DNA from: a virus
Taxonomy: Duplodnaviria; Caudoviricetes
IMG/VR virus record: IMGVR_UViG_3300040971_000158
Coordinates: 1-40,326 of that record
Length of the DNA: 40,326 nucleotides
Strand: one strand, 5' to 3'
Below, one piece after another: positions 1 through 40,326 of this stretch (position 1 is the first letter of the stretch; every line of letters starts with the position of its first letter). Made by a program: the position numbers and the translations under genes. A model generated the notes under the pieces. It was not told the origin of the DNA. It saw nothing but the letters and a program-made list of their open reading frames with translations, and searched no databases.

Positions 1-118
1 CCGGCATTTGGCCCGCGCCTGATTTTTACAATTGGTTTGCTTACGGTCAGCATCAGAGTCATTGTTGTGTCTCCGTGAAAGATTTTGTTCGACGCTTGGG
101 GGCAGCCGGTCGATCAGC
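1..118 (+). repeat. Terminal direct repeat, copy 1 (circularisation overlap)
   Basis: Identical to 40209-40326. Confidence 0.97.
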
Positions 119-499
119 TGATCCATTGGACGCCCGCACGAATGTGTCATGGTTGTTGATGGATACGGTCAGATCATTGATCTGCTCAACCAGTTTTGTA
201 AGCACGGCGCTATTGCGCTGGTCGTTGGTTATCCACTGCTCTTGCATATTCCTGAGAAATAATTGCCACTGTTGGTCTCGCTGCTTGGCTTGTTCGGCTT
301 CCCAGACTCTCTGTTTATCACGCTCAATCTCGCGTTTGGAATCTTGCTGCTCGCGCTCTGCTGCCCGTAAGGCCTCTTGTTTTTCCTGCCAGGCGAGCAA
401 ATCTTTCCAAAATTTGTAGAGCGCGCCTGCAATCAAAACCGTTGCAAGGACCAGCACAGCGACTATTTGGAACTGTAACCAGACATCACTCGACGGCAT
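59..499 (-). CDS. Single-TM coiled-coil membrane protein (holin/lysis-associated candidate)
   Basis: N-terminal hydrophobic helix IVAVLVLATVLIAGALYKF followed by a Q/E/R-rich coiled coil; second gene of the late operon. Confidence 0.6.
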   Translation of the reverse strand: MPSSDVWLQFQIVAVLVLATVLIAGALYKFWKDLLAWQEKQEALRAAEREQQDSKREIERDKQRVWEAEQAKQRDQQWQLFLRNMQEQWITNDQRNSAVLTKLVEQINDLTVSINNHDTFVRASNGSADRPAAPKRRTKSFTETQQ

Positions 500-505
500 G
501 GCGGG

Positions 506-916
506 CTACCCGTTAAGTAGTTTGTTCTCAATGCGTTCGATAACCTGCTTTGAGAGCGCGTTGTAGATGATGGTGGCGCTGCCGGTCATGGCCAGGGCAT
601 ACGGGCCCATCTCGGCGAATAAAACGGCCAGTTGTTCTGTATAAGCTGCCGGGTCGCCAGTCCAGACCGGGAAACCGGCTGCCGGTTGGTTGGCTGCCAG
701 TGCAATGGCAAAAGCCGCTGCATAAACCAGCATGGTCACCCAGCCGCGCCCCACAGGCTTGCCCAGGGCCTTGTAGACCAGGTTGATCAAAGCTGCCATT
801 ACCACCGCAACAATACTGATTAGCGACGCGTTGAAGTCGCTGACTGTCAGCACGCCTGCAGCTGTAAGGACCAGCGCGATTTGTTTCCAATCAAGCTTTT
901 TCAAAAATGCAACCAT
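506..916 (-). CDS. Multi-TM membrane protein, putative holin
   Basis: 3-4 hydrophobic segments. GGAGG RBS 6 nt upstream of the ATG at 916; the ORF-track start at 994 lies inside the leader hairpins. Confidence 0.6.
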   Translation of the reverse strand: MVAFLKKLDWKQIALVLTAAGVLTVSDFNASLISIVAVVMAALINLVYKALGKPVGRGWVTMLVYAAAFAIALAANQPAAGFPVWTGDPAAYTEQLAVLFAEMGPYALAMTGSATIIYNALSKQVIERIENKLLNG

Positions 917-935
917 CTCTACCTCCATTTGGCTT

Positions 936-968
936 AAACGAAAAACCCGGCACCAAATCGGTGCCGGG
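936..968 (-). terminator. Intrinsic terminator-like hairpin in the late-operon leader
   Basis: Perfect 9-bp stem CCCGGCACC/GGTGCCGGG with a 5-nt loop, followed on the minus strand by TTTTTCGTTT. Confidence 0.65.
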
Positions 969-1027
969 CGCTCAACTCCGGGATGCCAACGCAACGTCGT
1001 CGGCTTGCTAAATTAACTACTTATTAA

Positions 1028-1055
1028 ATTTTAACAGCATTCTCGAAAAAGTCAA
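1028..1055 (-). promoter_or_regulatory. Sigma70-type promoter upstream of the late operon
   Basis: TTGACT-16 nt-TAAAAT with extended -10 TGn, and an AT-rich upstream tract (1056-1100). Confidence 0.65.
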
Positions 1056-1099
1056 TACTTTATATAGTTATTTTTATTATCTTAAATATATAAAATATT

Positions 1100-1650
1100 G
1101 CAAGGTAATGGTGGTGGTGGTTTGGTTTGGTGGTTGTTTTTCGGGTTGTCTGGCTGGTGTTCGAAGGGGAGTAACCGGGGCAAAATCCACTTGGGGGCAA
1201 AATCCGGGGGTATAGGGGTTCAGGATGAGTCATCCGCTTCAACTGGATTATGCCCATCGTAAAACGGCATTTTCGACCGTATATGCGGGCCGTACCGCCA
1301 GAGATCGGCGGCATTCGCCCACCTATGGCGGTTGGCATTCTGAAGACAACCCGGCCATTTTCTCGAAGTGGATTCTGCCCACCACCTCGAAGTGGATTTT
1401 GCCCTGGCGGTAGAGCGGCCAGTAGAGCGTCTGGTAGAACGATACGCAATAGGCCTGTTTGAGTGGCCTAAAATAGATCAAGTGGCCTAAATTCCCAGGG
1501 TGGCCTAAAATCGAAAGTTTGCGAAAAGACTTAAGCCCGTCCCAATTTACGCCGGCGAAAAACCCTTTTTGGGCCTGTTTTTGGAGTTTTTCGCAGGAAT
1601 GTACCATTTTTCGCAGACTTGAATCGGGGTTTTTCGCGGTCCGCGAAAAT
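1100..1650. repeat. Non-coding multi-repeat control region
   Basis: GGGCAAAATCC(ACTT) at 1178 and 1195, inverted at 1366-1380 and 1390-1404; GTAGARCG x3 (1410, 1422, 1434); GTGGCCTAAA x3 (1463, 1482, 1500); several TTTTCGC copies including the palindrome at 1631-1649. Confidence 0.8.
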
Positions 1651-1651
1651 A

Positions 1652-1681
1652 TAAAAGAGACCTGCCATCAGGCAGGTCTCT
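1652..1681 (-). terminator. Intrinsic terminator ending the early operon
   Basis: 11-bp stem AGAGACCTGCC/GGCAGGTCTCT with a 4-nt loop and T-tract on the minus strand, about 20 nt after the DUF5131 stop. Confidence 0.8.
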
Positions 1682-1702
1682 GATTTTCTAACAGTTTTTT
1701 TC

Positions 1703-2680
1703 TTAGCCATTTGGCACTTCCCGCCATTCCTGCCCATCCAATTGATGACCAGACTTTCCCCTACCAACCCGCGCCATAAACCAGGGATTGGTGCTCGGCA
1801 TGGGCTGGTGGCCACACCAGAATTCTTCACCACGCTGGCCCGACTCGGAGAAAATATAGCCATCGTTGCCCAGACACATTTCGCGATACTGGCTGTACTG
1901 GTCGAGCTCGAACGCCAGGTCATCATCGCCATACTGCGCAACGATCGGCATCCACTCACCCCACTGCTTGAAGAAAAACGGGATCTCATACGCGCGAGAA
2001 AATTCACGCGCTCGTCGAGCCCAATCCGGGTGCATCGGCCTGGCCCCGTGCCCGCTCTCCCCGCCGCAGATCAGCCAGTCCAGAAATTCCCAACCGCCCC
2101 AGCGTACCGGGCCCAGAGCAGGCTCATAGCTGACCATTGTCCGCCATCCCAGCGCGGAAAGCTGCTTCATCGGCAGCAAACGTTCATCGGCTCGTCGATG
2201 ATTTTCAACACTGGCCCCAAGGATCACATTTTTCAACGGGCTGCGCGTCAGAACAAAGCTCAGCATGTTTTGGGGTCTCTTGGTCAAAACCACAAAATCA
2301 ATATCCTGACGGGCTTCGATGACCTCGAAGGTGTTGACAATAAACGGATGGAAGACCCAATCCCCGAAAATATCGGTCATGTCGTGGATAAATAGTATCG
2401 GCCGTTCCCGCCCGTTTTTGAAGGGTCCCTTTATTTTGAAGTTAAGAAGGCGCGTCTGCTCGGCATCATCCCAGAACAGGTTCGCCTGCGCCAGGTTGGG
2501 CAGTGTATAGGCCAGGCCGGTGCCCAGTCTCACGTTAAACGTGCTGGCCCAGCAGTGCGCGCAGCCCTCGCTGTGTCGCACGCAGGCATAACCGCGCCGC
2601 AACTTATCGCCATCCAGGAAGGTCGCCTTCAGGGGGTTCGAAACATAATCGCACCACTCAATCTTGGTTTTTGTTGGCAT
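1703..2680 (-). CDS. Phage Gp37/Gp68 (DUF5131) family radical-SAM-like protein
   Basis: TKIEWCD start, CVRHSEGCAHCWA three-Cys motif, LTKRP, GASVEN, SYEPALG, WLICGGESG..ARPMHPDW, FFFKQWGEW, LDG..W.E.P. Confidence 0.93.
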   Translation of the reverse strand: MPTKTKIEWCDYVSNPLKATFLDGDKLRRGYACVRHSEGCAHCWASTFNVRLGTGLAYTLPNLAQANLFWDDAEQTRLLNFKIKGPFKNGRERPILFIHDMTDIFGDWVFHPFIVNTFEVIEARQDIDFVVLTKRPQNMLSFVLTRSPLKNVILGASVENHRRADERLLPMKQLSALGWRTMVSYEPALGPVRWGGWEFLDWLICGGESGHGARPMHPDWARRAREFSRAYEIPFFFKQWGEWMPIVAQYGDDDLAFELDQYSQYREMCLGNDGYIFSESGQRGEEFWCGHQPMPSTNPWFMARVGRGKSGHQLDGQEWREVPNG

Positions 2681-2682
2681 CT

Positions 2683-4071
2683 TTATCTACCTTTCTCCAT
2701 GCAAAATACTGTTTCCCAATCAATGTGCGGTGAACCTTTTTTCTCAGCCAGACGCCGAAAGAAAGATTTGCTTTCGGTAATATGCTGAACCTGTTCACCT
2801 TCGAAATTCAAACTTGTGCCGTGGTGCTTGACCAACATAGCGTGATGCTCATGGAGCGAGATAAAACCAACCGCCTCGCACAATTCGCGCCACTGGTCGC
2901 AAAAAGCAACGCGCTGTTTATTTTTGACATAATCCTTGACAACCCAAATAGCATGACCGCCAGGTTGCAGCACCTCGTAAACCTGTTCGATGATGGCCCG
3001 CGCAGAAAACCAAAAGTCATCTGCTGACCCATTAGTCAATTGACCGATATTTTCCCCATAGCTTTTGGCTGCATTGTTTCCTGCACTATGGCGTTTTATC
3101 AGATCAGGATCCATCCCTTTGGATGCCTTCGTTCCGCCTTCAGATTGCAAAAATGGTGGGCTGCTGATGGCAGCCTGAAAACCGGCATCCGTAGAACGCA
3201 TGGCTCCAAGCTGACCTGATGATTCGCCATAATTTCCATCACCGGTATAGTTACGAAATAAATCATTGAGATTGGATCCACCGGGCGCATTTCTTGTTTC
3301 GGCGTAGGGTGGGCTGGACAAGGCGCAAGTCAGGCCAACACCAAATAAATTGCCGCCCTTGATATGGGATGGATCGCTATCATTCCCGCCGTTGTGCGCG
3401 CACCCGTCTGCATAGGGCGGCGATGAAACTACTGCATAACCTTGATTTCGCTTGCCGATCTTTTCCATATCAATCACTGATACATTGGCAGCATTACTGA
3501 TTCCATGTTCGCGCGCAAACATGGTGCGTTCATTCGGATCAACCCTATCAGCGCTCAGAGAATCAGAAAATGGCGGGCTTGAAATGCAGGCATAGGCCTG
3601 TCCGCGATTAACACGAAGCTTCCCGGCATCCTGACCTTGAATTCCTGAAACTAAAGGGCTGTCTGTGTATGGCGGGCTGGAAACGACCACATTGCCCGCA
3701 GCCAATATCTCGACCAGGTTGCGGGAATCTCCCTGAAGGAGTAAGGCATCACCAGACCATTTTGGCATCGATGCAAAACGCTGGTTCCAGAGTGCAATGT
3801 TTTGATTGCCGATATCAGCAAAGTGGCCTTCGAGTTCAACGCCCCGCCAGGCCAGACCAAGACGCATCGCATCCATCGCCCCTAGAGCAATCCCGCCAAA
3901 GGGGTCAACGATGACATCGCCTGGTTGAATCCAGCCTTCCTCAGCGATATGCTCATAAATCCTTTGAATCAGCCTGCTGGAGAACTTAGCTGGATGCTGG
4001 AAAGCCTCCGGGACAATTTTTCCTTTCCAGTTTGATGGATAACAGTTATTCCATATAGATTTTTCCATCAC
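2683..4071 (-). CDS. DNA amino (N4-C/N6-A) methyltransferase with five repeated SPPY/F motifs
   Basis: HPAKF, SAM-binding VDPFGGIALG, GVELE, GDSR, SSPPY/F x5, VYEVLQPGG. Confidence 0.85.
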   Translation of the reverse strand: MMEKSIWNNCYPSNWKGKIVPEAFQHPAKFSSRLIQRIYEHIAEEGWIQPGDVIVDPFGGIALGAMDAMRLGLAWRGVELEGHFADIGNQNIALWNQRFASMPKWSGDALLLQGDSRNLVEILAAGNVVVSSPPYTDSPLVSGIQGQDAGKLRVNRGQAYACISSPPFSDSLSADRVDPNERTMFAREHGISNAANVSVIDMEKIGKRNQGYAVVSSPPYADGCAHNGGNDSDPSHIKGGNLFGVGLTCALSSPPYAETRNAPGGSNLNDLFRNYTGDGNYGESSGQLGAMRSTDAGFQAAISSPPFLQSEGGTKASKGMDPDLIKRHSAGNNAAKSYGENIGQLTNGSADDFWFSARAIIEQVYEVLQPGGHAIWVVKDYVKNKQRVAFCDQWRELCEAVGFISLHEHHAMLVKHHGTSLNFEGEQVQHITESKSFFRRLAEKKGSPHIDWETVFCMEKGR

Positions 4072-4235
4072 TTACCTGCCTTTCTAACCGCATACCGCGA
4101 AGTCAAAACCTTGAAACCGTCCGCGAACTCCACCAAAATGGAGTTCATCCGCCCGCGCGCCAACACCCGGCACGCCTGACCTTTGCGCTCTGGCAATCGG
4201 CTGCGCCAAAACCAAACATACGCATAGTTCATCAT
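4068..4235 (-). CDS. Small basic phage protein (55 aa)
   Basis: MMNYAYVWFWRSRLPERKGQACRVLARGRMNSILVEFADGF...; ATGA coupling to both neighbours. Confidence 0.7.
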   Translation of the reverse strand: MMNYAYVWFWRSRLPERKGQACRVLARGRMNSILVEFADGFKVLTSRYAVRKAGK

Positions 4236-4690
4236 CCACCTCCCCATTCCCACAAAGAGAGCGCACCTTTGGCGGGCACTGGTTCTGGCAACATCACAAC
4301 GTTGTCGAGAAGCCACATATAGCGCCCCATCGAATAATCGCCAAAAGCATGTTCCCGAGCGTTCAATAACCACAAACCTTTGCGGCGGGCGAAAGCACTA
4401 CAGGCCGGGAAAGGCGTCAGCTCATCAATTTTCTTTATATGCACCAGCTCGCAAGTAGCAACGATGACCCCGCGCGGCAAATTATCCAACTCCATAAAAT
4501 TGGCGGCCTCAAGTGCAGAGACAAAAGGCTCTTCGAAGCAAATATCTTTTGCCGATGTTGGCCAACCCTTCGCGGCATGAATGGCCAGCGGACCGCGATA
4601 ACTGGTATTCCATGAACGGGTTTCGATTTGCTTTGCTCCAATGGCCACCAATGTGGCCCAGGGCTGAGTAAGCGTTAGTGCTTTCATCAC
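4232..4690 (-). CDS. ASCH domain protein
   Basis: KALTLTQPWATLVAIGAKQIETRSW.T.YRGPLAIHA and C-terminal P.PAKGALSLW signatures. Confidence 0.92.
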   Translation of the reverse strand: MMKALTLTQPWATLVAIGAKQIETRSWNTSYRGPLAIHAAKGWPTSAKDICFEEPFVSALEAANFMELDNLPRGVIVATCELVHIKKIDELTPFPACSAFARRKGLWLLNAREHAFGDYSMGRYMWLLDNVVMLPEPVPAKGALSLWEWGGG

Positions 4691-4696
4691 TTCCTC

Positions 4697-4954
4697 CTAT
4701 TCAAAAACAGCTTTACGAGAATATCGCTGACGCCTGGCCGATTCGTGCCAATCGACCAGCTCGCCACAGATCGAGCATCTGATCCGGTACCCGACCGGGA
4801 ACAAACCGAGCACATCCACCGGCTCCGGGCAATCCGCCGAATAGTCAATGGCCAGGCGAAACAATTCCAGGATCTCGCCATTGTTGGTCTGTAACATGCG
4901 TCCCAATACATGTTGCTGGCTGCATTTTTTATCGCCGATTATTTTTTGATCCAT
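4697..4954 (-). CDS. Hypothetical protein, possible zinc ribbon
   Basis: GAGGAG RBS before MDQKIIG; CxxxH and CSICG motifs. Confidence 0.6.
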   Translation of the reverse strand: MDQKIIGDKKCSQQHVLGRMLQTNNGEILELFRLAIDYSADCPEPVDVLGLFPVGYRIRCSICGELVDWHESARRQRYSRKAVFE

Positions 4955-5241
4955 TTTCGGTACTCCTCGTCGAAAACCTGCATTCCGCCACGGCAAACAG
5001 CTACATGGCCATCTGGCACCCACGCCGCGCGGATCAACGTGATTTTCTTCAGTTCAACAAATTCTTCAGCGCCGGTCGGAATCTCCCGAACAAATGCATA
5101 AGCGGGGTCTTTGCCGGTTTGCAGCGCAAAATCTTCCGCAGCGGAAAGAATGATCTTTGAAACCTTCGCGCCTGGCTCGATCTTCGCCATAATCATCGGC
5201 CAAGTGGAGATGTCAAACCGGATGTTAGCCAATGGCTGCAT
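4939..5241 (-). CDS. Hypothetical protein, distant paralogue of 5225-5470
   Basis: GGAGG RBS before MQPLANI; AAEDFALQTGKDP and VPDGHVAV align with the neighbouring protein. Confidence 0.65.
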   Translation of the reverse strand: MQPLANIRFDISTWPMIMAKIEPGAKVSKIILSAAEDFALQTGKDPAYAFVREIPTGAEEFVELKKITLIRAAWVPDGHVAVCRGGMQVFDEEYRKWIKK

Positions 5242-5470
5242 CTTGTTTCTCCTCCAGTCCAATCCACAGATGTCCGGGAGTAACCGTCCGCCAGGGACGA
5301 ACCGTCACTGCCCCGGCCTGGTGCTGGGCCTCAGCCAACATCGAAGGATGCACCAGGCAGGTATCCGGCGTCTGGCCATACTTTTTGGCGAAGTATTCCG
5401 CGGCGGTCTGCACCTTCAGGTCGAGCGCCGTCTTGGGGTCGTTATCAAACCAAAGCATTCCTGTTTTCAT
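5225..5470 (-). CDS. Conserved hypothetical protein (family I associate with Anaerolineae)
   Basis: GMLWFDNDPKT...AAEYFAKKYGQTPDTCLVHP...PGHLWIG; translationally coupled to the upstream gene. Confidence 0.7.
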   Translation of the reverse strand: MKTGMLWFDNDPKTALDLKVQTAAEYFAKKYGQTPDTCLVHPSMLAEAQHQAGAVTVRPWRTVTPGHLWIGLEEKQDAAIG

Positions 5471-5805
5471 CGATTCGCCTCCATCGAAAATAACTTCAAC
5501 TGAATAATCGATTGCTTATTTTCTTGCTCTACTTTCCGTGCTTCCGCTGAAACAATCTTTGCTCGTTCCTGGGCATCTAATTCTGTCTCTACTGCAAGCA
5601 TGGCACCCTCAAGCTTTTCATGCACACCACTGGCAAACTGATCACGTTTCTCGATGCGCCAACGAAATGTATTTTCCTTATCGCCTGGATAATTTCGATG
5701 AATAGTGGCAACCAAATCATCTCTACGCCCATAGGAGATGTATAAAAGCCAGTGCTCACCTGGATGAACAGTATTTTCTCGCCAGGTCAATGGATAATCA
5801 CTCAT
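5467..5805 (-). CDS. Hypothetical protein
   Basis: Fills the operon with overlapping start and stop codons. Confidence 0.65.
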   Translation of the reverse strand: MSDYPLTWRENTVHPGEHWLLYISYGRRDDLVATIHRNYPGDKENTFRWRIEKRDQFASGVHEKLEGAMLAVETELDAQERAKIVSAEARKVEQENKQSIIQLKLFSMEANR

Positions 5806-6679
5806 TCAACACCAACCCTTCTGGAAATTCTTTTTTCGCATTCTTCAACCAATTTCCGCCAGTCTTCAGCGGCACCCCGTAAAGTTCAGAAACTTGCTCT
5901 GCACTTTCCAAACTGGCAATAATCTTCTTCTCACTTTCCGGAACTTTCCGCCAGTCTTTCCACTTGCCAAAAGTTTCTGGAAGTTTCTGCCCGCCATCGG
6001 TAAGTTTCTTAGAACTTTCCGCGTTTTCTGCGAAAGTTCCGGCAAGTTTCCGCGATTTTTCTTCAAGTTTTATCAGTTTCAACTCGTGCGCCTGGCGCTG
6101 TTTTTCAGCTTCCATCTGAAGCTCAAACTCGATTTTTTCTTTCTCGATCTGCCAGGCATGGGCCCGCTCTTCGCGCTCGATCTCATCCTGGCGAGCTTTA
6201 GCTGCTGTTTCCATCTCGTCATTGCGGGCCTGAACCTGCTCCAATGCTGCCAGGGTTTTGCTCATCTGGTTACGCAGGGCTACCATCAGCCCGCCCAAAA
6301 GGCCAAACGAAGCCATCAAAGCTTTAGTAACCTTTACCAGCACCTCGCCAGTATCCAGCAACGAGTTGACCGATACCACTACAAACAGATACGTCACCGT
6401 GCCGCCAAACGCCACCCAGACCAATCCCTGGCTGATCCGTGGCGCATCCCAGCGCTGCATCTGCGCAACCTGTCCATCCTGGTAAAGTTCCAAAAGATCG
6501 AGCGTCGTGGTGATCGTGACAAATCCAATGGCTTCGACTACCACCGCGATCAGCACGGCCTGCCATAATTCATATCCCAAGACAAGATAGGCGTTCTGGC
6601 CTGTCATTGTCGCAGGCACCAGTCCACCGAGCCACGGCAGCACCATTGCCACCCGATCAACGTAAGTCGACTTATCCAT
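5798..6679 (-). CDS. Membrane protein with 3-4 TMs, coiled coil and C-terminal HTH (SpdB/DUF2637-like architecture)
   Basis: Hydrophobic helices, E/K/Q coiled coil, repeat-encoded linker, SAEQVSELYGVPLKTGGNWLK HTH-like end; directly follows the FtsK gene. Confidence 0.7.
   Translation of the reverse strand: MDKSTYVDRVAMVLPWLGGLVPATMTGQNAYLVLGYELWQAVLIAVVVEAIGFVTITTTLDLLELYQDGQVAQMQRWDAPRISQGLVWVAFGGTVTYLFVVVSVNSLLDTGEVLVKVTKALMASFGLLGGLMVALRNQMSKTLAALEQVQARNDEMETAAKARQDEIEREERAHAWQIEKEKIEFELQMEAEKQRQAHELKLIKLEEKSRKLAGTFAENAESSKKLTDGGQKLPETFGKWKDWRKVPESEKKIIASLESAEQVSELYGVPLKTGGNWLKNAKKEFPEGLVLNE
5900..6075. repeat. Short repeat cluster (AAGTTTC / ACTTTCC / GAAAGTTCC) inside the Spd-like gene
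   Basis: AAGTTTC at 5971, 5981, 6002, 6044; several ACTTTCC copies; GGAACTTTC at 5941 inverted relative to GAAAGTTCC at 6032. Confidence 0.65.
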
Positions 6680-8048
6680 TTACCCGCTCCTCGGCGTCCA
6701 AACCGCCCTGGACGTCCAAACCCGTCCGAACCGCGTCCAAACCCCCGTCCAGACCGTCCAAACCGGTGTCCAGACCGTCCGAACCGGCGTCCAGACCGCT
6801 CTCGACCAGGCACAGCGCGTTATCACGATCCGGGCGCATCTGGGCCAGCCCACGCGTCTGCCAGTCGTCACGCATCCGCCTGGCAGCCCGTTCAGGCATT
6901 CCGTAAGCCTGCAAAGCGGTCAAGGTCATCTTGCCGTCGTAGTGATCGCGCAGATAGGCCGCCAGGCGTTCTTCGGCCTCTGTCATGCCACTGGCGTTGC
7001 CCGCCCCGATCGCCTGCTTGTCCATGTAATAAACCTGCATCGCTCCCCAGCGATTGGTCAACGCTCGGCCCTTATGATCCAGCAACTCAGCGCCAGCCCG
7101 TCCCAAAATCATGCGGGATGTGGCCGCATTCGCCACCCGGAAACAAACTCGGGTTGTCATCTGCTCACGCACCGGCCCGACGATGTCCTTTGAAAAATCC
7201 TGCCCGGCCAGGGTCAGATACACCCCATATTTTGCCGCGCCCCAAACCAACCGTGTGGCGGCTTTGGCGAAACTCCCGCCCGGGCCGCCCAGGGCCATTA
7301 CGGCGCCGTTGAATTCGTCCAGGATCGCCAGGATGGGCGGCAGCGGAGTGATGGCCTGCTGGTTGTACTCATCGAGCGTATCCGGCTCATCGCTGACCTG
7401 GCTGAACAGCCTTGACCGCTGGTTGACCAGTTCCTGGATCTGCCCCAACGCCTGGTTGCACTGATCCAGGGTTTTCGCAACCGGGAAGACCAGAGCCTCG
7501 TCGCCGCTGAATTTGCCAAACGTGCGCCCCGCATCTGGGTCACACAGGGCCAGTTGCCAGCCTTCCGCGCGCGCCTGCTCGGCGATCAGCCGTAAGAAAT
7601 TGCTTTTGCCGTAGCGGGTGATGCCGGCAACCAGCATGTGGCCCATCTCAGTCCAGGGCATTTCCACCGCCTGGCCGCGGCCATTGACGCCCAACTGCAG
7701 CATCCCTTTTTTCCAGCCTTTGTACTCGACCATGTCTGGCCAGCTTGGTTTTTCGCTCAATAAAATTCCGTAGCGCAGGCCGGTATGGTTGCTCAGGATG
7801 ACCGGCATCCCGCGCAGGCTCGATGAAAGCCGGTGTGCGGCCGCTTCATACGGCTCATACTTCGGCAAACGGCGGTCATCGAGCACCGCGAACAACCACA
7901 CCGCGCCCCGGCTGGTGCGCGTCAGCACCCAGCGCGCAATCATCTGGTCATCTGTGCCGCTGTTGGCTGCCAGGACCGTCTGCACGATAAGGGATACATG
8001 CGCGGCTTTTTCGTAATATCGGCGTTTCCAATCCACTTGAATCTGCAT
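6672..8048 (-). CDS. FtsK/SpoIIIE (TraB-like) DNA translocase
   Basis: GHMLVAGITRYGKS Walker A, ILAILDEF Walker B, GVYLTLAGQ, RVCFRV...SRMILG..GAELL...GR, and a gamma-domain-like MTLTALQAYGMPERAARRMRDDWQTRGL. Confidence 0.9.
   Translation of the reverse strand: MQIQVDWKRRYYEKAAHVSLIVQTVLAANSGTDDQMIARWVLTRTSRGAVWLFAVLDDRRLPKYEPYEAAAHRLSSSLRGMPVILSNHTGLRYGILLSEKPSWPDMVEYKGWKKGMLQLGVNGRGQAVEMPWTEMGHMLVAGITRYGKSNFLRLIAEQARAEGWQLALCDPDAGRTFGKFSGDEALVFPVAKTLDQCNQALGQIQELVNQRSRLFSQVSDEPDTLDEYNQQAITPLPPILAILDEFNGAVMALGGPGGSFAKAATRLVWGAAKYGVYLTLAGQDFSKDIVGPVREQMTTRVCFRVANAATSRMILGRAGAELLDHKGRALTNRWGAMQVYYMDKQAIGAGNASGMTEAEERLAAYLRDHYDGKMTLTALQAYGMPERAARRMRDDWQTRGLAQMRPDRDNALCLVESGLDAGSDGLDTGLDGLDGGLDAVRTGLDVQGGLDAEERVNG
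6696..6797 (+). repeat. Nine direct repeats of GTCCRRACC (clt/TRS-like array)
   Basis: Copies start at 6696, 6714, 6724, 6735, 6747, 6756, 6768, 6777, 6789. Confidence 0.9.
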
Positions 8049-8050
8049 GG

Positions 8051-9016
8051 CTATACCTGCCCTTCCACGTCATCCACCCAGCCCTGGATGATGTTCTCAT
8101 CGACGATCTCGATTTTCGGAACGTTGCTGGCCACCCCAAAGCTGCCACTGGCAATATCCAAGGCCTGGCGCTGATATCCGGGCGGCAGTTGGCTTATGGC
8201 CTCTACTGCCTGCGCGCGCCGCTTCACCTCGGACTGGTTCTCGCTGGCCCCGATCTGGCGGCCATCGACAATATCCATCACCGGCGCTTCCTGCAAATCC
8301 GGCAGCAATACGCGCATCTGGTCGGTGAAAACCAGGGCGGGCAGCATACCGTTATCGTCGCGCGGCACGATCCCGATCTTGCCTTTTTTCCACAGGTAAT
8401 ACATCCCGGCGATCAGGGCCGCAAAAATCAGGATCAACGGCGTCCAGGCCCAAAAATTATTCGTCATCCGCTCACGCTGCACCGCCAAATCCGCACTCTC
8501 CGACTGGGCATATACCGACGTATGCCTGGCAAAGACAAACGGCGCTTCTGCCGTTGCCGTGGCTGCAACCGCGGTCTGTCCAGCTGCAACCGTCGCCGTG
8601 CCCAGTTTGTAAGCAATTTCAGTCGATGTCCCAGCCGCCGCCGCAGTGCTGGTCGCCTGGTCGCTTGCAGCCCTGGCGGTCGATGTGCCGATTACGCTGG
8701 CAGCCTGCGCGGTAGATGTTCCCTCGGCCTGGGCCGCTTCGATCGTCACCCGCGCGATGGTTTTGGTCTCCTGCGCCGATGCCTCGGTCGCAGTCACCCC
8801 CGCAATCAACGCGGTCGCCGTTTGCTTTGCCTGATGCTCGATTTGTACCTGCGCCGCGGCGCGCTCGGTAACACGCGCTTCGATTTCGGCCTGCAGCGCC
8901 TCAATAAGGATGTGATCATCATTAGTTGGGGTTGCAGTTGGCACGGGCGGCAGAGGTTGACAACCGGTCAAGACCAGAAAAACTACCAAAAATAATTTTT
9001 TCATCATTAACTCCAA
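8051..9016 (-). CDS. Predicted lipoprotein with Ala/Thr-rich stalk and second TM anchor
   Basis: MKKLFLVVFLVLTG-C lipobox, PTATPT and TATA low-complexity region, TM PLILIFAALIAGMYYLW. Confidence 0.75.
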   Translation of the reverse strand: MELMMKKLFLVVFLVLTGCQPLPPVPTATPTNDDHILIEALQAEIEARVTERAAAQVQIEHQAKQTATALIAGVTATEASAQETKTIARVTIEAAQAEGTSTAQAASVIGTSTARAASDQATSTAAAAGTSTEIAYKLGTATVAAGQTAVAATATAEAPFVFARHTSVYAQSESADLAVQRERMTNNFWAWTPLILIFAALIAGMYYLWKKGKIGIVPRDDNGMLPALVFTDQMRVLLPDLQEAPVMDIVDGRQIGASENQSEVKRRAQAVEAISQLPPGYQRQALDIASGSFGVASNVPKIEIVDENIIQGWVDDVEGQV

Positions 9017-9459
9017 ATCTTCGGTTCTTCCGCAGGTTTAGCAGTCTGGTTGTGCGGCGGCTGCTGGGTCTGCTTGCCACTCAGCAGCGTCATGAATTTC
9101 AGCATGTCAGTCATCGTTAGACCCCGCTCACGCGGCTGCTGAGCTTCTTTTTTGCCTTGCCACTGGGCATTTGGCCCGTTTCTCCACGCTCGGCGGGAAG
9201 AAGGTCGCAGCTTCGAGCGCAGCCAGGCAAAAGCCAGTCCGCCAACACCGGCCACGACCACGCCGATCGCAAATTTCAGCAGCCATCCGCCTAGCTGCCC
9301 AACTGCCACCTGCGCCATAGGCATCTGCGCCGCTGCAGTGCTGGCCTGTACCTGGGCTGTGGCCATCTCAACCTGCTGCGCATTGACGATAGACATCCCA
9401 ATCGCCAGCGCCACCAGAATAACAATCACGACCAATCCACCTTCCATACCTGTTTTCAT
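9007..9459 (-). CDS. Two-TM membrane protein
   Basis: AGGAG RBS before MKTGMEG; two hydrophobic helices and a basic tail. Confidence 0.7.
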   Translation of the reverse strand: MKTGMEGGLVVIVILVALAIGMSIVNAQQVEMATAQVQASTAAAQMPMAQVAVGQLGGWLLKFAIGVVVAGVGGLAFAWLRSKLRPSSRRAWRNGPNAQWQGKKEAQQPRERGLTMTDMLKFMTLLSGKQTQQPPHNQTAKPAEEPKIWS

Positions 9460-9475
9460 GCTTTCTTCTCCTTTA

Positions 9476-9766
9476 GTGAAGAGTGGTGAACAGCGACTTT
9501 TTGCACTCTTCACTCCTCACCGATCTTGTGTGTCTTACAAGGCAAAAACAAGCCATAAGTAACCTATACTATTCACAGTTCCTCATCTATTCACTATAAA
9601 AAGCTTGTTTTTTAGATAAATTACTAGTTTTCGGCCATAAAAATGACTTCAAAAAGTCATCAGTGAGGAGGTGAACAGTTTTTTGCAGTATTCACTGACA
9701 AAAAAATGCATTTTTTATTTTGGCCTCAGCATCCAAAACAGTTCACTTCTTCACGAAACTATTCAC
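9476..9766. other. Putative replication origin (iterons around an AT-rich core)
   Basis: TATTCAC x4 (within 9568-9576, 9587-9594, 9688-9695, 9758-9766), GGTGAACAG x2 (9485, 9670), CTTCAC/CCTCAC in both orientations, AT-rich 9595-9660; immediately downstream of the primase/ATPase genes. Confidence 0.6.
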
Positions 9767-11715
9767 CAGGGATACTGTTTTTCATCCTCTGGTTCTTCTG
9801 CAGGCGTGTCATCTATCGTCATTTGGAGCGGCGCGCGCTTCAAATCGACTTTTGCCCGCAATTTCGCCATTTCTTCGCGCGCCTTTTTGATTGTTTCTTC
9901 ATCAGGCAAAACGCCGTATTTTTTCCCTGCAATTTCCATCTTGATATCATCCCAAATACAGAAGAAGCCTTTGTTCGTGCGCTGGGGAAGCTTCCTCAGT
10001 TGAATGATCTCTTTCATGATGCGGCCCACGCGCTGCGTTCCAACCTCGTAGGTTTTCTTGCCCTTTTTTTCTGGATCATCCTTGTTATTGCGCAGGTCCT
10101 GGCCTTCCTGTTTCATCTCCTCGATGATGTTGTTTGCAATTGCGGTTACATCGCCGATTTTGACCAGGATCTCGCCGCTATCGTTGATGACCAGGCGCGC
10201 GCGCATGTCCGCATAGATGTACATCTTCCACAGCGCCTCGACGATGCGCGCCTCGGTTTCCATGCTTTTCTCGGCGGTCTCTTCCAGGTATTTCTCGCGC
10301 AGCATGTCGCGAATTTGGCTTACCAATCTTTCGTTTCCAGACTTCTTCGCCATGATTTTTGCTGGCATCGTGACCTGGTTGTAACGGGGGCTGATAAAAG
10401 TATCGATCAGGCTCATGTCCATATCGATCTTCTGCGATTCCATCATCTGCATCCGCAGCCGTAACAATTTCGGCATCAATCTCCGCCATCCAGCCCAATA
10501 TTTGCTGCCCATTTCCAGCTCGATCCCGGCATCCACCAGTTCTTGCGACGATTTGCCGATCAATCGGATGTCCAGTGAGCGGCTGGCCACCGCGTCATCC
10601 TGGAATTCTCCGCGCATCGAGAAAATCTTTGGGCAGAAACAGGCAAAAGCGCGCGTGCGAAAAGCTTTCACGCCGGTTCGTGGGTTGATCCACTCTTCGG
10701 TGCGATTCACATAGTTGCCGTCCATGGCGCCCATGTTGAAAAATTTCACGATGTTGTTACTGGCCGCACTCTTTTCCATGTCCGCTTCCTCGATGAAGAT
10801 GGTTCCACGCATCATGTCGGTGATGCGAAAAAATACCGATTCGGTATCCCCACCGCTCACTTTTGTCAGCCGGTAGCACAGATGCCCGGCCCGGCGCATC
10901 AGCTCGCTTTTACCGCTGCCTTTATCCCCAATCGCCCGCAGGTATGCCAGCGTGCGGAAGTTCTCGTATACCCACGAGTTGACAATTTGCAGACCGATGA
11001 TGAATGGCGTTCGCTCTTCATCGAACAGGTATTGTTGGCGCATGAAATCAATCACTTCGGTCAGTACGTTTGCCAAATCGACAGGTTCGTTATGGCACCC
11101 GGGCGGCATGACGACACTGGCGCTATCCTGGCCAATGGCAGGCATGATGATCGGTTCTTCATCTGGCTCGAACGGAATCAATCTGAAACGGCTGCCATTG
11201 TTGTTAAGCACCAGTTCTTTGCCGCTCTTGATGTTCCCGTTCGGATCACGCCACACCAGGTATCCGCTTTTATTTTCATAGTCGAGCCAGTAATCGACAA
11301 AATACAGGCTATCGCCATCCCTGAACCAGCCGCCGAATGTCGGGATTTCCGGGATATCGTCCTTTTTTTTCTTCGCGTCGCGCTTGTTCCCGGCCAGGGC
11401 ATTGTTGAAATCCCGAACACTCAGGCCAGCTTTGCGTGCGAGCTTGGAGCGCCACATTCCCAGTGTTTTCTCGTCGAGCTGGCTGGTCAATTCAACGAGG
11501 TCGGTAATTGCATCCTCGTATTCGGTGGACCAATCATCATCTTTATGCTTGGGCGCGAAACTGCCAGCCTTTTCGGCCAGCAATTCGACCAAAGGTTTTG
11601 CCACCACAAGCATGCCTTGCAGCTTGGCAGCCTGGGTTTCAGCATCAAATTCGGCTGCCTGCCACTGGATCAAGAGATCGTTCAGATCAACTTTATTCTT
11701 GGATGTCGTTTCCAT
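9763..11715 (-). CDS. Primase-associated P-loop ATPase/helicase
   Basis: GDKGSGKS Walker A, IFIEEAD Walker B, PKIFS sensor, SR arginine finger; GAGGAG RBS before METTSK at 11715. Confidence 0.75.
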   Translation of the reverse strand: METTSKNKVDLNDLLIQWQAAEFDAETQAAKLQGMLVVAKPLVELLAEKAGSFAPKHKDDDWSTEYEDAITDLVELTSQLDEKTLGMWRSKLARKAGLSVRDFNNALAGNKRDAKKKKDDIPEIPTFGGWFRDGDSLYFVDYWLDYENKSGYLVWRDPNGNIKSGKELVLNNNGSRFRLIPFEPDEEPIIMPAIGQDSASVVMPPGCHNEPVDLANVLTEVIDFMRQQYLFDEERTPFIIGLQIVNSWVYENFRTLAYLRAIGDKGSGKSELMRRAGHLCYRLTKVSGGDTESVFFRITDMMRGTIFIEEADMEKSAASNNIVKFFNMGAMDGNYVNRTEEWINPRTGVKAFRTRAFACFCPKIFSMRGEFQDDAVASRSLDIRLIGKSSQELVDAGIELEMGSKYWAGWRRLMPKLLRLRMQMMESQKIDMDMSLIDTFISPRYNQVTMPAKIMAKKSGNERLVSQIRDMLREKYLEETAEKSMETEARIVEALWKMYIYADMRARLVINDSGEILVKIGDVTAIANNIIEEMKQEGQDLRNNKDDPEKKGKKTYEVGTQRVGRIMKEIIQLRKLPQRTNKGFFCIWDDIKMEIAGKKYGVLPDEETIKKAREEMAKLRAKVDLKRAPLQMTIDDTPAEEPEDEKQYPW

Positions 11716-12871
11716 CGAGCTCCTCATTGTTTTCTGGGGCATCCAGATCGTGTTCATCGTCTTCAACCGGGTCAACTTGCCACTGGACCGTTCGGGTCAT
11801 CGGCCCAAATACCGCGGCTGCCGTCAACGCGTTTTCTTTCCCAGCCTTATCGTTATCCAGGCCGAGAACAACCCGCTCGACCTTATTTTTTTTCATGACC
11901 GCAGCCATTTGCGCGTCTGGAGCAACCCCTACCAGGGCAACCGATGCTACATTCAACTGGGCCGCACTCAGGGCATCAAACTGCCCTTCGACGACAAGGC
12001 AAATTTTCGCGCCCCTGCTAAACGAATAGCAGTAGTAGCGCTGGCGTTCACCTACCAAACTTGCGGGCAGGTTGAAATTTTTCGGTTGCTTGTTCCCTTC
12101 AGCGTCTCTATCCGGGCGGCTGAACAACTTATCTTCGCGCCATTCCAACTCACGTGTGCTGAAATAATTGACCCGGCCGCGCCACACATGTGGAAAAACA
12201 ATGCGCGTTCCATACCCAAGAGCTGGGATATAGTCATTCTCGACCCAGGATGCATTTACGATCTTGTTCTGTTCGGCCCACAAGGCAATTCCGCCGCGCT
12301 TTCCAAGGATCGCCACAGCAGCACGGTCGTCCATGTTCACGTTGTTCATCGAAAAATCCCCTCGAAGATCCTGCATGTGTTCCTTGTTGGCCAATCCGAG
12401 TCGCGCGCGTTTGATTGTTTCATCGGTCAGGCCTCGCCTGCGACAATAATCCAAAGCGGCTGGGGTTTTCCATAATTCACGCTCAAACCAGGCAGTTGCC
12501 AGCTCGTAGATTTCCAGCCGGTCTTTGTGCCGCTTGGCAGCTTCCGGGTCTGCCCACTTGCGCTCGGGCATGCGAACGCCTGTTTTTTCCGATAGATATT
12601 CGCAGGCCTCGGTGAATTCCTTACCCGCATATCGTTTCAGCCAATGGAAGATGTCACCGGTTTCCCAGGTATGCCCATCCGTGCCCGAATTGGCGAAAAA
12701 GGTGTATATGCCCCAGTCAGGGTCCACCATGAACGAGTCTGGCTTGGTGGCATGCACATACCGGCCACGTCGGGTTTTATCGAATTTCATCGAAGACAAC
12801 GACTCGATAACTTCGATCATGTCCACCTTTTCTTTGACTTCCTCGACGAACCCGGTTAGATCTTGTGCCAT
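11693..12871 (-). CDS. DnaG-like DNA primase (Toprim)
   Basis: YCRRRGLTDETIK...LG, RIVFP, LVVEGQFDALS, LGLDNDKAG; GGAG RBS before MAQDL. Confidence 0.9.
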   Translation of the reverse strand: MAQDLTGFVEEVKEKVDMIEVIESLSSMKFDKTRRGRYVHATKPDSFMVDPDWGIYTFFANSGTDGHTWETGDIFHWLKRYAGKEFTEACEYLSEKTGVRMPERKWADPEAAKRHKDRLEIYELATAWFERELWKTPAALDYCRRRGLTDETIKRARLGLANKEHMQDLRGDFSMNNVNMDDRAAVAILGKRGGIALWAEQNKIVNASWVENDYIPALGYGTRIVFPHVWRGRVNYFSTRELEWREDKLFSRPDRDAEGNKQPKNFNLPASLVGERQRYYCYSFSRGAKICLVVEGQFDALSAAQLNVASVALVGVAPDAQMAAVMKKNKVERVVLGLDNDKAGKENALTAAAVFGPMTRTVQWQVDPVEDDEHDLDAPENNEELDGNDIQE

Positions 12872-13221
12872 AGTGTTTTCTCCGCGTTTTATAGAATTTT
12901 TTTGACCATCTGCGCTCAACCCAGTAGGGGCCGTTCCGAAATCAAGAAAAACTTTGCCAACCGAGGCGGGGGGGGGCTATTCCGCATTATGCGACACAGA
13001 AAAAGCCCCTTGCCCTGCCAAAAACCGTCACTTACTGGCCTGCTTTGCCTGTTTGGCGTCGCATAATGCGTATTCTGTGACACGCACAGACCGAGCGCCG
13101 TTTTTCCTGCAACCATGAGACCGAGGCCCGATACACCGTGAATAAGTGAAGATCGGGAATTTTTCTTCTACTGCTACTTCGTTCAATGCGCGCGCCAGAC
13201 CATCCGCCTTCTGCTCACCAC

Positions 13222-13518
13222 CTACACTTCACGCTTGAAATCGAAACCAATCTCAGATAGTGCCTTAGCCAGTTCAATCCGCTCGACAATGACTTTGTTG
13301 CCTTCACACTGCGAGCATTCATCTTCTTCAGCGGGCAGCTCTTCGTCATACCATCCAGCGTTCTTGCGAAACCATTCCTTGATCTCACTGCCTGGCATGT
13401 TGCAACCAGTCTCTTTGAACTGATCCCAGAAAAGATGCCACAGTGGGTTGGGGACAACGCCGGTGCCAGCGCACTCACGGCATGGATATTCTTTAGTGAG
13501 GTAGTATTTTTCGTGCAT
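13222..13518 (-). CDS. DnaJ-type zinc-finger protein
   Basis: CRECAGTG and CSQCEGNK (CxxCxGxG-like); GGAG RBS. Confidence 0.7.
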   Translation of the reverse strand: MHEKYYLTKEYPCRECAGTGVVPNPLWHLFWDQFKETGCNMPGSEIKEWFRKNAGWYDEELPAEEDECSQCEGNKVIVERIELAKALSEIGFDFKREV

Positions 13519-13527
13519 GGTTATCTC

Positions 13528-14407
13528 CTAATACTTCTTTGCCAGCTCTTCGAGCTCTGCCTTGTAAGCCAGCTCCTGCGCTTCGATCTTGTCCCAGACT
13601 TCCCAGTCGATCAAATCATTGATCTGTTCGCGCACCAGGTCAGCCAGGGTTGCAGGTTCTACCGCGTCCAATTCCCAGGAAGACTCTCCAAACTCTGCCG
13701 CGTAGGCTTCGAAACGTGAATCACTCTCTTTGGCCGGGTTTTCAGGTGGCCGCCACATCTCGACCTGGTCATAGTTCAGCGCCAGGCGATGCACTTCGAA
13801 CTCGATGCCGCCATACGTGAACTGTCCGAAGCGCTCACGAATATCGCGTGTCATATCGATCCCTGACGGGTCATTGGTCGCCTAGATAAATGATGTGGAT
13901 CTGCCGCCCGTAGCTTTCCTCGCGAGCAATACGCTTGGCAGCCGTGTACATTGCGCTGCTGGATGTGTAGCCCTTATTGGCCGTGAATTTGACATCCAAG
14001 TCTTGGCACACCGGCAAAATAATGCCGCTCAGAGCATCTTTCTCGACGAAGACCTCGACATAGTGCTCTTGACCTACCCAGCGATCCATCCCGAAGGAAT
14101 AAGCTGCGCTGCGCAGAATTTCGCGCGGACTATCCCAATGCGGGTTGGAGTGGGTCTCACGTCCCCGATCCTCGATCATGCTCCAATCCAGCAGCCCTGC
14201 CAGGCGCGCATTGCTGACGAGATCTCCGGTCCGCTTGTAGCTTTTGACGCTGTTCTCGATGTAATCCCGCGCGACCAGCTGGTAGTAGAGCTGGCGCAGG
14301 GAAAGCTTGTATCCCTGGCTCTCGTACTCATCTAGAATGCCACTGCATGTTTCGATCAATGCCAGGCTGCTCTTGCTGAACTTGTGATCAACAAACTGTT
14401 CTTTCAT
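13528..14407 (-). pseudogene. Topoisomerase VI-A/Spo11-like (Mini-A-like) gene broken by a 1-bp insertion
   Basis: LRQLYYQL, VEKDAL, KGYTS and WELDA motifs. Removing one base at 13874-13875 restores YLGDHDPSGIDMTRDI and a 292-aa ORF. Confidence 0.85.
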
Positions 14408-14419
14408 CGCTTTATCTCC

Positions 14420-15967
14420 TTAACTTGTCAACAAATTCTTTATCAACGCCTTGGCCAACCGCCTCGGCACAGCATTGCCGATTTGCTTGACAACCTGCTC
14501 GCGATTGCCAACGAACTGGTACCAGTCCGGGATTGACTGACCGCGCGCGAGCTCGCGTGGCGTAAGCATCCGATAGTAGATATCGACCAGATAGAGCTTG
14601 CCAGCGTGTTGAATCACCAGAGGCCAGGCGAGACCAAAAACATCTGTGCCGGTGATGGTTTTGAGTGGCTCATCAATTGAAAAAGCCTTACCTGTGCCGT
14701 GGTACTCGACCAGGTACGGTTGGGCTAAGCCAAAACGATTATTGGTGTCAATCGTTGGAATGGGAGTGTCGACAGATCGAACACGAGGGCGGCTAGCATC
14801 ACCGCCGTGATACTCAACAAGATATGGCTGGATCAGCCCCCAGGCATCGACGCTGGTGATAGTTGGCAATGGCTTATCGATGTCATAGGCGCGCAGATCC
14901 GGTCCATGATTAAGCGGGACAATGTATGGCGATGCCAGTGCCCAGGCATCGGCTGAGGTGATAGTGGGAATGGGCTTATCGATATCGTGGATGTAGCCAC
15001 CATGATCCATCTGGATAAGGAACGGCTGCGCCAATGCCATATCCGCGCTTTGACTGGTTATGGTTTGCAGCGGCAAATCGACAGAATGAATATTGTCGTG
15101 GGTTGTGTTGGGATGGCCAATCAGGAATGGACGTAGTCCATACTTGTACAAACCTGCAATGATCCGGCGCATGGTATTGGGCCGTAGCGGGGTCTTGCGC
15201 TTGGAAATGCTCTCTCCCTTATTCGACCAATCAATGATCTCGCGAGCTGTACGCCAGGGCTTTAGATCGCCAAACATGCCACCACTTGATTTGTGATGGG
15301 TCTGCTCCGGCCATACAATCGGGCGGGTCTTCCGACAGATGATGAATAAGCGCTTGCGCGTTTGCGGATCTCCATAATTGGCAGCATTTAGCACGCGCCA
15401 GTCGACCGTATAGCCGAGCTTTTTGATTGCCCGAATAAATCGGTTGAAATATTCCCCTTTTCGCTCTTTGACCGCGATGCCGAATTGGCAGCCGTCCGCG
15501 TGATCTTCGCTTTTTGGGCCTGCGCCACAGGTGCATGGATACAATGGCCCCCAAGTCAAAAAGTCAGGGACGTTCTCGATCAACACATCCTCGATGTAAA
15601 TCTTGCGCATCCAACGCAGAATATATTTGGCCGAGGCGCGAGATTGCTTGCTTTTAGGTTTCCCACCGCGCGCACGAGAGAAATGCGTACACTCAGGCGC
15701 AGCAACCAGCAACCGCAGCCATTTACCCGACACAACATCCAGCGGATCGACATCTTGCAGATCGTTGTTGTAATGCTGCACGTCCGGATGATTTGCCTTG
15801 TGGGTTGCGATGGCAATATCCCAATGGTTGATCGCATACAGGTGCCACAACTTTCCCAATTCGCGCGCCACTTCCGAAAGCGCAGTCGAAATCCCACCAG
15901 ATCCGCAGAACAGATCCGCATATTCATCTAGGAATCGCTGCTTCAATAGCAGATCAGGCAACATCAC
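14420..15967 (-). CDS. DNA (cytosine-5) methyltransferase with repeated variable region
   Basis: DLFCGSGG, APECTHFS, IENV, YGDPQTRKRLF, RMLTPRELARGQ, KQIGNAV. Confidence 0.95.
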   Translation of the reverse strand: MMLPDLLLKQRFLDEYADLFCGSGGISTALSEVARELGKLWHLYAINHWDIAIATHKANHPDVQHYNNDLQDVDPLDVVSGKWLRLLVAAPECTHFSRARGGKPKSKQSRASAKYILRWMRKIYIEDVLIENVPDFLTWGPLYPCTCGAGPKSEDHADGCQFGIAVKERKGEYFNRFIRAIKKLGYTVDWRVLNAANYGDPQTRKRLFIICRKTRPIVWPEQTHHKSSGGMFGDLKPWRTAREIIDWSNKGESISKRKTPLRPNTMRRIIAGLYKYGLRPFLIGHPNTTHDNIHSVDLPLQTITSQSADMALAQPFLIQMDHGGYIHDIDKPIPTITSADAWALASPYIVPLNHGPDLRAYDIDKPLPTITSVDAWGLIQPYLVEYHGGDASRPRVRSVDTPIPTIDTNNRFGLAQPYLVEYHGTGKAFSIDEPLKTITGTDVFGLAWPLVIQHAGKLYLVDIYYRMLTPRELARGQSIPDWYQFVGNREQVVKQIGNAVPRRLAKALIKNLLTS

Positions 15968-16154
15968 TCACCTCGCTGCAAGCCGCAACAAATGCGATCC
16001 AGGCTCCAACTGCATCGCGCAGCTTTTCCGCCTGTTCAATGTTCAGGCTGACAACCTCGCCATTGAGATCGACGATCAGTTCTTCGGCGTAAGTCGTGTC
16101 AACATAGATGGAATTTCCATCCTTATCTTCGAGCTCCAGATCATCTGCCATCAC
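15954..16154 (-). CDS. Small acidic hypothetical protein
   Basis: Coupled between the recombinase and the methylase. Confidence 0.6.
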   Translation of the reverse strand: MMADDLELEDKDGNSIYVDTTYAEELIVDLNGEVVSLNIEQAEKLRDAVGAWIAFVAACSEVSDVA

Positions 16155-17047
16155 ATCCCCCCCAGCGCCATCTGCATATCATCCCAACCCGGTGCGGTGT
16201 AGCGCAGGGTTGTTTCGATGCGGACATGCCCGAGCAGCTTCTGCACAATCCCCAACTGGACCGGCGTGCCGTTGACGGCGTTTTTGCCGTCTGCGGTGCG
16301 CTTGGCAAATGTGTGCCGCAGATCATGGCACGACAAGCCCGGGATTGAAGCTTCAGCGCCGATATCGGTCACGACCCGTTGCATGGTGCGATTGGTAAGA
16401 TCAAAGACCATCTCGCCGGCGGAAATTTCCAACCAGGCTACAAGCGCGCGCCGGGCCGCAAGCGAGAGCGGCACGTTACGAGATTTTTCGCCCTTACCAC
16501 GGACCACATGCACGACCCCGCTGCGCTCGCCAATCTCGATATCGGACCTGCGCAAGCCGGATACCTCGCTCACGCGCAGCCCTGCAAACAGCATCACCGA
16601 GACCAAAGCCCGATCGCGGATGGCGCGTTCGTGCTGCAGCGTGGTGATAGCTCTCTTTGGCAATCGTTCCAGGGCGCGCACCAGGCGGCCATATTCAGCA
16701 TCATCCAGCCAGCGGATGGGGCTTTCCTGCTGCTCCTGGGTTGCCACGCCGTTCATCAGGCTGGGGTCGCCGATCCACTCGGCCAGACTGGCCAGCCCCG
16801 CGCGGCGGACGTTCCAGGTGGCCGCAGCCACCCGCTGGATATTGAGCGACCACTGTCGGTACGCCAACAGGTCGTAATTGGTGGCCATAGCCGGGTCGAG
16901 CGCCTCGCGATAGGTGCTCTCATACCAGGCTGCAAACTTGCGCGCGGCCTGTACATGAGACAGGACGGTCAGATCTGCGAGCTTGCGCCCGTTGACGACG
17001 CGCGCCTGTAACCAGGATTGGAATTCAGTTTGCCAATTCGCGTTCAT
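16151..17047 (-). CDS. Tyrosine recombinase (XerC/D-like)
   Basis: Complete catalytic set: GLRVSE, GKGEKSR, HDLRH, LLGH, TTLRY; N-terminal core-binding domain. Confidence 0.95.
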   Translation of the reverse strand: MNANWQTEFQSWLQARVVNGRKLADLTVLSHVQAARKFAAWYESTYREALDPAMATNYDLLAYRQWSLNIQRVAAATWNVRRAGLASLAEWIGDPSLMNGVATQEQQESPIRWLDDAEYGRLVRALERLPKRAITTLQHERAIRDRALVSVMLFAGLRVSEVSGLRRSDIEIGERSGVVHVVRGKGEKSRNVPLSLAARRALVAWLEISAGEMVFDLTNRTMQRVVTDIGAEASIPGLSCHDLRHTFAKRTADGKNAVNGTPVQLGIVQKLLGHVRIETTLRYTAPGWDDMQMALGGM

Positions 17048-17322
17048 TTTCTGCCTCCGTGGAGTGTGCAGTTCGGGTTATCGCCTGCAAATTCATAACA
17101 ACAGCATTTCGCGCTTTCCAGCTTGGCATTCTGCCCACAGGCGTGGTGACCGTTGGGGATGTAAAATCCGCCTATGTAACGCCCGCCTTCGCCGCCATTC
17201 TCGCCGCACCACTCGCACTTTTTAGGCGCCTGTTGACGGGCAAGGGATGAAAATAGGGATGCTGCTCCGCTTGGATATTGCATGAGATTAGCCCTCCTTC
17301 TGGATGTTCCGAATTTGTTCAA
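17044..17322 (-). CDS. Cys-rich hypothetical protein (start uncertain)
   Basis: CEWCG, HHAC, and CCCYEFAGDNPNCTLHG. Confidence 0.55.
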   Translation of the reverse strand: MNKFGTSRRRANLMQYPSGAASLFSSLARQQAPKKCEWCGENGGEGGRYIGGFYIPNGHHACGQNAKLESAKCCCYEFAGDNPNCTLHGGRK

Positions 17323-17806
17323 TCGTCAGGCGCATATTGCTAAATTCGTTTTGCGCCAGCGCGATCAATCGGATTAACTCGGCCTGGTCGCGCTTTTTTA
17401 GGGCGTCGAGCAAATAATTGCTGGATTGCTCGACAGACATTGCGCAGGAATCTACCAACCCGTTGATTTTGTAAGTTGCGCGTTTGATGCGCGGTTTGGC
17501 TTCGCTTGCTTTGGCCGCGCGCTTGATGCCGCGCTGGTAGTCGCCTATGGCCATAAAAAGCCCGGTGCAAGAGAAGACCACCAGACCCAGCAGCCCGGCT
17601 TTCCACGAGAACAGGGAAATCAGCCCCAGGGAGACCAGCACACCGCCGATCACATACAAAGACCGGTTGCCCTTGGTATCCCCCTCGACAATGCGGTTGT
17701 ACCAATAGCTGAAAACCAGCGCACCGATCAGCGCGCCCACCACCAGGGCCGGAAAAACGTGCATTTTCGACGCAAATTCGTTCAAAAAGTCGCCCATTTT
17801 CACCAT
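17288..17806 (-). CDS. Three-TM membrane protein
   Basis: Three hydrophobic helices and a helical C-terminal domain. Confidence 0.7.
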   Translation of the reverse strand: MVKMGDFLNEFASKMHVFPALVVGALIGALVFSYWYNRIVEGDTKGNRSLYVIGGVLVSLGLISLFSWKAGLLGLVVFSCTGLFMAIGDYQRGIKRAAKASEAKPRIKRATYKINGLVDSCAMSVEQSSNYLLDALKKRDQAELIRLIALAQNEFSNMRLTIEQIRNIQKEG

Positions 17807-17821
17807 AATTCATCCTTTTTG

Positions 17822-18010
17822 TTATGCTGAAATAAGATCAAAGTTTTGAGCTTCGTTAGAGACATATACTTGCAGGTCTTCACATTCGATTCCCTGCTGG
17901 TAACGCTCGATGACGGTGGCCAGCGTAGCCAATGCAGCGCGCCAGGCAGCCATCTGACCGTCTGTCTGCATCTCTACAAAATTGGCGCGCGTCTGGCTGG
18001 TGTACTTCAT
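17822..18010 (-). CDS. Hypothetical protein
   Basis: Fills the early operon directly after the Cro-like gene. Confidence 0.55.
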   Translation of the reverse strand: MKYTSQTRANFVEMQTDGQMAAWRAALATLATVIERYQQGIECEDLQVYVSNEAQNFDLISA

Positions 18011-18012
18011 AG

Positions 18013-18228
18013 CTACTCAGCGATGGATCGATAACCAGCCCGGGCAGAGTCGTCATCAACAGTCGGGAGCAACTTCAGCCCTGCTAATGTGTCATACTCG
18101 CGCTTTACCAAAACGCGGAGCTGGGCGGCTTTGCTGCGCTCATGGGCCGCGGCGATCAGGCCCAACATGCGGCTGGTTTCCAGATCGGTCTGGATGGTGG
18201 TCAATTTGGTTTCGTTTTCGTCTGGCAT
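18013..18228 (-). CDS. Cro-position regulator, ribbon-helix-helix-like
   Basis: AGGAG RBS; TTIQTDLETSRMLGLIAAAHERSKAAQLRVLV fits an Arc/CopG pattern; divergent from the repressor. Confidence 0.65.
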   Translation of the reverse strand: MPDENETKLTTIQTDLETSRMLGLIAAAHERSKAAQLRVLVKREYDTLAGLKLLPTVDDDSARAGYRSIAE

Positions 18229-18273
18229 GTCGTCGTTCTCCTGTACTCTTTTTGTGTCCAACTGGATACAATC

Positions 18274-18303
18274 ATTATATATTGACAATCTATAGATTGT
18301 CAA
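18274..18303 (-). promoter_or_regulatory. Consensus early lytic promoter
   Basis: TTGACA (18303-18298)-18 nt-TATAAT (18279-18274). Confidence 0.85.
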
Positions 18304-18305
18304 TA
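18280..18305. promoter_or_regulatory. 26-bp perfect palindrome, putative operator
   Basis: TATTGACAATCTATAGATTGTCAATA, covering the -35 element and spacer of the early promoter. Confidence 0.75.
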
Positions 18306-18359
18306 GTTGGAAACAATGAATTTCCAAAAGTACCCTATTAATAAGTGACAATTGGACGC

Positions 18360-18713
18360 ATGAAGTTCAACGACTGGATACTTGAAAGATTAAATGAGTT
18401 AGATTGGTCACAAGCCGATCTCGCTCGTAATTCAGGTTTAACCCGCAGTGTTATTTCAAAATATATGGCAGGGAGAATTCCTGACGAAAGTGCTTTGCGT
18501 CAAATCGCAAAAGCCTTCAAGATTTCCCCCGAATCTGTATTTCGTGCTGCTGGTATTTTGCCTCCAAGCGTAGAAGATCCTTGGGTGTCCAAAATGAATC
18601 ACAAGATAGAGTTATTGACTGGCCCGCGCCGCGAAATGGCTGAGCGCCTGCTCGATACGATGCTTGCCGAACAAGACCGCGAAACCCGCGAAATCAAACA
18701 TTCCCGCATATAG
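18360..18713 (+). CDS. XRE-family HTH prophage repressor (cI-like, no S24 peptidase domain)
   Basis: WSQADLARNSGLTRSVISKYMAGRIP...LRQIAKAF...VFRAAG. Confidence 0.9.
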   Translation: MKFNDWILERLNELDWSQADLARNSGLTRSVISKYMAGRIPDESALRQIAKAFKISPESVFRAAGILPPSVEDPWVSKMNHKIELLTGPRREMAERLLDTMLAEQDRETREIKHSRI

Positions 18714-18714
18714 C

Positions 18715-19095
18715 ATGAAAAAACGACTATCCCTCCTGCGCCTGCTGCACCTTCGGCTGGTCTATGCCTTATCTATAGAAATTCTTACTCTGTTTGAATT
18801 CTTCAATATGCTGGCCATGGCCATTGATGCTTTTGCTCGCGCTTTGCCATACCCGTTCATCGACCACCGCGTGCGCGCCGCCTATTACGACATCAGCGAT
18901 CGCCGCTCCGAGCGCGGCAAAATCACCCCGCGCATGGCCATGATAGTCTGTGCATCCATGGCGGCCATTACTGCTCTCTCGCTGGCCTATGTAGTCATGT
19001 CTGACCCTGTTTTTGTTGTTCTGCCCCCGTTGTTTGCGGTTTATGTGATCTTTGTTCTGCTGCGCGATCAATACCGCTACGCCCGAGCCGCCTGA
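18715..19095 (+). CDS. Membrane protein in the lysogeny operon
   Basis: ATG 1 nt after the repressor stop; 2-3 hydrophobic helices. Confidence 0.65.
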   Translation: MKKRLSLLRLLHLRLVYALSIEILTLFEFFNMLAMAIDAFARALPYPFIDHRVRAAYYDISDRRSERGKITPRMAMIVCASMAAITALSLAYVVMSDPVFVVLPPLFAVYVIFVLLRDQYRYARAA

Positions 19096-19120
19096 AGCCA
19101 GATCATACGTGTGATAAACC

Positions 19121-19300
19121 ATGCCAATCCTTGCCAGCTTTCTGCTCAATGCTGTTTGCGCCTGGGTTGGCCTTTTGCTTTTATCCATCCCGCTTTGCCT
19201 GTCATCCCCGGAACTCTTACCCACGTCACGCCGTGATCTGATCCAACACGTACTCACAGTGCTGCTGCTCGCCTTATCGCTTGCTGCTTTGGCCGCGTAA
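19121..19300 (+). CDS. 59-aa two-TM protein (not in the ORF track)
   Basis: Hand translation MPILASFLLNAVCAWVGLLLLSIPLCLSSPELLPTSRRDLIQHVLTVLLLALSLAALAA*; fills the gap between neighbours. Confidence 0.55.
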   Translation: MPILASFLLNAVCAWVGLLLLSIPLCLSSPELLPTSRRDLIQHVLTVLLLALSLAALAA

Positions 19301-19309
19301 CATTAGGGA

Positions 19310-19957
19310 TTGGAAATGAACAATAATTTATCTGAAGGAATCTCTGCACTCAAAGCAGGCAACCGGGAAGCCGCCCGGAGTTACCTGGCTCAGGCCCTGC
19401 GCGAAGATCCCAACAGTGAGCGCGCCTGGCAGTGGATGTACAACGCCGCCAATAACGACAGCGAGCGAAAGAAATGTCTCAACGAGATACTGCGCATCAA
19501 CCCCGCAAATCAAAAAGCCGCCCAAATGCTTGCGCAGACGGACGGTATAAATATTGCCAAAGTTCAAGATAAAAGCGTTGATGAGTTTCGAGAAACGATT
19601 GAAACCGTTTCAGGCCAGGAAAGGAAGAAAAACCAAAATATCGTTATTGGTATATTAATCGTTGTTATATTGTGTATTCTCTCCTGTGCTTGCCTGTTTG
19701 TTTATCTAAATTTTGCTGAAGTAGATACCCCAGACGAATACCTAAAAGAATATGGCGGCAGTCCTGAAGTATATGCGGAGCTGCTCACATCTAACGATTG
19801 CAACGCACTTCAAGAAAGCTTTGACCAGGCATACTTGAATAACCAGCGGCATGAGCCTGGTACAAATGGCGCAATGTGGACCAGTGGGTATATGACAGCG
19901 GCTCACCAGAGAATGGAAGAAATAGGCTGCTACGAACAACAGCCCCAGAATCCGTGA
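19310..19957 (+). CDS. TPR-like N-terminal domain, single TM, extracytoplasmic domain
   Basis: GISALKAGNREAARSYLAQALREDPNSERAWQWM...CLNEILRINPAN; TM IVIGILIVVILCILSCACLFVYL. Confidence 0.8.
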   Translation: MEMNNNLSEGISALKAGNREAARSYLAQALREDPNSERAWQWMYNAANNDSERKKCLNEILRINPANQKAAQMLAQTDGINIAKVQDKSVDEFRETIETVSGQERKKNQNIVIGILIVVILCILSCACLFVYLNFAEVDTPDEYLKEYGGSPEVYAELLTSNDCNALQESFDQAYLNNQRHEPGTNGAMWTSGYMTAAHQRMEEIGCYEQQPQNP

Positions 19958-19970
19958 ATTTCAAAAACAA

Positions 19971-21626
19971 ATGTCATCTGCCCTTGACCCGATCATCCCG
20001 CCCCCGCCCGCCCTTACGCCCGGATCAACCGTCTGGGCCTATTTGCGCGATTCGGGCGGCAGCGGTCAAGACCGATCGGTGGAACAACAGCGTCAGATCG
20101 TCCATGAAGTCTGCGCCCGCTACGGACTGATCCTCGAGCATTTATTCGAAGACGCCGCCATCTCGGGCAAATCCACCTCGGGCCGTTCCCAGTTCGATCA
20201 GATGCTATCCCTTTCGACCCAGGCCGACAAACGTCCGCAAGGCCTGCTAATCTGGAACTTTGCCCGCTTTGCCCGCAACACCGACGACAGCCAGATCTAC
20301 AAAGGCATCCTGCGCAAGCGCGGCATTATCATCCATTCCCTCACCAACCAAATCCCTGAAGGCCCTTTTGCCGCTGTCATTGAAACTCTGATCCATGTGG
20401 CGGATGAGCAAAAACGCGCTGAAGCTGCCGCGGGTGCCTGGCGCGGCCTGCACTCGGTCGTGGCCCAGGGCGCCGTCCCTGGCACTCCGCCGCGCGGTTT
20501 TATGCGTGAGCCGATGACTGTCGTCAGCGAACGCGGCGTATCCCGCATCGCCCACCGCTGGGCGCCCGATCCCGAAATGACGCCCCGCATCCGTAAAGCC
20601 TTCGCCATGCGCGCCGAAGGCCGCTCGCTGAAAGAGATCAAGGCCGAAACCAGGCTCTACAAGGATCTCAATAGCTACACAACCTTTTTCGCCAATCGTC
20701 TCTACATCGGTATTTTGGATTACGGTGGGAAGGAATTCGTCAACTACTGCGAACCTGTTATCGATATGGAGACCTGGCACACGGTCCAGGAGATTGCCCG
20801 CCAAAGCGCCGCGCGCCAGCACGTCAAAAGCGATGGACCCAACCACCCGCGCCGCAAGAACTCATCCTTCCTGCTCACCGGGTTGGCATTCTGCGCCCGC
20901 TGCGGCGCGCCGCTCTATGGACATACCTCGGGCCGTCCGCTTTATGCCCCGGCCCGCGCCTATCGCTGCACCCAGGCCAAGCGCAACCAATCCTGTGATC
21001 TGCCCCGTATCCCTGATCACGCCCTCGAAAAACTGGTCATCGATGGCCTGAAGGAAATTGAGAGCAACCCGCATTACATCGAAGAAATGCACGCCCAGGC
21101 CCTGGACAAATCTCAGAACGCCGCCGGCGAAATAACCGCCAAGCGCCGTCAGATCAACGCCGATCTCAAATCAGCCCGCGCCAAACTGACCAACGTCACC
21201 AACGCCATCGAAGCCGGTGGCCACACACCCGCCTTGCTTGCGCGTAACGCCGAGCTCGAAACTGACATTGCCAGCATCCAAACCAGCCTGCGGGCGATTG
21301 CCGAAACATCTGCCGAATCTGCTCCGCCTGAAAGCGTAGAAGAGATCCGTGAGCGAATGCGCCTGGCCTGCCTGGCCATCGAGCATGCCGCCACCCCTGA
21401 AGAAACCCAAACTATCTTGCGCGGCATCCTGGCCCGTGTCGTCGTCGAGCGCCACGAGAACGAGCTTTTCCTTGGCCTCGACATCTGGATTCCTAAAAAA
21501 AAAGCCCATCCACCCCCTGAAAACGATGAAATAAATTGTGTGCCTTCATTGAGCATCCCCGTGGGGGCACAGGTCTATAGGCACACAATTGCCGCCGTTA
21601 TAACGAAAAAGCCCCGCTCGAAATGA
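19971..21626 (+). CDS. Large serine integrase
   Basis: AYLRDS catalytic Ser, FEDAAISG..GRSQF, recombinase domain (NRLYIG, EPVID...W..VQ), zinc ribbon CARCG...YRC...C, coiled coil. Confidence 0.95.
   Translation: MSSALDPIIPPPPALTPGSTVWAYLRDSGGSGQDRSVEQQRQIVHEVCARYGLILEHLFEDAAISGKSTSGRSQFDQMLSLSTQADKRPQGLLIWNFARFARNTDDSQIYKGILRKRGIIIHSLTNQIPEGPFAAVIETLIHVADEQKRAEAAAGAWRGLHSVVAQGAVPGTPPRGFMREPMTVVSERGVSRIAHRWAPDPEMTPRIRKAFAMRAEGRSLKEIKAETRLYKDLNSYTTFFANRLYIGILDYGGKEFVNYCEPVIDMETWHTVQEIARQSAARQHVKSDGPNHPRRKNSSFLLTGLAFCARCGAPLYGHTSGRPLYAPARAYRCTQAKRNQSCDLPRIPDHALEKLVIDGLKEIESNPHYIEEMHAQALDKSQNAAGEITAKRRQINADLKSARAKLTNVTNAIEAGGHTPALLARNAELETDIASIQTSLRAIAETSAESAPPESVEEIRERMRLACLAIEHAATPEETQTILRGILARVVVERHENELFLGLDIWIPKKKAHPPPENDEINCVPSLSIPVGAQVYRHTIAAVITKKPRSK
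21534..21590. other. Putative attP inside the integrase 3' end
   Basis: Perfect 12-bp inverted arms AATTGTGTGCCT/AGGCACACAATT around a 33-bp spacer centred on ATCCCCGTGGGGGCAC, which looks like a tRNA 3' end. Confidence 0.7.
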
Positions 21627-21636
21627 GCGGGGCTTT
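21606..21636. terminator. Bidirectional intrinsic terminator between the integrase and tail fibre
   Basis: AAAGCCCCGCTC-GAAAT-GAGCGGGGCTTT between convergent genes. Confidence 0.85.
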
Positions 21637-21699
21637 CGCTATTTTCCGTGGCCCGATCGACAGACCATAATTCTTCCAGCCCCGACCAATTATTAGGTA

Positions 21700-23751
21700 T
21701 TAGAAGCAATCCCTGGGCAACAAACCCCTTGCGCAAACAATCCTGTCCGCATACATATCGGCTCCGCCCGCCGTGCCACTATCTGCATACAGCCTAATTC
21801 TCACAAAGCTGGACGTAATTGGTATGCGAGCGCTGACAACGACCCAAAACCACTCATCATAGATTAAGTATCCGCGTTGGGTTACTCCACCTCCTGTATA
21901 AGAGATGGCAATTCGTCCTACCGATCCAGCTTGACCAGCAGGTACGCGGATTCTGGCGGCAGCGGTAATATATTGACCAAGCACAAGATTCTTATTTATG
22001 TCCTGATATATTTGTGATTGTGATCCTGGCGCGGTAGCCTGCAACCGAACCGAATACAGATTTTGAGACTCAAAAAGCGTAGTCTCCTTACTCAATGTGC
22101 AATTATCGGGTGTCCAGTTAGTGAGTGTTGGCGGAGATGCAAAGCTTGCAAAGTCCCCATTTTTTAGCAAATTGATTGAAGGGGTTGCGAGTGAAGATGG
22201 CTGTGCTTGCCTGGGTTGCGCGTTGACTCTGGTTAAAAACAATGTCACGATGGCGTCGGTCCACAGCCTATTACCGTCCGAGTTGGGATGTACGCCACCC
22301 GCTAATATATAGTCTTCGGGAGAGCCTGTATCCAAAAACACCTTGCATATGTCCACAAAGCCATATCCGCGCATTTCTGCGATTTGCCGAAAGCGTAGTG
22401 CTCGATGTCCAGATATATTTGCCGTAACGCCCGCATCATAGCGCGGGTTCTGGCTCATTATGACGAGCGTCGCTTCTGGAGCAACAACCCGCAGCGGTTC
22501 TGTCAATGAGAGAGCAACGCTTTTTGTTAGCTCGTATGCAGCTTCGCTTCCCGTTGACCCCTCGTTATGACCGTAGTTGATAAATATCAGATGCGGAAGG
22601 ATTTCTCCAACCTGTTTGGCTATGTTATTTCCACAACTGTAGACAAAAGATTTCCCATCAGTCGATCCATTATAGGCGTTGATGTTGAAGCTTCCGCTTC
22701 CGTCTTCTACCGTGCTCAGTGCACTATATGATTTTGTGGCATCGCTCCATGTTGCATATTTGAGTGTATAGGCAGGGTAGAGCGCCTGCAAATCCACCAT
22801 TGCCAGGTAAAACCATTCGTCCGTGCCGTTCCCCGTACTATCTCCAACAACGACTATCGTAACATCGGTGATGCCTGCCGCAAGCCGTTGAATCACTCCC
22901 TGCATTACAGGAGCAGATTCCAGCCCGCTGCTTAGGTCTTGGGTAAGTTCCTCCATCGTGCGGTTTGTCAGCTCACCACCCACCTGCTGGATGATATCGC
23001 CATCTGCAAATGTCAGCCCAGAAATCTGGGTCAGCGGATCACTCAGTGGCTGATAGCCGGATAAATCGACCTTGCCCGCCTCGGCAAACCGTAAATCAAA
23101 CAAATCTGCGTTGAACTGTGTATTTCTTATCGTTATCTGCCCGGCGTACAGGCGCACAGCACAAATCAGCCGATGCCCGCTGGGTAGGGCTGGAATATCT
23201 TCCTTCACCAGGGCAAAAATATCGTCAACAATGTCGCCATTTGTTGCCGTGAGCGCTCCATCGGATGCAATGGTCACCAACACAAAACGCGCCCCGCTTG
23301 CCGGACGGTTATCAGTAAGATCTACAGAATCACCGGCAAAATATATCCAACCCGTTGTGAGCAGCCAGCCAGAGCGCACCGAGAGCACTAATCCGTTTGC
23401 AGTTGGCTGCAGCCACAAAATCTGGCGCAGATCCACCATAACCGGATCAGGACCATGCCAAAGGTGATTATCGCGGTGAAATTTGGTAAAGGAGAACGAA
23501 TAATCATCCGCAAAAACCGCCCGATCTGACAATATTGTCCGCCTGCCGTTGCGCTCTTCAACCAGAACATGTATGCCTGGCGCCGGCGGCAAGGATGGAT
23601 TCCAGCATGCTACAGGCGGGCTGCCGTCCAAAAAATCAACGTATAAAAAGTTGGGTTTGCCTGGCACCACTGGGCTGCTGGTCAAACGACCAGGCCGCCG
23701 CCTGACTGCTGCCTTTTTATTTCGCTTCAGTTTTTTTTCGATTTCCATCAT
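21700..23751 (-). CDS. Tail fibre/receptor-binding protein with SGNH esterase and carbohydrate-binding-like domain
   Basis: VVVGDSTG (block I), NYGHNE (block III), GGVHPN (block V), then an NLLKNGDF beta-sandwich; last gene of the tail operon. Confidence 0.75.
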   Translation of the reverse strand: MMEIEKKLKRNKKAAVRRRPGRLTSSPVVPGKPNFLYVDFLDGSPPVACWNPSLPPAPGIHVLVEERNGRRTILSDRAVFADDYSFSFTKFHRDNHLWHGPDPVMVDLRQILWLQPTANGLVLSVRSGWLLTTGWIYFAGDSVDLTDNRPASGARFVLVTIASDGALTATNGDIVDDIFALVKEDIPALPSGHRLICAVRLYAGQITIRNTQFNADLFDLRFAEAGKVDLSGYQPLSDPLTQISGLTFADGDIIQQVGGELTNRTMEELTQDLSSGLESAPVMQGVIQRLAAGITDVTIVVVGDSTGNGTDEWFYLAMVDLQALYPAYTLKYATWSDATKSYSALSTVEDGSGSFNINAYNGSTDGKSFVYSCGNNIAKQVGEILPHLIFINYGHNEGSTGSEAAYELTKSVALSLTEPLRVVAPEATLVIMSQNPRYDAGVTANISGHRALRFRQIAEMRGYGFVDICKVFLDTGSPEDYILAGGVHPNSDGNRLWTDAIVTLFLTRVNAQPRQAQPSSLATPSINLLKNGDFASFASPPTLTNWTPDNCTLSKETTLFESQNLYSVRLQATAPGSQSQIYQDINKNLVLGQYITAAARIRVPAGQAGSVGRIAISYTGGGVTQRGYLIYDEWFWVVVSARIPITSSFVRIRLYADSGTAGGADMYADRIVCARGLLPRDCF

Positions 23752-26700
23752 GTCGTTTCCGGCTCGCCATAGAAAAATTCTATATTGTAGGCACTCAAGC
23801 CTACATTAAGTCCGCTGCCATATTCATCAGCGGCCCCAAGGTCATACAAATTACCTGTTTTATCATCCCAGGTTGCGCCATCATCGCTGGACATCATGAT
23901 CTTGCCCCGTTTGCGTGTCTGCGAGCCAGCCGCTACACCGCCAATTTTATTGGCGGCGGCCAGCCATACCCCAGGGGTAGGGCTGGCGAGACATGGGTTC
24001 CGCCCTAGTCCATCGCCGTTGTAATTGGGTGGGCTGCCATCGTTGGGCATCAATCCTGCCTGCGCCCAATGGTCTCCACGATCTGTTGTTTTCCAAAAAT
24101 AGCCATCATACCCGGCAATCATACCGGTTTGACCTGATGGGTCAATTGCCAGCATATTACGCACGTCGCGCAAGTAAACATTTTGGTTGCCGCTCAGCGC
24201 GACATCTGCAACAGGCACTTCGCTGGTCGACCAGACAGGGGGGCTGTATTCAGGCTGCAGGACAAATTTTCGTAAAACCGAGCCAGACGAAGGGATAAGA
24301 TAGTAAATTAAATCTCTGCTGTTCCCAATTCTGTGATGGATGGAATTTGCCCTGCTAAATTCGGTAGCTGTATCGGCTCCTTGCGGTGCTCGGTACAAGT
24401 ACTCGGAATCATATTCGGCCAAAAAGTGCATGTAAGTTTCTTCAATACCTTCTGCCCCGCTATCCTGGGCAATATACAAGTTTTTCGCAGCAGACATGTT
24501 GCGCGCATGGGCAAAGCCCCAAAACCTGTCTTTTTCTCCTGGCGGATAGGTGCCCGTCGTAGATGTAGGGCGAATCATTTCCCATGTCTGGCCAAAAGAT
24601 AGTGATCGGACTGCAATAGTCTCTGGGTATTGGGCAGGTACCGCATTTGCATTGTAATAAAGATTGTTTCCTCCACAGATAAACATCGCTCCGGCTATCG
24701 GGTCAACGCATACGCCATAAAAATTATTTGAGCCTGCCGCAGCCCCACGTGGACACCACTCATTGAGCGCGGTCAGGTCCAGGATTTTGTATAGTTGCGT
24801 AGACCACTGGCTCCCTACAATGGGAGCGTAATACACCGCGAACAGGCTGGTCGCGATCAGGCCTGTCCCCATCCGATGGGCGGCTATCTGGTGTATCAGC
24901 CTCGGGGCGATCTCGCTTTCAGCGGCAATGTTTTGGCTGATACAACGCCAGACCGGGGAAGCAACATAGATGTTGCTGGTCGAATAGATCCCACCCCAAC
25001 AGTGCAGTATGACACTACGCATTTGACTGATAATAATTGGCTGCGGTTCAGGCTGGGGTTCAGGCTGCGGTTCAGGCTCCGGCGGGAATGGCGAGAAACC
25101 GATATCACCAATATCATCGTCACCTTCAGGTGGGTCACCATCCACAGACAAATCTTCGAAGCTTTCGGCTTCCAGGCGCAGCTCAACGACCAGTTTGCCG
25201 GTGCGTGGCTCGAACTCATATTCCACCTCGCGCGGAATGGCCCGCCCGGAAAAGTCTTCGCCGCGCGGGTTGTCTGCCGCATCGATGCTGATCTCGACAT
25301 ACTGCGCCGGCGCAATCGAGATTGCCCGGTTGTTTGCAGCCAGGATGACCGGTATATCCGGGTATGGGTTATTGAGCCTGCCTCGATGCAGCCCGGCCAG
25401 GCTATTGGATTCGGCCTGGCTGGATGCCGCGATTTTTTCCAGGGTGACAATCCGCCCTTGCACCCCAGGGATGCGGCCCGGAGATAGGCTGTAGAGCGTT
25501 CCCGCCGTTGTCTCGCTCGATAGCGCAATCTGGGCGCACTCAGTCTGATTGCGCTTATCAAATTCGATGCCGCGCCGCCGGTCCTGTTTGCTGATCTCCA
25601 TGATCACCGGCAGGGCGTCTCGCGCTGTGTCATTCAGATATTGCGGATCCAGCTGGCAGAAAAAGCGATTGTATTGGTCGCTGAGCGGGGTAACAAAGCC
25701 CTTGCGCCCGATTTCGGCCAACTGCTCGTAAGCGGTCTGACCTGACAGTTCCAGGGTTGGGATGATGCGCGTATCGCTCAAAGGCAAATGCACATCGACG
25801 ATGTCCATCAAGGTCGTCCGGGATAGCATCTCATGAAAGGCTTTGGCCAGCGTCATCCCCTGGATCTGTGTCCAGTCCGCCGGCGTTCCGCTGACGTTCG
25901 CCAGGTCGAGCGTTTGCATCTCCATCCGCGCCAGCCAATAGTTGGCCGTCTCGATTCTGAACGTTACACTGCCGCGTTTGGGGTTGCTGACGATGCCCTC
26001 CTCGGCAATCCAGCACTGTATGACCTGGTTCTCCGCGCCAGCAAACAGGCCAACGCTGATTTCCTCGCCATTATAAAAATCGCGCGCGAAAACCGTTACC
26101 AGCCCGCCTGGGCGCACCATCTCAGCGTCCACGTAGGCCGTTATCTGACAGGAAAAGCCGCCGTCGGCAAAGCTGCCAACCATATCGGAGAATTTTCCAA
26201 CTGCCGGCATATCGCTCGCATCGAAAATTCGCAGGGTGCGCCAGGCTGTGTGCGTTTTGCCGTTGGCGGAGGTCACCGTCAGGCTGACATGGTAACGCCC
26301 TGGGGCATCGTAGGTCGCGCTGGGTGTCGCCGTTGCGGCGCCACTGCTGCTGAGCGCGCCAGGAAACGTCCAGGCGTAAGCGCTGATGGTCGAGCCGATA
26401 CAATACGATTGCGAGCCATCAAAATTGATGGCAACATCTGCCCCGCTCAGCCAAACACGCCGGTGCGGCCCGGCCATGGCCACTGGCGAGAAATTGGCAT
26501 GCTGGTCGCTGTAGGCGATATCCTCGTCCGCGTATAGGACTCCGTCTGAGTAGGCGAACAATTTGCGCCATAGCTTTCGCTCGTCGATGACCGTGACATA
26601 AACATCGTTGGCGAAATGTACATCGCTGGCAACACCGATATAGATCCGGCTGCTGGTGGCGGCTTTGCGCACACGCGCCTGGCCCAAATCATCCGCGCCG

Positions 26701-26918
26701 GGGATCGATCCTATCAATGCGGTCATGCCCGCCAAAATATCGGTATAGGCGCCGCTGATCACATTGTCAAAACCGAAATCACGCACCAGATCGGTCGTGG
26801 CAAACGTTTCATTGATCTGCGCCGCAAAAACCACGTTCGGCGCGTCAAAATCGATGTACAGACGCGCATACTGTCCATCCTCGCGCAGGGTGGCAAGTTG
26901 ATCAACGCTCAGGCTCAT
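23748..26918 (-). CDS. Large minor tail/baseplate hub protein with PKD domain and BNR/Asp-box propeller
   Basis: FDGSQS...AYAWTF...YDAPGRYHVSLTVT (PKD); SLSFGQTW, TTDRGDHW, SSDDGATW Asp-boxes; position after the distal tail gene. Confidence 0.75.
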   Translation of the reverse strand: MSLSVDQLATLREDGQYARLYIDFDAPNVVFAAQINETFATTDLVRDFGFDNVISGAYTDILAGMTALIGSIPGADDLGQARVRKAATSSRIYIGVASDVHFANDVYVTVIDERKLWRKLFAYSDGVLYADEDIAYSDQHANFSPVAMAGPHRRVWLSGADVAINFDGSQSYCIGSTISAYAWTFPGALSSSGAATATPSATYDAPGRYHVSLTVTSANGKTHTAWRTLRIFDASDMPAVGKFSDMVGSFADGGFSCQITAYVDAEMVRPGGLVTVFARDFYNGEEISVGLFAGAENQVIQCWIAEEGIVSNPKRGSVTFRIETANYWLARMEMQTLDLANVSGTPADWTQIQGMTLAKAFHEMLSRTTLMDIVDVHLPLSDTRIIPTLELSGQTAYEQLAEIGRKGFVTPLSDQYNRFFCQLDPQYLNDTARDALPVIMEISKQDRRRGIEFDKRNQTECAQIALSSETTAGTLYSLSPGRIPGVQGRIVTLEKIAASSQAESNSLAGLHRGRLNNPYPDIPVILAANNRAISIAPAQYVEISIDAADNPRGEDFSGRAIPREVEYEFEPRTGKLVVELRLEAESFEDLSVDGDPPEGDDDIGDIGFSPFPPEPEPQPEPQPEPQPIIISQMRSVILHCWGGIYSTSNIYVASPVWRCISQNIAAESEIAPRLIHQIAAHRMGTGLIATSLFAVYYAPIVGSQWSTQLYKILDLTALNEWCPRGAAAGSNNFYGVCVDPIAGAMFICGGNNLYYNANAVPAQYPETIAVRSLSFGQTWEMIRPTSTTGTYPPGEKDRFWGFAHARNMSAAKNLYIAQDSGAEGIEETYMHFLAEYDSEYLYRAPQGADTATEFSRANSIHHRIGNSRDLIYYLIPSSGSVLRKFVLQPEYSPPVWSTSEVPVADVALSGNQNVYLRDVRNMLAIDPSGQTGMIAGYDGYFWKTTDRGDHWAQAGLMPNDGSPPNYNGDGLGRNPCLASPTPGVWLAAANKIGGVAAGSQTRKRGKIMMSSDDGATWDDKTGNLYDLGAADEYGSGLNVGLSAYNIEFFYGEPETT
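25039..25078. repeat. 12-bp tandem repeat encoding a PEPQ linker
   Basis: GGCTGSGGTTCA x3 encoding PEPEPQPEPQPEPQP. Confidence 0.8.
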
Positions 26919-27298
26919 TCTTCCACCTCGACCTCGACCAGGAAACTATGTTCAATGCGCAGGTTCTGCGACCAATAATTCTCCTGGTCTTCCTCCAGCG
27001 GCCAGCGCATGATCGACTGGAAGATGTGCAGCGCGCCATCGTCCAGTGGAGATTGGATATAAACTTCTTCAGACAACCCTGGGCAATAGGCCTTGAGCTG
27101 GTTACGGGCCGCAATCTCGTCGAACAAGGGAAAAATCCAGATCAGGCCCGGCGCGCCCATCCCGCGCAGGTGACCGTTGTCCAGCTCCTCGGCATCCGGG
27201 TAGCGCATGGGGATGACATTCGGGATCGGGATTGGGATGGCAAAATCATCCAAATCAACCATCGTTTCCAGCGTCGCGCCAATCTTGAAATCGCTCAT
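26915..27298 (-). CDS. Putative distal tail protein
   Basis: Position directly after the tape measure; size; ATGA coupling. Confidence 0.55.
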   Translation of the reverse strand: MSDFKIGATLETMVDLDDFAIPIPIPNVIPMRYPDAEELDNGHLRGMGAPGLIWIFPLFDEIAARNQLKAYCPGLSEEVYIQSPLDDGALHIFQSIMRWPLEEDQENYWSQNLRIEHSFLVEVEVEE

Positions 27299-29199
27299 GC
27301 AGGCCTCAATCCTCGAACAACTTGTTTGCCAAACTTATCCAGGCGTTGATCAATCACGCGGTTGACATCCCGTATTGACAGCCCACCGGGCAGGTTGTAG
27401 GTGTTGCTGTTACTCTGCCGGTTGACTTGCTGGACGCCGGCGCGGGTTGTTTGCCCGATCGTGTTGGCGATCTGGTCCGGACGGATGGCTTTGGCAAAAT
27501 CGAGCATAAAGCCCAAGCCGCTCATGCGCCCCAGCCAGCCAAATTTGCGCGAAGGGCTGCGCGCATCCAGCACTCGCCGGGCAGCTTCAAAGGCGGCCTT
27601 GGCCGCTTTTTGGACGGTCGATACCAACCCGGCGATGCTCTGCGCAACCCCCAGAATCATGCCGGCAATAATGTCGCGCCCCAGGCGGGACCAGTCAAAG
27701 CGGAATATTTTGATGATGTTATCGCGCAGCCGGCCAAACCATTCAGCAACCCGGCGGGCGCCAGAAGATACAGATTGCCCGAGCCACTGCCAGCCTTTGG
27801 TAAAGTAATGCTTGATGATGAACCACAACTGCTCGACCGTTGTGGTGATGCCCATGAAGTTGGTTTTGAACGCGGCATACACAAAAAACAGGGTTGCAGC
27901 GATCAGCAGTAAGGGCAGTATCACGGCCGCCGCGCTGGCCAGCAAGGCCCCCAGAGCCGGTAAAACAGTGCCGGTGATGACAGCCCCGATCGATGCCAGG
28001 GCGGGCGTTAGCGCTGCCACACCGCCGGTGATGGCAGGCCAGGCCGTGACCGTTCCGCTGATCAGGCCAATCAACGTGCCAAGCCCCGATAAAATCGGAC
28101 CTAAAGCGGCAGCCAGACCCAGAAGTACCAGTACACCTTTTTGCGCCGGTTCAGGCATGGCGTTGAATGCTTCGAGCATTTTGTTAAGCGCCGTAACCAC
28201 CTGCAGCGCAACAGGGAGAAGATTTTTTCCCAGGGTGCGCAGCAAATTTTCGAACTGGGCCTGTGAAATCCTTGTTTGATTGGCCAATCCGCCGCTCGTC
28301 TCGGCAAAATCGTTCATGGCCGGGTTGAGCTGCTCATCCAGCGCAATCGCATTCAGGATGATGGCGCGCTGGTTGGCAGTCAGGTTTTGGGTATTCTCGG
28401 CGATCAGCCCGCGCGCGATGCCAAACGTTTTCATGTAGGCGTCGTTGATGAAAGGGAAATAGCGCTGGATCGGCTCGTACTGGCCCCGGATGGCCGATTG
28501 CCAGGCATCCGAGACATCCGCTACCTGAGCGTTGTGAAAAGACGCCAGATCTGCAAAATGTTTAACCGCGCCTTCAGAGAGTGCAGCTGTATCCTTGATG
28601 CCCATCCCACCCGCTTTTAGGGCCGCGGCGATCGACGATGAATAATCCAGGTATTTCTCTGCGCTCAGGCCCAGGGCTGTATCGGCTTTTTCAGCGTTTT
28701 CGAGCACGCTATCAGACATATCCTCGAAAACGACAACAGCCTTGTTTTTTGTTTCCTCGAAATCCGTGGCCGTTTTGAGCGCAGCGCCTCCCAGCGCCAG
28801 GATAGGCAAGGTGAGGCCAATTGTCAGCATGTTGCCGACGTTTTGCATGACCGCGCCAACTTTTAGACCGATTTGCGCCAATCCCTGAAGTTGCGCTTGG
28901 GCGGTCTTGACGGCCTGGGCAGCGTTGCGGGCTTCCTGCTCCAGCTTGCGCAGGTTGTCTGCCGCCGCCTTGATCTCCGGCGCGGCGGCCTTGGTCGCCT
29001 TCAGTCGTTCCAACTCTGCGCGCGCAGACGCCACCGCCATTTTGGCGGTCTTCAGGTTGTTTTCCAACGTCCTGACCCCGCCCGCGGCAAGCTGCATTGT
29101 ATTCTTGAAATTTTTCAGGGCGCTAATGGCGCTGGACACGCCCGACTTGATGCCGGATGTGTCCAGTCCAACTTTCCCGTATGCGCTGCCAAGTAGCAT
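27295..29199 (-). CDS. Tail tape measure protein
   Basis: MLLGSAYGKVGLDTSG start, Ala/Gly-rich helices, LTIGLTLPI, SPSRKF near the C-terminus. Confidence 0.92.
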   Translation of the reverse strand: MLLGSAYGKVGLDTSGIKSGVSSAISALKNFKNTMQLAAGGVRTLENNLKTAKMAVASARAELERLKATKAAAPEIKAAADNLRKLEQEARNAAQAVKTAQAQLQGLAQIGLKVGAVMQNVGNMLTIGLTLPILALGGAALKTATDFEETKNKAVVVFEDMSDSVLENAEKADTALGLSAEKYLDYSSSIAAALKAGGMGIKDTAALSEGAVKHFADLASFHNAQVADVSDAWQSAIRGQYEPIQRYFPFINDAYMKTFGIARGLIAENTQNLTANQRAIILNAIALDEQLNPAMNDFAETSGGLANQTRISQAQFENLLRTLGKNLLPVALQVVTALNKMLEAFNAMPEPAQKGVLVLLGLAAALGPILSGLGTLIGLISGTVTAWPAITGGVAALTPALASIGAVITGTVLPALGALLASAAAVILPLLLIAATLFFVYAAFKTNFMGITTTVEQLWFIIKHYFTKGWQWLGQSVSSGARRVAEWFGRLRDNIIKIFRFDWSRLGRDIIAGMILGVAQSIAGLVSTVQKAAKAAFEAARRVLDARSPSRKFGWLGRMSGLGFMLDFAKAIRPDQIANTIGQTTRAGVQQVNRQSNSNTYNLPGGLSIRDVNRVIDQRLDKFGKQVVRGLRPA

Positions 29200-29206
29200 G
29201 ATTGCC

Positions 29207-29476
29207 TCACAGGGTTCCATCCGGCTTGAGCTTGGCCTTTTTGACAGGCTTCAGTCCCATAAGACGCGGATCTGCAAATTTCTTGTTTTTTTTCTTTGGC
29301 AATGGATCTTCACCATTTGCCAGATTTTTTTCTGCGCGCCTGCCCAGCCAAAGGCAGGCATTGTCTATCTCGATCGCGCCGATATCAGTCTGCATCCGCA
29401 GTATCGACGACGGGCGCACGCCGTACGCTTCGCCGATGTTGTGCAGTGCGATCAGGTTTTCCGGATTTTTCGCGAA
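29207..29476 (-). CDS. Tail assembly chaperone, frameshift extension (GT-like)
   Basis: Open +1 frame FAKNPENLIALHNIGEAYGVRPSSIL...IDNAC overlapping the TAC 3' end, with no clear start of its own. Confidence 0.6.
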   Translation of the reverse strand, partial: FAKNPENLIALHNIGEAYGVRPSSILRMQTDIGAIEIDNACLWLGRRAEKNLANGEDPLPKKKNKKFADPRLMGLKPVKKAKLKPDGTL

Positions 29477-29894
29477 ATTTCTTGGCCATTGGGGCTACCT
29501 CCCGGTTGGCCCACTCGAAAATCTGCATCCGGTCATCGCCCGAAATTTCCTCTATTCCAAGACAATCGCTGCCGGGCTTGTCTTCAATGGGCGGCTCGAC
29601 AACACAGGCTCGTACAACCCCGTTGACCAAGGCCCCAAACATATCGCTGCCGGCGAATTGGGAAAGGTCCACCGCCTCGTCTTTACCATCGGCTTCCTCG
29701 ACGATCATATTGATCAACGTTTGTGGCAATTTGCCGAGCAGCATCAAATCTGTGATGCTCGCATCGCGCACAAACACGGTCAAATTCGATTGACCCAGGG
29801 TAATTTCGTGATATTGCCCAGCGCGATACTGCGCCAGGGTTTCAGCCCTGGCGAGTTTCGCCTGCTCCATCCGTTCGAGTACTCCCGCATCCAT
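29385..29894 (-). CDS. Tail assembly chaperone
   Basis: Between the major tail and tape measure genes. Confidence 0.7.
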   Translation of the reverse strand: MDAGVLERMEQAKLARAETLAQYRAGQYHEITLGQSNLTVFVRDASITDLMLLGKLPQTLINMIVEEADGKDEAVDLSQFAGSDMFGALVNGVVRACVVEPPIEDKPGSDCLGIEEISGDDRMQIFEWANREVAPMAKKFREKSGKPDRTAQHRRSVRRAPVVDTADAD

Positions 29895-29896
29895 GA

Positions 29897-30394
29897 TTAC
29901 GCGTCCTCAGGGAGATCGTCGGCGGTTTCGTTCTGGATGATTTCCCAATCCAGCGCTTCGCCCTTGGTGGAAGTTTTTGTAAATTCGGCGTCCTGCAGGG
30001 GCGCTTCGAAACCATCCGTCAGCTTGGCATTGATGATGTGATAGTGCACGTCATCAGCGCCTACACCGAGCGCCTTGCCGTAGATGTCGAAATACGGTAG
30101 GCGGTTGGTATCGCTGCTAGCCAGGGTTGTGACCTGGTTTGGCGTGACCCCTGTGGTTGCGGGCGTCAGACCCATCATCATACCCAGGGTGGCTGAATCC
30201 AACCCCAGGTTTTCGATCTCCCACTCCACGCCATCCGGCGCGCTGGCCAGGGCACGCAGCCGGTCGCCGCCGCGCCCGCGGGCTGTCACCAGTTTCGGCT
30301 TGAACTTCAAGGTCAACCCAGCCGGCAATTCCTTGACCGTTGTTGCGACCTTGATCTTGATCTGATTCATTCCAAAAGGCATATCACCGTACAT
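29897..30394 (-). CDS. Major tail (tube) protein
   Basis: Position; PFGMNQIKI start; beta-rich, Gly/Thr-rich composition. Confidence 0.7.
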   Translation of the reverse strand: MYGDMPFGMNQIKIKVATTVKELPAGLTLKFKPKLVTARGRGGDRLRALASAPDGVEWEIENLGLDSATLGMMMGLTPATTGVTPNQVTTLASSDTNRLPYFDIYGKALGVGADDVHYHIINAKLTDGFEAPLQDAEFTKTSTKGEALDWEIIQNETADDLPEDA

Positions 30395-30418
30395 TTGACA
30401 CCTCCGTGTTTTGAATAA

Positions 30419-30826
30419 CTAACGTTTTCGAATGGCATTGAAACGTTGAACGGCCAGGGACGCTTTGAGAGCATCGTCCCATGTCCGCGCAATTTCTGTA
30501 TTGAATTGAATCTCCCAGATGCCGATAAAGTGCTGCGCTTCGAGAAGCTGGTAGGTGCGCGGCAGCGCCAGATCAATGGCGCTATATCCGCTGCGCTGGT
30601 AGAAATAAATCACCAGCGGGGTTTGCACCGCTTCGATCTTGCGCGCCAGGGCGTTTTCCGTGCCGGTCTTGATCAGTGCGCAGGGCAGCAGTTCGGCATT
30701 GGCATCAAACGCCCCAGGCGTAAGCTGGCGCGAGATTTCAGCAGCATCATGCACGCCGCCTGTGAGTGAGGCCATCAGGGTTGCATCGGCCAACAACAAG
30801 GCTTTGACATCTGCGATCAGGGTCAT
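30419..30826 (-). CDS. Tail completion/terminator protein
   Basis: IADVKALLLADATLMASLTGGVH pattern typical of gp17-like tail completion proteins; position. Confidence 0.65.
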   Translation of the reverse strand: MTLIADVKALLLADATLMASLTGGVHDAAEISRQLTPGAFDANAELLPCALIKTGTENALARKIEAVQTPLVIYFYQRSGYSAIDLALPRTYQLLEAQHFIGIWEIQFNTEIARTWDDALKASLAVQRFNAIRKR

Positions 30827-31938
30827 TGCATCCTCGCCGAGATTTCATCGAACTTATCGAAACACCACACCCCAAACGCCTGGGCAATTGGGCTTTCGAG
30901 CAGGCTGTTGCCCAGATCTGATCCCAGGCTGGCCGCGTACTGGTCCATGCCCGGGAAGCCCTGCCCGCTGCGTACCCAACCCGCGAGCTGGTCGCCGAAC
31001 GAATTCAGGTCTTGCACGGCGCGCTTGTCGCAAAAGCAGTGCGGGTGCAGCGGCAGGATAATGGTGCCCTTCGGGTAAACCCCATCGCTGTTTTCGCCGC
31101 CATGCACCACATCGTCACAAATATCCGGCTTCGGGTGGCTGCCGCTCAACACGATGCGCTCCTGCTCGATCCAGGGCATGGCTGCCATGCGGTTGTCGTT
31201 GGCCAGGTGATGCGTGCGCTGGATCTCTGTCCGCGCCAGGCGCAGGGCGTTGTAGCTGACGCCTTTGCCAGCGCAATCGTCACCAGAGAGCAGGCCGCTC
31301 AGGTCGCCTTTGGCTTTATCGATCGAAGAGACCACATTCAGGCGGGTATAGGTCCATTTTGGACAATCCTTGCCCGCTCCAAGAAACTGCTCCAAATCCT
31401 TGGCCAACTGCCAGGCGCTTTTTTTATCGACGACAGCCTGCATGATGGCCGTGCTCATTCCCTCACGGGTGTCGCGGTCGAGCCGCCAAAGTCGGCTCGA
31501 AAACTGCAAACCGTCCGGGCCAGCCAGCCGCATGGCAGCATCGATGATCCAACGCAGCTGCGCGTCAAATACACCTTCAGCAACTGTGGCTTCAGATAAT
31601 CTGGTCTTCAGCGCAGGTACGATCAACTTCTCGTGATAGGCCGCCTGCACCCCAAACGGCAGGGATGCCCCTTCGCGCAGTCCCAGCCCGATCAGCGTTT
31701 CCAAACTCGTGAAGGTGTCGCCCCAGGCTTTGCTGATTTCGACCTGGGTGCGGTAAGCCGCTGCTGTATCCATGCTGCCATCTTCGCCAGCATTTGCAAG
31801 AATCAGGACCCGGGCAGAATTTGAAAAATCGCCAATGATCTCATGCACCCGACCGGTAAGGTACATCATCAGGCGCATCAGCCCGACCTGCTGCCAGGCA
31901 TAAAGATTGTTGAGCGGGATGCTGGTAACTTTTTCCAT
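30823..31938 (-). CDS. Minor head protein (SPP1 gp7/Mu F-like)
   Basis: NALRLARTE, DICD, GVYP, PLHPHCFC motifs; follows the portal. Confidence 0.85.
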   Translation of the reverse strand: MEKVTSIPLNNLYAWQQVGLMRLMMYLTGRVHEIIGDFSNSARVLILANAGEDGSMDTAAAYRTQVEISKAWGDTFTSLETLIGLGLREGASLPFGVQAAYHEKLIVPALKTRLSEATVAEGVFDAQLRWIIDAAMRLAGPDGLQFSSRLWRLDRDTREGMSTAIMQAVVDKKSAWQLAKDLEQFLGAGKDCPKWTYTRLNVVSSIDKAKGDLSGLLSGDDCAGKGVSYNALRLARTEIQRTHHLANDNRMAAMPWIEQERIVLSGSHPKPDICDDVVHGGENSDGVYPKGTIILPLHPHCFCDKRAVQDLNSFGDQLAGWVRSGQGFPGMDQYAASLGSDLGNSLLESPIAQAFGVWCFDKFDEISARMQ

Positions 31939-33245
31939 TACGCCAGGCCTCCCCTCATCTGCTGCATAATATCGGCCATCCGTTGGGCTGCATCCTGGTC
32001 GTCTGCGCCGGCGTCCAACATATCCGGGTCGATGTTCGGCAGGAAGAGTGACACGACTGCCCGCACGACCTCCTCGCTATAGCCCAAAATGCGCAGGCGC
32101 ATGGCTGCATCCGTAATGTCACGGATATCGGCGGCTTTTACAATTGATTTGGCGCGCCATTCGATCGTGTACTTCACACTCGGCGGATAAATGCCATGCA
32201 GCAGCCACTCCAGTTCGAGAAGCGGCACAATCACCTGGGACGAGACCCAGGTGCGCAAAACATCCAGGGTCTCGTCGTACTCTTCCTTTTTCATGCCGAG
32301 CGTATCGCGGTTGAGACCCTCGCCGTATGCAACCAACTCCATCGGCACCTCGCCGCTGGCAAACATGGTCGCAATGTGATGCTTGATATCGCCGATTTTT
32401 TCCAGATCGCCATCGCCCTGCACGGACGCAATCGATCCCTTGCGATTGGTGAAAAAATCAGCAATCGCCGAGAATGGATTTTGCAGTGCCAAAGCATTGT
32501 CTTCCTTGTACTTTTCCAACTCGGCAGGGGTGGCGCCTTCCAGGGCATGGATATAGCGCATCCCTGAGCGGGTTTTACGCCGCACGGCTACATCCACTTC
32601 CCCCTCGGTTACTTTTTTATATGGACCGGTGCCGCTCGACATCATCGGCGAGCCGTAGCGTTCGCCCTCGTCATGCTCCCATCGGGCATGGATGATCTCC
32701 CAATCGGCGAACCAGGTCGCATCCTTGGGTGGCTGCGGATACAACGATGCATTTGCATGCATCCAGAACGCGCGCGCCGGGTCGTCGAAAAGATCTTCAG
32801 TGTTGGAATTTCTGCGCATCTGTTTAACAGGCTTGCGGGTCACGCCAACGATTTCGAGCGCAGCGCTGATCTCAGTCTGTAGGAAGAGATCGCCGTCCCG
32901 GGCGGCCAGGCGCACATAATCATCCAGGCGGTGATTTAACTTAAGCCGCTCCTGCAGCGCGCGGGCAATTTCCATTGCGCGTTTATCCGCGCTGCGGATG
33001 ATGTACCCACCCTTGACCACATCCCGGCCCAGTTGCCGGTGCATCTTTTTGATGCGCGGATCGGCCTTGTACATGGTTTGGCACACATCCAATATCCGCA
33101 AGCGCTCGGTTTCAGCGCCAAATGTCTGCATCAAGCTGTGAGCCGTTTTATTGGCCGAAGTAGGCAAGCTGGTTTTGGTGGTTTCGGGCGTCTGACTTGA
33201 TGGCTTATTTCGCCGAAATACCTGATCGATCATATTACGCAGCAT
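31938..33245 (-). CDS. Portal protein
   Basis: 435 aa; RDGDLF, WEIIHARW, YGSPMM, SGEVP; directly upstream of the minor head gene. Confidence 0.8.
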   Translation of the reverse strand: MLRNMIDQVFRRNKPSSQTPETTKTSLPTSANKTAHSLMQTFGAETERLRILDVCQTMYKADPRIKKMHRQLGRDVVKGGYIIRSADKRAMEIARALQERLKLNHRLDDYVRLAARDGDLFLQTEISAALEIVGVTRKPVKQMRRNSNTEDLFDDPARAFWMHANASLYPQPPKDATWFADWEIIHARWEHDEGERYGSPMMSSGTGPYKKVTEGEVDVAVRRKTRSGMRYIHALEGATPAELEKYKEDNALALQNPFSAIADFFTNRKGSIASVQGDGDLEKIGDIKHHIATMFASGEVPMELVAYGEGLNRDTLGMKKEEYDETLDVLRTWVSSQVIVPLLELEWLLHGIYPPSVKYTIEWRAKSIVKAADIRDITDAAMRLRILGYSEEVVRAVVSLFLPNIDPDMLDAGADDQDAAQRMADIMQQMRGGLA

Positions 33246-33672
33246 AGGCTTTCCTTATCAACCGCTCAAGGGCGGGTAAGTTTTCTTCGATGGTACTCAT
33301 GATGATGGCGTAATTGCCGCCATGTGATAATTCCAAAAATTTTCCGTAAAAAACCGTGTGACCCAAAACAATAATGATTTCATCCTTGCCTGCGCTGACG
33401 ACTTCGACATCTGTCATCAAGGCTTTGGCTTCAGCAGATACATCGCCTTGCATTTCTCCATGCCCGAAACCGTCCACCGCGTAAAACAGGCCGCTGCGCG
33501 CATTGGCCGTGCGATCCGTCCAGGCCGCGTTTTCGCGCGCCAGATCCTGGATATGTTGTCCCCAGGCATTTGCCGCTGCGTATAGAGCAGCCTCGACCCG
33601 GTTACCGTAATCTTCGATGTCCTGCGCCAGATCATCGGGAGAGCGCACCCAGACGAAGCCGCTATTGGACAA
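33235..33672 (-). CDS. HK97 gp10-like neck/tail component
   Basis: ARENAAWTDRTANARSGL and HTVFYGKFLELSHGGNYAII; TTG start with GGAGG RBS. Confidence 0.8.
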   Translation of the reverse strand: MSNSGFVWVRSPDDLAQDIEDYGNRVEAALYAAANAWGQHIQDLARENAAWTDRTANARSGLFYAVDGFGHGEMQGDVSAEAKALMTDVEVVSAGKDEIIIVLGHTVFYGKFLELSHGGNYAIIMSTIEENLPALERLIRKAYAA

Positions 33673-33982
33673 GTTCGGCCTCCGCCTGTGTGCCCGTGTC
33701 GCGGTTGGGTCGCACAAATTTGATGCGGTACACCGCGCCATTCAGGGTGAAACGATCGTCCAGGGCAATATCCATCTCCGCTGCGCCGCTGACCAAAATC
33801 CCGCCCCGGCTTTCTGCGCCGCTCTCACTCCTGAAGCGGCTGCCGCTCGATAGCCTGGCAATCCGGGCTTCCTGGGCGGCCAGCGTGGCATCCCCGCGAC
33901 GCAGCGCAATGCTGGCCGGGCGGTCTGCGCGGATCTCGTTCCGGATCCGGGCGATTTCAGCAAGGTCGGCTGCGGTCATCAT
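33662..33982 (-). CDS. Head closure (stopper) protein
   Basis: DIALDDRFTLNGAVYRIKFV motif; size and position. Confidence 0.7.
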   Translation of the reverse strand: MMTAADLAEIARIRNEIRADRPASIALRRGDATLAAQEARIARLSSGSRFRSESGAESRGGILVSGAAEMDIALDDRFTLNGAVYRIKFVRPNRDTGTQAEAELVQ

Positions 33983-34638
33983 GGCTGGTATTCTCCGTAG
34001 ACGGTCGCCGGGCCGTTATAAGCTCTACAGGCTGCCTGGTATTCTGCCAGCCTGGCATCGCGCTCTGCGATCATGCCTTGCACGCCGCCCGATTTATCGA
34101 ACGATTCGTCGCCGATGCGATATGCCCAAACCCCGCCGCCCTCAGCGTTGACCAGCAAGGTCTTGGCCTCGGCCTGGGCCTTGAGCAGCACGATCTTGGC
34201 TTCAGCATCGCCCAGGTCGGCATATTCCGCGCTTTCGCCGGTACCGGTCAGCGCCCAACCCGCCATGTAGCGCAGGGTGCGCGTCTGGATGTATGTGGGT
34301 GTCGGATAAAACGTGATTTTGCGGTTGGAAATCGTATGGCGCTCTCTGCTCAAGCCGTTGATGCCATTGACCGGCACCAAACCATTGGAAGTGATCGCAA
34401 CCCCATCCAGCTCCATCCGCGCGGAATACAACTTGATAATCTTTACAAAATCAGCAGGCAGGTCATAGGTGGCCGTGCCAGCCACAACCGCCAATTCGCT
34501 GATTTTCTCGCGGGCGCATTGCAGTGAGAAATCCAACACAGCATCGAGCACGGCGCTTTGGTATTGCGCCGCACTTGGCACATTGTTCCGAGCCGGTATT
34601 TTGGATTGCAGTTCGGCGACTAAGGCGGTCAAAAGCAT
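33979..34638 (-). CDS. Head-tail adaptor protein
   Basis: AGTATYDLPADF, ITFYPTP, YRIGDESFDK; GAGGAGG RBS. Confidence 0.7.
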   Translation of the reverse strand: MLLTALVAELQSKIPARNNVPSAAQYQSAVLDAVLDFSLQCAREKISELAVVAGTATYDLPADFVKIIKLYSARMELDGVAITSNGLVPVNGINGLSRERHTISNRKITFYPTPTYIQTRTLRYMAGWALTGTGESAEYADLGDAEAKIVLLKAQAEAKTLLVNAEGGGVWAYRIGDESFDKSGGVQGMIAERDARLAEYQAACRAYNGPATVYGEYQP

Positions 34639-34694
34639 GGTTTACCTCCTCAGGTGCGGACCGTTGCCGGTCCGCACCCTTCGGGAGAAAGTGA

Positions 34695-34937
34695 TCAGCC
34701 TTCAGGGGGCGGCTGCTGATCGTCAAGGGGAAGTTGCGGCGGCTCCAAGGTTTCCTTTTCCTTTTTGCCGGTGGGTTTCTTTTTGGCGGGTTTCTTCTCG
34801 CCAACAATTTCAATGTCTTTGTTGTCTTTGGCCAATTGCTCGGCCAGGGCTTCCGGAACCTCGCGCGTTTCCTTGGGATACATGTATTTGCCCAGGATCA
34901 CGCGTTCAGCTTTACCTGTGTAGCGAATTATGCTCAT
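34695..34937 (-). CDS. Small post-capsid protein with Lys/Pro-rich tail
   Basis: MSIIRYTGKAERVILG...REVPEALAEQL; typical position after the capsid gene. Confidence 0.55.
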   Translation of the reverse strand: MSIIRYTGKAERVILGKYMYPKETREVPEALAEQLAKDNKDIEIVGEKKPAKKKPTGKKEKETLEPPQLPLDDQQPPPEG

Positions 34938-35002
34938 GATTTTTACCTTTTCCGGGCCAGCCCCGGGCCCCATGGATATGCCCGGAGCTGGCCCATCGAA
35001 AC

Positions 35003-37657
35003 TTACGCCATAATGACGTACGCGCCTTTTTCGGGCACCGGCGCATCCGAGCCGTTGAACTCTTCAACGTAATACTGGTCGTTGGCTTTCAGCTTCAGAT
35101 TGCTGTCAAAGCTGGGATACGGTCCCTTGACCAGCATGGCCTGGAAGATGCGGTGCATAACGATCTGGCGGTTGATGGACTGGAAGTAGCCATCCGGGTG
35201 CTCGGTGGACCAGAACACCGGCAGGCCGTTGATCGAACCGGCGAACCCATTGCCCATTCGTTCGTCGCCAGGGCGCTTGCCGGCAGCGGTGAACCCGCTC
35301 CAGTGCGAGAGCTTTTCGACGTTGGTCAGGCTCGAAAGGTAGGAAGTCGGCTCATAGTAGCGGTTCGCAACCTTGACCCTGGCCGTGCCCAATTTTTGCA
35401 CCAGCAGATCCAGGCTATCGCTGGCAGCTGTCCAGGTGCCGCCGCTGTTGTTGGGGACCGACAAAACCGCGCTCAGGCTCAGGTAGATCAAGCCATTATC
35501 GATCTTGCGGCGCACCTGCTTGACCAGGCTGTCCAGGGTGCGGCCAATGGCATCCCAGCCAAGCTGCGAGCGACCGAACACAATCGCCTCGCGGGTGACT
35601 TCATCAGCCAGGCGGTCTGCAGCGATTTCGAGTGTTTTGGACGCCAGGGTCAGCTTGCCGCGCTCGATGCCCACGTTTTCACCCTTGCGGATGGCCGTGT
35701 ACGAATAGGCGGTCAGGTGCAGCACGTCAGCGGCAGTGATATCGCCGCCGGTGAGGGCTTTGATACGCCCATTGGCATAATCGACAACATAATCGCTGCC
35801 ATAGTCGTAGGTGGTATCTTCGGCTTCGTTTTTGACCACCAGCGTTCCGGGGGTGATGCGTTTGTTGGCCAGGCTGTACCAGGTGTCGAGAGCTGCGATG
35901 GTAACAACCTCGTCAGCCGAGATCGCGCCGGTATAACCGGTCTCGCCGCTGAAAGTCTCATAAAAGATTTTTGACGGGGCCTGGTCGGTGGTGTCCACAT
36001 CGAAGATGCCCAGGGCAACCAGCGCCGGGAAGGCTTCTTCGATGACGGAGCGGCTGACCGAATACGGCAGGTTCAGGTCGCTGGTGGTTTCGGCTTCCTG
36101 CAGCAGGCGCGATTCCAGCATCAGGTGCTGCTTGTTGTCGCGGTCGAATTTTTCCAGGATGCGGGCCGTAACATCTTCGTTGACGGTGCGCGTGTTGCGG
36201 AAATCCGGCCGGCGATTATGATTCTCGCGGCGGATCGATTCGGCCAGTTGAAATGCACCGCGCGCAAATTCCGGCACGCCAGTCTCGGCTTCGAGCACCG
36301 GCGCCACGCCAGTGATACGGCCGGTAAATCCGCGGGCTTCGAGCTTGCGACCGGCAAAGATCTTGTCGTACTCTTTGCGCTTGGCTTCCACCAGGCTTTT
36401 GACACCGGCCGCATCCTGCGGGTTGGCCGAGCGGATGCCCTCAACGAAGGTTTTATTGCCTTCATCCCCGTAGGGAAGTTCTTTGGTGGCTTCGTCGATG
36501 GCGACGGTGATCGCCTGCGAGCGCTGAGACTCGTCAAAACGAGTGGCTTTTTCACTCATTTCGCGCAGGCTTTCGGAGATATTGACCTTCGACAGGTCGA
36601 TCTTCATCGCTTCGCTGACCTTGCCTAACAGCGTTTGCAACTGCGATTCGGACATGGCCCGGAGTTGATCCTCCGAAACATTTGTGAACAGGTCTGGGCG
36701 CGCCTCAAGCAGCGCCAGGAGTTTTTCGAGCAGGTTCATTTTATTTTCCTCCAGTTGTTTGGATTCGTAATAGGTAGTGCCCGCTTCCGGGTCACTTTGT
36801 TCGTTTTGCGCGGTTAGGTCATAGCCAGTAATTACCAGCTCCGTGATTTCCTCGACATTTCTGTTTTCTCGCTTCACGATTCTGGAATCACCATTTGCGC
36901 GTTGACTTATACCTGGTCGAACACCACCCTTCATCAGAGCGCGGATGTCCTTGCCTTTGGCTGTGCCAAGCAAATTGCCTTCCAGCAATACCTGGCGGCC
37001 ATCAAAAGTGACGTTGTCCCAATTGATGACCGTTTCCATAAGCATCGAACGCCGATTGCCCTTATCCTCAGGGTGATCTGCCTCCCCAGTAGTCACCGAT
37101 AAAATGCGGCCTTGACCTGCACTCTCGTTCAGATGGGCTTTTAACTGCTGCACCGCTGCCTCGAGCACACGCGCCGGATAAATACGATAGTTGCCATTGA
37201 TGACATCTGCTGTTATGCCGATCCCTTTGATGCGCCAGGGACCATCGAGATTGTCATCATCGGCTTCTGATTCGTTCAGCGTCAGCGATTGATTGATGCT
37301 TTCAACCAGCCGCTTGCCTTTTTTTCTTTTTTGGCTTTCGCCAATTTCTGCCATAGTTTCTTCCTGGCCAGCCGGGCGATAAGTCAACTCGACTACTGGC
37401 CAGGGCTGCGAGCCGAACTCAAATCCGCTCTCAGACTTGGAGAACTCAACCCGATAAAACTCATCAGGCATAAGCTTGGCGTTGGCGCCGGATCCGTAAG
37501 TGCTGACGATCAAATGATCGGTAAACACTTCTTCCACCGAATACCAACCACCTTCAGGATCTGGAAATTTATTGCGAAAAGCCGTCAAGATCTCCATTCT
37601 CTGGTAATCCAGCGAGCCTTTTGTAATTTCCTCGAGCTTTTTTCCTTTATATTTCAT
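35003..37657 (-). CDS. Prohead protease-scaffold-major capsid polyprotein
   Basis: T4 gp21-like motifs ADVINGNYRIYP, GEADHP, GISQRANG, ITGYDL; helical scaffold region; C-terminal capsid domain; GGAGG RBS before MKYKGK. Confidence 0.85.
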   Translation of the reverse strand: MKYKGKKLEEITKGSLDYQRMEILTAFRNKFPDPEGGWYSVEEVFTDHLIVSTYGSGANAKLMPDEFYRVEFSKSESGFEFGSQPWPVVELTYRPAGQEETMAEIGESQKRKKGKRLVESINQSLTLNESEADDDNLDGPWRIKGIGITADVINGNYRIYPARVLEAAVQQLKAHLNESAGQGRILSVTTGEADHPEDKGNRRSMLMETVINWDNVTFDGRQVLLEGNLLGTAKGKDIRALMKGGVRPGISQRANGDSRIVKRENRNVEEITELVITGYDLTAQNEQSDPEAGTTYYESKQLEENKMNLLEKLLALLEARPDLFTNVSEDQLRAMSESQLQTLLGKVSEAMKIDLSKVNISESLREMSEKATRFDESQRSQAITVAIDEATKELPYGDEGNKTFVEGIRSANPQDAAGVKSLVEAKRKEYDKIFAGRKLEARGFTGRITGVAPVLEAETGVPEFARGAFQLAESIRRENHNRRPDFRNTRTVNEDVTARILEKFDRDNKQHLMLESRLLQEAETTSDLNLPYSVSRSVIEEAFPALVALGIFDVDTTDQAPSKIFYETFSGETGYTGAISADEVVTIAALDTWYSLANKRITPGTLVVKNEAEDTTYDYGSDYVVDYANGRIKALTGGDITAADVLHLTAYSYTAIRKGENVGIERGKLTLASKTLEIAADRLADEVTREAIVFGRSQLGWDAIGRTLDSLVKQVRRKIDNGLIYLSLSAVLSVPNNSGGTWTAASDSLDLLVQKLGTARVKVANRYYEPTSYLSSLTNVEKLSHWSGFTAAGKRPGDERMGNGFAGSINGLPVFWSTEHPDGYFQSINRQIVMHRIFQAMLVKGPYPSFDSNLKLKANDQYYVEEFNGSDAPVPEKGAYVIMA

Positions 37658-37667
37658 AGCCTGCCTC

Positions 37668-39245
37668 CTAATAGATTCCTGCTGGAACACTGAAAATTTC
37701 TTCACTGCTGACCACCATCGCCGGGCTGCTGGCCGGGCGCTGATTGTCCCTGGCATCCTCAGCGATCATCTGCACGCCACCGCTGGCGGTATCCACCTGG
37801 TCATCATATTTGCCTGTCGGGAAGGAAATCGCCTCGCGGATGAACTGTAAATTCCAACCGCCGCGCACCAGGCGGACCTTGCCTTTGCGCGCCCGGCTGC
37901 GCAGTGGTCGCGCGCGAGTGACCTTGTCGCCGTTGGGCTGGATGGCCAGTATTGTTTTATCGATCAGGCGAGGATCCTTCATCAGGTCAGACCAGACCAA
38001 AGACTGGAAGGCAACATCTTCCAGACCCCAGATCGTTTCGCGCTCATCTGGGTCGAGCATCCAACCCACCAGGTCGTCGAGAAACTTTTCGAGTTTTCGC
38101 TCGCGCAGCATATCGCGCAGGTACAAATATCCCTGGCTGTCCATCGCCTCGGCGACCACAGCGTTGTAGTCGCTGATGGCTGTTTTGCCGAGCGCCAAAT
38201 CGACATAGGCGTACCACTGCAAACCCTCGGGCACCGTCCCAGGCTCAACAATCGGGAAATCAGTTTCTTCGAAGAAACCACCCGAGACCTGGGCCGGAAG
38301 CTGCTGGCCCTGACTGATAAATTCATCGTCGCCGATGTTCTGGCGAATGCGTTCGGCCGCAACTTCGTTATATTTTTCAGGCCAGAGTGCCTGGCCAGGC
38401 TTGCGACCGAGCGGGTCGCGCATCGGGATATAAATGCCGCGCAGCAGGTTTTCCTGGAACTGCTCTTGGTTCTGCGGGTATTCGTTGGCTTCCAGGGCCA
38501 ACATCGGCAGGTGGATCACTTCCCAGGGTTCGCCCATGCCGCTGGCCATTTCGATCAGCAGCTCGCCGGTAAGATCAAGCGGGTGCCAGCGCGTATGAAT
38601 GACAATGATCGCGCCGCCATCCTCCAAACGGGTGTAGGCCGAGCCGCGATACCAGCGCATCACCGACCTGCGATAGTTTTCACTGTCGGCCTCATCCCGT
38701 TTTTTATAAGGGTCGTCGATGATCAGCAGGTGAGCACCCTTACCAACGATACCGCCGCCGATGCCGGCAGCAGTCACGCCGCCGCGGTGATTTTGCAGGG
38801 ACCAGTTCGCCCGCTTGCGGGTTTCCTGGCTGACCTCGACCGGGCCATCGTCATCATAGGTGCCCAGTTCGCCGAACAGGGCTTTGAACCCATCGCTCGA
38901 AACGTAATCGCGGATTTTGCGGCTGTCGTCTTCGGCCAGATCTGCGCCGTAACTGGTAACCATGACGCGCTTGTCCGGCAGGCATCCCAAAAGCCAAGAA
39001 GGCAGGAGCCGGGTTACTTCCTCGCTTTTGCCATGCCTGAACGGCATATTGATGATCAAACGGCCAATGCCTTGCTTGCCACCGGTCTCGATGTAGAGCT
39101 TGACCTGCTCCAGCTTTTGGGCCACATAGCGGTGAGCGCGCGCCGGTTTGTACCAGGGCGCCACATAGGTCGAAAAGTCGATCAGGTGCCGGCGGGCTTT
39201 TTCCCGCCGGGCCCGCTCAGCCAGAGCATCAAGCGGTGTAATCAT
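37668..39245 (-). CDS. terL: Terminase large subunit
   Basis: MPFRHGKS Walker A, GKGAHLLIIDDP Walker B, TRWH, YVDLA and FPTGKYDDQVD nuclease motifs. Confidence 0.96.
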   Translation of the reverse strand: MITPLDALAERARREKARRHLIDFSTYVAPWYKPARAHRYVAQKLEQVKLYIETGGKQGIGRLIINMPFRHGKSEEVTRLLPSWLLGCLPDKRVMVTSYGADLAEDDSRKIRDYVSSDGFKALFGELGTYDDDGPVEVSQETRKRANWSLQNHRGGVTAAGIGGGIVGKGAHLLIIDDPYKKRDEADSENYRRSVMRWYRGSAYTRLEDGGAIIVIHTRWHPLDLTGELLIEMASGMGEPWEVIHLPMLALEANEYPQNQEQFQENLLRGIYIPMRDPLGRKPGQALWPEKYNEVAAERIRQNIGDDEFISQGQQLPAQVSGGFFEETDFPIVEPGTVPEGLQWYAYVDLALGKTAISDYNAVVAEAMDSQGYLYLRDMLRERKLEKFLDDLVGWMLDPDERETIWGLEDVAFQSLVWSDLMKDPRLIDKTILAIQPNGDKVTRARPLRSRARKGKVRLVRGGWNLQFIREAISFPTGKYDDQVDTASGGVQMIAEDARDNQRPASSPAMVVSSEEIFSVPAGIY

Positions 39246-39918
39246 CGCTAAGCTCCTCATCGTCCTGCAGCTCACCCTGCAATTGCCTCATCAACTCTTT
39301 GATCTTTGCAGGATCGCCGCTCAGCGCATCCAGTTCGGCGTCCGACATATCCCGGACCGTACTTTTTGCCTTGCGGGTGATTTCAAGCTTTTTGTTTTCG
39401 CTATAGTCGCCAGTCATGGTCAGGTAAATCCGCCGGTCCGGGCTGTGCTTGTAATCGACATCAGATGCAGACACCTTAAGTGCGCGCAAAACATCAGCGC
39501 GCGTGTCGAGCATCTCAGATGCTTGCAGATCGGCGATCAACTGGTCGAGAGTCGGGTGCTTTTTGCGCCAGGTCGCAATAACCCGGTCGCTGGTCAGTCC
39601 GAGCACGTTCGTTGCAAGCTCTTCCTGCGACTTTGGCCAGCGCCGCGATTTCGGCATGGTGCTCCAGGCCACCCAGGCCGCCATGCGCCACGGCCAGCCA
39701 GCGTTGATCAAGTCGTGATACGTGTCAGCCCAATCGGCATCGCCGTTCCCATCCTCGACGTAACTCTTCAGGGCCTGGTGGGCAGCCTGCGCCCGGATGC
39801 GCACATCCGCAGCCGTAAGCGGCAATACCGCATCCCGGCCAGATTCATCAGCGGCAGCAATATCGTGCTCACTGACAAAGTTTTCGAGTTCGAGCTGGGT
39901 CACTTTACGAATAGCCAT
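39229..39918 (-). CDS. terS: Terminase small subunit (HTH)
   Basis: PKSQEELATNVLGLTSDRVIATWRKK HTH; MSDAELD tail; directly upstream of terL. Confidence 0.75.
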   Translation of the reverse strand: MAIRKVTQLELENFVSEHDIAAADESGRDAVLPLTAADVRIRAQAAHQALKSYVEDGNGDADWADTYHDLINAGWPWRMAAWVAWSTMPKSRRWPKSQEELATNVLGLTSDRVIATWRKKHPTLDQLIADLQASEMLDTRADVLRALKVSASDVDYKHSPDRRIYLTMTGDYSENKKLEITRKAKSTVRDMSDAELDALSGDPAKIKELMRQLQGELQDDEELSDDYTA

Positions 39919-39925
39919 TACCTAC

Positions 39926-40270
39926 TCACTCACTTTTCAGGAAATCGATCATCCTGTTGATCATGTCGCGGCGCCCATCCATAAACCCGCGGTTGTAATC
40001 GTTCGTGTCGCTGGGTGGTGCTCCGTTATTGCTGACATTGCATAGATAGGTACCGGTGGGCAGGCGCACACAAATGTATGCATCCTGATCCCGCTTTTGT
40101 GGGTGGATGATCTTGGCCCATTGTTCGGTTGTTTTCTGGCCTGGGTCATCCAGCAGACGAATAACTTCAAATTCCTGACCATTCTTGGCGTCATCAAGCA
40201 CAGCAGCACCGGCATTTGGCCCGCGCCTGATTTTTACAATTGGTTTGCTTACGGTCAGCATCAGAGTCAT
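39926..40270 (-). CDS. Stand-alone SH3b-like domain protein
   Basis: VKIRRGPNAGAAVLDDAKNGQEFEV...WAKI...AYI pattern; C-terminal DYNRGFMDG. Confidence 0.7.
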   Translation of the reverse strand: MTLMLTVSKPIVKIRRGPNAGAAVLDDAKNGQEFEVIRLLDDPGQKTTEQWAKIIHPQKRDQDAYICVRLPTGTYLCNVSNNGAPPSDTNDYNRGFMDGRRDMINRMIDFLKSE

Positions 40271-40326
40271 TGTTGTGTCTCCGTGAAAGATTTTGTTCGA
40301 CGCTTGGGGGCAGCCGGTCGATCAGC
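40209..40326 (+). repeat. Terminal direct repeat, copy 2 (circularisation overlap)
   Basis: Identical to 1-118. The stop of ORF 59-499 and the ATG of ORF 39926-40270 overlap as ATGA within it. Confidence 0.97.

Follow-up and report, generated by a model that had tools for sequence, protein, structure and literature searches.

A clustered nine-copy repeat at the 3′ end of a phage FtsK-type ATPase gene as the candidate DNA site of the ATPase's own winged helix

Why should the last 41 codons of an ATPase gene in a tailed phage carry nine copies of one short DNA word, all pointing the same way and all lying behind the codons of a winged-helix-like domain? The gamma domains of FtsK, SpoIIIE and TraB read oriented 8-mers (the KOPS, SRS and TRS motifs being quoted as GACCCGGA, GGGNAGGG and GAGAAGGG), and the original prediction for this locus was that the repeated word, GTCCRRACC, is a loading site read by the very protein whose gene contains it. 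Here, we examine that proposal across a family of related loci and propose, at a probability of about 0.58, that the array is a DNA-level site of the ATPase's own winged helix, used for loading of the kind known from TraB and clt and likely for cell-to-cell transfer.

The phage, the array and the ATPase

The window (the whole 40,326-base stretch analysed here) is an entire contig with a 118-base terminal repeat and therefore a complete circle of ~40.2 kb. It encodes virion proteins (terminase, prohead protease, head and tail proteins) together with a serine integrase, a tyrosine integrase and a primase, and is, judged by this gene content, a temperate tailed phage. The tyrosine recombinase (16151-17047), common to non-phage elements, and the large serine integrase (19971-21626) are accompanied elsewhere in the window by a DNA methylase-like gene built of several repeated SSPPY/F blocks (2683-4071). 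No relaxase or T4SS family was detected among the 45 window proteins scanned, and no match covering 80% of the ATPase protein was found among GenBank phages (102 weaker records) or PLSDB plasmids (425 weaker records). The features under discussion are collected in table 1.

Table 1. Features of the ATPase locus, in window coordinates.
Feature	Position	Strand	Basis or remark
Downstream membrane protein: three hydrophobic segments, coiled coil, C-terminal HTH-like end	5798..6679	-	Spd-like architecture
Second, near-palindromic array: ten AA[GC]TT cores, typically GAAA[GC]TT	5879..6072	.	Inside downstream gene, before HTH-like end
FtsK/SpoIIIE-type ATPase, 458 aa	6672..8048	-	Pfam PF01580, E 2.7e-8; fold matches
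Array of nine co-oriented GTCCRRACC words	6696..6797	+	Inside last 41 codons of ATPase gene
C-terminal three-helix and beta-hairpin domain, residues ~352-416	6801..6995	-	Proposed array reader
Codons of E386 and R387, helix 3 residues 1 and 2	6888..6893	-	Track word bases 2 and 1
Lipoprotein-like membrane protein	8051..9007	-	Invariant lipobox Cys, Ala/Thr-rich stalk, second hydrophobic segment
Second upstream membrane protein, two hydrophobic segments	9007..9513	-	Hydropathy; true start probably downstream of longest-ORF start

All nine copies lie on the plus strand, antisense to the ATPase gene (starts at 6696, 6714, 6724, 6735, 6747, 6756, 6768, 6777 and 6789), and a recount gives the start-to-start spacings first reported, namely 18, 10, 11, 12, 9, 12, 9 and 12. 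The same holds for the claim that one copy falls in another frame: the copy at 6724 is read as VRT and the remaining eight as GLD or GSD. In those eight in-frame copies Gly is always encoded by GGT and Asp always by GAC, codons with usages of 16% and 37% in 13 long genes of the phage; duplication of one ancestral unit could be another source of this uniformity. The tail encoded by the array (residues 419-458) is unstructured in the model (pLDDT <50). Eleven matches to GTCCRRACC occur in all 40,326 bases, two of them beyond the array, against an expectation of 0.77, and none of 100 shuffles reached this number. Two public assemblies (X1 and X5, both possibly the source of the window) cover the stretch unbroken with zero differences, and contigs from two other studies (X6 and X8) keep the array with four listed differences each, three of them in one spacer. 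The nine-copy array is confirmed as real.

A genome-wide oriented signal of the KOPS type, for which the original prediction had suggested a motif count, is ruled out, as just three GTCCRRAC sites lie off the array in the 40 kb of the window. In G001, a host genome, CTCAAACC occurs no more often than its control word (234 vs 242).

The motor of the ATPase is intact across its relatives: Walker A (G142-S149) and Walker B (D244-E245) are kept in 48 of 48 aligned sequences, with G147, K148, S149, D244 and E245 as invariant columns. Its structural model (mean pLDDT 89) has the FtsK motor and TcpA as top folds (Foldseek to FtsK motor 6t8b, E 1e-19; Z 27.6 against 2ius; best Z for the whole motor 28.6, to TcpA 6o1x, over 326 aligned residues at rmsd 6.0). 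The C-terminal domain is modelled with helices at 357-370, 376-382 and 386-399 and strands at 402-405 and 411-414 (pLDDT 77-98 by block), which is likely to be a winged helix. Pfam returned weak HTH or winged-helix matches only (FtsK_gamma in 1 of 46 members, E 0.035), a profile of the domain against solved structures in the PDB found no significant match (best E 0.14), and a fold search starting from a helix-domain model built on one sequence, a poor query at mean pLDDT 67, gave nothing usable.

Array words and helix residues across the family

Viral contigs yielded no relative when scanned with the one protein; the relatives came from an alignment scan. The scans yielded 202 loci, 42 of them from named genomes (mostly Anaerolineae or other Chloroflexota). 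Loci L010-L080 (71 of the 80 viral loci) were omitted as distant FtsK-like genes, L022 excepted; 124 rows, including the window, were scored as family members reaching the helix, and 102 non-redundant loci were analysed once duplicates and loci cut too close had been dropped. Arrays were called from the best repeated 7-mer within 200 bases past the helix codons, and the same procedure was applied to 93 in-gene control windows. Clusters of at least five copies were present in 90 of 102 loci versus 0 of 93 controls, and clusters of at least four in 98 loci versus 7 controls; at L085 and L126 no array was seen.

These arrays show little regard for the coding sequence in which they sit. Of the 98 arrays, 43 have at least one copy beyond the stop codon and 18 have at least half of their copies there; six arrays (L022, L087, L159, L163, L164 and L178) lie wholly beyond it. 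Two or more reading frames are used in 81 of the 85 arrays with at least two coding copies, and the strand of the array relative to the gene is reversed in 7 of 89 labelled loci, the window included. Frame independence, copies past the stop codon and strand flips therefore place selection on the DNA, as had been proposed from the window, and exclude selection on the peptide for the family. The opposite case, a GLD peptide conserved among homologues with freely varying synonymous positions, did not materialize: the encoded peptides are unrelated across the family (GLD, VQT, DKP, SNR and GKP), and spacers vary with the word preserved.

If the helix reads the array, the two should change together. 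Words were labelled in a curated version (12 set by eye) and a separate rule-only version that labelled 89 of 102 loci; labels and labelling rule alike were devised after the data were seen, and the word of the window clade has one C more than GTCAAAC, so its register is a choice. Under the rule-only labels, helices with ER at residues 386/387 go with GT in 20 of 20 loci, EK with GT in 3 of 3, EW with CT in 27 of 29, QR with GA in 9 of 11 (the other two reading TA), QG with TA in 4 of 4, and KR, KN and RN together with GG in 8 of 8. Exceptions to the pairing are the RR loci without G at base 2, a misfit at L001, the two words of L195 (ER) and the mixed arrays of the QH helix (eight loci). In QH loci such as L112, L115, L127 and L182, bases 1-2 of the word are degenerate inside each array, as if this helix read them loosely. 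At L195 (~11165-11285), copies of GACAAACC and GTCCAAACC are mixed behind the ER helix, which could be a word caught in turnover.

When each base was predicted from each of 418 alignment columns, with whole clusters of related helix domains left out, E386 was the top column for base 2 (0.86-0.87 under the curated labels, against a median of 0.37-0.43; 0.85-0.86 under the rule-only labels) and R387 the top column for base 1 (0.88-0.92 against 0.67-0.69 for the runner-up; rule-only, 0.83-0.84). Over both label sets the column medians were 0.37-0.46, and the two residues ranked first at every cut-off. The covariation between recognition helix and repeat that the original prediction had named as a check is hence found, at the first two residues of helix 3. 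Contacts of Gln with adenine and of Arg or Lys with guanine are familiar from protein-DNA complexes. Because the word changes with residues 386/387, the array is likely the binding site of the ATPase's own winged helix, and we consider direct binding of the array by this helix highly probable.

Reader and site also travel together, as predicted. Among 419 pairs of loci with motors at least 85% identical (pairs that are not independent), 178 differ at residues 386/387; in these the helix domains have a median identity of 47% and the word differs in all 169 labelled pairs, whereas pairs with the same two residues share the word in 225 of 227 labelled cases. The motors of L113/L134 and of L124/L135 are 96% identical, with helix domains at 35-53% and different words; in both pairs, and in L110/L116, identity drops from 95-100% to 35-55% at about residue 340-360. 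Helix and array have thus been swapped as one cassette onto near-identical motors, and such swapping accounts for how elements sharing a cell could each reserve their pump for themselves.

This linkage in one cassette is the reason why tree tests matter. On a helix-domain tree with three helix positions masked, E/non-E changes five times and T/non-T six times. Independent starred pairs agreed in ~4/4, 4/5, 3/4 and 3/3 cases, with none opposite, in four of six rule tests; the tests comprise 3-5 pairs each and none is significant (median p 0.125-0.25). AU tests on the helix-domain tree, run on an author-chosen 52 of the 102 rows with the E, ER/EK and QG groups noted before any tree, rejected a single origin for E (p 0.0015), ER/EK (p 0.0005) and QG (p 0.002). 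Among pairs less than 40% identical in the helix domain (again not independent), the word is shared in 187 of 200 if both residues match and in 58 of 1,884 if they differ. By correlation only, word specificity appears to be set by residues 386/387 of helix 3; counting against such a residue-word code are the post hoc labels, the few starred pairs, the exceptions, the chosen register and a helix domain without a significant match.

Neighbouring genes and competing readings

By hydropathy the window ATPase has no transmembrane segment, and a hydrophobic segment within the first 100 residues is present in 6 of 158 proteins of 380-520 aa. A lipoprotein-like gene lies upstream of the ATPase in 57 of the 67 loci with enough flank, and the profile of this upstream family matches the N-terminal part of four longer ATPases (P0120, P0178, P0117 and P0190; best E 3e-26). 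An ATPase without a membrane segment and the existence of natural fusions together make the upstream lipoprotein the likely separated anchor, and it is probable that this protein tethers the pump to the membrane. The P0120 fusion (630 aa) seems to be without both the conserved C-terminal peptide of the anchor and the N-terminal domain of the motor, a hint that the two missing parts dock with each other where anchor and motor are separate proteins.

The family of the second upstream membrane protein occurs in 33 of 102 loci, and the downstream membrane protein is found in the same position in only four of 102, a second family counted in; an Atlas search offers SpdB_N for it in 29% of one cluster (score 0.81), as a lead only. 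The second array, inside the gene for this downstream protein, is the densest AA[GC]TT-type cluster of the window and uses two reading frames. Loci L001 and L002 have arrays like it, and L022, L009, L082 and L083 have other repeated words ahead of a different C-terminal domain.

We hypothesize that the helix domains of a ring-shaped motor would bind the clustered words, that the ring would load onto its own element at the membrane (likely held there by the upstream lipoprotein), and that the pump would drive a double-stranded circle through a septum or into a different filament, on the model of Streptomyces TraB acting at clt. Motors of this type form rings, and Anaerolineae grow as filaments. 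By analogy, this proposal is favoured by relatives with the Int-Rep-Tra gene set, by the lack of any detected relaxase or T4SS family and by the precedents of TraB/clt and pWTY27. Counting against transfer are the facts that a tailed phage spreads without conjugation, that the best whole-motor Z belongs to TcpA, a coupling protein of T4SS type, and that an actin-like or ParA partition ATPase lies downstream in 51 of 102 loci. Given binding, transfer between cells or across a septum is, in our estimate, a moderately probable purpose. A bolder version, in which Chloroflexota phages and integrative elements would share a relaxase-free, two-part TraB analogue with a swappable cassette and a two-residue/two-base code, and in which the phage would pass its genome along or between filaments without virions, is offered tentatively and falls somewhat short of an even chance.

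Integrase, replication gene and FtsK-type Tra are united in one element at L163, L178, L181 and L186; at L163, L181 and L186 these are a tyrosine integrase, a primase/helicase and the ATPase module, and no virion genes were found among the proteins scanned there. Adjoining the element at L178, on the opposite strand, are Pvc16, baseplate and tail-sheath genes (L178:550-6215) that look like a host contractile injection cluster. A related phage, L005, has terminase and portal genes, and a DUF2637 protein (L005:2175-3125) a few genes upstream of the module. A tRNA scan found a tRNA gene in 4 of 29 loci; those 2-4 kb upstream of the ATPase (L190:7979-8052, L195:6143-6216 and L199:7958-8034) are possible integration sites.

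The gene downstream of the array is actin-like in 37 of the 102 loci, ParA in 14, a membrane protein whose gene has an array of its own in four and other or none seen in 47. Actin-like (ALP_N) genes with a small ribbon-helix-helix-like gene (L141:1625-2626, L130:2964-3212 and 50 similar loci) occur in Anaerolineae integrative elements and form an apparent ParM/ParR-type pair.

The chief competitor of the loading and transfer reading is segregation inside one cell lineage, which we judge unlikely. Here, too, the helix would bind the array, with the tethered motor segregating or anchoring an excised or plasmid-state element in one cell or at filament septa. FtsK and SpoIIIE do segregate DNA, (PMC3384302), and SpdA2 of pIJ101, a protein with a palindromic binding site inside its own gene, has an effect on stability but not on transfer (PMC4170104); the frequent partition genes after the array and the virions encoded by the window itself point the same way. 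However, the elements with actin-like or ParA genes already have a likely adaptor (families 5, 14 and 13), which would make a second motor redundant, the lipobox and outward stalk of the upstream partner point to work across the envelope, and the virion-less integrative relatives have no other visible route of spread in the flanks scanned.

The remaining readings are weaker. It is improbable that another protein binds the array, such as a ParR-like adaptor at a parC-type centromere, with the agreement of the helix arising by hitch-hiking on the swapped cassette. In favour of this, the helix lies next to the array, the two have demonstrably moved as one, and independent starred pairs are few; yet an identical word occurs with actin-like, ParA or neither gene downstream, words differ in 9 of 28 adaptor pairs and 78 of 144 actin pairs at 70% identity or more, only two of 418 columns stand out, both at the start of helix 3, and identical residue-word pairings reappear in helix lineages that are separate. 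A parC-type centromere is rejected on these grounds, the word tracking neither actin nor adaptor and no ParR-like adaptor being present beside the array in the window. Slightly less credible still is an operator or roadblock at which the bound ATPase helix would control the genes starting just downstream: at many loci no more than some tens of bases separate the end of the array from the ribosome-binding site of the following gene, but that gene varies from locus to locus while the array stays with the helix, and the conserved, intact motor would be unneeded for regulation alone. Finally, repeats arising as a by-product of a low-complexity GLD tail or of neutral slippage, a reading that could draw on the unstructured tail and on the single frame shared by most copies in the window and its three closest loci, are very improbable, being largely refuted by the arrays wholly past the stop codon and opposed by the wholly different peptides, by copies in several frames or in non-coding DNA and by words kept among varying spacers.

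Comparison with known DNA-pumping systems

No published description of this family was found in the literature on Chloroflexota, Anaerolineae and phage FtsK-TraB proteins (mostly open-access main texts). What is new here is the phylum, the phage, the split anchor and the two-residue code. The original prediction had presented the physical linkage of site and reader as novel; this part does not stand, as the clt of pWTY27 already overlaps traA, although the covariation of word and helix does. If the loading and transfer reading is true, TraB-style transfer of double-stranded DNA would extend beyond actinomycetes to a second filamentous phylum, and temperate phages would carry it. With no fewer than five natural helix/word pairs (GT, CT, GA, TA and GG), the family makes the specificity change of FtsK-type readers testable by point mutants; DNA motors could be given orthogonal loading sites, and Anaerolineae a transfer tool.

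With the TraB/TraA proteins and clt sites of Streptomyces (pSVH1, pIJ101, pJV1, pWTY27 and the AICEs), the present system has in common an FtsK-type ATPase with a C-terminal helix domain, one compact cluster of 7-9-bp direct repeats that differs between elements, and, in the case of pWTY27, a site at the 3′ end of the tra gene. TraB recognizes 8-bp clt repeats via helix 3 of its winged helix (PMC3583192, citing Vogelmann), the clt of pWTY27 takes in the final 16 bp of traA and a further 159 bp (PMC3583192), and the Int-Rep-Tra triad, shared by the integrative relatives of the window ATPase, is the defining set for AICEs (PMC3218068). The differences are several: the hosts here are Chloroflexota, whereas those of Streptomyces elements are Actinomycetota; the ATPase is without a transmembrane segment, its putative anchor being encoded apart, by a lipoprotein-like gene; most or all of the array falls within the last codons of the ATPase gene itself; and complete tailed phages are among the carriers, with actin-like or ParA partition genes often following. 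Moreover, the present system is known from sequence, and transfer is ascribed to it by analogy. As the ATPase lacks a membrane anchor of its own and transfer by it is a proposal, we do not classify it with TraB.

The likeness to TcpA of Clostridium pCW3 lies in the best whole-motor Z; TcpA is a coupling protein of a T4SS-like system (PMC5365140), whereas the scan of this complete phage detected neither a relaxase nor a T4SS family. SpdA2/sps of Streptomyces pIJ101 shares with the second array of the window the logic of a palindromic site in a protein's own coding region; in the window the protein concerned is a membrane protein whose C-terminal end is HTH-like, and the likeness is one of logic, not of sequence. 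FtsK with KOPS and SpoIIIE with SRS share with the present ATPase the motor fold and a C-terminal winged-helix-like domain, here proposed to read short oriented words, and in those systems, too, word and reader domain change together between lineages (co-evolution, PMC3384302). KOPS, however, are spread and skewed along whole chromosomes, whereas the word described here is confined to one array, whose orientation with respect to the gene is reversed in 7 of the 89 loci with labels.
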